Origin: Fidelibacterota bacterium
GTDB lineage: Bacteria > Fidelibacterota > Marinisomatia > Marinisomatales > S15-B10
NCBI GenBank assembly: GCA_046861655.1
Contig: JBHIAI010000001.1
Location: 1 to 64,000 of the forward strand
Length of the DNA stretch: 64,000 nt
Direction of reading: 5' to 3'
Part shown: positions 1-64,000 of the stretch, one piece after another
How positions within the stretch are numbered: position 1 is the first letter of the stretch
How the letters are laid out: each line of letters starts with the position of its first letter
The notes under the pieces: generated by a model
Seen by the model: the letters and a program-made list of their open reading frames with translations, nothing else
The model's database searches: none
What the model was told of the DNA's origin: nothing
Made by a program: the position numbers and the translations under genes

Positions 1-702
1 GATGTTCGCGCGGATGGCACACAGTTCAAGAAAAAGACAGCCGGAAGCTTCTGGCCCCTTTTGGCCGGGATATCATCCAGGAACCAGGCCGACCGGCTGG
101 TCCAGCACCTGAAAAACCCCGAGGAATTCTGGCGACCCATGGTGTTCCCCACCCTGTCTGCGGACGAGGAAGAATACAGACCCGACGGAGGGTATTGGCT
201 CGGAGGTGTATGGGCGCCCACCAATGTTATGATCATCAAAGGCCGTCAAAACTATGGCTATGAGGATTTTGCCACAGAGGCCACCGAGAGGTACCTGTCG
301 GGTATGGCCCAGGTGTTTAAAGAAACGGGTACGGTCTGGGAAAACTATGCACCGGAATCCCTTGAACCGGGAAATCCCGCCAAGGGCGATTTCGTGGGAT
401 GGACGGGATCCGGCCCCATAGCCCTTCTTATTGAAAACATTCTGGGCCTTCGAACCGACGGTGTTCGCCAGCATTTGACCTGGCGTCTCAAGCGTGTTGA
501 CCGCCACGGAATAGAGAATCTCAAGGTGGGTGACGTCCAGGTGTCCGTAATCTGCGAGGGGCGTGAGAGTTCGGACTCCCCGGCCGTCCTGAAAGTGGCC
601 TCCAACAAACCATTTACTCTCACGGTGATCCACCCGTCCGGAGAAGAAACGTTCACCCTTGAGGAAGGGGAGCACATCATGACTGTTGGAAGCAGTGACT
701 GA
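1..702 (+). CDS. Glycoside hydrolase, GH63/MGH1-like (trehalase-like) C-terminal part; 5'-truncated by the window edge
   Basis: Frame open from base 1 (DVRADG...). Motifs YWLGGVWAP, WENYAPE and DFVGWTG resemble (alpha/alpha)6 GH63-like enzymes. Confidence 0.75.
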   Translation, partial: DVRADGTQFKKKTAGSFWPLLAGISSRNQADRLVQHLKNPEEFWRPMVFPTLSADEEEYRPDGGYWLGGVWAPTNVMIIKGRQNYGYEDFATEATERYLSGMAQVFKETGTVWENYAPESLEPGNPAKGDFVGWTGSGPIALLIENILGLRTDGVRQHLTWRLKRVDRHGIENLKVGDVQVSVICEGRESSDSPAVLKVASNKPFTLTVIHPSGEETFTLEEGEHIMTVGSSD

Positions 703-2305
703 AGACGATATCTGGTGGAAGAACGCCGTTTTCTACCAGATCTATCCTCGTAGTTTTATGGATGGGAATGGGGATGGTGTGGGAGATCTCCAGGGAATCT
801 TAGACCGCCTTGGTTATCTGGAGGATCTGGGCGTGGACGCTGTCTGGCTCTCGCCCATCTATGCCTCTCCAATGGCAGACTATGGTTATGACGTTTCGGA
901 CCATACGTCCGTCGATCCCGTATTTGGGGATCTGGCAACGTTCCACCGGCTTGTGGTTGCTGCTCACCGTCGAAACCTGCGTGTCCTGCTAGACTACATC
1001 CCGAACCACACCTCAGATCGGCATCCCTGGTTTCTTGAATCCCGTCGGAGCCGGAATAATCCCAGGCGGGATTGGTACATTTGGAAGGATCCGAAGCCGG
1101 ACGGAACCCCCCCTAACAACTGGGAATCGATCTTCGGAGGTTCGGCCTGGGAGCGCGACGAACGCACAGGACAGTACTATCTGCATCTTTACTTGAAAGA
1201 ACAGCCTGACCTGAACTGGCGTAACCCGGAAGTGATAGATGCTATGCACGATGTGCTTCGGTTTTGGCTGGACAAGGGGGTAGATGGCTTCCGTGTGGAT
1301 GCCGTTGTGGGCTGCATCAAGGATGCAAACTTTTCTGACAATCCACCCATAAAGGATGACCATCCGGCCAAGGCATGGGGCCTGACCCGCGAGCCCGTGT
1401 TTACCTCCAACCAACCTGAAATCCACGAGATGGTACGAGGTCTTCGTGGTGTTTTGGACGGCTACGACGGCAATCGTGTGATGATCGGGGAAACGTGGGC
1501 GTTCGATCCGAGCGTATTGGTGTCCTACTACGGGAAGAATCTGGATGAATTCCACATTCCGTTTAACTTTATGGGGGCCGTTGCCACCTGGAACCCACAG
1601 GAGATGAAACGGGCGATCTCCTCTTACTACGATGCTCTTCCCGAAGGAGCGAGTCCCAATTTCGTGTTTGGCAGTCATGATGTCCATCGGCTGGCGACGC
1701 GATTCGGGCCCCAGAATCACCGTTCGGTTGGCATGTTGCTGTTGACGTTGCGGGGCATTCCAACGCTGTACTATGGTGACGAACTGGGGATGGAGGACGC
1801 AGACATACCTGAGGAGCTCAGACGGGACCCGTGGGGGAAAGCCATGGCGGGCCTTACCCTGGGCCGCGACCAGGAAAGGACCCCCATGCAGTGGGACGAT
1901 TCCCCCAATGCGGGATTTTCCCCGCCAGGAGTCCAGACGTGGTTGCCGGTAAACAGGAACTACGAGGAAACGAATGTCTCCCGTCAGCGCCAGGACCCTG
2001 AGTCCACCCTGAATTTCTACAGAACCCTGTTATCCCTTCGGCGGAAGATGCCCGCGCTAACCCGGGGGGATCTCACCTTTGTGAAAGAAGTCCCATCGGA
2101 CATCGTAGCCTATGTACGGTCTGTCCGGGGGCAACGGGCACTGGTAATCATCAATTTCAAGGACTCTGAGCACAGGTTGGACCTGTCCGCCCTGGGCCAA
2201 TCAGGCAAACGGCTACTGTCTTCCCGGTTCGATCCACCGGGAGGGGTGCCCATGTCCGAGTTGCAGGTGAACCCACATGAGAGCTTGCTCGTCGAGCTGA
2301 TGTGA
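686..2305 (+). CDS. GH13 alpha-glucosidase / oligo-1,6-glucosidase (start may be GTG 695)
   Basis: WWKNAVFYQIYPRSF, DYGYDVSD, NHTSDRHPWF, GVDGFRVDAV, HDVHR, RTPMQW. Confidence 0.93.
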   Translation: MEAVTEDDIWWKNAVFYQIYPRSFMDGNGDGVGDLQGILDRLGYLEDLGVDAVWLSPIYASPMADYGYDVSDHTSVDPVFGDLATFHRLVVAAHRRNLRVLLDYIPNHTSDRHPWFLESRRSRNNPRRDWYIWKDPKPDGTPPNNWESIFGGSAWERDERTGQYYLHLYLKEQPDLNWRNPEVIDAMHDVLRFWLDKGVDGFRVDAVVGCIKDANFSDNPPIKDDHPAKAWGLTREPVFTSNQPEIHEMVRGLRGVLDGYDGNRVMIGETWAFDPSVLVSYYGKNLDEFHIPFNFMGAVATWNPQEMKRAISSYYDALPEGASPNFVFGSHDVHRLATRFGPQNHRSVGMLLLTLRGIPTLYYGDELGMEDADIPEELRRDPWGKAMAGLTLGRDQERTPMQWDDSPNAGFSPPGVQTWLPVNRNYEETNVSRQRQDPESTLNFYRTLLSLRRKMPALTRGDLTFVKEVPSDIVAYVRSVRGQRALVIINFKDSEHRLDLSALGQSGKRLLSSRFDPPGGVPMSELQVNPHESLLVELM

Positions 2306-2306
2306 C

Positions 2307-3911
2307 GTGGCAGTTTTGAACCCCATCGATATCGCACTCATCGGCGGCTATTTCGCTGTGGTTTTTGGGATCGGGTATTGGGCAGCCCGCCGGGAGAAGA
2401 ACGAAAGTGCGGACTATTTCCTGGCGGGGCGTGATGTGGGCTGGCTTGCGGTGGGTGCAAGCCTGTTTGCGTCGAACATCGGGAGCGAACATTTGATAGG
2501 GCTGGCGGGTACGGGCGCGGCCAGTGGGTTGGCCGTGGGCCATTTCGAATGGCTTGCCGCTCTGATACTCCTCCTGCTTGGGTGGGTATTCGTGCCGTTT
2601 TATATGAGAAGTGGTGTCTATACCATGCCGGAGTTTCTGGAGCGCCGCTACAATTCCGCCTCTCGATGGTACCTGACGACCATATCTGTGATCGGATATG
2701 TGCTCACCAAGGTCGGTGTTACCTTGTTCGCCGGAGGGTTAGTAATAGGAGAGCTCACGGGCCTGAATATTTGGATAAGTGCAGGGGTACTGGTCATCGC
2801 AACGGGGATATACACAGCGGCAGGTGGATTGCGGGCTGTTATCTACACGGACTTAATGCAGGCGTTTGTGCTTATTCTCGGTTCCATCGGTTTGACGGTA
2901 CTGGGTTTGATCGAGGTGGGAGGCTGGCAGGGTCTTCAGACTCGAATGCCCGCCGATTTCTTCTCCATCTGGAAGCCCTCCAATCATCCCGATTTCCCCT
3001 GGACGGGAATTGTCTTTGGTGCGCCCATTCTTGGCGTGTGGTACTGGTGCACGGACCAATTCATCGTTCAGCGGGTTCTGGCCGCCCGGAACCTGGAACA
3101 GGCCCGAAGGGGAACAATTCTCGCTGGATTCCTGAAAATCCTGCCCGTTTTTATCTTCGTCCTCCCCGGGGTCATCGCCGCCGCCCTGTATAGTGACATA
3201 AGTGGATCCACTACAGACCGGGCTTTTCCTGCGCTGGTTAGCCGGTTGTTACCCGTGGGCCTGAGAGGGCTCGTAATCGCCGGACTGTTGGCAGCTCTAA
3301 TGAGCTCCCTTAGTTCCGTTTTTAATTCGTGTTCCACCCTGATTACGTGGGATTTCTATAAGAAGCTCAAGCCTCAGGCAAGCGAAAGGCATCTGGTCAC
3401 CGTGGGCCGGATCGCCACCGGGGCGGTGGTGGTTTTGGGACTGCTCTGGATTCCGTTCATGAAGTACATCTCCTCGCAGCTCTACATCTACCTCCAGAGC
3501 GTTCAAGCCTATATCGCTCCCCCCATCGCGGCCTGTTTCCTGGTGGGCCTTTTCATCCCCCGGCTGAACGGGAAGGGGGCCATCTCGTCTCTGGTTACGG
3601 GGTTTGTCCTTGGAACGTTCCGATTGGTCCTGGAATTAGTAAACGGTACGGATAAGGCAGGATTGACAGATGGGACAGTGTGGACCTGGATCGCCGAGAT
3701 CAATTTTCTCCACTATGCGGTTCTGCTGTTTGTGGTGTGCAGCCTGGTGTTGGTCATCGTGAGTTTCTTGACCCGGCCTCCGTCGAAAGAGCAGATTGAG
3801 GGACTCACCTATTCCAGTGCCGGGAGAGGCCTTGTTGCGGACAGACCAGGCGTGGTTCTGTCTGTTGTACTGGCCGTAACGATAGGCCTTCTGTGGGTCG
3901 TCTTTGCGTAG
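2307..3911 (+). CDS. Sodium:solute symporter, SGLT/sugar type
   Basis: DYFLAGR, ASNIGSEH, TMPEFLERRY, WYWCTDQFIVQR; many TM helices. Confidence 0.93.
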   Translation: MAVLNPIDIALIGGYFAVVFGIGYWAARREKNESADYFLAGRDVGWLAVGASLFASNIGSEHLIGLAGTGAASGLAVGHFEWLAALILLLLGWVFVPFYMRSGVYTMPEFLERRYNSASRWYLTTISVIGYVLTKVGVTLFAGGLVIGELTGLNIWISAGVLVIATGIYTAAGGLRAVIYTDLMQAFVLILGSIGLTVLGLIEVGGWQGLQTRMPADFFSIWKPSNHPDFPWTGIVFGAPILGVWYWCTDQFIVQRVLAARNLEQARRGTILAGFLKILPVFIFVLPGVIAAALYSDISGSTTDRAFPALVSRLLPVGLRGLVIAGLLAALMSSLSSVFNSCSTLITWDFYKKLKPQASERHLVTVGRIATGAVVVLGLLWIPFMKYISSQLYIYLQSVQAYIAPPIAACFLVGLFIPRLNGKGAISSLVTGFVLGTFRLVLELVNGTDKAGLTDGTVWTWIAEINFLHYAVLLFVVCSLVLVIVSFLTRPPSKEQIEGLTYSSAGRGLVADRPGVVLSVVLAVTIGLLWVVFA

Positions 3912-3917
3912 GCAAAC

Positions 3918-5780
3918 GTGATTGATATCGTCATAGTCCTGGCCTTTGTGGCCTATAGCGTTTCCGCGGGTTTTAGGGCCCGGTCGAAAGCCTCCAAGAA
4001 TCTGGAGGAATACTTTCTGGCCGGCCGGACGGTTGCCGGATGGAAAGCGGGCTTTTCTATGGCTGCAACCCAGTACGGGGCGGATACGCCGCTTCTGGTC
4101 ACGGGACTCATCGCCACGGGTGGCATCTTCATGTTGTGGCGGTTGTGGATCTACGGACTGGCCTTTTTGATGATGGGCTTTGTCCTGGGCCGGGCCTGGC
4201 GGAGAGCCCGGGTATTGACAGACGCTGAATTCACCGAGATCCGCTACAGCGGTAAAGGGGTGTTGACCCTGAGGGCCCTCAAGGCTATCTACTACGGCAC
4301 GGTAATCAACTGCACGGTTATGGCCATGGTGCTGGTAGCCGCCACCCGCATATCCGAAACCTTCCTGTTCTGGAATGAATGGTTGCCGCCGAATGTTTAC
4401 CATACGATCCTCACCTGGGTGAAAGGGGTGGGTGTCCCGCTGGCATCGGGTGCCACGGGCCTGGACATCTACGTGGCCACTACCAACAATATCATCAGCA
4501 TCCTGGCCATTCTGGCCTTTACCGCCTTATACTCCACCACCGGAGGGCTCCGGAGCGTCATCGCCACCGACATCGTTCAGTTCTCCATCGCTATGGTGGC
4601 AACGTTCATTTACGCCGTGATCGCTGTCTCCAGGGCCGGGGGGCTGGGAACCATGATCGACAGGATGGTGGAACTGTACGGGGAGATTCGAACTGCAGAA
4701 ATTCTTTCTTTCAGCCCCACCTCGTGGGATGCCGTACTCCCGTTTCTTGTCCTCATAGGTCTCCAGTGGTTCTTCCAGATGAACAGCGACGGCACAGGGT
4801 ATCTGGCCCAGAGAACCATGGCCTGCCGGACAGACCAGGGAGCCCGTCTGGCCGGATTCGTGTTCACCGTGGCCCAGATCCTGGTGAGAAGCCTCTTCTG
4901 GTTGCCCATCGGCCTGGCCCTTTTGATCATCTATCCGTACGATCCAGCCGCCACGGCCGGAGAAACCTTTGTCGCGGGCAGGGAGATTCTCTTTGCTACC
5001 GGTATCAGGGACCTGCTCCCGGTGGGCATAAGGGGTCTCATGCTTACCGGTCTGCTGGCTGCCCTGGCTTCCACTGTGGATACCCATCTCACATGGGGAG
5101 CCAGCTACTGGAGTAACGACATTTACCTCAGACTCGTAAACCAGCAGTGGCTGAAGAGGGAGCCCTCTTCCAGGGAATTGGTGGTCATCGCCCGGCTGTC
5201 CAATATTCTGATTCTGGCCATCGCCCTCACCATCATGGCAAATCTGGGCTCCATTCAGACCGCCTGGTACGTGTCGTTACTGTTCGGAGCCGGTATGGGG
5301 TTCGTTCTCGTGATGCGATGGCTGTGGGAGCGTATCAACGTCTATTCAGAGCTGTCGGCCATGGCCACGTCCCTGGTGGTGGCCCCCATCATCCTGTTTA
5401 CTGTTGAAACGGAGTGGCTGCGGCTGCTCTTGATGTCCGTCGCCTCTACCATAGTGGTTCTCGTGGTAACGCTTTCAACCGGGGAAACGGAACCGTCGGT
5501 CCTTGACGAGTTCTATGGGCGCGTGGATCCTCCAGGACGGTGGAGGAAAACGGCAGAGCGCATGGGTCTGGATCCCGACAAATCTGGACGCGTCTTCCGG
5601 GAAGGGGCGTACCTGGTATTGTCTACCGCCGCCACCATCTTTTTTCTTCTTGTCGGATTGGGAAAGCTGTTATTCCCCGCTCCCACAGGTTCCTCCTTCT
5701 CCGGGTGGCCGTACCTCCTGTTGGGATTGGCCGGCACAGGATTCTGGTGGAAAAAAGTGCGGTCGAAGGGGGGTATTTAA
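3918..5780 (+). CDS. Second sodium:solute symporter family protein
   Basis: EYFLAGR, GGLRSVIATD, GYLAQR, STVDTHLTWGASY; hydrophobic profile. Confidence 0.9.
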   Translation: MIDIVIVLAFVAYSVSAGFRARSKASKNLEEYFLAGRTVAGWKAGFSMAATQYGADTPLLVTGLIATGGIFMLWRLWIYGLAFLMMGFVLGRAWRRARVLTDAEFTEIRYSGKGVLTLRALKAIYYGTVINCTVMAMVLVAATRISETFLFWNEWLPPNVYHTILTWVKGVGVPLASGATGLDIYVATTNNIISILAILAFTALYSTTGGLRSVIATDIVQFSIAMVATFIYAVIAVSRAGGLGTMIDRMVELYGEIRTAEILSFSPTSWDAVLPFLVLIGLQWFFQMNSDGTGYLAQRTMACRTDQGARLAGFVFTVAQILVRSLFWLPIGLALLIIYPYDPAATAGETFVAGREILFATGIRDLLPVGIRGLMLTGLLAALASTVDTHLTWGASYWSNDIYLRLVNQQWLKREPSSRELVVIARLSNILILAIALTIMANLGSIQTAWYVSLLFGAGMGFVLVMRWLWERINVYSELSAMATSLVVAPIILFTVETEWLRLLLMSVASTIVVLVVTLSTGETEPSVLDEFYGRVDPPGRWRKTAERMGLDPDKSGRVFREGAYLVLSTAATIFFLLVGLGKLLFPAPTGSSFSGWPYLLLGLAGTGFWWKKVRSKGGI

Positions 5781-5951
5781 GGCTAAATTAAGAGGATATC
5801 CCCCACCGGGTACACCTGAAGCGGTTAGGGAGGATTGGTTGATTTCTCCTGTCCGCCCCGGTGATCCGGTGTGCTCCATGGAGGGTCCCAGGCTGGGGAG
5901 ATAGGCACAAAACCCTGATTCATCAGGGTCTCATAGAAGGAAAGAATAACC

Positions 5952-7229
5952 ATGCGACTACGTAACCGTTCCACCGGTTTATCCTACACCGGGAATAAAC
6001 CCTCAGGCTCGCTACGACATTTGGATGATTATCGCGGCATCGTCGAGGATGAGATCCTGGAGGACATCCGAACCCGGGCAAAAGACCTTTCCGGTATCAC
6101 CCTGGCCCACGTGAATGCCACGGCCTTCGGAGGCGGCGTGGCGGAAATCCTGGACAACCTGATTCTACTCATGAACGACGTGGGTATTCGGACCGACTGG
6201 AGGGTACTGCACGGCACTCCAGAGTTCTTCGAGGTGACCAAGAAGCTCCACAACACCCTCCAGGGGATGGACATTCCCTTCACGGACCAAGAGGCCCGGC
6301 TGTATGCCTTTATGAGTGAAAAGTTCAGCCGGTTCGCCGATCTTGAACATGATTGTGTCTTTATCCATGATCCTCAACCCCTCCCCCTGGGGCACTTTGT
6401 GGAGCATTCTGCACCGTGGATCTGGCGGTGCCACATCGATCTGACCCATCCCAACGGGGGGGCGTGGGATCTGGTGAGGCCGTACGTCCTGGAGTATGAC
6501 ACCATGGTCGTTTCCGGGGAAGCGTACCGCCGCCCCGATGTCAATATCGAGCAGAAGATTATTCACCCGTCCATCGATCCCCTGTCTCCCAAGAACAGGG
6601 AACTCTCCCCCGAAACCATTCGGACGTGTCTGGAAAGGGAAAACATTCCTGGAGATAAACCCATTGTCGCTCAAGTTTCCCGGTTTGATCCATGGAAAGA
6701 CCCCGAGGGGGTGCTGGAAATGTTCCTGAAAGTTCGAAAGGAAGTGGACTGCCGGCTCATCTTCTGCTACAACCTGGCCAGTGACGACCCGGAGGGCGTC
6801 CGCATTTATGACAGGATGCTGGAGGCGGCAAAGCCCTACCTGGAGCAGGGAGAGGTTATCTTTGTGAGAGGGGATGATCCAATCGTGGTGAATACCATCC
6901 AGCGGTCCGCGGCTGTCATTGTGCAGAAATCAACTCGGGAAGGATTCGGACTTGTCGTTACGGAGGCCATGTGGAAAGGAGCCGCAGTGGTGGCTTCGCG
7001 GGTGGGAGGGATTCCCATACAGATTGAAGACGGAGTCTCGGGATTCCTGGTGGAGCCTTCCCATATTGAAGAATGCGCGACAAAGGTTATCCAGTTGCTG
7101 AAGGACAAAGATCAGGCCCGGGATCTGGGGACGCAGGCCAGGGAGAGAGTCCGGGAGAGATTTCTCATTACCCGGCATATGACGGACCACCTGGAGCTCA
7201 TAAAGAGTCTCCTGAACAACCGGGACTAG
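5952..7229 (+). CDS. treT: GT4 glycosyl-transferring trehalose synthase (TreT-like)
   Basis: HVNATAFGGGVAEIL, TKKLHNTLQG, HDPQP, WRCHID, SRFDPWK, EGFGLVVTEA. Confidence 0.85.
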   Translation: MRLRNRSTGLSYTGNKPSGSLRHLDDYRGIVEDEILEDIRTRAKDLSGITLAHVNATAFGGGVAEILDNLILLMNDVGIRTDWRVLHGTPEFFEVTKKLHNTLQGMDIPFTDQEARLYAFMSEKFSRFADLEHDCVFIHDPQPLPLGHFVEHSAPWIWRCHIDLTHPNGGAWDLVRPYVLEYDTMVVSGEAYRRPDVNIEQKIIHPSIDPLSPKNRELSPETIRTCLERENIPGDKPIVAQVSRFDPWKDPEGVLEMFLKVRKEVDCRLIFCYNLASDDPEGVRIYDRMLEAAKPYLEQGEVIFVRGDDPIVVNTIQRSAAVIVQKSTREGFGLVVTEAMWKGAAVVASRVGGIPIQIEDGVSGFLVEPSHIEECATKVIQLLKDKDQARDLGTQARERVRERFLITRHMTDHLELIKSLLNNRD

Positions 7230-7251
7230 AAGGGGAGGGTACGGCAGAGCG

Positions 7252-8235
7252 ATGGCACAGGAATTACAAGCTGGCATTGACCTGGGAGGGAGCAAGATTT
7301 ATATCCTCATCCGGTCGGAAAAGGGGAAAACTCTGGGACGTTCCGTGGGGGAAACACCCCGTGGGGATTCTTTTGAGGCGATAGCCAGGGCTCTCAAGAA
7401 ACATTTTGACACGGCCTGTGAGCAATCAGGATTGACTGGGGGCGATATTGATGGTATTGGTCTCGGCGTTCCGGGTCCGTTGAATCCCGGCGGACGGGTC
7501 TCGGTTATGCCCAACCTCAACCTTAAAGATGTACCCGTGAGAGAGACGGTCGAAACAGTTTTTGAAAAGCCCGTTCAGGTGGAGAACGATGTAAACCTTG
7601 CGGTTCTGGCGGAGTTCCATTTGGGGGCGGGAAAAGGTGTGAACTCCCTTTACGGGATTGTTCCAGGAACGGGCGTCGGAGGTGGATACGTGGTGGACGG
7701 AAAAATTGTAAGAGGGAAAAACCATACCGCGGGAGAGATAGGACATATGGTCGTAGAACTTGACGGTCCTGTCTGCGGTTGCGGGCAGAAGGGATGTCTG
7801 GAAGCTTTCGTGGGTCGGGTGGCGTTATTAAGGAAACTGCGGGCGGCCCGCGAAAGAGGGGAAAATTCAATCCTTTTGGATCACGCCGATCAGGATTTCC
7901 GTACGGTGGGGGTGGCGGAATTAAGACAGGGCTGGATTCAGGGGGACCGCTTTACCCGGGGTCTTCTTACCGAAGAAGCCAGGGTTCTGGGTGTGGCAGT
8001 GGCCAACGTGGTGAATCTCATCGGTGTGGATGGAGTGGTGATCGGGGGCCGGGTATTCGAAGCCCTGGGGGATGCTTTGTTGCCCATCGTGGAAGAGACC
8101 GCCTTCCGCCACGCCATCGGGGGCGGGATGAAGGGAGTGCGCCTGGTGCTGTCGGCTCTGAAAGAAGAGGCGGTGGCCCTGGGAGCCACTTTACTGGCTC
8201 TGCGCTCACCCACCAGGCCCGCGGAAGCACTGTAA
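7252..8235 (+). CDS. ROK family sugar kinase (glucokinase-like)
   Basis: GIDLGGSK, ENDVN, GTGVGGG, GEIGH, CGCGQKGCLE. Confidence 0.92.
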   Translation: MAQELQAGIDLGGSKIYILIRSEKGKTLGRSVGETPRGDSFEAIARALKKHFDTACEQSGLTGGDIDGIGLGVPGPLNPGGRVSVMPNLNLKDVPVRETVETVFEKPVQVENDVNLAVLAEFHLGAGKGVNSLYGIVPGTGVGGGYVVDGKIVRGKNHTAGEIGHMVVELDGPVCGCGQKGCLEAFVGRVALLRKLRAARERGENSILLDHADQDFRTVGVAELRQGWIQGDRFTRGLLTEEARVLGVAVANVVNLIGVDGVVIGGRVFEALGDALLPIVEETAFRHAIGGGMKGVRLVLSALKEEAVALGATLLALRSPTRPAEAL

Positions 8236-8413
8236 GATTATTCTTGACATTCATGGCGATAGACCTTTTATTCTATACAGCGGGCCAATTTGTACCGTTT
8301 AACTGACTGATACCCTTTTCGCTCGAATATCCGGCCGGATAGGCCGGAACCAACAGCAAGTCCGGCCCGCACAAGAGTCAGTCCAGAAAGAAACATGAGA
8401 GGAGGCACTGCCA

Positions 8414-9796
8414 GTGGCTAGATGTCAGCACTCGCTGAGACTCTACGGCATTCACAATGTGGACAGCATACCTCAAATCGAGGGACTTTCACGGGACCAG
8501 CGGTTCGCCCTGGAGGTGGTAGCCCAGGTCCTCCCCTTTCGCACCAACAATTATGTCGTCAATGAGCTTATTGACTGGTCCGATATCCCTGATGATCCTA
8601 TTTATCAACTGAACTTCATGCAAAGAGCCATGCTTGATCCCCATCATTTTGACGTCATTGCGGCCCTTCTGAAAAGGAACGCATCCCGGGCCGAACTCAC
8701 CGCTGAGGCAAACAGGATCCGCAGGGAGCTGAATCCCCATCCAGACGGACAGATGACCACCAACATTCCGGTGATGGATGACGAACGAGTCCCGGGCATT
8801 CAGCACAAGTACCAGGAGACCTGCCTGGTGTTTCCCGCAAGCGGTCAAACCTGCCATGCCTACTGCACGTTTTGTTTTCGCTGGCCTCAGTTTGTGGGCG
8901 AGGCCGATTTGAAGTTCGCCACCGACCAGTCCAGACGGTTTCAGGACTATATTCGAAAGCACCTTGAACTCACAGATGTTCTCTTCACCGGCGGTGATCC
9001 CCTGATCATGTCCGCCAGAAAGCTTGGCACGTTTGTACGTCCCCTTCTTGGTCCAGGGTTCGACCATATTCAGACCATCCGGATCGGGACCAAAGCTATT
9101 GCCTACTGGCCTTACCGGTTCATTTCCGATGGGGATGCTACCGATCTTCTGTCCCTGTTCGAGGATGTGGTGAAAGCGGGTAAACATCTGGCCTTGATGG
9201 CCCATTTCAATCACTGGAGGGAGACGTCCACCCGGTCCAGCCGGGAGGCCATAAGGAGGATCGGGAACACGGGAGCGGAAATCCGGACTCAGTCTCCCCT
9301 GATTCGACACATCAATGATGATGCTCGCGTATGGCGGAAGATGTGGAAGGACCAGGTGCGCCTGGGATGTATTCCCTACTATATGTTTGTGGAAAGGGAG
9401 ACCGGAGCCAACATCTATTTTTCAGTACCCCTGGCTCGGGCTTTCAGGATCTTCCGGGCCGCATATGTCCGGCTGTCTGGATTGGCCCGGACAGTAAGGG
9501 GCCCCTCCATGTCGGCCGACCCGGGAAAAGTGAGTGTGGACGGCGTTACAACGCTACAGGGGGAGAAGGTGTTTGTTCTCTCCCTTATTCAGGCCCGGAA
9601 TCCTGATTGGTGTATGCGGCCTTTCTTTGCCAAATTCGATCGTGAGGCCAGATGGCTGGATGATCTTGAACCTGCCCTTGGGGCCGAATCCTTCTTTTTC
9701 GAGAGGCCACGGTCCAGAAAGATCCGCGAGAAAAGGAGACAGAAAAGGACCAGCCTGTTCCACCGTAACTCAACTTTTTTCGGGAGCGTGTCCTGA
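8414..9796 (+). CDS. KamA-family radical SAM protein (lysine 2,3-aminomutase-like)
   Basis: HKY, CHAYCTFCFR (CxxxCxxC), TGGDP, IRIGTK, PYYMF, GPSMSADPGK; GAGGAGG RBS upstream. Confidence 0.88.
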   Translation: MARCQHSLRLYGIHNVDSIPQIEGLSRDQRFALEVVAQVLPFRTNNYVVNELIDWSDIPDDPIYQLNFMQRAMLDPHHFDVIAALLKRNASRAELTAEANRIRRELNPHPDGQMTTNIPVMDDERVPGIQHKYQETCLVFPASGQTCHAYCTFCFRWPQFVGEADLKFATDQSRRFQDYIRKHLELTDVLFTGGDPLIMSARKLGTFVRPLLGPGFDHIQTIRIGTKAIAYWPYRFISDGDATDLLSLFEDVVKAGKHLALMAHFNHWRETSTRSSREAIRRIGNTGAEIRTQSPLIRHINDDARVWRKMWKDQVRLGCIPYYMFVERETGANIYFSVPLARAFRIFRAAYVRLSGLARTVRGPSMSADPGKVSVDGVTTLQGEKVFVLSLIQARNPDWCMRPFFAKFDREARWLDDLEPALGAESFFFERPRSRKIREKRRQKRTSLFHRNSTFFGSVS

Positions 9797-11011
9797 ACGG
9801 CTCTTGAGGACTCGTTTGGTCAGTTCCCCCAATATTCGATGGGCCATCCTGGTCTTGGATTCCAGGGGCAGAGTGATCCCCCTTTTGAGGTGCTTGAAGA
9901 ATAGGATGCCCTCGTTCGTATCGGTTTCAAAACCCGCGTTTGGCCGGTCAGCATAGTTGAGAACGATAGCGTCCAGGTTTTTTTCTCTTAGTTTTTCCAG
10001 GGCGTTTTTCCTGCCATTTCCCCGTTCCAGGGCAAATCCTACCACAAAAGCATCGGTGAGAGAGCGGATCCCCTTCACTATGTCGGGAGTGGCAGTCAGC
10101 TCAAGGAGAGAAGGCTTGAGGGACTTCTTGATCTTGGACGTTTCGGCGTTGGCGGGTTTGAAATCGGCCACGGCTGCCGCCATGATGACAGCGTCCTGAT
10201 CTCCGCAACTTTTCCGAACCGCTTCATTCATTTCATCCGCCGTCTCCACCCTGATAACCGTGCAGTCTCGAGGGATATCGATCTGGGTGGGACCGGTGAT
10301 GAGCGTGACCTGGGCCCCCCGGTCCAGGGCGGCCTGGGCGAGGGCGTACCCCATTTTTCCACTGGATTTATTGGACAGGAACCGAACCGCATCGATAGGC
10401 TCCCGGGTGGGACCGGCGGTCACCAGCACCTTTTTTCCGGCCAGGTCCCGCGGTGTATCTGTCTGGTCCAGGCAGGACCGGAGGGAGGTGATGATATCCT
10501 CAGGCTCGGCCATGCGGCCCTCCCCCAGGGTGAGGTCGGCCAGAGGACCGTATTCGGGTCGGACCACGGTGACCCTGCGGTCCTCAAGCGTGTCGACGTT
10601 TGCCCGGGTGGCCTCCTTTTTCCACATGGTGGTGTGCATGGCGGGAGCGATCACGAGGGGTGCGTCTGTGGTCATGATCACAGTGGACAACAGATCGTCT
10701 GCCAACCCCAGGGCTACTTTGGCCAGGATGTTGGCCGTGGCGGGAGCGACGACCAGGACATCTCCCCATCGAGCGGCCTCCACATGGATTTCCCCAGCTG
10801 GAGGCACCTCAGGGAAAAGATCAGTGAGAACGGGCTGTCCCGTGAGGGCAGAAAAGGTGGTGGGACTGATAAACTGGGTGGCGGACCTGGTCATCATTAC
10901 CCGCACGTTTGCCCCCGATTTCCGGAGAAGACGTACGATTTCGCAGGCCTTATAAGCGGCTATGGAACCGGTTACGCCGAGGAGAATATTCTTTCCCTTG
11001 AGGTCGGTCAT
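9770..11011 (-). CDS. coaBC: Bifunctional phosphopantothenoylcysteine decarboxylase/ligase
   Basis: GVTGSIAAYKA, APATAN, PAMHTTMW, TAGPTREPIDAVRFLSNKSSGKMG, AAAVADF; start set at ATG 11011. Confidence 0.96.
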   Translation of the reverse strand: MTDLKGKNILLGVTGSIAAYKACEIVRLLRKSGANVRVMMTRSATQFISPTTFSALTGQPVLTDLFPEVPPAGEIHVEAARWGDVLVVAPATANILAKVALGLADDLLSTVIMTTDAPLVIAPAMHTTMWKKEATRANVDTLEDRRVTVVRPEYGPLADLTLGEGRMAEPEDIITSLRSCLDQTDTPRDLAGKKVLVTAGPTREPIDAVRFLSNKSSGKMGYALAQAALDRGAQVTLITGPTQIDIPRDCTVIRVETADEMNEAVRKSCGDQDAVIMAAAVADFKPANAETSKIKKSLKPSLLELTATPDIVKGIRSLTDAFVVGFALERGNGRKNALEKLREKNLDAIVLNYADRPNAGFETDTNEGILFFKHLKRGITLPLESKTRMAHRILGELTKRVLKSRSGHAPEKS

Positions 11012-11013
11012 GG

Positions 11014-11802
11014 TCAGCTCGTGGTAAAGGTGCGAACAGAGGGGACTATGGTACGAAGGTCTGCTGACATATCCTGGAACTGGGTCTGGCATGGGGGACC
11101 GTCAGCGTACCAGAAACGGTGATCGCCCGCCCGGCTGATGACCACGATATGGGAACAACGGGTTCCGTAGATTTTTCCGTGTTTACAGGTTTCGGGGTGC
11201 TGAGACAGATAGGACGTCACATGCTGGAGCCAGGAATCCTTTGACGCCGTCTCACCGGTGTTTCCGGGAGGATACGGGGGGAGTGTGTCTCCCTGGTTCC
11301 CCCCGGGAAGGACCCGGGATCTATCCACATGAGGACGGTAGGGAGTATTGAGGAGGGTGGTCACACCGGGTGACATGGGGTACTGCCTTAGGGACCCGGC
11401 GTGCGACAGGACAACGCCATCCGTGGGAGAGGCCACGGCGAGATTAAAGTATTGGTAGAAATCCCGCTTCATCAACCGCCGGACTGTGGTGGCGGCCTCT
11501 TCTACGCTTTCACATCGCAGGACATCGAGGGTCAGGAGCCCTCTGGATCGGGTACCGGGCTCGCCCTGGTGTTTTGTTTTTCCATCGGATATCCAGACGT
11601 TTGTAATGCTGACAAAGAGACCGTGTTTATTCACCCCCAGCCAGGTCCCTCCCGCCTCCTCGTCCCGGGGGGCAAACACGGGGGGGTTCCCAGGGATGAC
11701 AGAGGGCGGGGAACTGACCCTTCGATACAGTTCGTCCCGGTTGGCAGCCACCACCACGGGGATACGGGCATCGGGATCGAATCGGATCGTCAGAGTGCAC
11801 AT
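11014..11802 (-). CDS. NRDE/TANGO2 family protein
   Basis: N-terminal MC, ANRDE, GGTWLGVN, SRG, FNL, YGTR. Confidence 0.92.
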   Translation of the reverse strand: MCTLTIRFDPDARIPVVVAANRDELYRRVSSPPSVIPGNPPVFAPRDEEAGGTWLGVNKHGLFVSITNVWISDGKTKHQGEPGTRSRGLLTLDVLRCESVEEAATTVRRLMKRDFYQYFNLAVASPTDGVVLSHAGSLRQYPMSPGVTTLLNTPYRPHVDRSRVLPGGNQGDTLPPYPPGNTGETASKDSWLQHVTSYLSQHPETCKHGKIYGTRCSHIVVISRAGDHRFWYADGPPCQTQFQDMSADLRTIVPSVRTFTTS

Positions 11803-11810
11803 GCTGATGA

Positions 11811-11839
11811 AACTTAGACTCGCGATGGGTCCCGGTCAA
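11811..11839 (-). promoter_or_regulatory. sigma70-like promoter for NRDE-coaBC
   Basis: Minus strand TTGACC-N17-TAAGTT, ending 8 nt before ATG 11802. Confidence 0.6.
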
Positions 11840-11963
11840 GGATTGATCTTTGAATCGTTTCCTGGGGGACCGCCGATTGTCAGATCAGGCTTAGAGTTTA
11901 TTCCTTTCAAGCCTAAATTTCCTCTCTAGTAGACTGTATGAGTAGTTTGCTTACGCTAAATAA

Positions 11964-12071
11964 TGTCATTGGGAGGCTCCCCCGCAATCGCGGGGGAGAC
12001 ATGACAATCTCGTGGCTGCGGACCGGAGAGGAGATGGGATCGCCACGGTCACTCCGCTCCCTAGCGATGAC
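11964..12071. repeat. REP/RPE-like palindromic element
   Basis: Ends TGTCATTG...CGATGAC; internal hairpin CTCCCCCGC-AATC-GCGGGGGAG; right half GGGATCGCCACGGTCACTCCGCTCCCTAGCGATGAC. Confidence 0.6.
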
Positions 12072-12116
12072 GATATCAAACAAAACCCTTGTAGGGACAC
12101 CGAGCGAACCGATACC

Positions 12117-13079
12117 ATGAGACAGGTTGTCTTGGGCCGAACCGGCCAGAAGGTATCCGCTATCGGGCTTGGCACCTGGGCCTTTGGGGGTCCGAATCTG
12201 GACGGCGACACATCGGTGGGTTGGTCACAGCAGAGTGACGACGATTCAAAGGACGCCCTGGTGCGAAGCTGGGAGCTGGATATCAACCACTGGGATACGG
12301 CTGACGTTTACGGTGACGGTCGCTCGGAAAGAGTCATCGGTCAGATGTGGAAAGCGGTCCCCCGGGACCGGATATTCCTGGCCTCAAAAGTAGGATGGGA
12401 CAAGGGGGACTATGATCACTACTATCACCCCAGTCTGATGCGGAGAAAACTGGAGCAGTCATTGGAGAATATGAAGACCGATGTGATCGACCTGTACTAC
12501 TTCCACCATTGTCTTTTCGGGAAATCGGGAGAGTTCTTTGACGGTGCCTTGGAAGCCATGCGCCGCTTCCAGGAAGAAGGAAAGATCCGGTTTATCGGTC
12601 TGTCGGACTGGGATTCCAAAAAGATCATGACGTATGCTCCAAGGGTACAACCGGATGTGGTTCAGCCTTACAGAAATGTTTCTGATGATACCTACGAGTC
12701 AAGTGGCTTGAAATCCTGGGTGGAAAGCCATCAGGCAGGTGTGGTTTTCTTTTCCCCTCTTAAACACGGTCTGTTGACGGGAAAGTATACCGGCCCCGTA
12801 ACGTTCGGTCCGGGAGATTTTCGTTCCGGAAAGGGTGAGTTCCAGGACATGGCGGTCATCGAAAAAATGAGATCCAATCGCAGGAAACTGCAAGAGCGGT
12901 TCCCCGGTCATGCCGAGCCGGTATTGCATGGTGTTGTGGACGCCCTCCTCACGGATGCGCCCACGGGATGTGTTCTGGTAGGGCAGCGGAATCGCCGCCA
13001 GGCCGAATCGGCCGGCAGGTTGGGAACGCCGCTAACAGAAGAGGATGCCCGCTGGATTAGATCGCTTTTCGCCAGTTAG
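12117..13079 (+). CDS. Aldo/keto reductase
   Basis: LGRTGQKVSAIGLGTW, DTADVYGDG, ASKVG, IDLYYFH, SPLKHGLLTGK; start set at ATG 12117. Confidence 0.92.
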   Translation: MRQVVLGRTGQKVSAIGLGTWAFGGPNLDGDTSVGWSQQSDDDSKDALVRSWELDINHWDTADVYGDGRSERVIGQMWKAVPRDRIFLASKVGWDKGDYDHYYHPSLMRRKLEQSLENMKTDVIDLYYFHHCLFGKSGEFFDGALEAMRRFQEEGKIRFIGLSDWDSKKIMTYAPRVQPDVVQPYRNVSDDTYESSGLKSWVESHQAGVVFFSPLKHGLLTGKYTGPVTFGPGDFRSGKGEFQDMAVIEKMRSNRRKLQERFPGHAEPVLHGVVDALLTDAPTGCVLVGQRNRRQAESAGRLGTPLTEEDARWIRSLFAS

Positions 13080-13088
13080 GAAACCCAG

Positions 13089-13718
13089 GTGAGCTACAAA
13101 CCGTGGAAAAACCTCGAGCACGTTGAGCGGTATGCCACCCGGCGGTATTCCAGCTGGGATCAACGATGGCTTGACCGGAAGGAGCAATGGGCGGTAAGAA
13201 GGATGGTCAGCGAGCATGGCCTGTCGGGCCTGATTCTGGACGTACCGGCAGGCTACGGCCGCTTCGTTTCTGTTCTCAGTGAAGCAGGTGATGTGCTGGC
13301 GGTTGACCTGGGATTCTTCCCCCTTTTGTATCAGAAAAGGAGGGTGGGGCTGGCCAGAGAGTGCGTCAATGCCCGGGCCCAAAGGCTACCACTAAAAGAT
13401 AAATCAGTGGACGTAGTCTTCTGCTTCCGTTTGTTTCAACATCTGCACCAGTCTGCCGAGCGGGTGGCAACTCTTCGTGAACTCAGACGAGTGAGCCGGA
13501 AATGGGTGCTTCTATCCATGTATGGCTCCACGTTCCTCCACAGGCTGTTCAGGCGAATCGTCCCTCAGCCCTCAGTGATTACCATGGTGGCTCAAGACCG
13601 ATTCGGCGGGGAGCTCAGAGAAGCCGAATTGACCGTGGTGGAGGATGTAGCTGTGGTTCCGTTGCTCCACGCCCAAAGGATCTATCTGCTTTCGCGACGG
13701 TTAGGAGTTGGGAGTTAG
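13089..13718 (+). CDS. Class I SAM-dependent methyltransferase
   Basis: ILDVPAGYGRF, LPLKDKSVDVVFCFRLFQH, ELRRVS. Confidence 0.85.
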   Translation: MSYKPWKNLEHVERYATRRYSSWDQRWLDRKEQWAVRRMVSEHGLSGLILDVPAGYGRFVSVLSEAGDVLAVDLGFFPLLYQKRRVGLARECVNARAQRLPLKDKSVDVVFCFRLFQHLHQSAERVATLRELRRVSRKWVLLSMYGSTFLHRLFRRIVPQPSVITMVAQDRFGGELREAELTVVEDVAVVPLLHAQRIYLLSRRLGVGS

Positions 13719-13881
13719 GGGGTACGGGTTCCATTAGGGTAAGGCTGAGGCTAAGGCTGATTTTACCTTTGAACGGTTAGGACTTCCCGGTTACTTGTCA
13801 CTGGCCGCCGTCTAGTATTCGTGTAGTTTGCGCTGTAATCGCCTCTTGGTTCTGCCCGGGAGGGACCACCACCATAAGATT

Positions 13882-14688
13882 TTATCTTTTCTCTGTGTCT
13901 CCGTGTCTCTGTGGTCTGAATCCCCTCCGTAGTGTTTTCCCCAACCGTCGCTGGCGGATAAGGCTCTTCCTGTAATCCCGGTATCCCCCCAGGAGGGAAC
14001 GGGTCATTTTCGATTCCTCCCGGTAAACCTGAAAGAATCTCCGGGTTAGCCTTTCTTCCGCTCCTCTGTCCCGGGCCTTGAAATTGATCCTGGCCAGATC
14101 GGTGAGTATCTGGTATGTGGATAGCTTCTTAAACCGGCGGGCCCGGTTCAGGTCAACTATGTACGTCTGCCCGTTATCGTCCACCAGAAAGTTCCCGCTG
14201 GTCAGGTCCCGGTGAAAGATGCCTCCCCCATGCATCCGGGCAATGCTTCTGGCCAGATTCGCCATAGCGGTCTCCATCAGCTCCTCGGGGGCGTCTGAGA
14301 CAATCAGGGATCTCAACCGGGTGTGGGGGTGAATGGCTTTGGTGATAAGAAAATTATCATGAATAATCCCCCGCTCCCGGCGGGTATAGACGTAAAGGGG
14401 GTCGGGTGTTAGGGCCCCGAGTTCCTGGAGGGCATGACCCACGCTCCAGCTCATGTACGCCCGGCTGGGAAATGTGGGGCTCAAGAGTCGGTGCAGGGGG
14501 TGTCGCCATCCGAACCATTTCACAACGACGGGATGGTCGTCGGCGGGAAGCCGGACTACCAGGTTGGGATGGGCATCGTAAATCTCGTCTGCTTTTCCCG
14601 CAAGTGTTTCTCTATTCTTGACTGCGCCGGCATCCAATCCCGGGGGAAAGTTCCCTTTTTCCTGAACGGAGGTGAAGAAGTTCACCAT
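13882..14688 (-). CDS. Kdo/WaaP/InaA-type lipopolysaccharide kinase family protein
   Basis: VVVK, TPDP, HRDLTSGNFL, IVDLNR. Confidence 0.85.
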   Translation of the reverse strand: MVNFFTSVQEKGNFPPGLDAGAVKNRETLAGKADEIYDAHPNLVVRLPADDHPVVVKWFGWRHPLHRLLSPTFPSRAYMSWSVGHALQELGALTPDPLYVYTRRERGIIHDNFLITKAIHPHTRLRSLIVSDAPEELMETAMANLARSIARMHGGGIFHRDLTSGNFLVDDNGQTYIVDLNRARRFKKLSTYQILTDLARINFKARDRGAEERLTRRFFQVYREESKMTRSLLGGYRDYRKSLIRQRRLGKTLRRGFRPQRHGDTEKR

Positions 14689-14742
14689 AATCGATCGAAC
14701 TTAGAAATAGCGACTTGTGGGGCAAAAGGTTAACTTTTTGCC

Positions 14743-15687
14743 ATGAGGGTTTTTGTTACAGGAGGGACAGGATTTGTGGGGGGATACGTTCTGGAGGAGT
14801 TGGTTCGACAGGGTCATGAACCCGTGGTGCTGGTGCGACCCGGTAGCGAAGGAAAACTGCCCGGCGATTTCAGAGGGGAAACTGTGAGCGGTGATGCTTT
14901 CGGGTTCCACATGCCCTCCCGGTGCCAGGCGGTGATTCATCTCATCGGGATTCTCCGTGAATTCAGGTTGAAAGGAATCACCTTTGAGAAGCTTCAGTTT
15001 GAGGCGGCCAAAGCTGTAGCCGACAGGGCGCTTGAGGGAGGTGTAAAGCGGTTTATTCTTCAGAGCGCTAACGGGGTAAGACCGGAGGGAACACCCTACC
15101 AGTTCACCAAGTTCCTGGCGGAAGAATACCTGAAGAGTAAGGAGTTTGAGTGGACGATTTTCCGTCCGTCTTACCTATTCGGCGATCCTTCTCACCCCAG
15201 CGGGGATGTGGGGAAACCTGAGTTTACCACCACCCTCCGCAGGAGTATGATCCGTCTTCCCCTTCCGGCTCCCCTGTTCTTCCCCGGGGTGAATGTTTTG
15301 AAGGCGGGCAAGTTTAGACTTCAACCCATCCACGTGAGCCATCTGGCCCAGGGTATGGTGACCGCCCTCACCAAGGAGTCGTCCGTGAACAAAACCTACC
15401 TTGTGGGAGGGTCCAGGGAATTCACCTGGAAAGAGGTGATTGACATCGTGGCCAGGGGAGCCGGAAGGAAAAAGTGGAAAGTGCCGGTACCGGGATGGGG
15501 CGTAAAGCTGGCGGCTCTGGCACTGGGTTGGCTCCCCGGTTTTCCGATTACGCGCCAACAAGTGAGCATGCTCATGGAGGGGAATACCTGCGACAGTACC
15601 GAATTCTACGAAGACTTCTTTTCGGATTCCTCGCCTGAGACGGATCTCATTCCCTTCGATCCGGAACACCTGACTTACCTGTCGTGA
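14743..15687 (+). CDS. NAD(P)-binding atypical SDR (NDUFA9-like)
   Basis: VTGGTGFVG, IHLIGILRE, YQFTK, WTIFRPS, QPIHV. Confidence 0.88.
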   Translation: MRVFVTGGTGFVGGYVLEELVRQGHEPVVLVRPGSEGKLPGDFRGETVSGDAFGFHMPSRCQAVIHLIGILREFRLKGITFEKLQFEAAKAVADRALEGGVKRFILQSANGVRPEGTPYQFTKFLAEEYLKSKEFEWTIFRPSYLFGDPSHPSGDVGKPEFTTTLRRSMIRLPLPAPLFFPGVNVLKAGKFRLQPIHVSHLAQGMVTALTKESSVNKTYLVGGSREFTWKEVIDIVARGAGRKKWKVPVPGWGVKLAALALGWLPGFPITRQQVSMLMEGNTCDSTEFYEDFFSDSSPETDLIPFDPEHLTYLS

Positions 15688-17687
15688 ACAGAAGAGTTGC
15701 TCCCGTCCTGATCTTGGTTGTTACCGGGATGTGGGGGACAGTCCGGGCTCAGGACGTCCACCGCTGGATCCGGGAGATGGAGCGGGGGCGCTTTCTGAAT
15801 ATGGAGAATACGTTCCGGGAAGAACTGCAGGCCAGTAAAGACACCACCTTCGATGTTACCTACTACCAAATCTCCCTGAGGATTGATCCCCTGGCCGAAC
15901 AGATTGAAGGCAATGTAACAACCCGGGGCGTTTCTTCCCGTTACGGCCTGAAACACATTGTTCTCGATTTTTTCGATACTATGACCGTCGATTCGGTACT
16001 GTCGGGGGACACTCATCTGACCTATACCCGTTCTGACAACCGCATGAGTATCAATCTTCCCGGGTCCTTCGGCCCAGGCGAGTCCTTCGAGGTCACGGTT
16101 TTTTACAGGGGAAAACCTGTTCAAGAGGGGGGATTTCATTCATTTGACTTCGGCCATCACGGGGATGCCCCCATCATTTCCACCTTAAGCGAGCCGTTTG
16201 GGGCGCCAACCTGGTGGCCCTGCAAGGACGATCCCGCCGACAAGGCCGATTCTGTGGATATCGTGGTGAGAGTGCCCGCATCCCTGGTCGTAGCCTCCAA
16301 CGGCCTTCTTCAAGACGTCATAGATCATGGAGACGGAACCAGAACCTATGTCTGGGCGGAAAGGTATCCCATCGCTACCTACCTGGTATCCCTGGCCATC
16401 AGCAATTATGAACAGTTTTCCCATGTCTACGTCACGCCAACGGGAGATTCCATGGAGGTTATGTACTTCGTGTACCCCGAACATCTTCGGAACGCGGAAA
16501 AGGACTTTTCAGTGACCGTTCCCATGATTGAGTTTTATTCTTCTATCTTCGGGGAATACCCCTTTGTAAAAGAAAAATACGGAATGGCGGAGTTTCCCTG
16601 GGGCGGCGCCATGGAACACCAGACTTGCACGAGCTATGGAGCGCGCCTAATCCGGGGGGATCACACCTTCGACTGGATCATCGCCCACGAACTGGCCCAT
16701 CAGTGGTTCGGAGATTTGATTACTATGAGGTGGTGGTCACATATCTGGCTCAACGAAGGGTTTGCCACCTATTCAGAGGCCTTATGGAGGGAACACGAAG
16801 GAGGACTGCCAAGCTATCTGGACTATATGGATGACCTCGATTCCGGTCCGTTTGGCGGGTCCGTGTTTGTGCGTGATTCCACGCAGATCTATTCGCTTTT
16901 CAGCCGGACCGTTTACGATAAAGGTGCGTGGGTCCTTCACATGTTACGACATGTCATGGGAGATACGATGTTCTTTGAGGCGCTGAAGGAATATGTGTCC
17001 AGTCATACTTTCGGGAACACGACCACCGGCGACTTTCGCACAATCTGTGAATCCTACTATGAAAAACCCCTGCACTGGTTCTTCGATGAATGGGTCTACG
17101 GGCAGTCGCGACCAGAGTATCAGGTTAGTTGGTCCAGTTCCCCCCAGGAGGGTCATCATCTGGTGTCCGTCGAAATCCGTCAGGCCCAGGCCAGCCTGTT
17201 CAAAATGCCGTTGGATGTGGTCCTGGCCACAGCTTCCCTGGAGACCACCGTAGTGGTATGGGATAGTTTGAACAAACAAACCTTTGAGTTCGTCTTGGAT
17301 GAAGAGGCGACAGGCGTGGAGATCGATCCCGATGGGTGGGTCCTGAAAGAGGTGATCTCAGAGGTAGAGGTAGATGCTGATGGGAAGCTACCGGAATCGT
17401 TTGCCCTGCTGCCCAACTACCCCAATCCTTTCAATACCCGGACGACGATCCCCTTCCGCCTGGGCTCGGAAGGCGAGGTTTCAGTGGGTATATTCAATCT
17501 TGAGGGTCAGCGGATCAGACATCTGCAGAGGGGAATTAGGCCCGCAGGACAGTACGAGCTGACCTGGAACGGCCGGAATGACGAAGGGATGAGCGTATCC
17601 AGTGGAATCTACTTCGTCCACCTTCAAGCCCGGAAGGAAGGAACCCTTCTGTTTGATGAAGCACAGAAGGTGATCCTCATGCGCTAA
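15684..17687 (+). CDS. Secreted M1 aminopeptidase with C-terminal FlgD/secretion-tail domain
   Basis: Signal peptide, GGAMEH, HELAHQWFG...WLNEGFA, YDKG; tail NYPNPFN...SGIYF. Confidence 0.92.
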   Translation: MNRRVAPVLILVVTGMWGTVRAQDVHRWIREMERGRFLNMENTFREELQASKDTTFDVTYYQISLRIDPLAEQIEGNVTTRGVSSRYGLKHIVLDFFDTMTVDSVLSGDTHLTYTRSDNRMSINLPGSFGPGESFEVTVFYRGKPVQEGGFHSFDFGHHGDAPIISTLSEPFGAPTWWPCKDDPADKADSVDIVVRVPASLVVASNGLLQDVIDHGDGTRTYVWAERYPIATYLVSLAISNYEQFSHVYVTPTGDSMEVMYFVYPEHLRNAEKDFSVTVPMIEFYSSIFGEYPFVKEKYGMAEFPWGGAMEHQTCTSYGARLIRGDHTFDWIIAHELAHQWFGDLITMRWWSHIWLNEGFATYSEALWREHEGGLPSYLDYMDDLDSGPFGGSVFVRDSTQIYSLFSRTVYDKGAWVLHMLRHVMGDTMFFEALKEYVSSHTFGNTTTGDFRTICESYYEKPLHWFFDEWVYGQSRPEYQVSWSSSPQEGHHLVSVEIRQAQASLFKMPLDVVLATASLETTVVVWDSLNKQTFEFVLDEEATGVEIDPDGWVLKEVISEVEVDADGKLPESFALLPNYPNPFNTRTTIPFRLGSEGEVSVGIFNLEGQRIRHLQRGIRPAGQYELTWNGRNDEGMSVSSGIYFVHLQARKEGTLLFDEAQKVILMR

Positions 17688-17719
17688 GCGTCACCGTCCC
17701 GGACCGGGAAATCCAGGGA

Positions 17720-18499
17720 ATGGAATACGGTTTCTTAATCCAGAGTTTCGTGGCGGGACTGCTGGCGAGTGTAGCCTGCGGTCTGGGGGCCCTGCCTCTC
17801 TTGTATCCGGGATTGGAGATTCGTAAAAGGGTTGGTCTGGGGTATGGTTTCGCCGGTGGACTCATGATCGCTGCTTCCGTTTACAACCTGATTCTACCCG
17901 GGCTGACTCTTGGAGAGGAAAGGGGTGAGGTCGACCAGGTGCTGGCCGTTCTGGGGGGACTCCTTCTGGGAGCTGGTTTCCTCTGGGGTGTTGACCGGAT
18001 TCTGACCCCTGAAAGGATGCAAGGGCCGTTCCTGAGGAAGATGGGGACCAAAAAGGAACTCCTGATATTCACGGCCATGTCTTTTCACAGCATACCCGAG
18101 GGTGTTGCGGTGGGTGTGGGGTATGCCACCAGTCAGCACGTGGCGGGTGTGGAGCACCTGGGAAGTTACATCGCTGTGGCCATTGCCATTCATAATATAC
18201 CGGAAGGACTGGCGGTATCCATTCCCATGCGTGCCAACGGAGCGTCCATTCCCCGGTGCTTCACGGCTGCTTTTCTTACCAGTCTCCCCCAGCCCCTGGC
18301 CGCAGTCCCGGCTGCCCTTTTGGTGTGGCTGTTCGAACCTCTGATGATTCCTTTCCTTGGATTCGCTGCCGGAGCCATGATGTATCTCGTCATCCTTCAA
18401 GTGATCCCTGATGCTCTGGAGAAACGCCTGCCTGTGGAAATCTCCTGGGCCTTTATTCTCGGGTTTTCCCTCATGGTTCTGGTACAGGTGGTGCTGTAG
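17720..18499 (+). CDS. ZIP family (GufA/ZupT-like) metal transporter
   Basis: HSIPEG, HNIPEGLAV, FAAGAM. Confidence 0.92.
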   Translation: MEYGFLIQSFVAGLLASVACGLGALPLLYPGLEIRKRVGLGYGFAGGLMIAASVYNLILPGLTLGEERGEVDQVLAVLGGLLLGAGFLWGVDRILTPERMQGPFLRKMGTKKELLIFTAMSFHSIPEGVAVGVGYATSQHVAGVEHLGSYIAVAIAIHNIPEGLAVSIPMRANGASIPRCFTAAFLTSLPQPLAAVPAALLVWLFEPLMIPFLGFAAGAMMYLVILQVIPDALEKRLPVEISWAFILGFSLMVLVQVVL

Positions 18500-18533
18500 A
18501 GTTCTGGGCCGGTACCCAGCCTACCCCTTGAAT

Positions 18534-18577
18534 CTTCACATAAACTTAACACTCCTATTTCCGCCGTTGTGTAATTT
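18534..18577 (+). promoter_or_regulatory. OmpR-type direct-repeat box and -10 upstream of the sensor kinase
   Basis: CTTCAC at 18534 and CTTAAC at 18545 (11-bp period); TAATTT at 18572. Confidence 0.55.
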
Positions 18578-18582
18578 AGAGT

Positions 18583-20718
18583 ATGCTGAGTTTTCTTGAG
18601 GGACTTCACAAGACGACAGCACGGATTCTTGCCCTTTTTATCCTGGCCGTTGGACTTCCCTCGTTAATCCTTGGATACTTAGCCTTCCGGGGAATACGGA
18701 ACGACCGGGCTCGTTCGGAGCAGGAGCTCCTGGAGCTACACGAGAGAGCTGTTCAGACGATTGTGGATGTGGTAGAGAATGAGATTCGCCTGATTGAGCT
18801 GTTCATTGATAGACTCTATCAGCGTGGGGCCCCAGTGCTGGAGTCCGATTTCTTAGTGGTAGCGGAACAACTGAAACATTCAAGTCCCCTTGTGGGAGAA
18901 CCGTTTATCGTTCAGGGAGCGCAGGTGGCCTATCCCCTCTTCACCAGGGTCTTTACTGGGAATAGGACCTCTTTGCCGTTGGACAGAGCGGGATTTTTCC
19001 CGGAAAAGATTGAGGGGACCGCTCAAGCAGAGAACCTTGAGTTTCAGTCAGATCAGTATGGCGAAGCGGCGGGAGCATACGAGAAAGCGTTATCCGGAGT
19101 TACGGATGATCAGGCACGGGTCCGGATCCTTTTCGCTTTGGCACGCAACCAGAGGCGATCGGGGAACAAGAAAGCTGCGGGGAGGACCTATGAACGGATA
19201 GTCCGGAACTACCAGGGAACGAGCATTGGGGGCGGCATGCCTGCGGATCTCGCCGCCCGCTTGGAGTTGTGTAAGCTATCCCTGATGGACACTACGGGGG
19301 ACGGGGCCGAAAAGGCCGTTCGACTCCTTACCGACCTTTCAGCGGGAAAGTGGAGTTTACATAAGTCTCAATTCGCATTTGCTGTTGAGGAGGTCGATAA
19401 CATCTGGTCACGGCTTGTGGCAAAGCCTCAATCCTCTCTACCCGAACATTCCGTCAGATTCCAGGCACTCCAGCAGGAGATGAACACAAGGATTGCGTAC
19501 AACGAGAAGTTGCTCCTCTTTGAAGAAGGTTTGCTTGGATACATGGCAGATTCTCAAGAGCCAAATCGCCGGTTTTCTGTCAAGACTGGCCCTTATTCCT
19601 TTCCCGTGATGGCCATCCCGGCCCCAGAGGGCCATCCCCACGGGCCCAAGGTCATTGGAACATTGATCAACAACGGTGACGAACTCCTGGCTTTCCGTTC
19701 CATTTTTGCCAAAGTAGCTCTGCCGGTCAATTCGCTGTTACAGGTGACGAATCAAGGAGGAAACGTGATCGATGGATCTTCGGTTCCTGAAAAGGCCAGG
19801 AAAACGGTGGAGGCGAGATTTCCAGGCGATTTCCCACCGTGGACGATCACCCTTTATCAGAGGGATCCCGAACTATTCCAAGAGCTCCTGAGTTCTCGGA
19901 AGAGGATCTACGTGTTTGTTCTGGTTCTCGCGGCTGGTGTTCTCGTGTTCGGCAGTTTATTCGCTGTACGAATGATGGGCCGGGAGGTTGATCTGGCAAA
20001 ACTCAAATCGGATTTTGTTTCTACCGTCTCACACGAGCTGAGGAGTCCCCTTACATCCATTCGCCAATTATCGGAGATGCTCCAGGCGGGCAGGATACCC
20101 TCTGAAAAAAGGCGTCAGCAGTACTACGATACCATTGTGGAGCAGAGTGAACAACTGTCCCTGCGCGTGGAGAATATTCTCGACTTTGCGAGAATGGACG
20201 AAAGGAAGAAGCGACTCCAGTTGGAGGAGGTGGATGTGGGACAGTTCTTGCGGGAGCTTGTTGAACGCGTGCAGCACCAGGTACAGCACAAAGGATTTAC
20301 GATTCAGACGAACGTTGGAGATCAGCTTCCTTTGGCGAAGGTGGATCGGGATGCCATGGCCCAGGTGTTGATCAATCTCATGGACAATGCCATCAAATAT
20401 TCCGGAAGGTCTAGAGATATCGAGATCTCTGCCCGGGAAGATTCGGGTCACCTTCGGATTGATGTCAGGGATCATGGAATTGGTATTGGGAAGGAAGAAA
20501 TGAAAAAGGTGTTTGATCGGTTCTATCGGGGGACGAGGAATGGGAAACGTCCCACCAGAGGGACGGGTCTCGGACTGACACTCGTGAAGAGGATCGTGGA
20601 GGGACATCACGGTAGCGTGCAGGTGAAGAGTGAGCCGGGACGTGGAAGCACCTTTTCCGTCAAACTACCCCTTGAATCAGGCAAGGACACTGGAGATGCA
20701 ACGAATTCTCATCATTGA
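18583..20718 (+). CDS. Membrane sensor histidine kinase with large TPR-like periplasmic region
   Basis: Two TM segments; SHELRSPL, NLMDNAIKY, DHGIGI, GTGLGL. Confidence 0.95.
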   Translation: MLSFLEGLHKTTARILALFILAVGLPSLILGYLAFRGIRNDRARSEQELLELHERAVQTIVDVVENEIRLIELFIDRLYQRGAPVLESDFLVVAEQLKHSSPLVGEPFIVQGAQVAYPLFTRVFTGNRTSLPLDRAGFFPEKIEGTAQAENLEFQSDQYGEAAGAYEKALSGVTDDQARVRILFALARNQRRSGNKKAAGRTYERIVRNYQGTSIGGGMPADLAARLELCKLSLMDTTGDGAEKAVRLLTDLSAGKWSLHKSQFAFAVEEVDNIWSRLVAKPQSSLPEHSVRFQALQQEMNTRIAYNEKLLLFEEGLLGYMADSQEPNRRFSVKTGPYSFPVMAIPAPEGHPHGPKVIGTLINNGDELLAFRSIFAKVALPVNSLLQVTNQGGNVIDGSSVPEKARKTVEARFPGDFPPWTITLYQRDPELFQELLSSRKRIYVFVLVLAAGVLVFGSLFAVRMMGREVDLAKLKSDFVSTVSHELRSPLTSIRQLSEMLQAGRIPSEKRRQQYYDTIVEQSEQLSLRVENILDFARMDERKKRLQLEEVDVGQFLRELVERVQHQVQHKGFTIQTNVGDQLPLAKVDRDAMAQVLINLMDNAIKYSGRSRDIEISAREDSGHLRIDVRDHGIGIGKEEMKKVFDRFYRGTRNGKRPTRGTGLGLTLVKRIVEGHHGSVQVKSEPGRGSTFSVKLPLESGKDTGDATNSHH

Positions 20719-21376
20719 AGACGATGAGAGTATCCTCATGGGGTTGGAGGATGATCTGACCCTCGAAGGGTACGAGGTATTGACCGCTACGGATGGTGTA
20801 ACGGGACTGACCATGGCAAAAGAGAAGCCCCTTGATCTCATCATTCTTGATATTATGCTTCCAGGACTGGACGGGTTCGAGGTTTGCAAACAAATTCGGG
20901 GAGCACAAATCGTGACCCCCGTCTTGATGTTGACTGCCAGAGGACAGGAGGTGGATAAGGTCTTGGGCCTTGAACTTGGAGCTGACGATTATGTGACAAA
21001 ACCGTTCAGCCCTCGGGAGTTGCTTGCTCGCGTCAGGGCGATTTTTCGCCGGGTCGAGCGTACCCAACAAAAGGTTAAACTCTGCAGATTTGGTGACGTG
21101 GAGGTGGATTTCCGTAAGTACGAAGTGAAGAAGGGGAATCGGGCGGTTTACCTGACTTCACTGGAATTTGCTCTCCTCCGATTTTTCTGTGATCGGAAGG
21201 AGGAAGTCTTGAGCCGCGACATGATTCTCGATGAAGTCTGGGGGGAAGATGTGTATGTGACCAGCCGGACGGTGGACACCCACGTTGCCCATTTGAGAAA
21301 AAAAATTGAAGACAATCCGGCTGAACCCCGGCACATCCTGGGTGTACGAGGTGTGGGATATAAATTTCAAGCGTGA
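20696..21376 (+). CDS. OmpR/PhoB family response regulator
   Basis: IIEDD, ILDIMLP, GADDYVTKPF, RTVDTHVAHLRKK, GVGYKF; start ATG 20696 overlaps the kinase 3' end. Confidence 0.96.
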   Translation: MQRILIIEDDESILMGLEDDLTLEGYEVLTATDGVTGLTMAKEKPLDLIILDIMLPGLDGFEVCKQIRGAQIVTPVLMLTARGQEVDKVLGLELGADDYVTKPFSPRELLARVRAIFRRVERTQQKVKLCRFGDVEVDFRKYEVKKGNRAVYLTSLEFALLRFFCDRKEEVLSRDMILDEVWGEDVYVTSRTVDTHVAHLRKKIEDNPAEPRHILGVRGVGYKFQA

Positions 21377-21392
21377 GATAAGAGGACCGCAC

Positions 21393-23294
21393 GTGATCCT
21401 GAATCGCACGATTCTTGCTGTTGCCATGGCCATTCTTGCCGGTCTCATCCACGGGCAACATACGGCGGAAGAACTTTTGCACGCTGGTATGTACAGGGAG
21501 GAGGTGGAAGGGCATCTTGAGGGTGCAATTAAGATTTATGATGAGGTTCTGAAACAATTTCCATCAAATCGTCCCGCATGTGCGTGGGCTCAGCTTCACC
21601 TGGGGATCTGTTATGAGAAGTTGGGGGATGCTAGGGCAATTCGTGCATATGAGGAGGTTGTTCGATTGTATGCCGATCAACAGAATGCCGTGGAAATTGC
21701 GATGTCAAGGCTTGATGGACTTTCGCGTAAAACACCTGAGTACCCACCGCTGGTGGCCTACTACATTGACAGGGTGGGCATGGAGATGCTGGGAGCCCTG
21801 TCGCCTGATGGGAAATTGGAAGCGCACACCGATTGGACCACGGGGAACCTTTTCGTCAAGCATCGGGAAACTGGCGAGGTTACTTTCTTGACACACAAAA
21901 CATGGGATGATTCGCCCGAGTTTGCCTACTACAAAGTCTTTTCCCCTGATGGAAGGAAGATCGCGTATGGTTGGAGTCGGGGAGGGTGGTTTGTCGACCT
22001 CCGCGTGATTTCTGTTGACGGTGGAGATCCAGAGATCATTTTTCAGCGGGAAGGCTGGGGAGTGTTCCCTACCGATTGGTCGCCCGATGGGAAAGACATT
22101 CTGGTACGCATCACGGAGGAGGATTCGCAGGATCGTCTAGCGACTGTTTCTCTGGGGTCTGGCCACTATCGCGAATTGACTCTTCTTGCTCTGAACTCGC
22201 GGGGATTGAAGTTTTCTCCCGATGGGCAGTACGTCGTTTACGATCAGGGCATCGGTGACAAAAAACCAACTGAGCTTTACATCCTGTCTATGGAGGATCT
22301 GGAAAACCACAGGATCACTCCTAAACTAAGAGGCCATAAGAGCACGCCCATTTGGTCCCCTGACGGGAAACAGGTTCAGTTTCGATTGAAGACAGAGAGC
22401 GCAACGGCACTGATGTCCTTACCGATCTCAAACGGAAAACCATCAGGGGTTGCCTCGGTAGTTGAAATGGATATTCATGGTGCGATGCTTACAAAAGCGG
22501 GAATTGATCCTGCCGAGATTCTTAGGATGGTTCAACAAATGCGGAAACAAGCTTTGATGCAGGACAAGCCGTCGGTTGCCTTCTTCGATGAGGAGTTTGA
22601 TCCGCTGCAGTTAGATCCTGCATGGCAGGTCGTGGAATGGAAAGGACCAAACGCGTACGGATTTAAGAATGCCGGATGGGTATCTCTTACCGACAACCCC
22701 GGTCACCTTCGCTTTTACGTGGGTCCCATGACACAGCCCGCGGGTGCTGTGGCGCTCTTTGCCGGTCCCTCGGATTACTGGTACTATCCGGCACTTGAAC
22801 TTCGCCGTAAGCTTGGAGGTAGGAACTGGATTCTAGAAACAAAGGTTAACTATAACCTGCCGGCAGGCGCGGATAGTAGAGGAATTACTCTCAGGATCCT
22901 TATCAATCCAGAGGATGATACCAATGCTGCAAGTCTTGCCATCACAAGAGGACACACCTGGGGCAGAGACCCCAAAGGCTTTACAATGAGCTTTGGACAG
23001 AATGGCGAGGGTGGCGATCGTGCGAGCAAATATATCTCACTCCCGGGTGACACCGGCAAAAGACCGGGGTACACCTGCAGGTTTCGAATTTCGCGAACAG
23101 ATACAATGGTGGTTGTTGAAATGAGTGAAGATGACCATACTTACCAGCTCGTTCTGTCAGGCAAACTCCGCCCCGAAACCCCGGCTATGAACCAGCAGAT
23201 GGTTTTGAGTGGCACCAGCTGGTTCACGCCAGCTGGTTTCTACGCAGACTGGGACTTCTTTCGGTTCAGGCAGGTGGATACGCAGATGAAGTAA
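21393..23294 (+). CDS. Exported TPR + TolB/PD40 beta-propeller protein with C-terminal beta-sandwich
   Basis: Signal peptide after GTG 21393; TPR-like helices (AIKIYDEVLKQFP, AQLHLGICYEKLG); repeated (F/W)SPDG. Confidence 0.8.
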   Translation: MILNRTILAVAMAILAGLIHGQHTAEELLHAGMYREEVEGHLEGAIKIYDEVLKQFPSNRPACAWAQLHLGICYEKLGDARAIRAYEEVVRLYADQQNAVEIAMSRLDGLSRKTPEYPPLVAYYIDRVGMEMLGALSPDGKLEAHTDWTTGNLFVKHRETGEVTFLTHKTWDDSPEFAYYKVFSPDGRKIAYGWSRGGWFVDLRVISVDGGDPEIIFQREGWGVFPTDWSPDGKDILVRITEEDSQDRLATVSLGSGHYRELTLLALNSRGLKFSPDGQYVVYDQGIGDKKPTELYILSMEDLENHRITPKLRGHKSTPIWSPDGKQVQFRLKTESATALMSLPISNGKPSGVASVVEMDIHGAMLTKAGIDPAEILRMVQQMRKQALMQDKPSVAFFDEEFDPLQLDPAWQVVEWKGPNAYGFKNAGWVSLTDNPGHLRFYVGPMTQPAGAVALFAGPSDYWYYPALELRRKLGGRNWILETKVNYNLPAGADSRGITLRILINPEDDTNAASLAITRGHTWGRDPKGFTMSFGQNGEGGDRASKYISLPGDTGKRPGYTCRFRISRTDTMVVVEMSEDDHTYQLVLSGKLRPETPAMNQQMVLSGTSWFTPAGFYADWDFFRFRQVDTQMK

Positions 23295-23389
23295 CGCCCG
23301 CAGCCGTTTCCCTATCGCTTCCCACCAAGCCTCTTACATCTTTTGGACACCCTCCGCGTCTCCGTGGTGAGATAATTAAGCCAAGCGTA

Positions 23390-23455
23390 CTTCACGGAAT
23401 CTTCACACAAACTTCACGGGAACGTAACTCTGGCAAAGCTTCTTCCTCGTAAGCT
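23390..23455 (+). promoter_or_regulatory. Four-copy 11-bp-period direct repeat (response-regulator site) and -10
   Basis: CTTCAC at 23390, 23401 and 23412, CGTAAC at 23423; TAAGCT at 23450. Confidence 0.65.
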
Positions 23456-23507
23456 CAAGTGGCTGTCCAATAAATTGGTATGGCCATTGAATCGGAGGAT
23501 CGAAACA

Positions 23508-26500
23508 ATGAACAGTTTCCAAAACTTTATCATTAGAAAACAGTCATATGTTCTCTTAACAGTCTCAGTCCTAACAATGGTGTGCATATCGACCCTGATC
23601 GCAAAAGAGGGTAGGCAGGGACAAATTGAAGGTGTGACACAATCTTCTCTCACTAAGAATAATCCATTTGATCGTGTTGTCAAAGGGCAAGTGGGCGAAG
23701 TTCCTCAGCTCCCGAGCAGATTAGATCTGGACGCAATCGCTAAGGTACGTGAGAAGAGGCAGGCGGCTCATGGGATGAGTGATGGCATCCGCGAGCGAGA
23801 CAACCGGCCCCCCATGTTGGGCAAAAGCAAAACCGTTCCATCTGAACGGCAAACAGATGAGCTGGTTAAGATGAGGAACCCCTTTCGATGGTCTTTTGAC
23901 CGGGAGAGGGAAGAGAACAGATCTTTGTGGCAAACGACAGAACGGCCCCTCGGGGTGTTAGGAACCTTTCCTCCACTTTATTCCAGACGTGATTCCGATC
24001 GGCTTGGTGTGAGTGGTTTCGACGATGTGATTGATGTCAAGGTAAACGGCGTTGACTCGGACACCATCACGCAGGGCAATGACTTTGTGGTGACTGTTAC
24101 GTTTTCTACAGGGAGCTGGGACGGGTTTGGCGTTGGCTCGCCTTCCGTAATTGTGGACGGAAGCACCTACCATATGTGGTACGATGCCAACGACGGCACC
24201 ACTCCCCGTATAGGGCACGCGACCTCGTCCGATGGTGTCGCCTGGACGGAGGATGCTGGCAATCCAGTGCTGGATCTTGGAACTTCTGGATCGTGGGAGG
24301 ATGAAGCTGTCAATCAGCCATCGGTTTTCTTTGATGGTGCTACATACCACATGTGGTATTCGGGAGAAGACGGAAGCACTGGTCGGATCGGCTATGCGAC
24401 CTCATCCGATGGCGTCACCTGGACAAAGTATGCCGCCAATCCAGTTCTTGATGTGGGGACACCTGGAGCCTGGGATAGTTTGTGGGTTGCGGCTCCCATA
24501 GTAGTCTTTGATGGGAGCAGCTACCATATGTGGTACGTTGGCTTCGGCGGAAACAATGGTATTGGTTATGCTACCTCAGATGATGGAATTATCTGGACCA
24601 GATATGCAGGGAATCCGGTTCTCGAGCGTGGAACCTCAGGAGACTTCGATGACGGTTTCCTCTGGAGTCCCGAGGTTGTCTTTGACGGGACGACGTACCA
24701 CATGTGGTATACTGGCATAGATGGCGGCCACTGGGCCGTCGGGTATGCGTCCTCCACGGATGGCGTGACTTGGACAAAACACACAGATGATACTAATGGA
24801 CAGCAAACATGGAACCCTCAGGAGAGCGGAACTACTTCTGGTCTAAGCTCAGTTTATTTCGTTGATGACATGACAGGCTGGGCGGCCGGTGCCGGTGGGA
24901 CAATTCTCCACACTACGAATGGTGGAACCGATTGGGTTGCACAGTCGAGTGGTGCTGGTACTACAATAGATTTATCAATCACCTTTGTGGACGCCTCCAC
25001 CGGCTATGCTGTGGGGTCAGGTGGAATAATCCTCAAAACAACCGATGGCGGAAGTACTTGGATAGAGCAGTCGAGCGGGTCTTCGGAGAATCTCGGGGCA
25101 GTCTCTTTTGTTGATGCTTCCACGGGCTGGGTAGTTGGTTGGAATGGTACAATCCTCAAAACAACCGATGGTGGGAGCAACTGGTCTGCACAGTCCAGCG
25201 GAACCTCAAGCAAATTGTATTCAGTCCACTTTGTCAATTCCACCACTGGCTGGGCGACGGGAGATGGTGGAATAATTCTCAAAACAACCGATGGCGGAAG
25301 CACCTGGATCCAGCAGTCGCAACCCAGCGGGGTCTATTCGCTGTTCGGCGTTTATTTTGTGAACAGCTCCATGGGCTGGGCCGTTAGTGTAGGCGGGAAA
25401 ATTATCTCGACAACCGATGGCGGAAGTAACTGGAGCATTCAGTCAACCGGCCATCCAATCTTATGGTCAGTCCACTTTGTTAATTCCACCACTGGCTGGG
25501 TCGTTGGAGATGGTGGAACAATTCTTAAGACTACTGATGGTGGGGAACAATGGACGAGCCAACTCAGTGGAACCGACCGGTCTTTACGTAGTGTTTTCTT
25601 TACAGACTCCCAAACTGGGACTGCCGTGGGCGATCAAGGGACAATTCTACGCGCCACCACCGTCTTTTCAGTAAGTCCGGTCCTGGACGTGGGAGCACCG
25701 GGAACCTGGGACGAAGAAGGTGTTGGGTTTATGTTTGTACTGCTTAGCGAATCCACCTACCATATGTGGTATACTGGATGGGATAGCGATACATATACAG
25801 GTCACTTAGGCTATGCCACCTCAACAGATGGGGTGACGTGGACCAGACACACCGATAATCCTGTTCTTGATCCCGGAACACGCTCGTCCAGGGAAGCCGA
25901 TCTCACTGTCTGGATCGATATGGATGATGATGGTGTGCTGGATGAGTCAATCGATATTCAGATTGACGAACCAGATCACATCGTGGACAACAGCCCATTT
26001 GATGAGGACCCAACCGAAGGTATCTATCAGTTCACCGTTTCCGATGAAGATGAAGGGGACATCAACCGTGTGGGTAATATGGGGCTGTTCTTCAAGGCAG
26101 AGGATACTGGAGGTTCCGATGACGCCTTCCTTTTTCTGGAGCCTATGGTGTCTAATTATTCCGTTTCCGGAACGATTTCCCCGGCCGTTGAGAATATCGT
26201 GGTAGCAGCGATTCGTCCTATGGCCGACGACGAAGACGTATGGTACACGCTAACGGACGAGACAGGAGGTTACCAGGTTTTCTTGCCTGAAGCGGGGGTA
26301 TACTCCATAATAACGGCAGATTTCCTGGGGGCTACAGGAGGTATGTTCCCCGATAGAGGCTATTACAACGTCTACGTAGACGGTCATCTCACCGGCTATG
26401 ATTTCACCTACATTGCTGCCACCGCCTGGATCGAAGGAACCGTCACGGATGAGAACAGCAATCCCCTTCATGGAATAGAGGTCTTTGCCAGGATTGAGGA

Positions 26501-29375
26501 GGGACAGGACCTACAAAGTTGGATCGAGACCGATGAGTCCGGATACTACACTCTTGGCCTACTGGAGGGAGACTGGGAAGTCGGGTTAGATGGAGCTGAC
26601 CTCATACCGGGTTATATGGTACCGGAAGGAGAGGAGTTCCATATGTCTGAGGGTGCGACCCGCACTGTGAACTTTACCGCTTATTCTACGGACGCCACCA
26701 TAACCGGGACGGTGTTCTTGGATGACGCTCCTGCAGGCGGGGTACAGGCTAGGGCTTGGAGCCCCCTTGGCTCGACCAGAACAGTTTCTACTGCCCATGG
26801 TTTCTACACCCTCTCTGTGGCCAGTGAAGCCGATGGGGAGGGAGGATACGATGTGGGCGTTGCGGAGTGGAGATTGCCTTTTCCCGCCTACGTGGATGAA
26901 TATTACTCAGGAATTATGTCGGGCTCAGCGGGAATAGATTTTCACGTGTACGAGATTCCCTTTGGAGCTATTGAAGGGATAGTCACCGATGAAACCACGG
27001 GGGATCCCATAGAGGGTGTCCGAATCGACTTTTGGCGTTTTGATTACTGGGATGTTTACCGTACCCGGACCGATGAGAACGGCTCTTACCACCAGGATCT
27101 CCCCGTGGGTGACTACCGGATTGAGGTCTTTGCTTTTTGGCTTGGATATATAAATGAAGTCTACAACAACCAGTCTCATCCCGAGGAGGCAAATCCGGTA
27201 TCCGTGGGTGAGGATCAAACCAGCGAGATCAACTTCGACCTTGGACTAGGAGGAGAGATTTCCGGGACAGTGACCGATCCTGAAGGAAGGCCCATCCCTG
27301 GTGTGGGTGTGACTGTCTTGGATTGGGATGAGATAGGCGGATGGCGTTGGTTCCATAGCGGGACCGGCACCGATGGTGACGGGAACTATACTGCCAGGGG
27401 TATTCCTACCGGGGATCAACTGGTATATTCGGAAGCCCGGGGCTTCTTTACGGAGTATCACGATGGGGTGTACGACCAGGAATCAGCCTCCCCGGTCTAT
27501 ATAACAGCCCCCAGCACAACTTCCGGGATTGACTTTGTGTTAGAACAGGACGGTTCTCTCTATCCGCAGAGAGCTGGGAATCTGCACCTTGCCGTCGGTA
27601 ACGATGCCAGGCTGGGCAATGACGGAGTGGTCTATTTCCCATCGGCTGAATGGCCGGAGGAGAGTGGAAATAACTACTTATACTCTGGAGGTCTTTGGAT
27701 TGGGGCGGAATTGGATGATTACCGGAGCGTTAGTACGGCATTCTACGGAACGGAATGGTCTCCCGCAGACGGATTTCATGTTGAACACATCTACTCTGAC
27801 GAAGACGTGTATGTCGAATACCACGATATGGATTACGGCAGAAATCCAAGCCCTCTCGGTCTTGAAGTCAGGCAAGCTTCCTATGCCTGGGAGGGAGAAG
27901 ACTATCTTATCTTTAGATACAAGATCAGGAATACGGATTACCGGGGGGAACTGCGTAATATCATGGTGGGTCTCTTCTTCGATTTTGATATCGCCACCCA
28001 TGCCGGAGATGACTTCTGGCGGGATGACCGTGTAGGTTTTGAAGATGATTTAGGCATTTCTTATATGTACGATAATGATGGGGATGACGGTGCTTCTCCA
28101 GGGTATGTTGGAGTTCACCCCTTAGACCAACCTGTTCATAGCCATTCGTGGTGGGGTTGGGCCACAGGGGATCCGGGGGATGATTGGGATCAATACGAAT
28201 TCATGACACGGGGTTTCATGGGGGATCCAGGCTATGACGATGATTTTCGCATCCTACAGAGCGTGGGCCCCTTCTTCCTGGCTCCTGGGAGTGAAATGGA
28301 GCTCTCCTTTGCCCTCGCCATTGGAGAGGGACTTGATAGTCTAAAGGGAGCAACAGAAAAGGCTCAAGAGAGGTTTGATGAGGTGTTGGCCATGGCCCGT
28401 CCTCCGGGGCTTGCCTCTGTCAAAGACGTTCCCAAGGATCAGGGCCGGCAGGTGAGACTCATCTGGGGTAGTGGGAGTGCCGGGCCTGATGAAACCTTTA
28501 CAAGATACAGTATCTGGCGACACGTGGATGATGAACCGGGCGACCTGTGGGATTTTCTTACCAACGTGCCATACATTGGGTTTGGGGACTATGCTTACGT
28601 GGCACCCACTCTGGTGGATTCTAACATGTACACGGGTCCTGAAGATGCCTTCTGGTCTACCTTCCGGGTGATTGCCCATACAGAGGACAGGCACTTCTTC
28701 TTGGTGTCAGAGCCCATGAGAGGATATTCTTTGGACAATCTGGAGCCAACGGTTCCGGGGGGCTTGATTGCCACCGGAGGCCTGGAGGGCATCAGTTTGA
28801 GCTGGGAACCCAATCCTGAAGAAGACCTGGACTACTATTCCATCTATCGGGGGACGACTTCAGGGTTTGAACCGGACGAACCGTACACGCATACAGTGGA
28901 CACCTTGTTCGTGGATGAGGAAGTGGGAGAGGGTATCACCTACTTCTACGTAATAACGGCAACCGATTTCAACGGCAATGAGAGTGGTTACTCAGATGAG
29001 GTGGGTGGTATTCTGGGAATTGATGAAGGTGCCCGGATTCCCGAGCGCTTCGAGCTTGCTCAGAACTACCCCAACCCCTTCAACCCGGTGACCACTCTTC
29101 GATACGGGCTTCCAGAGCGGTCCCATGTTACCCTTGTGATCTATGATCTGCTGGGCCGACGGGTGAGAACGCTTGTCAGTAGGATAGAGGATCCAGGCTA
29201 TAAATCGGTTCTATGGAACGGCACAGATGGTCTCGGCAGATCCGTGAGTGCCGGCGTCTACATCTATCGGATCCAAGCCGGTGATCCCTGGGCAGGGTCC
29301 CCGCTTTCACAGGGCTCAGCGGGACAGGCGGGACGTGAATTCACGCAGACCCGGAAGATGGTATTGCTGAAATAA
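23508..29375 (+). CDS. Giant secreted multidomain protein: five-blade GH32/GH43-like propeller, YCF48-like propeller, carboxypeptidase-regulatory-like Ig repeats, FN3-like domain, FlgD/secretion tail
   Basis: GGAGG before ATG 23508; 5x YHMWY...G(Y/H)A(T/S)S.DG..W; 6x TT(D/N)GG..W; repeated I(E/S/T)G(T/I)V...T.E.G.Y; QNYPNPFNP...RKMVLLK. Confidence 0.85.
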   Translation: MNSFQNFIIRKQSYVLLTVSVLTMVCISTLIAKEGRQGQIEGVTQSSLTKNNPFDRVVKGQVGEVPQLPSRLDLDAIAKVREKRQAAHGMSDGIRERDNRPPMLGKSKTVPSERQTDELVKMRNPFRWSFDREREENRSLWQTTERPLGVLGTFPPLYSRRDSDRLGVSGFDDVIDVKVNGVDSDTITQGNDFVVTVTFSTGSWDGFGVGSPSVIVDGSTYHMWYDANDGTTPRIGHATSSDGVAWTEDAGNPVLDLGTSGSWEDEAVNQPSVFFDGATYHMWYSGEDGSTGRIGYATSSDGVTWTKYAANPVLDVGTPGAWDSLWVAAPIVVFDGSSYHMWYVGFGGNNGIGYATSDDGIIWTRYAGNPVLERGTSGDFDDGFLWSPEVVFDGTTYHMWYTGIDGGHWAVGYASSTDGVTWTKHTDDTNGQQTWNPQESGTTSGLSSVYFVDDMTGWAAGAGGTILHTTNGGTDWVAQSSGAGTTIDLSITFVDASTGYAVGSGGIILKTTDGGSTWIEQSSGSSENLGAVSFVDASTGWVVGWNGTILKTTDGGSNWSAQSSGTSSKLYSVHFVNSTTGWATGDGGIILKTTDGGSTWIQQSQPSGVYSLFGVYFVNSSMGWAVSVGGKIISTTDGGSNWSIQSTGHPILWSVHFVNSTTGWVVGDGGTILKTTDGGEQWTSQLSGTDRSLRSVFFTDSQTGTAVGDQGTILRATTVFSVSPVLDVGAPGTWDEEGVGFMFVLLSESTYHMWYTGWDSDTYTGHLGYATSTDGVTWTRHTDNPVLDPGTRSSREADLTVWIDMDDDGVLDESIDIQIDEPDHIVDNSPFDEDPTEGIYQFTVSDEDEGDINRVGNMGLFFKAEDTGGSDDAFLFLEPMVSNYSVSGTISPAVENIVVAAIRPMADDEDVWYTLTDETGGYQVFLPEAGVYSIITADFLGATGGMFPDRGYYNVYVDGHLTGYDFTYIAATAWIEGTVTDENSNPLHGIEVFARIEEGQDLQSWIETDESGYYTLGLLEGDWEVGLDGADLIPGYMVPEGEEFHMSEGATRTVNFTAYSTDATITGTVFLDDAPAGGVQARAWSPLGSTRTVSTAHGFYTLSVASEADGEGGYDVGVAEWRLPFPAYVDEYYSGIMSGSAGIDFHVYEIPFGAIEGIVTDETTGDPIEGVRIDFWRFDYWDVYRTRTDENGSYHQDLPVGDYRIEVFAFWLGYINEVYNNQSHPEEANPVSVGEDQTSEINFDLGLGGEISGTVTDPEGRPIPGVGVTVLDWDEIGGWRWFHSGTGTDGDGNYTARGIPTGDQLVYSEARGFFTEYHDGVYDQESASPVYITAPSTTSGIDFVLEQDGSLYPQRAGNLHLAVGNDARLGNDGVVYFPSAEWPEESGNNYLYSGGLWIGAELDDYRSVSTAFYGTEWSPADGFHVEHIYSDEDVYVEYHDMDYGRNPSPLGLEVRQASYAWEGEDYLIFRYKIRNTDYRGELRNIMVGLFFDFDIATHAGDDFWRDDRVGFEDDLGISYMYDNDGDDGASPGYVGVHPLDQPVHSHSWWGWATGDPGDDWDQYEFMTRGFMGDPGYDDDFRILQSVGPFFLAPGSEMELSFALAIGEGLDSLKGATEKAQERFDEVLAMARPPGLASVKDVPKDQGRQVRLIWGSGSAGPDETFTRYSIWRHVDDEPGDLWDFLTNVPYIGFGDYAYVAPTLVDSNMYTGPEDAFWSTFRVIAHTEDRHFFLVSEPMRGYSLDNLEPTVPGGLIATGGLEGISLSWEPNPEEDLDYYSIYRGTTSGFEPDEPYTHTVDTLFVDEEVGEGITYFYVITATDFNGNESGYSDEVGGILGIDEGARIPERFELAQNYPNPFNPVTTLRYGLPERSHVTLVIYDLLGRRVRTLVSRIEDPGYKSVLWNGTDGLGRSVSAGVYIYRIQAGDPWAGSPLSQGSAGQAGREFTQTRKMVLLK

Positions 29376-29526
29376 GACAGCGGTTCTCAAAAGATGAGGA
29401 GACCGTTGAACGGACGCATGTGTAGATCTTCTCAATAGGGAAACATAGACCCACACTCATAAATCTTGTCTTGATTCCGGCGGGATTCTATCTTTCACCG
29501 AGGTGTTGGGGAAAGATCCTAGTAGG

Positions 29527-31284
29527 ATGGTCCATGCCGGGACCGCAATTCTTGCCCTGATCGGGTTCGTTTCCTCCTGTAGCCCCAGGGAATCCAGCGT
29601 GGCGGCGAGACTCCACACGCTCCTGGATGAATACTGGCAGTGGCGCCTTACCGAAAACCCCGAGTTCGCCACGTACCTGGGGGATGACCGGTATAACGAC
29701 AGGCTCACCGATATGAGCCTTCAAGCCATCGAAGAAAGGCACCGTCGTCGCCAGCAATACCTGGAAAAGCTGGCGGCGCTGGATTCATCCCGCCTCTCCA
29801 AAACCGATCGTCTTAACTACCAGCTTTTCAACCTGGAGCTGGCCCAGAGTGTCCAGGCCCATCCGTACCGGGACTTCCTGATGCCCGTTAACCAGATGGG
29901 GGGCCCCCAGATTGATCTCCCTAACCTGATGAGAGTGACTCCCTTTCGCCATGCCCGGGATTATGACGCGTACCTGGCCCGTCTGGGAGGCATTCCCGAT
30001 TACCTGGCACAGACTATGGACCTGATGGAACGGGGACTGGAGGAAGGGAGGATCTACCCTGCGGTGGTGCTGAAAACGGTTCCGGATCAGATCAAGGATC
30101 AGTTCGATCTCGACCCAGAGGAGAGCCCGTTTTATGAACCGTTCACGCGGATGCCTGCGGGGATGTCAGACAGTCTGAAGGAGGACTACCGCAGGCAGGG
30201 AATCGACGTTCTGGAATCGGCGGTGTTTCCGGCATTCCGGAAACTGCACACCTTTTGTGTCGAAACCTACCTTCCCAGAGCCCGGAAGGAGATTGCCGCC
30301 ACCACTCTTCCCGAAGGGAGAGATTATTATAAGTTTCTGGTTGCTTATCACACCACCACCGCTCTGACACCCGATCAGATTCACGCCATAGGGCTGGGCG
30401 AAGTGGGAAGAATCCGGGCCCAGATGGAGAAAATCATCGAAGAGGTTGGATTTGACGGCACCTTTGAGGAATTCCTGGCCTTTCTCCGGACTGATTCGCA
30501 GTTCTATTACACCCGGGAGGAAGATCTCCTGGACGCCTACAGGGTGATCTGCAAGCGGGCGGACCCGGAATTGGTGAACCTTTTCGGTACACTTCCGAGA
30601 ACTCCGTACGGGATCATCCCTATCCCTGACTACCAGGCTCCAGCTTCCCCCACCGCGTACTACTATCCTCCAGCGGCAGATGGGTCCCGGCCGGGCTATT
30701 TCTGGGCCAACACGTACAGACTGGACATGCGACCCAAATATGAAATGGAAGCTCTGGCCCTGCATGAAGCCGTGCCAGGACACCATCTCCAGATTGCCCT
30801 GGCCATGGAATTGGAAGAACTGCCCGAGTTCAGAAAACACACCGGATTTACGGCGTTCACAGAGGGCTGGGGACTGTATGCGGAAAGCCTGGGAGAAGAG
30901 ATGGGGTTCTATCAGGATCCTTACTCCAAGTTTGGTCAACTTACCTACGAAATGTGGCGGGCGTGCCGCCTGGTGGTGGATACGGGGATGCATGCCCTGG
31001 GATGGTCCCGGCAGAGGGCTATTGACTTCATGAAAGAGAACACAGCCAAGACAGAGCACGACATTTCGGTGGAAATCGACCGGTACATCACCTGGCCCGG
31101 TCAGGCTCTGGCGTACAAGGTGGGGGAGTTGAAGATCAGGGAACTCCGGGCCGTGGCGAAGCGGACGTTGGGGGACCGGTTTGATCCACGGGAATTTCAT
31201 GACGTCATTCTGGGAAGCGGCTCCGTTCCCTTGAGTCTTCTGGAACAGCAGGTTCGGACCTGGCTGGCTGAAAAGACACCGTGA
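29527..31284 (+). CDS. DUF885 family lipoprotein (alternative start GTG 29503)
   Basis: VSSC lipobox; HEAVPGHHLQ, EGWGLYAE, RACRLVVDTGMH, PGQALAYKVG. Confidence 0.93.
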   Translation: MVHAGTAILALIGFVSSCSPRESSVAARLHTLLDEYWQWRLTENPEFATYLGDDRYNDRLTDMSLQAIEERHRRRQQYLEKLAALDSSRLSKTDRLNYQLFNLELAQSVQAHPYRDFLMPVNQMGGPQIDLPNLMRVTPFRHARDYDAYLARLGGIPDYLAQTMDLMERGLEEGRIYPAVVLKTVPDQIKDQFDLDPEESPFYEPFTRMPAGMSDSLKEDYRRQGIDVLESAVFPAFRKLHTFCVETYLPRARKEIAATTLPEGRDYYKFLVAYHTTTALTPDQIHAIGLGEVGRIRAQMEKIIEEVGFDGTFEEFLAFLRTDSQFYYTREEDLLDAYRVICKRADPELVNLFGTLPRTPYGIIPIPDYQAPASPTAYYYPPAADGSRPGYFWANTYRLDMRPKYEMEALALHEAVPGHHLQIALAMELEELPEFRKHTGFTAFTEGWGLYAESLGEEMGFYQDPYSKFGQLTYEMWRACRLVVDTGMHALGWSRQRAIDFMKENTAKTEHDISVEIDRYITWPGQALAYKVGELKIRELRAVAKRTLGDRFDPREFHDVILGSGSVPLSLLEQQVRTWLAEKTP

Positions 31285-31937
31285 AAAGTTCTCCCGGTTT
31301 CATCCAGGCTCTTAAGACCCAACTTTCCGCTCCCTTGCCAGGTCCTCAAGCGCAAAAGAGGATGGCCCCTGTACCCAGGTCTTCCCTTCCCGAACGACCC
31401 CCGGAGGATAAGGCCACGCCATCAGCCGTCTTGATCCTCCTTTTTCGAAAAGGTCCGGGATGGTTTTTCATTCTTACCGAACGATCGAGTCAGGTGGAAC
31501 ACCATCAGAGACAGGTCTCCCTTCCAGGGGGGGCCAGGGAAACAGGGGAAAGCAGCGAGGAAACGGCTCTCCGGGAAACAGAGGAGGAACTGGGAGTTCC
31601 CCGGGAAAGGGTCTCGGTCCTTGGCCGGCTCACGCCCCTTCTTATTCCCGTGAGCGGTTTCCGGGTTTACCCGTTTGTAGGATGGTCGCCTGAAGAACTG
31701 GACTTAACTCCCGATCCGGTGGAGGTCCGGTCCGTACACTTCGCCTCGGTGGCACAGCTCGTGAATGAGACATCCATTCGCCACGAGGTCCGTACAATCA
31801 GGGGGAAAAGGGTGGAGGTCCCTTTTTTCCAATTCGACACGGTCCAGGTATGGGGCGCCACTGCCCTTATCCTGGGGGAGTTCCGGGAAGTGTTGATGAG
31901 GGCAAGACAGAAGGAGATTAGCCATGAAAGCCAGTAA
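31281..31937 (+). CDS. Nudix CoA pyrophosphatase (NudL-like)
   Basis: SAVLILL, QVSLPGG...TALRETEEELG, VWGATA. Confidence 0.9.
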   Translation: MKSSPGFIQALKTQLSAPLPGPQAQKRMAPVPRSSLPERPPEDKATPSAVLILLFRKGPGWFFILTERSSQVEHHQRQVSLPGGARETGESSEETALRETEEELGVPRERVSVLGRLTPLLIPVSGFRVYPFVGWSPEELDLTPDPVEVRSVHFASVAQLVNETSIRHEVRTIRGKRVEVPFFQFDTVQVWGATALILGEFREVLMRARQKEISHESQ

Positions 31938-34746
31938 CCGTGTGGTCGTATGTATTCTAACCCTGTTCCTGGCGGGACTGTCCCCCCAAACGCCCCTAGT
32001 CCATCGATCTCCAGGTCTGGGGGACTACGATGTCCCCTTCTATCCTGAGGGAACGTACCTGCCTGACGTGACCTCTCCCGGTGACTTCCTGGGATTCGAG
32101 CTGGGGTCAAGGCCGGTAACCCACGAAGAGGTGCTGGGTTACTTTGAATACCTGAATGAAGCCTTTTCTAACGCTTCCCTGCATACGTATGGTCATACCT
32201 ATGAAGGGCGGAGGTTGGTGTATTTGGTGATTACCTCAGAGGACAATTCCCGGGGGTTGGAGGCCATCCGGGAAAGGCTGGGGAAGCTCGCCGATCCCAG
32301 GACCCTCAAAAGAGAGGGGGAGGCGGACAGGATTATCAAAACGACGCCGGCAGTGGCCTGGATGGCCTATGCCATTCACGGCGACGAACTTTCCAGCACC
32401 GATGCGGCCCTTCAGCTCGCCTACCAGCTCCTGGCGGGAACCGATGCAGTGAGTGAAAAGATCCGGGATAACCTGGTGGTGTCCATCGATCCACTTCAGA
32501 ATCCGGACGGCCGTACCCGGTTCGTGGGCCAGCTGGAGCAGGTCAACAGCGCCATTCCCAGCACCGATACCCAGAGCCTCCAGCACCGGGGCATGTGGCC
32601 CTGGGGTCGCGGAAACCACTATCTTTTCGATCTAAACCGGGACTGGTTCTGCCTGGTTCATCCTGAGACCAGGGGCAAGGTGAAGGCCATTCTCCACTGG
32701 CACCCCCAGCTGGTGGTGGACTGTCATGAAATGGGTGCGTACGACACCTACTTATTCAATCCACCGCGGGAACCCTACAATCCCTTCATGTCCTCCCAGA
32801 TCCAGAAATGGTGGGAGGTGTTCAGCCGGGATCACGCGCGAGCTTTTGACCGGTATGGATGGAGCTATTACACCCGGGAATGGAACGAGGAACTCTTTCC
32901 TGGATACGGCAGTTCCTGGCCCATCTATCTCGGGGCAGTGGGGATTCTCTATGAACAGGCTGGCGTGGACGGGTCTCAGGTGAAGCGGCCCGATGGGACC
33001 GTCATGACCTACCGGGAGACAGTCCATCATCAATTCATCAGTTCCATGGCCAATCTCACCACCGCCAGTGAGAACCGCCAGGCTCTTCTTCGTGATTATT
33101 ATGAACAGAGGAGGGAGGCCGTCGACTCGGGAGCTCGATCCGGGACCCCGCCCAGACGGGGGGCATTCCTGGTTCCGGCCACGACCAACCAAAGCAGGCT
33201 GGTGGAGTTTGCCGAAACGCTTCAAGCCCAGGGGATCGAAATTCAACAGGCCACAGTACCGTTCAAAGAAAGAGGGGTTGTTTCCCGGGACGGGCAGGAA
33301 ACGAGGGAAATGACGTTTCCGGAAGGAACCCTGATCATACCCCTGAATCAGCCTCACCGCAATCTGGTGGAAGCTATTCTTACGTTTGACATCCGGCTGC
33401 CCACGGCATTTCTGGAAAAGGAAAAAGAGTCCCGCCTGAAGAAAGGGGAGACGAAAGTATACGATGTAACGGGTTGGTCATTGCCCCTGGCCTACGACCT
33501 GGAAACCTACGTCTCCGGATCCGTTCCGAGCGTGAAAAAACGACCGTTTGCATCTCCGGGATGGGAAGGGAAGGTGGTGGGATCTTCTCCTCGCGTGGGG
33601 TACCTTTTTTCCGGGGCGGACGACAGGAGCTATCTAGCCGCTGCCCGTTTTCTTGAGAAAGGGGTCAACCTCTGGTGTTCAAGAAAACCTTTTGAAGTGG
33701 AAGGAAGGGAGTATCCCCGGGGGAGTTTTCTGCTTCGGCTGTCGGCCAATCCGGACCTGGATCGTGATCACGTGGAAGCTGTCGCCCGGGAGGCAGGAAT
33801 TACCATCTATGGAGTGAACACGGGTCTGGCATCATCGGGATCGGACCTGGGCGGAAATGAATTCGTGAGACTGGTCCCACCCAAAATTGCGGTGGTGGCG
33901 GGCTCTCCCATGTCTACCTACAGTGTTGGAGCGGTATGGCACCTCATGGACCACAGGATGAAAATGCGCATTTCCCTCGTTCATGCCATGGACTTGGGAT
34001 CCATGGATCTCAGAAAGTATAACGTGTTGCTGCTGCCCGGTCTCTGGGGAGGTCCCCAGGTCTACAAACGGATTCTGGGCGATTCTGGGATGGATCGGCT
34101 CCGGGATTGGGTCAAGGATGGGGGAACCCTGGTGGCCGTGGGAACGGCCAGCGCCTTTGTTGCCGACACGTCTGTAGCCTTCACAGGGGTGAGACAGAAG
34201 CGGCAGGTCCTGAGTGACTGGCAGAGTTATGAGGCCGCCCTACGGCTGGTCCGGGAAGCGGAGGCACCGATGGTGGACAGTCTGGACGTATGGGAAGCCC
34301 GGATGCCTGAAGAAAAAATGGACAAAGAACCTTCGTTGGAGTTGTCTGAGCTGAAACTTGCGGACGAGACCGCCCGGAAGCTATCTCCCGGTGGGACCAT
34401 TCTTATGGCCAATCTGGATACGGAACACTGGTTGAGCTTCGGCTGCGGCAAGGATGTCCCGGTGCTGGTCAATACGTCGTATGCCTATGTGGCGAAAACG
34501 ACCGAGGTGGCGGCCCGGCTGGCCCCGGCCGAGAGCCTAAGGCTGTCCGGCCTTCTGTGGCCCGAAGCCCGGGACCGTTGGGCCGATACGATCTATGCTG
34601 GCCGGGAAGCGATGGGGAGGGGTCAGGTTATCCTGTTTGCCACTCAACCGAATTTTCGGGGTTACTTCCGGGGAGGGGAAAGAATGCTTCTCAATGCCCT
34701 CATCCTGGGGCCCGGTTTTGGTACTCATACTGGAGTGGAGTGGTGA
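31924..34746 (+). CDS. Secreted M14 zinc carboxypeptidase-like protein
   Basis: IHGDE, NPDGR, GRGNHYLFDLNRD, DCHEM; C-terminal GATase-like segment. Confidence 0.9.
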   Translation: MKASNRVVVCILTLFLAGLSPQTPLVHRSPGLGDYDVPFYPEGTYLPDVTSPGDFLGFELGSRPVTHEEVLGYFEYLNEAFSNASLHTYGHTYEGRRLVYLVITSEDNSRGLEAIRERLGKLADPRTLKREGEADRIIKTTPAVAWMAYAIHGDELSSTDAALQLAYQLLAGTDAVSEKIRDNLVVSIDPLQNPDGRTRFVGQLEQVNSAIPSTDTQSLQHRGMWPWGRGNHYLFDLNRDWFCLVHPETRGKVKAILHWHPQLVVDCHEMGAYDTYLFNPPREPYNPFMSSQIQKWWEVFSRDHARAFDRYGWSYYTREWNEELFPGYGSSWPIYLGAVGILYEQAGVDGSQVKRPDGTVMTYRETVHHQFISSMANLTTASENRQALLRDYYEQRREAVDSGARSGTPPRRGAFLVPATTNQSRLVEFAETLQAQGIEIQQATVPFKERGVVSRDGQETREMTFPEGTLIIPLNQPHRNLVEAILTFDIRLPTAFLEKEKESRLKKGETKVYDVTGWSLPLAYDLETYVSGSVPSVKKRPFASPGWEGKVVGSSPRVGYLFSGADDRSYLAAARFLEKGVNLWCSRKPFEVEGREYPRGSFLLRLSANPDLDRDHVEAVAREAGITIYGVNTGLASSGSDLGGNEFVRLVPPKIAVVAGSPMSTYSVGAVWHLMDHRMKMRISLVHAMDLGSMDLRKYNVLLLPGLWGGPQVYKRILGDSGMDRLRDWVKDGGTLVAVGTASAFVADTSVAFTGVRQKRQVLSDWQSYEAALRLVREAEAPMVDSLDVWEARMPEEKMDKEPSLELSELKLADETARKLSPGGTILMANLDTEHWLSFGCGKDVPVLVNTSYAYVAKTTEVAARLAPAESLRLSGLLWPEARDRWADTIYAGREAMGRGQVILFATQPNFRGYFRGGERMLLNALILGPGFGTHTGVEW

Positions 34747-34781
34747 CCCACATGACGAATCAAGCATGACTGGAGGGAACC

Positions 34782-36089
34782 ATGTCATCCATGGATCGAC
34801 GGGAATTCCTGGGGTCGGTGATTAAACCCGCCGCGGTTGTCTGGGCTGCCGCCGTGTTGACTCCTGCGGGGATGAGCCGGGCCCTGGCTGCAGTGTCGGG
34901 GACGCGGCGAAAGGCCAGTGACCTGGCCGGGGATGAAGCCTTCTGGTTTGAGATCCAGCAGGCGTACACCACTGACCGGAGCTTGATAAACTTGAACAAT
35001 GGAGGTGTCAGTCCTTCGCCGGTAGGCGTCCAGGAGGCCATGAAGCGCTATCTGGATTATTCCAACACCGCGCCGGCTTATTCCATGTGGCGGATTCTGG
35101 AACCCCAGCGGGAAACGGTCCGGCGAAGACTGGCCCGGTTCTTTCAATGTGACCCTGAAGAGATTGCTCTTACCCGGAACGCCTCGGAAGGACTGGAAAT
35201 CTGCCAGCTCGGGTTTGACCTTGAAGAAGGGGATGAAGTTCTGACTACCAACCAGGATTATCCCCGGATGATCAACACCTTCAAACAAAGAGAGTGCCGG
35301 GAAGGCATTGTGCTGAAACAGTTTTCCCTCCCCGTTCCCGCCGAGGACGAGAATGAAATCGTTCACCTGTTCGAGTCCCACATCACCTCCGGAACCCGTC
35401 TCATCTTGATGTGCCATATGATCAACATCACTGGACAAATCCTGCCGGTCAAGAAAGTGGTCCGCATGACCAGGAAGAAAGGTATTCCCGTCATCGTGGA
35501 TGGGGCCCACGCCTTTGCCCACTTTCCCTTTTCTGCCCATGATTTGGACTGTGAATACTATGCTACCAGCCTCCACAAGTGGCTGTGTGCCCCTCACGGA
35601 ACGGGCATGCTGTACGTGCGCAAGGACAGGATAGAAGACCTCTGGCCTCTCATGGCGGCCGAGGAATGCGCCAGTGACGATATCCGGAAGTTTGAGGAAA
35701 TCGGGACCCATCCAGCGGCCAATTTCCTGGCCATCGGCGATGCCCTCACCTTCCACCAGGGCATAGGATCTGCCCGGAAACAGGCCCGGTTGATCTACCT
35801 CCGGGACCGGTGGGCGACACGGCTGAAGGAGTACGACCAGGTCCGTTTGCATACGAGTTTGAAACCGGGTAAGGCCTGTGGGATAGCCACCGTACAGATC
35901 GAGGGTATCGACGCCGAGGCGATTACCCAGCATCTGTGGAAGGCATACCGAATCCTTGTGACAACGATCAAGCATCCTGAGTTCGAGGGGGTCCGGGTGA
36001 GTCCGCATGTCTACACCACCCTGGAGGAAATCGACCGTTTCGCGGAGGCGATGGAACAGATCATTCGACAGGGAATCCCCGAGTCATGA
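34782..36089 (+). CDS. Tat-exported class V PLP enzyme (CefD/EgtE-like lyase or epimerase)
   Basis: DRREFL twin-arginine signal ending ALA; LNNGG, RNASEG, VDGAH, SLHKWL. Confidence 0.88.
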   Translation: MSSMDRREFLGSVIKPAAVVWAAAVLTPAGMSRALAAVSGTRRKASDLAGDEAFWFEIQQAYTTDRSLINLNNGGVSPSPVGVQEAMKRYLDYSNTAPAYSMWRILEPQRETVRRRLARFFQCDPEEIALTRNASEGLEICQLGFDLEEGDEVLTTNQDYPRMINTFKQRECREGIVLKQFSLPVPAEDENEIVHLFESHITSGTRLILMCHMINITGQILPVKKVVRMTRKKGIPVIVDGAHAFAHFPFSAHDLDCEYYATSLHKWLCAPHGTGMLYVRKDRIEDLWPLMAAEECASDDIRKFEEIGTHPAANFLAIGDALTFHQGIGSARKQARLIYLRDRWATRLKEYDQVRLHTSLKPGKACGIATVQIEGIDAEAITQHLWKAYRILVTTIKHPEFEGVRVSPHVYTTLEEIDRFAEAMEQIIRQGIPES

Positions 36090-36535
36090 CCTGGGCCTGG
36101 GCAGTCATAAGTCTTTCCCTCCTGGTCATGGCCTTTGCCAAACAGGAGCCGGGGCGTAGAACGATTTCCACCCCCAGGGCCCCGGCGGCCATGGGCCCCT
36201 ATTCCCAGGCGGTTCAGGTGGGAAACACCCTGTATCTGGCGGGCCAGATCGGACTGGACCCTTCCACGGGTGAACTGGTTGAAGGAGGTATCGAAGCCGA
36301 AACCCGCCAGGCTCTCGAAAACCTTGCGGCAATCCTCGATGAGGCAGGGTTTACGTTCGTGGATGTGGTGCAGGTCCAGGTTTTCCTGGCCGACTTGGAG
36401 GACTACGGGGCCATGAACCGGGTGTATGGAACTTATTTTGCCGCCGCTCCGCCCGCCAGGGCTGTGGTGGAAGTCTCGAAAATCCCCAGGAATGCCCAGG
36501 TGGAAATTACGATGATCGCCGTGTCCGGCCGGTGA
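36086..36535 (+). CDS. ridA: RidA/YjgF family enamine deaminase with N-terminal signal peptide
   Basis: GPYSQAV, LAGQIG, PPARA (catalytic Arg), VEI; hydrophobic leader ending AFA. Confidence 0.88.
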   Translation: MTWAWAVISLSLLVMAFAKQEPGRRTISTPRAPAAMGPYSQAVQVGNTLYLAGQIGLDPSTGELVEGGIEAETRQALENLAAILDEAGFTFVDVVQVQVFLADLEDYGAMNRVYGTYFAAAPPARAVVEVSKIPRNAQVEITMIAVSGR

Positions 36536-36574
36536 GAACGGGTTGACCCTGGGGAGAAAAGAGGAACGGACGTC

Positions 36575-37129
36575 ATGGCCTACATAAGGGTGATTTCCCC
36601 CGAAGGGGCAGAGGGAACGGTGAAGGTGGAGTACGAGAAGGGGATTCGCCGGGCGGGCCGGGTGTCTAACATCTTGAAAATCATGAGCCTGAGCCCTGAG
36701 TCTCTGAAGACCTCTATGCGGTTTTATTTGGCCGTTATGAAGGGGCCGTCAGCGTTGTCGCGGGCCCAGAGGGAACTGCTGGCGACGGTAGTTTCTCATT
36801 CCAACGACTGCTTCTACTGACTTGAATCCCATGGCGACGACTTCCGGGCTGAAGTCAAGGATGATCGGCTGGCCGAACACGTGAAGAGGGACTGGAGGAC
36901 GGCTCCCCTTAGTGAGGCGGACCGGGCCCTGTGCCGGTGGGCGGTGAAACTGACTCTAAGCCCGTCCCAGATGACGGGGGAAGATGTGAACGGCCTTCGC
37001 AAGGCCGGATTCTCCGATGAAGCCATCAGCGACGCTGCCCAGGTGGTGGGGTATTTCAACTACATCAACCGGATCGCCGATGGGCTCGGAGTTGATCCCG
37101 AACCGGAGATGGTGAAGAAAAAGCGCTGA
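36575..37129 (+). CDS. AhpD/CMD-like peroxidase, probable selenoprotein (UGA 36818-36820 = Sec, C-F-Y-U motif)
   Basis: The two track ORFs 36575..36820 and 36881..37129 are in one frame, separated only by TGA. Read-through gives a 184-aa AhpD-like protein: LSRAQRELLATVVS..NDCFYU..SH...YFNYINRIADGLG. Confidence 0.85.
36821..36862 (+). promoter_or_regulatory. Candidate bacterial SECIS hairpin
   Basis: GACTTC(36839-44)-CGGGCT-GAAGTC(36851-56) perfect stem with a G-rich loop about 25 nt after UGA; possible lower stem ATCC/GGAT. Confidence 0.65.
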
Positions 37130-37220
37130 ATTTATGGATTGAGCCTTTGGAGTCGACGGTCGTATATTGTTTCAGATTTCCTCCCGGAAAGACAATCTTG
37201 CCTCAGGAGGGTGCACCTAG

Positions 37221-37907
37221 ATGAGCCCTAAGAAACTGATTTCCTTTCTTATCATGTTTTCCTTTCTCTGTTATGATATCGCCTTGGCGTTCGCCCCTCA
37301 AGATGACAAAATCACGATTGCCATCGTGGATTTCAGGAATACGGGCCAGGACATGGATCTCAATTATTTGGAGAAGACTATTCCCGAGGCCATCATCACC
37401 CGGATGGCCAGAGGCGGCCAGCTGGAAATCGTGGAGCGGGCCCGCATGCAGGAGGCCCTCAAGGAGATGCAACTGGGGATGGCCGGAGTGGTGGACGAGC
37501 AGACGGCGGTCGAACTGGGACGGGCGGTAGGAGCCAGCGCGATTCTTCTTGGCAGTTTTGTTTCCATTGGTGAGGTAATCCGGATCAACGCCCGGCTGAT
37601 TGATGTTCAAACCAGTAGAATCATCAAGGCCGAGAGCGTTCAAGGACAGGTGGGAGAGGAGATTTTTGACCTGATGGACCAGATGGCCGAGTCCATGGAA
37701 ACCCAGTTGGTGGGCGAAACAGGCAGAACCGTTCAAGTTCAGCCCATCCCTGTAACCCGGGAAGAAAGGAAGGAAGAAAAGGAAAGAAAGCCTTTGTTCA
37801 GCAGGTGGTGGTTCTGGGCCGGCGTAGCAGTGGCTGGCGGAGTGGCTGTGCTTCTGCTGACCCAGGAAAAGACATCTACAGTGAATATCACGGTCAATAT
37901 TCCATGA
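37221..37907 (+). CDS. CsgG/FlgO-like exported protein
   Basis: IAIVDF, IVER...ALKE.QLG..G.VD..TAVELG..VGA, INARLIDV; C-terminal hydrophobic segment after WWFW. Confidence 0.82.
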   Translation: MSPKKLISFLIMFSFLCYDIALAFAPQDDKITIAIVDFRNTGQDMDLNYLEKTIPEAIITRMARGGQLEIVERARMQEALKEMQLGMAGVVDEQTAVELGRAVGASAILLGSFVSIGEVIRINARLIDVQTSRIIKAESVQGQVGEEIFDLMDQMAESMETQLVGETGRTVQVQPIPVTREERKEEKERKPLFSRWWFWAGVAVAGGVAVLLLTQEKTSTVNITVNIP

Positions 37908-37937
37908 TAACGATAGGGTAGCGTACGGGTCAACACC

Positions 37938-39335
37938 ATGCATTTAAAGCACATCATCTTCTCAGTCATGGCCGTTCTTATGGGTTTTTCTTGTTCACAC
38001 AAAAACCCCCTTGCTGGAGGTGAGGGCGATAGCACGGTGAGCATGGAGATATTGTTTGTGGAGAATGGGTCTCACCTTGGATCTGACGGACTGGGAAAAG
38101 TGGCAACAATTACCGAGGTCACGGTCACGGTGACGGGCCCGGATATGAGTACGGTGACGGAGGCGCTAACGGTTGATTTAGAGAACAATCGGGCTACGGG
38201 TTCTGTCGAGGTGCCCAAGGGTGATGACCGGACGTTCGAGGTGGATGGGGAAGATGCGAATGGGATCGTTCAGTTCAGTGGTTCAGCGACGAAGAACATC
38301 ACGAAGGATACGGAGACAGTGGAGATTGACGTGTCCTGGATCCCGCCCGATCCTGCCGATGTGACCATCTCCAATATCACCAGCTCCACCGTGAACATAT
38401 CTTGGACTGCCACGGATGCTTCCGATTTTTACTTTTATCGTATCCTCCTTTCAACCTCTCCCCAGTTGGATGTTACAGATGATCAGCTTGGAGACGACAT
38501 ATATGATCGTGACGCTACAAGTTGGACTATTTCTGAGTTGACGGACAACACGACCTATTATGTCGCCGTGATTGTAGTGGATACGGAATTGTGGTTCACG
38601 AGTGGTCTGCAGTTTGGTACTCAAAGCTCAATTGTCCAGAGTTTCACTACTGCACAGTCGCTTCTGCTAAGCTATGATGACGATTCCATGGAGTACGTCG
38701 TTTCGACGGAAGGATCAGGATATGGATATTTTGTCTTTTTTACCTGTCCATCCTATCCATGCTATATCAGAGGTACTGGACTCTATCTCCAGGACACCTC
38801 CGACGAGGACGATAACTACCGTTTGGTAATATCAACCAGTGAAAACATCCTGGACCAGGTAGCACCCACCATTGCGGGAGAAGATTGGGTTTGGTTTGAT
38901 ATGGATTTGATTTGGGAGACCCGGGATCAGGGCACTGTAGCAGAAGATTTCATTGCAGGTTTCCAATACACTAAGGACAACGGCTGGCCAAAAATTGGAA
39001 TGGATGACACGTCGCCATCTTCAGGACGGTCATTCAGGTACAACCCCTCTGCGGGCGAATTTGAGACGAGGGACTATGATTTGGGAATAAGAATGATCGT
39101 GGAAATAGGAGGCGGCGGGAGCACTGTGGTTGCCAATCAGGAAGTCCCAACTGAGATTGACAAGAGGTTTAGTATTCGCCCACCGACACTCCTAAGGCAT
39201 ACCAAGGGTCCTGGGGTAGAGCATCGCATAGCTGCAAAAAGACCGGTATTCGGAGGATCATCGAATGGTTCGGAAGCCGGTCATTTATTCGATTCAGCTT
39301 CAACTACAGGGAAGCCTGCCTTGGATAGAAACTGA
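37938..39335 (+). CDS. Lipoprotein with FN3/Ig-like domains
   Basis: GFSC lipobox; ITSSTVNISW...LTDNTTYY FN3 pattern. Confidence 0.75.
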   Translation: MHLKHIIFSVMAVLMGFSCSHKNPLAGGEGDSTVSMEILFVENGSHLGSDGLGKVATITEVTVTVTGPDMSTVTEALTVDLENNRATGSVEVPKGDDRTFEVDGEDANGIVQFSGSATKNITKDTETVEIDVSWIPPDPADVTISNITSSTVNISWTATDASDFYFYRILLSTSPQLDVTDDQLGDDIYDRDATSWTISELTDNTTYYVAVIVVDTELWFTSGLQFGTQSSIVQSFTTAQSLLLSYDDDSMEYVVSTEGSGYGYFVFFTCPSYPCYIRGTGLYLQDTSDEDDNYRLVISTSENILDQVAPTIAGEDWVWFDMDLIWETRDQGTVAEDFIAGFQYTKDNGWPKIGMDDTSPSSGRSFRYNPSAGEFETRDYDLGIRMIVEIGGGGSTVVANQEVPTEIDKRFSIRPPTLLRHTKGPGVEHRIAAKRPVFGGSSNGSEAGHLFDSASTTGKPALDRN

Positions 39336-39504
39336 GTCACAGTTACTTCTAATCCATCGATCCCAGCCCAGCAGTTACCATTCATACCATTGATAGCGAC
39401 CATGTTGTTCTGTAGATTTTCCCGTCCGTGAGCATGAACGGAAATAGCGTGAGAATAAACTGAACGAGTGGATTTTCCTTAGATAGAAACGGGGGATATT
39501 AATC

Positions 39505-39966
39505 ATAAGAATCTATCTCGTCCAGCACGGTGAGTCCCAGTTCAAGGAAGTTGACCCCGAGCGGGGATTGACGGACAAAGGTAAGGAAGACGTTACCCGG
39601 GTGGCGGCCCTTCTTATCAAGGGGGGTGTTCTGGTAAAGCGGATTCTGCACAGCGGCAAGAAAAGAGCCGAACAGACCGCCCTGTTGCTACAGGACTGTC
39701 TGGCTCCAGGAGGTGAATTCGGTGAAACCGACGGCATTGCCCCTCTTGATTCGATAGAGCCGGTGGCTGAAGAGGTGCAGGATTGGCAGGAAGACACCAT
39801 GCTGGTGGGGCATCTCCCGTTCATGGCAAAACTCGTTTCCCGATTGACTTGCGGGGATGAAGATGCGGCCCTGGTGGAATTCAAACCCGGCTCAGTGGTG
39901 TGCCTGGAACGGCAGGAGACGGGAGCCTGGGTCATGGCCTGGATGGTCCGACCGGAATTGCTTTAA
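39505..39966 (+). CDS. sixA: Phosphohistidine phosphatase SixA (apparent ATA start)
   Basis: xRIYLVQHGE lies upstream of the track start; LT.KG, HSGKKRAEQTA, LVGHLP. Confidence 0.85.
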   Translation: MRIYLVQHGESQFKEVDPERGLTDKGKEDVTRVAALLIKGGVLVKRILHSGKKRAEQTALLLQDCLAPGGEFGETDGIAPLDSIEPVAEEVQDWQEDTMLVGHLPFMAKLVSRLTCGDEDAALVEFKPGSVVCLERQETGAWVMAWMVRPELL

Positions 39967-40161
39967 CGACAATCTACATTCTTTGACCAGCGGGTGATTT
40001 TTGACAGGTAAGAAAGATGAGCCTTTTAAGATAGAAAAGGACTACAGCCCAATCAAAAATGACGCCCCTGCGCTTGAGAAAGCTCAGGGGCGGCTTATGT
40101 CCCAAATAAGGACCGAGATAGGAAATAGTGGAGGCTGAGAACTGGGGAAGCCGGATTTCAC

Positions 40162-40190
40162 TTGACTTTACCAATGAAGTATAGTATACT
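40162..40190 (+). promoter_or_regulatory. sigma70 promoter of the ATPase gene
   Basis: TTGACT-N17-TATACT. Confidence 0.7.
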
Positions 40191-40218
40191 TTGAAGTATA
40201 ATACTTGTAAGTATACAA
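40182..40218 (+). repeat. Left copy of 37-bp imperfect inverted repeat flanking the ATPase gene
   Basis: TAGTATAC-TTTG-AAGTATAATACT-TGTAA-GTATACAA. Confidence 0.8.
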
Positions 40219-40231
40219 ACAGCCATAGGGG

Positions 40232-41629
40232 ATGTTCGTCGACCGAATTAAGGAACTCAGGCATCTGAACCGCGTCTTCAAAGGAGGTGGAGCCCGTCTT
40301 CTCATTGTCTATGGTCGACGGCGGGTTGGCAAGACCGAACTTCTCAGACAATTCTTAAAGGACAAAAAGCACCTGTTTTTTTCATCCGATCTTTCTTCCG
40401 AGCACGAGCAACTCAGACAATTCACGGAAAGGATATATCAACTGACGAACGATTCATTTTTGCAGGAGCAACCTTTTACCTCCTGGGAAGCTTTATTAAG
40501 ATATGTTTTTGACAATGTTGACGATAACGTACCTATCGTCATCGATGAATTCCCTTACTTATGTCTCAGCAATCGTGCGCTTCCCTCCGTACTGCAGAAA
40601 ATCTGGGACGAGAGAGTCTCTACAAGTGAGATCTTTCTTGTGTTATGTGGATCTTACATGAGTTTTATGGAAAAAGAGGTATTGAGTAGCAAAAGTCCGT
40701 TATTTGGGCGACGGTCTGGACAAATGGTTCTCCAGCCGTTGGGCTTTCACGACATCGGCGGTTTTTTCCCTAGTTATTCAATCTGGCAAAGGGTTCACGT
40801 TTATGCGATACTTGGAGGCACCCCGGCTTATCTATTGCGATTCAGTGATAAAAAGACGATAGAGAAGAATATAAAGGATGAGATCTTGAACAAACACGCC
40901 ATGCTTTATAGTGAGCCTCGTTTCTTACTTTTGGAAGAATTGCGCGAACCGTCCACCTACTTTTCAATACTCAGGGCGGTAGCCTTTGGGAAAACAAGAT
41001 TGAATGAGATAGTTCTGGAGACAGGAATAAGTGACAGGCACAAGGTAAACAAATACCTGGCAGTTCTTCGTGAGTTGCACATAATCAGAAGGGAAGTCCC
41101 TGTTACTGAGGATAAACCTCACAAATCTAGAAAAGGCATCTACAAGCTTGAGGATCCGTTTTTCAGATTTTGGTTCCGGTATGTGTTCCCTAACGTCAGT
41201 TATCTTGAGGAAGGTGACATCGATTATGTGTGGACGGAAAAAATAAAGGTTGACCTTGGTAGCTTTATTGGATTCATATTTGAAGACATATGCATACAGC
41301 AGATGAAAAGGCTAAACCGTAATGGTGAACTGCCGTTCAAAGCAAAAAAGATCGGGCGATGGTGGGATGCAAAAGATGAGATTGATATTGTTGCTTTAGA
41401 TGATGCCAGTTCGTACCTGTTTTGCGAATGCAAGTGGACGGGCAGAAAAATCGGATTAGATGTATTGAATCAGTTGCAACATAAGGCAGACAGATTTTCG
41501 GGGGTTACAAGAAGATACTTTGGCTTATGGTCAAAGTCAGGTTTTACTGAACAGCTGCAGGATGTCTCTCGGAAACGGACGGATGTTTTGCTGTTCGGCT
41601 TTCCCACGGTGTCACGTGGAGATCGATAG
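40232..41629 (+). CDS. Archaeal-type AAA ATPase (ATPase_2) with wHTH, DUF234 and PD-(D/E)xK-like tail
   Basis: YGRRRVGKT, IVIDEFPY, GGTPAY, DPFFRFWF, EIDIV...ECKW; visibly AT-richer than flanks. Confidence 0.92.
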   Translation: MFVDRIKELRHLNRVFKGGGARLLIVYGRRRVGKTELLRQFLKDKKHLFFSSDLSSEHEQLRQFTERIYQLTNDSFLQEQPFTSWEALLRYVFDNVDDNVPIVIDEFPYLCLSNRALPSVLQKIWDERVSTSEIFLVLCGSYMSFMEKEVLSSKSPLFGRRSGQMVLQPLGFHDIGGFFPSYSIWQRVHVYAILGGTPAYLLRFSDKKTIEKNIKDEILNKHAMLYSEPRFLLLEELREPSTYFSILRAVAFGKTRLNEIVLETGISDRHKVNKYLAVLRELHIIRREVPVTEDKPHKSRKGIYKLEDPFFRFWFRYVFPNVSYLEEGDIDYVWTEKIKVDLGSFIGFIFEDICIQQMKRLNRNGELPFKAKKIGRWWDAKDEIDIVALDDASSYLFCECKWTGRKIGLDVLNQLQHKADRFSGVTRRYFGLWSKSGFTEQLQDVSRKRTDVLLFGFPTVSRGDR

Positions 41630-41630
41630 G

Positions 41631-41667
41631 TTGTATACGGAAGAGTATTATACTTACGCGTATACTA
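41631..41667 (-). repeat. Right (inverted) copy of the 37-bp repeat
   Basis: Reverse complement reads TAGTATAC-GCGT-AAGTATAATACT-CTTCC-GTATACAA. Confidence 0.8.
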
Positions 41668-41803
41668 CGTTATGGGAAAACTTGTTTTCTGGGCGGTTAC
41701 GGCGAAAGACAGCGTCCTTACTTTCACCCCCCAGAGTCCCTAAATTACCGGCCAGTCAAAGGCCCAGCCCTTGACGGGATGGCAATTAGATCGGCGACCG
41801 TTC

Positions 41804-42310
41804 ATGAAAGGTGTTATGACAATTCTTCTTTCAGTGGCGATGGCATCGGGGGGCGATAACAAACTGGCTATCGGAGATCTTGCCCCCGATTTCGCCCTTC
41901 CGGACGAACAGGGAAAGATCCATACCCTTTCCGAGTACAGAGGTCAGAGGGTGGTGGTCTATTTCTATCCGAAAGACGACACTCCAGGGTGCATCAAGGA
42001 AGCCTGCAATTTCCGTGACAATTTTGACCTTTTCGAGAGAGAGAAGATCAAAGTCTTTGGCATCAGCTACGACACTCCGGAGTCCCATGAGAAGTTCAAG
42101 GAAAAATACGACCTTCCTTTCACCTTGTTGAGTGATGCCCATGGAAAAGTGACAAAGGCATACGGTGCCTACAGACCCCTTTTCCCCAAGCGGATCACCT
42201 TTTTGCTTGATGAGGAAGGAAAGATTCTAAGGGTGTATGACAAGGTCAGCGTCACCACGCACGGGGAGGATGTTCTCGAGTTTTATTCTTCCCGCAAGAC
42301 AACCCACTAG
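41804..42310 (+). CDS. bcp: Peroxiredoxin BCP/PrxQ with a signal-like leader
   Basis: APDF, YFYPKDDTPGCIKEAC, GIS.D, R.TF. Confidence 0.9.
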   Translation: MKGVMTILLSVAMASGGDNKLAIGDLAPDFALPDEQGKIHTLSEYRGQRVVVYFYPKDDTPGCIKEACNFRDNFDLFEREKIKVFGISYDTPESHEKFKEKYDLPFTLLSDAHGKVTKAYGAYRPLFPKRITFLLDEEGKILRVYDKVSVTTHGEDVLEFYSSRKTTH

Positions 42311-44600
42311 AGCCCTGCCCGGTAGTCGCCGGGCTCTTTTTATCCTGTTATCCCTGGTTGTTCTCCTGTCCATCGGCTGGGGGCAGTCGGGAGTCACTGC
42401 CACATTTTCCGGATACGTTCTCCACGGGGAGTCCGGGGAAGGGCTTCCCGGTGCCAACGTCTATTTTGTCGGGACGGACATCGGGACAGCCTCGAACATT
42501 GATGGTTACTTTGTACTGCCGTCTCTTGAGCCGGGTCCCTACACCGTGAGGGTAACCTATGTGGGGTTTGAGCCCGTTCAGGCGGAAATCATCCTGAAGC
42601 GGGGTGAAGGACTTAAACGGGACTTTGAACTGTCGAGGCACCCACTGGAACTCGAGGGTGTGGAGGTCACCGGTGAGAGGCTGGCGCGAAAGGTGAATAT
42701 TCAGGCCAGCCGGGTGACATTGACTACCCGGCAGCTCCAACAGGTGCCCCAGATTGGAGAAGCCGACCTTTTGAGAACGCTGCAGGCGCTTCCCGGTGTC
42801 CTGACGCCCACAGAATTCAGTACAGGGCTTGTCATCCGCGGAGGGAATACAGATCAGAATCTGATTCTGCTGGATGGGATTACCGTGTACAACCCGTCCC
42901 ATCTGGGGGGCCTGTTTTCCAACTTCATTCTGGACGCGGTGAAACAGGCCGATCTCATCAAGGGGGGATTCAACGCCGAGTACGGGGGCCGACTTTCCGC
43001 CGTCCTGAACGTCCGCAGCCGGGAAGGAAACCAGAACCGGTTTGACGGCAAGGCTTCCCTGTCACTCCTTTCCGCCCAGACTACCCTGGAAGGTGCTCTC
43101 GGGACAGGCGCCTGGCTCGTTGCAGCTAGGAGAACCTACTTCGACCAGATTTTCAGAGGAACCGACCTCTATTTTCCCTACTACTTCTATGATGTCCAGG
43201 GGCACGTCTTCCAGGACTTCACGGAGAGGGACCGGCTCTCCCTCAGCTGGTACGTGGGGAGGGATGATCTGACCCTGGAGGATGTGAACCTCACGGCAGG
43301 ATGGGGGAACCAGACATTCAGCACAAACTACCGGAAGCTCTTCGGCCCCAGGCTTATTTCCCACTGGATGCTGGCCGTGAGCCGATTCGACACCCAGTTT
43401 GATCTGGGCGGGGGATCAGGAGTGGCGAGCGTCAACAGCGTCACGGATAAGACGTTCCGTTCGGACTGGACCTACTTCGTCACCCGGGAAACCCAACTTC
43501 GCATGGGAATTGAACTGAAGGATCTCACGTTCATCTATGAGAACACATGGCTCGATAGCGCCCTGTTCAAGGTCGCACAGTCGCCTCTGGAGGGAGCCAT
43601 CTTTGCCAAGGCAAAACGGTGGCTTACCCCCACCCTCATGGTGGAACCGGGAGTGCGGCTCTCCTATTATGAGAATCACCCCACAAAATGGTATCTCAAC
43701 CCACGACTGGGGATCAAGTATCTCCTAACTGCCGACCGGTATGTCAATCTGGCTGCCGGCGTCTACCGTCAGTTCATTGAAACGGTGCAGGACGATTTCA
43801 ATCCCACCATTCTCGATCAGTGGTTTGCCGTGGACCCCTCGGTGGAGCCCGCCTCCAGCCTCCAGTATCTCATGGGATACGAGGAATTCTTCGGCAAGGT
43901 CTACCGTGTTCAGGCGGAGATCTACTATAAGACGCTGGCAAATATGCTCACGTTCATCGAAAACCGGGCCGCGGCCGATGAGGAAATTTCAGACGAAGCC
44001 CTGGATGACAATTTTGATCTTTCAGACGGTTACGCCTACGGATTTGAACTGTTTGTCCAGAAGGAGTTCGGCCGCCTGAACGGCTGGGTCAGCTACGCCT
44101 ATTCCGTTGCCCGGAAAAGACTTCACCGGAAAGAATACTTTACAAACTGGGACAGGAGACACGCCTTCAACATCGTCGGAAACTTCAGGTTGAACAAAAA
44201 GTGGGACTTGAGCCTGAGGTGGACCTACCAGACAGGTCAGCCGTACACCCCCATCCTGGGGTACTACTTTGAAACACTGCCGTGGGAAGCCGAACCCTTT
44301 TACCGGTCCATCCCCGGTGGCAGGAATTCCGTCAGGTATCCCCCCTATCACCGTCTGGACCTGGCGGCGGAGCGGCATTTCAGACTCTGGGGAGTCGAGG
44401 TGGACCTTCTCCTTCAGGTGGTGAACACCTACTGGCGAAAGAATGTGTTCCGCTACGTCTACCACTTCGGCGATCCTCACAACGGTATCGATGATGATCA
44501 CGATGGTCGAATCGATGAACCCGATGAAGGGATCCCCCAGCGCGTACGTGTTACCGTCTTCCCCATTCTCCCCAGTATCGGGGTCAAGGTCGATTTCTGA
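42270..44600 (+). CDS. TonB-dependent receptor with N-terminal CarboxypepD_reg domain (start uncertain)
   Basis: GEGLPGANV, LQALPGV, IRGG..DQN.ILLDG, YHRLD, C-terminal F. Confidence 0.92.
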   Translation: MFSSFILPARQPTRALPGSRRALFILLSLVVLLSIGWGQSGVTATFSGYVLHGESGEGLPGANVYFVGTDIGTASNIDGYFVLPSLEPGPYTVRVTYVGFEPVQAEIILKRGEGLKRDFELSRHPLELEGVEVTGERLARKVNIQASRVTLTTRQLQQVPQIGEADLLRTLQALPGVLTPTEFSTGLVIRGGNTDQNLILLDGITVYNPSHLGGLFSNFILDAVKQADLIKGGFNAEYGGRLSAVLNVRSREGNQNRFDGKASLSLLSAQTTLEGALGTGAWLVAARRTYFDQIFRGTDLYFPYYFYDVQGHVFQDFTERDRLSLSWYVGRDDLTLEDVNLTAGWGNQTFSTNYRKLFGPRLISHWMLAVSRFDTQFDLGGGSGVASVNSVTDKTFRSDWTYFVTRETQLRMGIELKDLTFIYENTWLDSALFKVAQSPLEGAIFAKAKRWLTPTLMVEPGVRLSYYENHPTKWYLNPRLGIKYLLTADRYVNLAAGVYRQFIETVQDDFNPTILDQWFAVDPSVEPASSLQYLMGYEEFFGKVYRVQAEIYYKTLANMLTFIENRAAADEEISDEALDDNFDLSDGYAYGFELFVQKEFGRLNGWVSYAYSVARKRLHRKEYFTNWDRRHAFNIVGNFRLNKKWDLSLRWTYQTGQPYTPILGYYFETLPWEAEPFYRSIPGGRNSVRYPPYHRLDLAAERHFRLWGVEVDLLLQVVNTYWRKNVFRYVYHFGDPHNGIDDDHDGRIDEPDEGIPQRVRVTVFPILPSIGVKVDF

Positions 44601-45619
44601 TGCGGACAGTGCCTTACCGCCGCCTCATTCTTCTGGCCCTTTTTTGGCTTCCCCTTTCGTGCGAGCTTCCCGTGGAACAGAATCCGTACGAAGACAGGCT
44701 GGTAGTCTTCGGCAATCTCGTGGCCAATGTGCCCGTCCTGGATACCGTGTTTGTCTCCCTCTCCTACAGGATTGAAGAACCCCACCAGGAGGCGGTGAAA
44801 TGGATCTCCGACGCTGACGTCAAGCTAATGACGGGCGATGATTCCTTTCCTCTCTATCCTGTGGTGGGGAAACCTGGCCGGTATCTCGACACCACGTTTT
44901 CCCACATGATTCAACCCAGTATGACCTATCACCTGGAGGTCACCTGGCAGGGGTACGAGGCCAGGGCCACCACTACAGTCCCTGACACCTTTTCTCTCCA
45001 GAGCATACCGTCATCGCAGTGGAGCTGCAACGGTGAGCCCCAGGGGGTACCGGCCATCGACCTGCACATGGATGAGAACACTCCGGAAAAAATCCAGCAG
45101 GCTCTGGTGACCGGCGATTACAGCCGTGTGGCCCTGGACACCGTTGTGTATAAAGAGGGTGAGTGCTGGTCGGCCAGTTTCGCCTCCATTCCTCTGTTCG
45201 TCCTCCAATGGGAGGCGGATACCCAACCTGGGCTGGTACGCATTGTCAGTCTTGCCCTGAAGGATACGGTCACCAATGCCATCGTGGACACCTCCCTTTC
45301 AGCCGCAGCGTTTAAGGGACCCATGTACAGGGATGAGGACGGAAACTACTACCGGCCCAACCCTTTTGTCTGGAATACCACCCGGCCCGAACAGCCCATG
45401 AACTGGATCTATTTCAACTACTATGGTCCTCACCTGATCACCGTTGTGGCCATGGATCAGACTATCCATGACTATTTTCAGGGAGATCCATTTCGCATAA
45501 ACCAGTATGTTCTTCCTGAAGGAAACATTGAAGGGGGATACGGCCTCTTCTCCTCCTCATTCGTTCGCCCTTTTCTCGTCTATGTGGCTCGGGACACGTC
45601 AGACAACGGACGGCACTGA
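44600..45619 (+). CDS. DUF4249-like lipoprotein partner of the TonB receptor
   Basis: PLSC lipobox; ATTTVP, NIEGGYGLF. Confidence 0.8.
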   Translation: MRTVPYRRLILLALFWLPLSCELPVEQNPYEDRLVVFGNLVANVPVLDTVFVSLSYRIEEPHQEAVKWISDADVKLMTGDDSFPLYPVVGKPGRYLDTTFSHMIQPSMTYHLEVTWQGYEARATTTVPDTFSLQSIPSSQWSCNGEPQGVPAIDLHMDENTPEKIQQALVTGDYSRVALDTVVYKEGECWSASFASIPLFVLQWEADTQPGLVRIVSLALKDTVTNAIVDTSLSAAAFKGPMYRDEDGNYYRPNPFVWNTTRPEQPMNWIYFNYYGPHLITVVAMDQTIHDYFQGDPFRINQYVLPEGNIEGGYGLFSSSFVRPFLVYVARDTSDNGRH

Positions 45620-45636
45620 AGCCTTCCTCAGAAACT

Positions 45637-46551
45637 ATGAAATCCATGGTCATTATCTGGGCTGTGATGTTTATTTTCAACCTGCTGGCATCTTTCACCC
45701 ATATTGCCGGGAAAGAGGCCGTCATGCACGTTTCCCCCTGGGCCGTGGGGTTTTACAGGTTCACCTTAGGGGCGGTGACTATGTGGGGCTTCATGAGACT
45801 GTCCGGCCGCAAGATCGTTCTGGAGCCTTCCGACCGGTGGAGGTTTCTTACTCTGGCCATTCTTGCCGTTCCCCTGAACCAGCTTTCGTTCTTGGTGGGC
45901 ATTCATCACACGCCCGCGTCCCATCCGGCACTCCTTTATGCCACGACCCCGGCGTGGGTTTTTCTCTTTGCACTGGGTCTAAGGATCGAGCGCTGGAGGT
46001 GGTGGAAATGGATGGGGATCGGACTGGCTATGCTCGGGGTCGTGTTTCTTCTGGGAGGTGAGGTTCTCACCCTCCGCGGGGAAGTCGTGGGCGGAGACCT
46101 CATTCTGCTTCTGGCGGTTCTCTCCTGGTCCCTGTACACCGCTCTGGGCAAACCCATCGTGGAGCGGTATGGCGCCCTGGAAACCACGTTTGTTGTTATG
46201 GCGTTCGGTGCCTTAATGTATCTACCCTTTGGAGCCTATCTGGCGGCGACTGCAGACTATTCGGAAGCGGATACGTCGGTCTGGCTCGGTATCGTGTACA
46301 TGGGCGTGGTGACCTCCGGGATGGCCTACTTTTTGTGGTACTGGTTACTTCAGCGGATCCGGCCGTCACAGGTGGCCGTGGTCACCAGCGCTCAACCTCC
46401 CACCACAGCCTTTTTGGCATGGGCGGTCCTGGGGACCGTGCCCACGGGGAACCTGCTTTTGAGTGGAACCTCGATCCTGGCAGGAATCGTTTTGATGGTG
46501 GGCTATGGAGGACCGAAACAGCCAACACGGATTTCAACCAAACCACAGTAG
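45637..46551 (+). CDS. DMT/EamA transporter
   Basis: About 10 TM helices; GDLILLLAVLSWSLY. Confidence 0.9.
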   Translation: MKSMVIIWAVMFIFNLLASFTHIAGKEAVMHVSPWAVGFYRFTLGAVTMWGFMRLSGRKIVLEPSDRWRFLTLAILAVPLNQLSFLVGIHHTPASHPALLYATTPAWVFLFALGLRIERWRWWKWMGIGLAMLGVVFLLGGEVLTLRGEVVGGDLILLLAVLSWSLYTALGKPIVERYGALETTFVVMAFGALMYLPFGAYLAATADYSEADTSVWLGIVYMGVVTSGMAYFLWYWLLQRIRPSQVAVVTSAQPPTTAFLAWAVLGTVPTGNLLLSGTSILAGIVLMVGYGGPKQPTRISTKPQ

Positions 46552-46560
46552 GGGAGCACC

Positions 46561-47193
46561 ATGCGAAAGCTTTCTTGGATTGTAGTTTTCGGCATCGCCT
46601 TCGGACTGGTGGAAGCGGCGGTGGTGGTGTACTTGCGCTCCATCGGTTACCCCGAAGGGTTCGATTTCGCTGAGGGCAGATTGCCACCCACCATCCTGAA
46701 CACCGAGATTATCCGGGAGGGAGCCTCCATCCTCGCTCTCGTGGCTATAGCAGTTCTGGCCGGCAAAACGGGCCTGGCCAGGCTCGGAGCGTTCATCACC
46801 GTATTCGGGGTGTGGGACCTCTTTTACTACGTTTGGCTGAAGGTATTTCTGGGATGGCCCGAATCCCTCATGGATGGTGATATTCTTTTCCTCATCCCCG
46901 GGGTCTGGGCGGGCCCTGTTCTGGCACCGATTCTGGTCAGTGTGGCCTTTGTGGGCTGCGGCGGATGGATCTACTGGCGGGAGGAAACAGGGCGACCGGT
47001 AAGAACAGGACCGATAGACTGGATCGTGGAGGCAGGGGGCGGTCTGGCGATTGTCACATCCTTCCTGGTCAGTGACATCGTTCCTGGTTCGGAGCCGGGA
47101 CCTGATTACATCTCTTCTTTTCCCTGGTGGCTTTTCCTGGCGGGCTTCCTGGGGGGACTGGGTTATTTCGTGTGGCGGATTTTCCGGCAGTGA
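46561..47193 (+). CDS. Conserved hypothetical membrane protein
   Basis: EAAVVVYLR, EIIRE, WDLFYY, DILFLIP..W.GPV; RBS present. Confidence 0.75.
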   Translation: MRKLSWIVVFGIAFGLVEAAVVVYLRSIGYPEGFDFAEGRLPPTILNTEIIREGASILALVAIAVLAGKTGLARLGAFITVFGVWDLFYYVWLKVFLGWPESLMDGDILFLIPGVWAGPVLAPILVSVAFVGCGGWIYWREETGRPVRTGPIDWIVEAGGGLAIVTSFLVSDIVPGSEPGPDYISSFPWWLFLAGFLGGLGYFVWRIFRQ

Positions 47194-48623
47194 AGTTTCA
47201 GCTCCGCCATTTATTCCTCCCCACCGACACCGCCCTGTTCAAGAAAGTCCTCACCCTGGCCCTGCCTGTAATCCTTGGAAACCTGAGCCGCGTTCTCATG
47301 AATGTGGTAGACGTGGCTATGGTAGGGCGGCTGGGAGCCCACGCCCTGGCAGCCGTGGGAATGGGAAGCGTCCTTGTCTGGACCGTCCTGAGCTTTGCCT
47401 ATTCCATCCGAACGGGAGTCCAGACCGTCACGTCCCGAAGACTGGGGGAGAAGCGCCTCAGTGAATGTGGGGCCGCTCTCAATAACGGACTCGTTTTTGC
47501 CGCAGGAACGGGAGTGACTTTGTCCGTGGTAGGGTATCTGGGCACCGGCGTGCTAATCGGGTTTCTTCTGGACGACCCCAGTGTCATTCCCCTGGCAGAA
47601 ACCTACACCAGGTGGGCTTTTCTGAGTGTGGTTTTCGTGGTGATTGGGTATGCCTTTCAGGGATTCTTCAACGGCGTGGAACGGACGGCCGTCCATATGG
47701 AGGTGACCGTCATCTCGAACATCTTGAATGTCTACCTCAATGCCGGCCTGATATTTGGAAGTGCAAACCTTCCTGATCTCCTCTCAACAACCCCCCTGGG
47801 AGACCTTTCCTTCCTTGCTGCTTTCTGGACCCCCTTTGCCTTTCCCGCCCTTGGGGTGAAGGGGGCCGCCCTGGCCACCCTTGTGGCTTCCGCCTGGATG
47901 ATGGCCCACTACTTGGTCCGGGCATCTCTACGGGACTTCCGTAAGGGATACGGTGCCCTGACGGGCCGGCTCAACCGGCAGGTCCTCAAACGGGTTGTAT
48001 CCATCGCCGTGCCGCAAGGACTCCAAGAACTGGGGGTTATGCTTGTCTTTGTGCTGTTTTTCAAGATCACAGCCCTGGTGGGAACCCTGGAAGTGGCGGC
48101 CACGGAGGTTGTCTTTACCATTATGCAGGCGTCGTTTCTGCCCGCAGCGGGTTTCGGCATCGCCTGCGCCACCCTGGTGGGGAAGTACCTGGGAGAGAAT
48201 ACCCCGGACCTGGCGGAGGTGACTATCCTGGAATCGGTCCGGTGGTCTATCATCTTTATGGGAAGCATGGGAATTATTTTCCTCCTTTTTCCGAATCAGA
48301 TCCTTTCGTTTTTTACCCGGGATGAAACGGTGATCGAACTGGGTTCGGTGGCATTGAGAATCCTGGGCGTGGTGCAGTTCGCAGACGCCGTGGGCATGAC
48401 CTTGTGGTTCGCCCTGTCGGGAGCCGGCAATACCAAGTATCCCGCCATAGTGGAAATGACCATCGCCTGGTTCATCTTCCTCCCCTCCTGCTATGTTACC
48501 GCCGTCATAATGGACTCGGGTATCCTTGGGTCCTGGATCAGTTTCGGGTTCTATATCACTCTGTATGCCTCCGCCATGGCATGGAAAGTCCTTAAGGGAG
48601 ACTGGAAAACCATCCGAGTGTAA
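47190..48623 (+). CDS. MATE family efflux transporter
   Basis: LALP, VDVAMVGRLG, GVKGAALAT, LVGKYLG, GAGNT; GTG 47190 overlaps the upstream stop. Confidence 0.92.
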   Translation: MKFQLRHLFLPTDTALFKKVLTLALPVILGNLSRVLMNVVDVAMVGRLGAHALAAVGMGSVLVWTVLSFAYSIRTGVQTVTSRRLGEKRLSECGAALNNGLVFAAGTGVTLSVVGYLGTGVLIGFLLDDPSVIPLAETYTRWAFLSVVFVVIGYAFQGFFNGVERTAVHMEVTVISNILNVYLNAGLIFGSANLPDLLSTTPLGDLSFLAAFWTPFAFPALGVKGAALATLVASAWMMAHYLVRASLRDFRKGYGALTGRLNRQVLKRVVSIAVPQGLQELGVMLVFVLFFKITALVGTLEVAATEVVFTIMQASFLPAAGFGIACATLVGKYLGENTPDLAEVTILESVRWSIIFMGSMGIIFLLFPNQILSFFTRDETVIELGSVALRILGVVQFADAVGMTLWFALSGAGNTKYPAIVEMTIAWFIFLPSCYVTAVIMDSGILGSWISFGFYITLYASAMAWKVLKGDWKTIRV

Positions 48624-48764
48624 AATATTTGTCTTTATTATCACGAACCGTAGTCATATATTGATATGGTTCATGATTATGATATATATTTGCTACCCGG
48701 CATGGGTAGGTTACGCAGTACATAGTGCCCGTCCGGCATGTCGTGAAGTCGGGGGTTTACGAGG

Positions 48765-51212
48765 ATGGCGGACTTTCTTTGGCGAACGGTTCTGTCTCTG
48801 GTGGTCCTGAGCGGAGGTGCCGCCGCGCCAACCTCCCTGTCACCGGGTGATGTGGCCATTATCGGGTATAATTACGACAATCCCGATGAATTCGGGTTTG
48901 TGGTACTTGTGGACCTGGATTCGGGGACACAGATCTATTTTACCGACAGCGGGGTGACGGCTGAAGGGACCTTCCGGGGCGGGGAAGGAGCGGTGAAATA
49001 CACGGTTCCTGGTGAGGGAATACCTGCGGGGTCCGTGATTATCTACACCGGTAGCGACTCCAGTTTTGTTCCTGCCAACGATTCACACGTGGGGACCGGA
49101 GGGTTGGCCCTGTCGAGCTCAGGAGACCAGATCATCGCCTTCCAGGGTTCCAGCGCCAGCCCCAGCTTTATCTATGCGCTGAATGCCGAAGGCGAGGGCT
49201 GGCAGCCGGATGCCAACAGTTCAAACGAAACCGCCCTGCCGCCAGGGCTCATCGATGGGTCCACCGCCCTGGCCCTGATGGAAGCGGACAACGGTTACTA
49301 CAGTGGGACCACCAGGAGCGGGACTCAACGTGAGCTCCTGCAGGCTATTTCCCTGCAGGAAAACTGGACCACCAGTAACAGCCGGCAGGACAGCAACACC
49401 TGGCCTTCGTCCTTTGCCGTTTCTTCCTCTTCCTCCGACCGTACCACTGTCCAGTTCTCCTCGTCAGAAGCCACCGTTTCCGAGGGAACATCCTCTTACT
49501 CTTTTTCTGTTTCCATATCCAATCAAAGCCCTTCCAGTCAGACCACGGCAGATGTGGTGTTGACCTCGAATGGGACCGCGACCGGCGGTACGGACATTTC
49601 CCAGTACACCCCTCAGACCGTCACCTTTCCAGAGGACAGCTTTTCTGCCCAGTCCGTGACGGTGTTTCTCATCGACGACTCAGAATTCGAGGGAACAGAA
49701 ACCCTTGTTTTCGAACTCAAAAACGCTGCCGGAGGCAATGAGGCGTCGGTGGGTTCCCCGGATCGGTTCGTCCTGAGCATTCTGGATAACGATCCCCCGG
49801 CTGTGGTCATCAACGAGATTCATTACAACCCCGCCGTGGACCAGGGGCCGGATGACGAACACGAATTCCTGGAATTGTACAACCGGTCACCCTATACCGC
49901 TTATCTTTCGGGCTACAACTTCAGGGAAGGGATCCAACTTACTTTCGGACCTTCTGATTCCCTGGCCCCCGGCTCCTATCTGCTGGTGGCAAAAAGGGCG
50001 GCTACCTACCCGGGGAGCATTGAATGGACGGCCGGGTCCCTGGCCAACGTTGGGGAAAGAGTGGTTGTGGTCACCGGGGAGGGGACCCTTGTGGATTCCG
50101 TGATGTATGCCGGTAGGGATCCCTGGCCCATGGAAGCCAACGGGTCGGGACCGTCCCTGGAACTGGTGGATCCCTGGCTGGACAACTCCCTGGGAAAGGC
50201 GTGGCAGGCGAGCTTTGTGGATGGGGGGACCCCCGGGGGTCCCAACAGTTCAAACTCAGTACCCCGGGCGATGCCGGACTCTTTTTCCACAGGTGAGGAT
50301 CAGGCTCTGGTGGTAGATCCCCCGGGTGTTCTGGAAAACGATTCCGATTCCGATGGTGACATCTTGACCCCATTTATGGTGGGAGCCCCCGTCCACGGGG
50401 GCATGGCCCTGTCATCAGACGGCGGGTTCCAATACATCCCGGATCCCGACTTCTTCGGCCAGGATACCTTTGTGTACGCGGTGCACGATGGGACGGACAG
50501 TTCGTCGCCCGCGACAGGTGTCCTGAAGGTTATGCCCGTGAATGATCCTCCGGATCCGTTCGGTCTGCTGTGGCCGGAAGACAGTTCGGTCATTGTGATC
50601 ACCAGGGATCTTCTGTCCCAGCCGTTCATCATGGGATGGGAATCCACCTTCGACAGGGACGGGGACAGCGTGACGTATGAACTTGCGGCTTCCGGGGAAC
50701 TATCGTTCCTCACCTCCGGGGGCATTCAGGAAAGCCGCTTCGCCATCACGTATCAAGAATTGGTGGACGCCATGGAAGATAGTGACCGGGTGGAGGGGGA
50801 GTGGATCGTATGGGCTTCGGATGGAATTGCCGCACGGGAAGCAGACAACGGACCCTTCCGTTTAACCCTGGATGGCTCCTCGCTGGCCGTTGGGGGAAAA
50901 AAGACAGTTCCCACCGCGTTTGCCCTGTATCCCAACATTCCCAATCCGTTCAATCCTTTCACCGTGATCCCGTATGACGTTCCCCAGGTTTCCACGGTTC
51001 AGGTCGAAGTCTATGATCTCCTTGGCCGGAGGGTTCAGGTCCTGTTTTTCGGAACGCGCCGGCCGGGGACTTACGAGGAAGTCTTCACGGGAAAGAACGA
51101 CCGTGGGATTCCGGTGGCGTCCGGGATCTACATCTGTCGAATGGTGGCGTTTGACCGCGGCACGAAAGAGGTGACATACCGTAGAACCCGGAAACTCGTC
51201 CTCATGAGATAG
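48765..51212 (+). CDS. Secreted protein: Calx-beta, lamin-tail and Big_9 domains with FlgD/secretion tail
   Basis: DDSEFEGTE, VVINEIHYNP, GVLENDSDSDGD, NIPNPFNP...SGIY. Confidence 0.85.
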   Translation: MADFLWRTVLSLVVLSGGAAAPTSLSPGDVAIIGYNYDNPDEFGFVVLVDLDSGTQIYFTDSGVTAEGTFRGGEGAVKYTVPGEGIPAGSVIIYTGSDSSFVPANDSHVGTGGLALSSSGDQIIAFQGSSASPSFIYALNAEGEGWQPDANSSNETALPPGLIDGSTALALMEADNGYYSGTTRSGTQRELLQAISLQENWTTSNSRQDSNTWPSSFAVSSSSSDRTTVQFSSSEATVSEGTSSYSFSVSISNQSPSSQTTADVVLTSNGTATGGTDISQYTPQTVTFPEDSFSAQSVTVFLIDDSEFEGTETLVFELKNAAGGNEASVGSPDRFVLSILDNDPPAVVINEIHYNPAVDQGPDDEHEFLELYNRSPYTAYLSGYNFREGIQLTFGPSDSLAPGSYLLVAKRAATYPGSIEWTAGSLANVGERVVVVTGEGTLVDSVMYAGRDPWPMEANGSGPSLELVDPWLDNSLGKAWQASFVDGGTPGGPNSSNSVPRAMPDSFSTGEDQALVVDPPGVLENDSDSDGDILTPFMVGAPVHGGMALSSDGGFQYIPDPDFFGQDTFVYAVHDGTDSSSPATGVLKVMPVNDPPDPFGLLWPEDSSVIVITRDLLSQPFIMGWESTFDRDGDSVTYELAASGELSFLTSGGIQESRFAITYQELVDAMEDSDRVEGEWIVWASDGIAAREADNGPFRLTLDGSSLAVGGKKTVPTAFALYPNIPNPFNPFTVIPYDVPQVSTVQVEVYDLLGRRVQVLFFGTRRPGTYEEVFTGKNDRGIPVASGIYICRMVAFDRGTKEVTYRRTRKLVLMR

Positions 51213-51323
51213 CCCCTGGGGCATTGCCGCCCAGGCCGGTTCTCCAGACGAACCGGAGGAAAAAGTTTTCACCACCGGGCTTGAAGCCCAAAAGGGCCCC
51301 GCGGGTTCGATCTCAAAAATCAC

Positions 51324-51353
51324 TTGACAGAGCTAACTGATAATACTTATACT
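51324..51353 (+). promoter_or_regulatory. sigma70 promoter with an adjacent CTGAT/ATCAG palindrome
   Basis: TTGACA-N18-TATACT followed by CTGATAAATCAG. Confidence 0.55.
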
Positions 51354-51422
51354 ACTGATAAATCAGAGAGATCAGCGAGTTCCGATTCGTTTGGATTTCA
51401 TCTACGTAAGGAGGTTATGATC

Positions 51423-51701
51423 ATGGACAAGGAAGCAAAAAAGATTCCTTCCTCTGGGGTTACCATCGGCTCGTGCACCATAAAGGTGGAATCACTCGTG
51501 ACGGTGGACGAGAGAGGTCAGATGGTCCTGCCGAAGGAGATCAGAGATAAGTTTGGAATCCGGGGAGGAGACAAACTGGCCATCGCAAGCTGTACAGACA
51601 CCGAGGACAACCTAACCTGTCTGTGTGCAGTCAAATCTGACGATTTCGCCGTAAGGATCAAAGATCTTCTCGGTCCCATGTTGAACGAGGTGGTCCCTTG
51701 A
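51423..51701 (+). CDS. AbrB/MazE/SpoVT-fold protein resembling HgcAB-associated HgcC
   Basis: KVESLVTVDERGQMVLPKEIR...GDKLA...CLC...LGPM; AGGAGG 8 nt before ATG 51423. Confidence 0.75.
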   Translation: MDKEAKKIPSSGVTIGSCTIKVESLVTVDERGQMVLPKEIRDKFGIRGGDKLAIASCTDTEDNLTCLCAVKSDDFAVRIKDLLGPMLNEVVP

Positions 51702-51741
51702 TCGAGAGTTCAGGCTTCGATACATGCCCGTGGCAACCCGT

Positions 51742-54021
51742 TTAGAATACAATATCAACGATTGAATCTGTGAGAAAAGTGGTAGAGTATTTGACCAGCA
51801 CCGTTCTCGTATCGGTAAAGGGCAGGGCCGGATCGAAGCTGTGGCGGTTGGTGTTGATTCCCTCATTATAAACGATGTACAGGTCGGTCCCTTCCCGGGG
51901 ATTGAACCGGAACCGTCCGTTGAAAACGATGGCGTCGGTGGCGCTGTTGTACTGGATGAACGTGAAAAGAGAAAGGACGGCCGACAGGGTAGTCTTCAGG
52001 CGCAACCGGACAATGTTGGAATCGAACCGCTGATCTCGCTGCGGAAACCGGACCCTGTTGAATTCTACAGATCCACTCGCTTCAAAGTATTTGGAGATGA
52101 CCCACGCCGGAACGGCCCTTAGAGAAAGTCTATGACCATCATAGAACGTGCCCCCATTCAGGTACGTTTCCACCCGGAACAGGCCGCCAAACGGAGATTG
52201 ATAGGAGGCGCTCAGCTCGGTGAAAGTGTAGGTATCAGGGGAGATGAAACTGTCGCTGCTCAGGCGAAATGTATCGGTTATCGACTCATGAAGTAGTTTG
52301 AGTCCCAGGGATGTAAAGACGCCAGATTTTGTTGACCGCCACCATGAAGACCCCACTTCCGCTGATTCTAATCTACCATCGGTGTTGTTTAAGAATATCC
52401 AGCTGAGGAGGGACAATGAGTGGGAAAAAATGGGAGAATCCTCATCCGGAAACCACCCGTAGGAAACCTCATTCCGGAAGAGGGTATAGTTCGTCCGGGG
52501 GACGAACCCCATGCCGGGATTGTAATCCATCCCCTGCCGCGATACACTCAGGTCGAATCCCAGTCCTTCCTTAGTGCGGCGTTCCCAGTTTAGTCGAAAT
52601 CGTGTCGTCGCCAGACTCAGGATGGGCTCGGTGGTTTCCGTGTCCGCTGTCTGGGCCCAGTTCAACGTAAGGTAATCATCGCCAAACAGTCTCAGAATAC
52701 CATCCAGGGCATAGGCGAGGTTTCTGTGGCCATCGGTTCCGATCCGGCTGGTGACCATCCCTCCGGCATAAGAGTACGGGTTCAGTACCTGGCGCCGGAG
52801 TCGTAAGACACCGAAGTTTTCCGATGCAACGGTCACCGTGGAATCCGGTTCCGGGGAGAACGCGGTTTGTGCCGTTTGCATGTTCATGCCACCGATATCC
52901 CAATCACCCAATCGCCCCACCAGGCGCACCCCGCCCAGGATGGGAACCAGTCCGTAGTCTGATAAGCCGATGCTACGGCTGTAGAACAGACGATTGGGGC
53001 CTCCCAGGCTGAAATCGAAAATGGAGGATCGTTCTTGAAAGAATAGTCGCTTCTCCGGGAAAAACAGGGAAAACCGGGTGAGGTTTACCTGTTCGTCGTC
53101 CGCCTCCACCTGGGCGAAGTCCGTATTCAGGGTGAGATCCAGAGTCAGGTTGCTGGAAAGGCTGTACTTAACATCGAGCCCGATGTCACGGGCAGGGTTT
53201 TGTTCCACTGTCCAGGCCGTTTCGTCGTCGTTGAGTTTGGACGATTGTCCGGTACCGCCAAGGGCATACGGCGTGACGTAAAGGGGATTCCTGGAGTAAA
53301 CACCCTCAAGCCGGACCCGCTGGGCTAGGGAGGGTTTCCACACACTCCAGAATCCCCATTTGGGAGATATGGCGGGAAAGGTGACCGTCTCAAACTTCCT
53401 GGCAATGTAGCGCCACGCGGTCAATCCCATGGTGACCTGACCGTCTGTATCCTGAAAACGAAGACTCGAAAAAGGGATTCGCATTTCGGCGAACCACCCT
53501 TGGTCGGTTATCTTGACCGCCACATCCCAGAAGGTATTCCAGCTGACGTTTACGGGGAATTCGCCCTGGGCGTCGTTGAAAACGGCCGCGTCGAATCGGA
53601 TCCCGGCGGGAGTGGTAAAAAACCCGAGACCGTTTTCGTTGTCATTGAAGGTGTCCAGTATGATGCCGAACCAGTCGTTGCTGGGGCTCATGTTGTCCCG
53701 GTTCATGGCTCCTCGCTGGATCCCCTCTGGATCGGAATCATACAGTCGTCCGGCTACGTACAGGTAGTCATCATCGTAGGCCACCAGAATTTCAGTGACT
53801 TCGGACGGATCGAGACCGAAGGTGGGCTGGTTCATGGTCACTTCCAGGGGGTTAATCCGCTGCCAGGCCGGTTCCTGGCTGAATCCATCTAGGGTGACGG
53901 GACCGTCTATCCGGGGAAGGGTCATCACGTCCTGGGCCTGTAACGCCCCGGAAAACAAGGAGCCACAGGCCAGGGTACAGAGAGCGACACTGAGGTGCGG
54001 GAATCGGGATAGGGACGTCAT
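51742..54021 (-). CDS. CBM9-like + DUF5916 outer-membrane protein
   Basis: YDDDYLYV, GWFAEMRIPFSSLRF, TLNTDFAQVEAD..VNLTRFSLFFPEKR.FF. Confidence 0.88.
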   Translation of the reverse strand: MTSLSRFPHLSVALCTLACGSLFSGALQAQDVMTLPRIDGPVTLDGFSQEPAWQRINPLEVTMNQPTFGLDPSEVTEILVAYDDDYLYVAGRLYDSDPEGIQRGAMNRDNMSPSNDWFGIILDTFNDNENGLGFFTTPAGIRFDAAVFNDAQGEFPVNVSWNTFWDVAVKITDQGWFAEMRIPFSSLRFQDTDGQVTMGLTAWRYIARKFETVTFPAISPKWGFWSVWKPSLAQRVRLEGVYSRNPLYVTPYALGGTGQSSKLNDDETAWTVEQNPARDIGLDVKYSLSSNLTLDLTLNTDFAQVEADDEQVNLTRFSLFFPEKRLFFQERSSIFDFSLGGPNRLFYSRSIGLSDYGLVPILGGVRLVGRLGDWDIGGMNMQTAQTAFSPEPDSTVTVASENFGVLRLRRQVLNPYSYAGGMVTSRIGTDGHRNLAYALDGILRLFGDDYLTLNWAQTADTETTEPILSLATTRFRLNWERRTKEGLGFDLSVSRQGMDYNPGMGFVPRTNYTLFRNEVSYGWFPDEDSPIFSHSLSLLSWIFLNNTDGRLESAEVGSSWWRSTKSGVFTSLGLKLLHESITDTFRLSSDSFISPDTYTFTELSASYQSPFGGLFRVETYLNGGTFYDGHRLSLRAVPAWVISKYFEASGSVEFNRVRFPQRDQRFDSNIVRLRLKTTLSAVLSLFTFIQYNSATDAIVFNGRFRFNPREGTDLYIVYNEGINTNRHSFDPALPFTDTRTVLVKYSTTFLTDSIVDIVF

Positions 54022-54069
54022 TGAAGCTTAAGCAACAAGAGGGTGGAACCCGGCGGGAAAATGTCCCGG

Positions 54070-54960
54070 CTATCCCGAATAAGCAACGCTCTTTTTCCTC
54101 ACCTGAACAAGAACGGCGCCCACTGCCGCTACAATCATTCCCGCACCCTCCTGAAAGGAGATTTTCTCATCGAGGAAGAACCAGGCCAGAATCGCAATCT
54201 GGATCAACATGGTGCCGTTGATGATACTGGACTCCATGGCGGTGAGAGTGCGGAGAGTGAGGTTCCATAGAGTAAACGCAAAGGCAGTGTTAACGGCAGC
54301 CAGCCAGGCAACAAAGGCGAGCCCTTTTAGGCTTATGATCGGCAGGCCTTCCGTAGCAAATCCTGCACTGAGCAAGACAACCGACCCCACACCCATGCTG
54401 ACAAAGGTTACGACCAGCGGGCTGACATCCCGGTTTCTGTTAATGTCCCGTCCCAGTACAGCCGCCCCTGAGTTTGCCAGCACCCCCATTCCCATGACGG
54501 CCAGCCCCAGTCCTTGACTTCCCAAGAATGAAATGGGATAAAAGTAAACCACGATTCCCATGATGAACAGCAGGGCACCCGTCCATTGAAGGAATCGGGG
54601 GATTTCTTTCAGGAGGAAGATGCCCATGACGGCGACGATCAGGGGGGTAAAGTTTAGCAGAAGACTTACGGTAACCGCGGGCAAAAGGGAAAGGCCCACA
54701 AACTGAGCACCCTGGGTGAAAGCGTAGAACACAACCCCCAACAGAAGAAGCTTCCGCCACTGGAGTTTTGTCAGTTGACGTATTTCATTTCGGGTTTTCT
54801 TCCTTAGAACGAAGGGAACAAAGCAGACAAAGGCCAGGGCGTACCGCAGGCCAGCAAAAGAGAGAGGGGGAATTTCGGTAAGACCCCATTTGATGATGAT
54901 GAACGATGTTGACCACAGAAAAGTGACGAACAGGGCCTGAAATACCGCAACTAGCCTCAC
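54070..54960 (-). CDS. DMT/EamA transporter
   Basis: LWSTSF, PPLSFAGLRY; about 10 TM helices. Confidence 0.9.
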   Translation of the reverse strand: MRLVAVFQALFVTFLWSTSFIIIKWGLTEIPPLSFAGLRYALAFVCFVPFVLRKKTRNEIRQLTKLQWRKLLLLGVVFYAFTQGAQFVGLSLLPAVTVSLLLNFTPLIVAVMGIFLLKEIPRFLQWTGALLFIMGIVVYFYPISFLGSQGLGLAVMGMGVLANSGAAVLGRDINRNRDVSPLVVTFVSMGVGSVVLLSAGFATEGLPIISLKGLAFVAWLAAVNTAFAFTLWNLTLRTLTAMESSIINGTMLIQIAILAWFFLDEKISFQEGAGMIVAAVGAVLVQVRKKSVAYSG

Positions 54961-55415
54961 TTTTTATCCCTATGGGAGGGGGGACGGACAATGATTTCAA
55001 GGATCTCCCTGGCCTCTTCCTCACTCAGAGCCCTGGCCTCGATCCGAACATCCTCAGGGACCCAGTCTGGAAAGGGGGTCTCTTCCACCGCGTGCTTGCC
55101 CGATGAAGTGTGAAACTCGCGAACGGCCGAAATCCGTTCGGGATCAAGTTTACCGGCTATTCTTACCAGATGGGGCCAAAGGCGCCGGTGGACGTAGGTA
55201 ATTTTTCCGTCTACCAGTCTGCACACAAGGATGTCCGAAGATCTCCTGAGCGCACGGGTCAGGTTGAAGATCTCGTGGCCCTTCGTATGGTCCCACCAGC
55301 TCCCCACGATAGGACCCCCAGCCACCTGCTCGGCGAGGCTGGGGACAAAGGATCGGGCGGATTCGGTGACCACGCCGTGTTTATCGACGAACGCCAGGGC
55401 TTCAGGTTCATTCAC
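54957..55415 (-). CDS. Conserved hypothetical protein (possible winged-helix/AlkZ-related)
   Basis: GTG 55415 with GGAG RBS; GSWW.H..GHEIF, CRLVDGKITYVHRRLWP. Confidence 0.7.
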   Translation of the reverse strand: MNEPEALAFVDKHGVVTESARSFVPSLAEQVAGGPIVGSWWDHTKGHEIFNLTRALRRSSDILVCRLVDGKITYVHRRLWPHLVRIAGKLDPERISAVREFHTSSGKHAVEETPFPDWVPEDVRIEARALSEEEAREILEIIVRPPSHRDKK

Positions 55416-55570
55416 TGAATCTCTCCACCGGGAAAAGGTTGGAAAAGTTTGGACCGAAGTTAGGGGAAAGCTTCCATCAGTTTCAATACTCAGGCTGCAA
55501 ACGACGGTCACCCGGCTCGTGCTCATAGGCCAGGGCGATCCATTGAGGCGACCTCGGGAAACCTCCCATA

Positions 55571-56051
55571 TCACTCCAGTACAATATCCCGGGTGCCTCT
55601 CCAGACTCCGTCGTCTCCTCGTTCAAGGGATACGATCCCCGATCCCCCTCGAGCTTCCAAACGCTGGCGGCGGCGTTTCGTCAAAAAGGGATCTCCTTCA
55701 AACATGATGCTGTCAATCCAGTATTCGGGCGTATCCGGTTCTTTAATGGTCACATGAATGTGGGCAGGCTCTGAACCTGTAGGGTAGGTTCCAGGCCGGA
55801 TCGTGTCGATCCTGTATTGGCCATTCTCGTCAGTCTGAAGCCAGCCCCGAAGGTATCCATGCCGCCGGCCGTTTCCTGTCTCATCACCGCGCTTGGCGTA
55901 GATTCCCGCTTGGTTTGTATGGTAGGCGTAGAGGATCCCGATGGGATTGTTCTTGAGTAGTGTCCGGAGACGCCCGACCTGCGGCGATGAGGTACGACAC
56001 AATCAAGGGAATCAGGATATCTCTTTGGGAGAGAATTCTTGAGAAATTCAT
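55571..56051 (-). pseudogene. Intradiol ring-cleavage dioxygenase-like gene broken by internal deletion/frameshift
   Basis: The C-terminal half (YHTN..GIY, LRGW..TD..G.Y...TIRPG.Y, PAHIH) is in a different frame from a signal-peptide-like N-terminus starting at ATG 56051. Confidence 0.7.
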
Positions 56052-56225
56052 GGCTGTTTCCCCCAGCGGGGCCAAAACTTATGACGTTAACACGTGTGTT
56101 GCCACAAAGTTTAACCCCACTGCATTCTTCTTGAATCTCACCCTCTGAATCCATAAACTGGCCGGAAGGTTGGGGACACCCTCAATTCCACTTCGCAGCA
56201 ATCTCTTTCACAGGAGGAGACCATC

Positions 56226-57188
56226 ATGAGGAAGCTGGTGTTTACGGGATTACTGGTGGTGATGGGATGTGCCAGTTTGATTCCCCTGAAAGTGGGGCCG
56301 CCGCGAGACATAACGGTTGACGTTACTCCAGAACGGATTGCCAGGGGTGAATACCTGGCCAATCATGTAACGCACTGCATCACTTGCCACTCTGAACTCA
56401 ACTGGGATTTTTACGCCGGTGGACAGCCCCAACCCGGCACCGAAGGCCAGGGTGGGGACCCGATCGCGGAAAACATGGGGATCATCGGGAGTTTTGAAGT
56501 GTTCGCGGGGAACATCACCCCTGCGGCCCTTAATGACTGGACCGACGGCCAGGTAATTCAGGCTATCACCGAAGGGGTAACCAGGGACGGCAGACCGCTG
56601 TTCCCGGTCATGCCGTACAGTGCCTTCCGCATCATGCCCGAGGAAGATGTCTATGCCATCGTGGCGTACTTGCGGCAGCTGAAACCGATCGAGAATCCCG
56701 TTGGCAAAAAGAAGATCAAGCGGATATTGAAACTCGTGGAGCGGACGTTTCCCAGTCCCTGGGACCCTCAACCTCTTCCCGATCCTTCCGACAGGCTGGC
56801 CTACGGAAAGTATCTGGCCACCATCGGAAGTTGCCATGGCTGCCACGACACCTTCTCGAGTTCAGGCAAGCCCATAGAGGGAATGACTCTTGCGGGAGGC
56901 AATGAGTTTGCCCTGCCCGAAGGCGGGACGGTCCGTTCCAGCAACATCACTTCCGATCCGGAAACGGGAATAGGGAACCGGTCAAGAGAGGAGTTCATCG
57001 GACTGTTCAAGTCCTTTCAGAATCCAGTCAAAATGGACGAGATGAATAGACACCAGAATACGGTTATGCCATGGCCGGCCTTCGCCGGGATGAAGGACGA
57101 GGATCTCGGGGCCATCTATGACTACCTCATGTGGGCCGAGCCAGTCAAGAACCGAGTGGAGAAGTATCCAGTTCTCGCGGTACCCTAA
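56226..57188 (+). CDS. Di-heme cytochrome c lipoprotein
   Basis: VMGC lipobox; RGEYL..CITCH and GKYL..CHGCH; NIT and MP motifs in both halves. Confidence 0.9.
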   Translation: MRKLVFTGLLVVMGCASLIPLKVGPPRDITVDVTPERIARGEYLANHVTHCITCHSELNWDFYAGGQPQPGTEGQGGDPIAENMGIIGSFEVFAGNITPAALNDWTDGQVIQAITEGVTRDGRPLFPVMPYSAFRIMPEEDVYAIVAYLRQLKPIENPVGKKKIKRILKLVERTFPSPWDPQPLPDPSDRLAYGKYLATIGSCHGCHDTFSSSGKPIEGMTLAGGNEFALPEGGTVRSSNITSDPETGIGNRSREEFIGLFKSFQNPVKMDEMNRHQNTVMPWPAFAGMKDEDLGAIYDYLMWAEPVKNRVEKYPVLAVP

Positions 57189-57263
57189 GGGATTATATTG
57201 TGTAAAGGATTCGGATAGGCGGTAGGTTACACGGTACCCGGAGGGAGTGCCCGGGTTCACAAA

Positions 57264-58421
57264 CTAGTCGAACAGTTTCTTGTACTTCCCGTATCCCTCC
57301 GCTTCCAATTCCTCTTTGGGTATGAACTTTAAAGCCGCCGAATTAATACAGTAACGCAACCCCGTCGGAGCAGGTCCATCGGTGAACACGTGTCCCAGGT
57401 GGGAATCGGCTTTCTTGCTTCTGATCTCCGTTCTTAGCATAAAGAGACTTCTATCTTCTTTTTCCGCCAGATTGCCTGAGTCTAACGGCTTGGTAAAACA
57501 AGGCCAGCCCGTTCCCGAATCGAATTTGTCCAGGGAACTGAATAGGGGTTCACCAGAGACGATATCCACGTATATGCCTTCTTTCTTGTTGTTCCAGTAT
57601 TCGTTGCTAAACGGTCGCTCGGTAGCCCCCTTCTGAGTAACCTCGTACTGGAGAGGCGTCAGCCGATTCTTTATTTCCTCATCCGTAGGTTTTTGAAATT
57701 TGGATGACGCCCCCCTTTTCTCTCCTCCCGCCCGGGCGGGAGGGACCGAGGAGGGTGTTGTCTCAACAGAGGAGGTTTTCCTGGATGATTTTCCCCACTT
57801 CTCTTTCAGGAATTCATCCCGGCCTGAGCCTTTGCGGTACCGTTTGTACCCGATAGTGTGCTTCCTGTAGTAATCTTGGTGATAATCTTCTGCTTTCCAG
57901 AATTTGGTGTAGGGGACAATTTCGGTGACGATGGGTCTGTCAAAGAGCCCTGACTTTTCCAGTTCTCGTTTTGATTCCTCCGCCAGGCGCTTTTGTTCCT
58001 CGCTGTGATAGAAGATTGCCGTACGGTACTGGGACCCCCGGTCCACGAAGGACCCTCCTGCATCGGTAGGATCGATCTGCCTCCAGAATATCTCCAGCAG
58101 GTCCGAATACCCCACCTTGCCAGGATCGTAGGTGATCTGAATGGTCTCGGTATGACCTGTCTTACCCGAGGATACCTCCTGATAGGTGGGGTTTTCCTTG
58201 TGGCCGCCGGAATAACCCGAGACCACAGTCCTTACCCCGTCCGTAGACTCAAAAGGGGGCTCCATGCACCAAAAACAGCCTCCGGCAAAGGTAGCCGTTT
58301 CAAGTTTTTGGGACCGCTTTTTCATAGAAAACTCCTGTTTGGGTCCGTCCCCACCTTTAGCATCGGAGCAGCCGGTGAGGACGAGAACGAAACTGACGCT
58401 GAAGAAGAGTACGTATTTCAT
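57264..58421 (-). CDS. msrAB: Lipoprotein fused methionine sulfoxide reductase MsrA-MsrB
   Basis: LTGC lipobox; [34 protein letters not shown]. Confidence 0.95.
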
Positions 58422-58657
58422 GCTCACATTTCGAAGGCCCTGCCGCACCTTCAACCAAAGTTAGGATGATTCATCCAGTTTGGCCACGGCAATTGTGAGA
58501 TCTCACCGGCTCCCCTCTTCCCAGAAAGTCATGTCCCCATCCGATAGAAACACTCCAGGTTTCACAAAAAGGTCCCCAAAAAAAGGGGAAAAACCATCGG
58601 GAATCTCTTGACGAGGATCGTGGTACACTGTATTTTCGCGGCCATAATTTGACGACC

Positions 58658-60094
58658 ATGGAGGAACATACACAGCAACCTAAGTCCCAGGAAGTCCTTG
58701 AGGAAGAGGCCTCCAGGGCAAGGAACACTCTGAACGTATCCATCAAGGAAGGGAACTGGTGGGCCATCATGGTGGGTTTTGGGGAATCGTATCTGACAGC
58801 ATTCGGCGAGTACCTGAAGGCCTCCCTCACTCAAATCAGCCTTCTGACTACCCTGCCTCAGGTGATATCCAGCCTGGTGCAGCTCGCCGCCTTCAAGATG
58901 ACAAATCTGATGGCCACGCGCAAACGGCTGGTAGTGACCGCTGCCATGATGCAGTCCGTTACCTGGCTTGCCATCATTGTGATTACGTATTTTGTTCGTG
59001 ATGTCACGCCGCTTCTTGGTTTGGCCGTCTTTTATTTTGTCTGCGGCGCCATGGGAGTGTCGCCGTGGATGTCATGGATGGGGGATCTTGTTCCCGAAAA
59101 ATCAAGGGGGAGGTACTTCGGGAGGAGAAACAGGATCGTCGGTTTTGTCTCGTTCGTGTCTGTTACCGCCGCCGGAATGATCCTGGACCGGCTGTCGAGT
59201 GTCAATCCGTTCAGCGGGTTTGCGGTTCTTTTTTCCATCGCTTTTATAGGTCGATTTATCTCCAGCCTGATGCTGGCAAACCAGTACGAACCCCAGGTCG
59301 AACTCAAAGCTCCGGAATCCTACAGTTTCTTAAGATTCCTCCGGAGGCTTCACAGGGAGGACTATGGCTTCTTCTCCCTTTACATCATGTTGATGATGTT
59401 TGCTGTCTATCTTGCCTCACCCCTCTTCATCGTCCTGTGGCTGAGGGTGTTCGAATTCTCCTACATGAAGTTCATGATTTTGGTCTCCAGTGCCTCCATC
59501 GCCAGCTTTATCACCATGACAGTGTGGGGAAAATCCGCGGATCGCTTCGGGAACAAGAGTGTCCTGGAAGTCTGCAGCTACCTGTTGACGTTCGTTCCCC
59601 TCCTCTGGTTCCCTCTGGGCTACCTTCCCCGGGAGATAACTTTCGTTCTGGGGATAGGAATACAAATCCTGTCTGGATTTTCATGGGCGGGATTCAACCT
59701 GAGTTCTGGCAACTTCGTTTACGATATGGTGACTCCCGAGAATAGGCTGAAATTCATTTCCTACCACACCGCCTTGAAGGGATCCTCCATATTCCTCGGA
59801 GGAATCGTCGGAGCCTTCGTCGCGGGCATCCCCGTTTCCGTTGCCTGGCTCCCTTCGGGCATCTACCTTATTCTTCTGATCTCAGGTGCAGCCAGGGGGC
59901 TTGTGGCCCTCACTTTTGTCGGGAGAATCCGGGAGGCCCGGGAGGTCGTCCGGCGTCCCCCGCTGCTTCGAATGGTCACTGTGGTGCCCGTTCAGGGACT
60001 GTACCTTGAAATAGTGGTGGGGATGAACCGGACTGCCCGGAAATTCCGGCAGGGAATGAGAAGAATCTGGAATCAGACCTCCGCCAGGGGTTGA
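58658..60094 (+). CDS. MFS transporter
   Basis: WMSWMGDLVP...RGRYFG.R, WGKSADRFGNK; about 12 TM helices; TTGACG-N17-TATTTT upstream. Confidence 0.88.
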   Translation: MEEHTQQPKSQEVLEEEASRARNTLNVSIKEGNWWAIMVGFGESYLTAFGEYLKASLTQISLLTTLPQVISSLVQLAAFKMTNLMATRKRLVVTAAMMQSVTWLAIIVITYFVRDVTPLLGLAVFYFVCGAMGVSPWMSWMGDLVPEKSRGRYFGRRNRIVGFVSFVSVTAAGMILDRLSSVNPFSGFAVLFSIAFIGRFISSLMLANQYEPQVELKAPESYSFLRFLRRLHREDYGFFSLYIMLMMFAVYLASPLFIVLWLRVFEFSYMKFMILVSSASIASFITMTVWGKSADRFGNKSVLEVCSYLLTFVPLLWFPLGYLPREITFVLGIGIQILSGFSWAGFNLSSGNFVYDMVTPENRLKFISYHTALKGSSIFLGGIVGAFVAGIPVSVAWLPSGIYLILLISGAARGLVALTFVGRIREAREVVRRPPLLRMVTVVPVQGLYLEIVVGMNRTARKFRQGMRRIWNQTSARG

Positions 60095-60127
60095 TTCTCA
60101 GCCACTGACGTCCTAAACTCGGTCACC

Positions 60128-61348
60128 ATGGGAAAAACTCGTACCTATCCGGTTCTGATTATTCTGGGGATTATGATCCTTTCTTACAGAGTGGCCGCGA
60201 CTCCTGGCCTGTCATCGAAGCTGGTGGCCCATGGCTTTTCCAAACCGGTCTACGTGACTTCCCACCCGGAAGATCCCTCACGCCTTTTTGTGGTTGAGCA
60301 GAAAGGGGTAATCAAGATCATCGAGAACGGCGAAGTCCTTTCAAGACCGTTTCTTGACATCACTGACCGGGTCCATAACCCCGTGACACCCGGGGATGAA
60401 CGAGGCCTGCTGGGTCTGGCCTTCCATCCTGTCTATCCCGAAAATGGCTTTTTCTACGTCAACTACGTGGACAGGGAAGATCACACCATTATCTCCAGGT
60501 TTCGGGCCCCATCCGATCCAAGGGTGGCAGACCACGACTCGGAGAAAGTTTTGATGAGACTTAAGCAGCCTTTCTCCAATCATAACGGTGGACATCTCGC
60601 CTTTGGACCCAAAGACGGATTCCTGTACATCGCCCTGGGAGATGGGGGGAAATGGGGGGATCCCTTCAATCACGCCCAGACGCTGGATAATCTGTTCGGA
60701 AAGATTCTACGTATCGATGTGGACAGGGCAGACCCCTACGGTATTCCTCCCGGTAACCCCTTTGTTCATGTTGCCGGAGCCAGGCCCGAAATCTGGGTCT
60801 ACGGCCTTCGAAACCCCTGGAGGTTTTCTTTTGACCGGACTACGGGGAACCTGTACATGGGGGACGTAGGTCAGGACACCTGGGAGGAAATCGATGTCCA
60901 GAGGGCTGGCAGCCCTGGGGGTGAGAACTACGGCTGGCGAATCATGGAGGGGAATCACTGTTACAACCCTCCGAAAGACTGTGACACGGAAGGTCTAACA
61001 CCGCCCGTGTGGGAGTACTCCAACGACGCCAACTACATGCGAACCCTCATGGGAAGGTCGCAGTTTGGCGTTACCGGTTGTTCTGTGACGGGGGGGTATG
61101 TCTACCGGGGACAGGCCATGCCTGAACTTCAGGGTACCTACTTTTTCGCGGACTACTGCTCGGGCAACATCTGGAGTTTTGAGTTTTCCCACGGCCGGGT
61201 CACGAATGTTCAGGATAGAACAGCAGAGATTAACCTGGCTGGCGGGGAATTCACAACGTATGTCTCGTCCTTCGGGGAGGACGCCACCGGGGAGTTATAC
61301 GTTGTTGATTATAATGGAGGTGTTTACAGGATCATTCGAGGAGAATAG
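60128..61348 (+). CDS. PQQ-dependent glucose/sorbosone dehydrogenase family protein
   Basis: ERGLLGLAFHP, NHNGG, GKILRID, GLRNPWR, SSFGED. Confidence 0.92.
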   Translation: MGKTRTYPVLIILGIMILSYRVAATPGLSSKLVAHGFSKPVYVTSHPEDPSRLFVVEQKGVIKIIENGEVLSRPFLDITDRVHNPVTPGDERGLLGLAFHPVYPENGFFYVNYVDREDHTIISRFRAPSDPRVADHDSEKVLMRLKQPFSNHNGGHLAFGPKDGFLYIALGDGGKWGDPFNHAQTLDNLFGKILRIDVDRADPYGIPPGNPFVHVAGARPEIWVYGLRNPWRFSFDRTTGNLYMGDVGQDTWEEIDVQRAGSPGGENYGWRIMEGNHCYNPPKDCDTEGLTPPVWEYSNDANYMRTLMGRSQFGVTGCSVTGGYVYRGQAMPELQGTYFFADYCSGNIWSFEFSHGRVTNVQDRTAEINLAGGEFTTYVSSFGEDATGELYVVDYNGGVYRIIRGE

Positions 61349-61363
61349 GACCGGAGGTTTCTC

Positions 61364-62017
61364 ATGGCATTCAAGAAGCTCGAGTTCCACCCACTCCCGG
61401 AGGAAGAGATGGTTCGGCGATCCATCGAATACCTGCGGGCAATGAAAACAAGAAGAAGCGTGAGAGATTTTTCTGACAGGTCCGTTTCTTTTGAGGTCAT
61501 AAAGAACATCGTAATGACGGCGGCCTCAGCCCCTTCAGGAGCCAACAAGCAACCGTGGACCTTCGTCATCGTGAAAGACCCCAGGATTAAGAAACGGATT
61601 CGCATAGCGGCCGAAAAGGAAGAAAAGGAGAATTACGAGCGCCGGTTTACTAACGAGTGGTTGGACGACCTGAACCTGTTTGGCACCGATTGGCACAAGG
61701 AGTTCCTGGAAATGGCGCCCTACCTTATCGTCGTCTTTAAGCACAGTTTTGATGTGGTAAGCGGGGAGCATCGCAAGAACTACTATGTCAACGAATCCGT
61801 TGGCATTGCCGCCGGGTTCCTGTTGACGGCGATCCACAATGCGGGACTCGTGGCCCTGACCCACACCCCGAGTCCCATGGGATTTCTGGCAGAAATCCTG
61901 AATAGACCGGCCAATGAAAAACCGTTCTTACTCATTCCGGTCGGTTTCCCAAGGGATGGTGCCGAGGTTCCCGTCCTGGATAAGAAAAGTTTCGAAGAAG
62001 TTGCCGTTGTTTGTTAA
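61364..62017 (+). CDS. Nitroreductase superfamily, iodotyrosine deiodinase-like
   Basis: RRSVRDF, APSGANKQPW, EEKENY, KEFLE.AP, LTHTPSPM. Confidence 0.85.
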   Translation: MAFKKLEFHPLPEEEMVRRSIEYLRAMKTRRSVRDFSDRSVSFEVIKNIVMTAASAPSGANKQPWTFVIVKDPRIKKRIRIAAEKEEKENYERRFTNEWLDDLNLFGTDWHKEFLEMAPYLIVVFKHSFDVVSGEHRKNYYVNESVGIAAGFLLTAIHNAGLVALTHTPSPMGFLAEILNRPANEKPFLLIPVGFPRDGAEVPVLDKKSFEEVAVVC

Positions 62018-62042
62018 AGGGAGGTCCATGGAGCTTGTTCAT

Positions 62043-62648
62043 TTATGGTTCCCCCGAAGACGTGGGCATCACAATACCCCCCTCACCTCCGAGTATTTCG
62101 CCGTTGCCCTGGAGAAACCACCGGCCAACCAGGGCCGCAGTCGCCGCATCCAGTTCATCTCCCGTCATGGTAGCCGTCAATCCCTCAACACCCATTCGTT
62201 TCAGTCCCCTGAGAAGCCCTTTGAGGTCCCGGTGCTGGCGGGGAAGACCCCACACGTCTTGAGCCGCACCGGGATAACACTCTACCGCCCTGTGCCCCAT
62301 CCCCTCAATTCTCTCCTTGAGAGCTAACCCACGTTCGGTCAACATTCGCATGGGGCCCAGGGTGATAGGAAAAAAGCGAATGCCCCGGCGCCGCAGCTCA
62401 TGGTCACACTCTCGAAAATGCTCACCGGAGCGGTCGTGAATGGTCTTTCGTCCCTTGGGCAGACTCAAAGGGGCATCTATGGAAACCAGCTCTGGCCGTG
62501 CCCGGTCTATGGCGTTAAGGATCTCTTCATCGTCCGACGCCACCTCAGTCGTTGCCATCATACCGCGCAGGAGACATATCCCCGTTGGGCGGCTGGGCGA
62601 GCCTGCAAGATCTACCCCAAGAACGACCATCGTTCTACCCTTTGACAC
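62043..62648 (-). CDS. DUF429 (RNase H-like) protein
   Basis: GVDLA, IDAPLSLP, ECYP, DELDA. Confidence 0.85.
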   Translation of the reverse strand: MSKGRTMVVLGVDLAGSPSRPTGICLLRGMMATTEVASDDEEILNAIDRARPELVSIDAPLSLPKGRKTIHDRSGEHFRECDHELRRRGIRFFPITLGPMRMLTERGLALKERIEGMGHRAVECYPGAAQDVWGLPRQHRDLKGLLRGLKRMGVEGLTATMTGDELDAATAALVGRWFLQGNGEILGGEGGIVMPTSSGEP

Positions 62649-63226
62649 TATTCAGGGTAGCCGTCGATGATTTCCTTTCGGCGGAAGCAGTCCATGGTAT
62701 GGTCGTTCACCATGCCAGTCGCCTGCATATGAGCATAGCAAATGGTGGAGCCCACGAACTTGAATCCACGCCGGCGAAGGTCTTCACTCAGGGCGTCAGA
62801 CTCAGGGCTGGTTGCCCGGTAATCCTTCAACGTTCTGATTTCATTCACCATAGGTTTACCATTCACAAAACGCCAGATGTAGGCATCGAAGCTGCCAAAT
62901 TCCTCCTGAACCTCGAGAAACTGTGTGGCGTTATGGATCGCGGCCGCCACTTTCAGGCGGTTGCGGATGATGCCGGGATTGTTCAGGAGCGAGTCAACCT
63001 TTGTCTGATCATAGCGGGCAACTTTTTGGGGATCAAACTGATCGAAGGCCTGTCGGTAGGTCTCCCGCTTTCGGAGCACCGTGTACCAGCTTAAGCCCGC
63101 CTGGGCCCCTTCCAGGGTAAGGAACTCGAAGATAAGTCGATCGTCGTGGACCGGGACCCCCCACTCGTTGTCGTGATAGTCGACGTAGTCTTGTTTGTCA
63201 GGATCGACCCAGGGACATCTCACCAT
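62648..63226 (-). CDS. tag: DNA-3-methyladenine glycosylase I
   Basis: RCPW, YHDNEWG, LEGAQAGLSW, IIRNRLK, FKFVG, NDH...C. Confidence 0.96.
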   Translation of the reverse strand: MVRCPWVDPDKQDYVDYHDNEWGVPVHDDRLIFEFLTLEGAQAGLSWYTVLRKRETYRQAFDQFDPQKVARYDQTKVDSLLNNPGIIRNRLKVAAAIHNATQFLEVQEEFGSFDAYIWRFVNGKPMVNEIRTLKDYRATSPESDALSEDLRRRGFKFVGSTICYAHMQATGMVNDHTMDCFRRKEIIDGYPE

Positions 63227-63379
63227 ACCACCTAAGTTTAGTGAAAAAAGCCCACCCTCGCAGGACTTTCTGCGTAAATTCCGGCGGCTGTGGTGGGACG
63301 GTAGCGAGCGAATCCCGCAAGTGTGCTGAAGAATCTACGGCAGGGATACCGACGAGTACAGTCAGGGGAGAACCAGAAG

Positions 63380-64000
63380 ATGAGCTGTTGTCAGTGTCAG
63401 GGTATTGAGACCTTTTTCAGTGATAAGATGGCCGCCCGGGAACTCAAGCGTTACCGGAAAAAGGGACCTTCCAAAACTACCCGGATGCTCATCGAGGCCC
63501 TTACCACGGAAGGGGTAGATGGGAAGACGCTCCTTGACATCGGTGGAGGCGTGGGGGCCATACAGCATGAACTGATGACATCGGGGGTGTCCAAGGTCAC
63601 GAACGTGGATGCGTCGGAGGCCTACATTCAGGCTGCCAGTGAGGAGGCCCAGCGGCGAGGTCTCGCCGATCGTGTAACCTATCATCACGGAGATTTCGTG
63701 GACCTGGCCGCTCAGATGGAGAAAGCCGATCTGGTAACGTTGGACCGGGTAATCTGTTGTTACGATGATATGGAGACGCTAGTGGGTTTGTCGGCTGACC
63801 GGGCCCGGTGGCTGTACGCCCTGGTGTATCCCCGGGATCGCTGGCTGATGAAGAGTGCTCGTCCCGTAGCCAATCTGTTCTTCCGGATCAGGGGGAATCC
63901 GTTTCGCATATTCGTCCATCCCACCGAGGCGGTGGACGCCCGGGTTCGCAGCCGGGGCCTCCATCCCCATGTTTACCGCAAGACGTTTCTCTGGCAGGTC
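63380..64000 (+). CDS. SAM-dependent methyltransferase with Cys-rich N-terminus; runs off the window end and is missing from the ORF track
   Basis: My translation: MSCCQCQGIETFF...YRKKGP...LLDIGGGVG...VDAS...GDFV...LDRVICCY; GGGGAG RBS upstream. Confidence 0.85.
   Translation, partial: MSCCQCQGIETFFSDKMAARELKRYRKKGPSKTTRMLIEALTTEGVDGKTLLDIGGGVGAIQHELMTSGVSKVTNVDASEAYIQAASEEAQRRGLADRVTYHHGDFVDLAAQMEKADLVTLDRVICCYDDMETLVGLSADRARWLYALVYPRDRWLMKSARPVANLFFRIRGNPFRIFVHPTEAVDARVRSRGLHPHVYRKTFLWQV

Follow-up and report, generated by a model that had tools for sequence, protein, structure and literature searches.

A single in-frame TGA divides two short open reading frames in the 64,000-nt stretch of DNA analysed here (hereafter the window), raising the question of whether it ends a small gene or is read through as selenocysteine (Sec) within a larger one. 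Calling ORFs with translation table 11 returns two pieces, 36575-36820 (81 aa) and 36881-37129 (82 aa), offset by 306 nt; translating the forward strand from 36575 to 37129 places both in one frame of 81 codons, the TGA, 102 further codons and a terminal TGA, as a sequence-only reading of the locus had described. The internal TGA is codon 82, in the context N77-D-C79-F-Y81-TGA-L-E-S-H86. We conclude, at a probability of about 0.96, that the UGA at 36818-36820 is decoded as Sec and that the locus holds one intact gene, not two. The earlier proposal of one 184-aa Sec gene which standard callers split is supported by the frame, the family score of the read-through product, the conservation of column 82 and the Sec machinery of the source genome (G000). 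The features discussed are collected in Table 1; promoter and terminator scans of the surroundings stayed near chance (7 vs 3.6 and 9 vs 9.0).

Table 1. Coordinates of the predicted selenoprotein gene, its sequence elements and further probable Sec codons of the source genome. Positions without a contig name are those of the window.
Feature	Position	Strand	Basis
AhpD-like (TIGR01926, peroxidase-related) gene, 184 aa, one in-frame TGA = predicted Sec	36575..37129	+	Translation, profile matches
In-frame TGA, codon 82, predicted Sec at second CxxC position	36818..36820	+	Translation, homologue columns, Cys in 4 solved homologues
GAGGA, ribosome-binding-site-like motif, 9 nt 5' of ATG	36561..36565	+	Sequence
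Glu67, counterpart of PA0269 Glu36, predicted proton relay	36773..36775	+	Invariant in 20/20 rows; spacing as given for PA0269 in PMC3141380
Cys79, first CxxU residue	36809..36811	+	Invariant in 20/20 rows
His86, counterpart of PA0269 His55, predicted proton relay	36830..36832	+	Invariant in 20/20 rows; PMC3141380, as for Glu67
Predicted SECIS upper hairpin GACTTC-CGGGCT-GAAGTC, loop C-G-G, codons Asp89-Val94	36839..36856	+	Folding, homologue conservation
Probable Sec codon, Rdx/SelW CxxU	G000:C182:2723		
Probable Sec codon, HdrA-FlpD fusion CxxU	G000:C51:607		
Probable Sec codon, DsrE UxxC	G000:C155:5037		
Probable Sec codon, DUF3179 UxxC	G000:C46:83936		
Probable Sec codon, SelD	G000:C13:14605		
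Large LVIVD-repeat protein, thioredoxin-fold UxxC, secretion-system C-terminal tail (L054)	G000:C181:3-1547		
Large LVIVD-repeat protein, thioredoxin-fold UxxC, secretion-system C-terminal tail (L055)	G000:C123:207-2237		

Profile searches treat the read-through product as a single protein. It scores 152.4 bits against TIGR01926 (cut-off 81.8) over residues 4-178, spanning the TGA, and 45.5 bits against PF02627, to which the N-terminal half alone gives 26.6 bits and the C-terminal half alone gives no match. Two related models score it far below their cut-offs and leave it outside their membership: TIGR00777, the mycobacterial-type AhpD (16.5 bits vs 191.95), and NF041238, AhpD_rel_CFYUT (71.2 bits vs 175). 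With the latter it has in common a related fold and the C-F-Y-U motif, but the NF041238 model runs to 357 positions. Ten solved sequences match the read-through protein; four of the alignments (6K40, 2OYO, 3C1L and 2PFX) are full-length and nearly gap-free, share an N-x-C-x-Y-C-x3-H motif and put Cys at position 82, and these Cys-type proteins, together with 2PRR (E 1e-33 to 2e-18), differ from the window gene in having Cys where it has TGA/Sec. The first of them, 6K40, is titled AhpD and is presumably Deinococcus DR1765. E67, C79, Y81, U82 and H86 are all invariant among 20 aligned rows. In the published account of PA0269 and mycobacterial AhpD, the proton relay comprises E36, C48, Y50, C51 and H55 (PA0269 numbering; PMC3141380); the spacing E-x11-C-x-Y/H-C-x3-H is common to these proteins and the window protein, whose sequence spacing matches the whole relay set of Glu, Cys, Tyr/His, Cys(Sec) and His.

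Searching 41 related genomes gave matches in 21 (27 rows, 26 distinct genes), and codon 82 in those 26 is TGA in 20, the window gene included, TGC or TGT in five and uncovered in one. A scan of GTDB contigs, which overlaps the first set so that the counts are not additive, yielded 70 loci at 42-78% identity, with TGA in 64, Cys in six and nothing else, a count from which five further, distant paralogues with Cys, encoded on the other strand, are excluded. Carriers of the TGA form belong to Fidelibacterota/Marinimicrobia, Verrucomicrobiota, Planctomycetota, Acidobacteriota and KSB1; the six Cys forms of the GTDB set all belong to one clade of Pseudomonadota (Woeseiaceae, Lysobacterales). Alignment therefore bears out the claim that the TGA occupies the second Cys of the AhpD CxxC motif: the relatives carry only TGA or Cys in that column, and the four solved homologues carry Cys. 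The nearest named homologue, from Fidelibacterota, is 78% identical, has the same neighbour genes and is the sister of the window gene in a tree of 81 rows, which makes Fidelibacterota the probable phylum of the host. Because that tree is midpoint-rooted and its long branches meet in the Cys group, we draw from it no direction of change between Cys and Sec.

Two features of the homologue set are recorded here for their own sake. Loci L022 and L025, from genomes of different genera (G006 and G009), have identical upstream sequence and first ~50 residues and then diverge, possibly through a chimeric contig or recombination. Several relatives (L031, L032, L041-L045) also hold a second, paralogous AhpD-like CxxU gene at ~45% identity; five relatives carry both copies, and the paralogous copy was not found in G000.

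Were the TGA a true stop, the locus would be a pseudogene or a pair of small genes (81 and 82 aa) making a split enzyme. Both halves are indeed callable ORFs, TGA is the commonest stop in G000 (321 of 657 long ORFs), and the hairpin described below is not the lowest-energy fold here. A true stop would not, however, be expected to persist at 42-78% identity over several phyla and be swapped for Cys only, nor would the 20 codons between the called ORFs, His86 among them, be expected to stay conserved in frame, as they do in the 20-row alignment. Furthermore, the GTG at 36881 that would start the downstream half has no motif similar to GAGGA 5' of it, and termination at codon 82 would cost the protein its second redox residue. 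We regard a true stop as very improbable.

Still less credible, at a level close to dismissal, is that a true TGC or TGT was turned into TGA in sequencing or assembly. What speaks for it is the nature of the source, a 198-contig assembly of metagenome type (92.8% complete). In one hydrothermal-vent study, nevertheless, contigs of three public runs span the TGA with 0 differences, one of these runs perhaps being the source itself, and a fourth, diverged contig, with 24 differences over 167 nt, leaves both the TGA and the stem untouched. Since three runs agree and the diverged contig keeps the TGA, we take it not to be an assembly error, and the same codon stands in 64 of the 70 homologous loci. 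The contigs inspected for TGC or TGT at codon 82 show TGA, and the public runs listed as carrying the sequence include no RNA dataset.

The inference that the host uses selenocysteine finds support in the genome at large, with one component incompletely assembled. Profile searches recover selB (334 bits, above cut-off), selD (382 bits, with an in-frame TGA of its own) and tRNA-Sec (selC; 62.9 bits, anticodon TCA), the last typed as such by both ARAGORN and Rfam. Profile searches and tblastn found no full-length selA in the G000 assembly; what is present is a 17-codon tail at a contig edge, C100:2-55, whose residues align with the C-terminus of selA from a same-genus genome and which shares an ATGA overlap with the start of selB, as in that genome. 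Of six selA loci from relatives, five have selB immediately after selA and four have an MFS gene on the upstream side. As an MFS gene in G000 is cut by the end of contig C89 and the selA tail opens contig C100, on which selB starts ~50 nt in, selA most likely lies in the assembly gap between C89 and C100. In searches of 41 genomes, selA and selB each exceed their cut-offs in 37. Across the homologue set, selA was matched in 27 of 30 genomes with a TGA-type homologue (three lacking a match) and in 0 of 6 with a Cys-type one, a comparison that covers 36 of the 70 loci (most of the non-Fidelibacterota ones), in genomes whose completeness is not given; because the six Cys-type genomes are one clade, they do not amount to six independent tests.

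These data also bear on whether the UGA might be read as some other amino acid, either through genome-wide reassignment to Trp or Gly or as Cys delivered via SelB by a tRNA-Cys with a UCA anticodon. Insertion of Cys at UGA by a special tRNA has been described in some bacteria, and this, with the failure of a full selA to assemble, is what speaks for such a reading. On the other side, TGA terminates 321 of the 657 long ORFs, so that the genetic code is not globally changed; the sole TCA-anticodon tRNA found in G000 is the tRNA-Sec; and the selA tail sits in its usual place, with selD present and selA found in the same-genus genome. We consider insertion of another amino acid as improbable as a true stop, and retain Sec as the decoding.

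Decoding by the bacterial pathway calls for a hairpin just past the UGA. The perfect GACTTC/GAAGTC stem with a CGGGCT loop that had been pointed out 19 nt downstream is present as described, with arms at 36839-44 and 36851-56, the stem opening on the 19th base after the TGA and the loop lying 24 nt after it. The bacterial SECIS model, as set out in PMC13188914, has a loop of 3-9 nt at 16-37 nt from the UGA, a stem of 4-16 bp, a G within the first two loop positions (N-G-[G/U]) and an energy of -7.5 kcal/mol or below. The candidate agrees in geometry (6-nt loop with C-G-G, 6 bp, spacing 24) and falls somewhat short of the threshold in energy, at -5.4 kcal/mol for the stem alone and -6.9 to -7.1 with flanks; a 60-nt window with the hairpin forced and a lower stem reaches -11.1 kcal/mol. 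As for chance, 113 of 5000 random TGA triplets of G000 (2.3%) precede a Watson-Crick stem of 6 bp or more whose loop has a G at 16-37 nt; a hairpin of equal or greater stability follows 10% of random TGAs, and 59% satisfy the geometric rules at their loosest. Moreover, when longer regions are folded, the hairpin does not form part of the lowest-energy structure (z-scores -0.5 to +1.3; pair probability 0.02), losing to other folds in most windows with at least 50 nt after the UGA, and it dominates (p of at least 0.95) only in folds that leave out at least the first 9 nt and stop by +45. Among the 50 homologues with a full stem, 30 have inner pairs with p>0.5. By itself, the hairpin is only suggestive; with such a chance level and a different lowest-energy fold, the case for its reality rests on conservation.

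That conservation is considerable. Among 11 orthologues, only four of 66 degenerate columns with invariant residues use a single codon, and two of those four make up the 5' arm (GAC, TTC); for the Val that closes the stem, GTC and GTT alone occur. The loop Arg codon is CGG in 47 and CGT in 16 of 63 TGA loci, all of them fitting N-G-[G/U]; by contrast, all six codons turn up at five other conserved Arg columns. All six stem pairs are intact in 50 of those 63 loci. In all 17 cases where Leu CTC has replaced Phe TTC, Glu on the other arm is encoded by GAG, which turns a U-A into a C-G pair, in genes whose overall share of GAG among Glu codons is 25-88%. Over 64 sequences, 89.6% of stem cells are paired (slid controls 24-59%) and 22 cells have changed on both sides (0/500 shuffles), although this compensation comes mainly from the one Phe-to-Leu lineage and represents few independent events. 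The 11 closest orthologues show no double-sided change and a pair count not above the shuffle control. Judged by these codon and pairing patterns, the hairpin is under selection across the homologues.

Not every locus keeps this particular stem. Each of the 13 TGA loci without it has another model-compatible hairpin, at spacing 17 in six and at 24-25 in seven, and the paralogous AhpD-like group has a different stem with its loop near +19. The six (L101, L103, L106, L107, L109 and L119; five Acidobacteriota and one KSB1) have lost the +24 hairpin and bear a 7-8 bp, GGA-loop hairpin at spacing 17, which looks like a change of SECIS register inside a single orthologous group. A separate oddity concerns L046 (G016:C20, minus strand, ~1470-1510), in which a 40-nt GC-rich, near-palindromic insertion of the CCTGCC...GGCAGG type interrupts the SECIS loop and shifts the frame just past the TGA, with both stem arms still recognisable; no copy of this insertion was found in G000. 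Taken together, the alignment offers an unusually clean comparative case of an in-frame SECIS.

The window gene is not the only probable selenoprotein gene of its genome. A dicodon-score screen for in-frame TGAs in G000 listed 254 of 18,585 candidates and missed both the window gene and selD, so the number of selenoproteins it yields is a lower bound. Fourteen hand-picked candidates were tested with Pfam. Six are probable selenoprotein genes, additional to the window gene and selD: Rdx/SelW CxxU, two LVIVD-thioredoxin-fold UxxC, HdrA-like CxxU, DsrE UxxC and DUF3179 UxxC, the last with no good hairpin found. The remaining eight were rejected as gene junctions or for want of a family spanning the TGA. 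The two LVIVD proteins, which are possibly secreted selenoproteins, share a hairpin, TCCGGA-GTT-TTCGGA, 17 nt past the TGA. A short GC-rich in-frame insert also seems to be present in the window at 29279-29338, within the secretion-signal-like C-terminal tail of a 1966-aa ORF (23475-29375); a 44-nt copy, 91% identical, lies on contig C27, and a similar extra segment occurs in the tail of the thioredoxin-fold selenoprotein on C181. It is possibly a small repeat that inserts into coding sequence.

What the enzyme does is less firmly indicated than how it is encoded. By analogy with its Cys relatives, the 184-aa CxxU protein is predicted to be a thiol/selenol oxidoreductase that reduces peroxides or disulfides. 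Following the established bacterial pathway (PMC13188914), SelB-GTP-Sec-tRNA(UCA) would bind the C-G-G loop 24 nt past the UGA and insert Sec82. Extrapolating from the Cys homologues, Glu67, Cys79, Tyr81, Sec82 and His86 would form an AhpD proton-relay site in which Sec82 would be the residue that attacks the oxidant and Cys79 the one that resolves the product to a selenenyl-sulfide, to be recycled by a cellular dithiol. Work on mycobacterial AhpD provides the division into attacking and resolving roles, with lipoamide as donor. The CxxU pair would in this way cycle between selenol/thiol and selenenyl-sulfide, reducing peroxides or the disulfide of a partner. Given Sec decoding, an antioxidant role is probable, if well short of assured, and the label 'peroxidase' is carried over to the Sec form from its Cys homologues. 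Among these, a Deinococcus AhpD-like knockout is H2O2-sensitive and both Cys residues are required, according to a review (PMC8945050), and PA0269 is credited in PMC3141380 with a 'weak ability to reduce H2O2'; in Cys homologues of the close type, peroxidase activity is accordingly weak or indirect. Among the top literature matches listed, none was a biochemical study of an AhpD-like protein containing Sec.

Gene context might suggest a different substrate. The gene ends a same-strand run of an M14 peptidase, a class-V PLP enzyme, RidA and then the selenoprotein gene; the class-V PLP enzyme and RidA lie directly upstream, at 34782-36535. The former has its best match, far below cut-off, to a PvdN-like model, does not reach the cut-offs for Sec lyases or desulfurases, and begins with what we take to be a twin-arginine-like sequence. 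Perhaps, then, Sec is decoded in a reductase serving amino-acid and peptide uptake and catabolism, acting on disulfides, persulfides or selenocompounds. In keeping with this, an APC amino-acid permease neighbours 23 of the 70 loci and M14 and M20 peptidases 5/70 each, two other genomes share the apparent operon with the class-V PLP enzyme and RidA, and TIGR01926 is named only 'peroxidase-related'. The 23 permease loci are close kin, however, and the neighbourhood varies by lineage (LysM/YkuD at 11/70, cupin at 7/70, DoxX adjoining the Cys forms); a conserved operon, sought in 96 loci with flanks of 1.5-3 kb, was not found; and the Deinococcus knockout points to peroxide. We find an uptake-linked function doubtful, and favour the antioxidant role. 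The immediate neighbours include no ahpC, and a peroxiredoxin-like ORF lies ~4.6 kb downstream, such an ORF being near the gene in 3 of the 96 loci.

A bolder version, which we rate lower again and offer as speculation, is that the whole Sec clade (Fidelibacterota, Planctomycetota, Verrucomicrobiota, Acidobacteriota and KSB1) may be a dedicated selenol reductase for sulfur and selenium compounds from amino-acid and peptide uptake and not a general peroxide scavenger, and that its SECIS may serve as a natural dual-coding experiment, with Phe/Leu, Asp/Asn and Val/Ile changing in step with the stem and hairpin spacing moving from 24 to 17 in Acidobacteriota and KSB1.

Set against known systems, the gene belongs with the AhpD-like selenoproteins (COG2128/TIGR01926, 'AhpD-like 1'), sharing with them the HMM family, CxxU, a single Sec and a hairpin of SECIS geometry and differing in host lineage only; from mycobacterial AhpD it is further set apart by the lack of an adjoining ahpC. 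AhpD-like CxxU proteins were counted as 27 sequences in the Sargasso Sea in 2005 (PMC1088965), 299 in GOS (PMC2398784) and two in bacterial genomes (PMC1794560), and the family ranks among the commonest selenoproteins of ocean metagenomes (PMC1088965, PMC2398784). A table in a 2026 review lists 'AhpD-like protein, TIGR01926, CxxU' (PMC13188914), and BSepDB includes an AhpD-like selenoprotein family (PMC13326102). The words Marinimicrobia and Marinisomat- are absent from the main text of PMC13188914 and PMC13326102; published supplements or BSepDB entries may list this lineage already.

The find is a real member of a selenoprotein family in print since 2005, and opens no new question. Its value lies first in annotation, as standard callers break up this gene, like its counterparts in numerous uncultured lineages, and the active site is lost in the process. 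It also puts Sec use on record, with some eight probable selenoprotein genes, for a genome that is probably from Marinimicrobia and whose DNA is present in metagenomes from hydrothermal vents.
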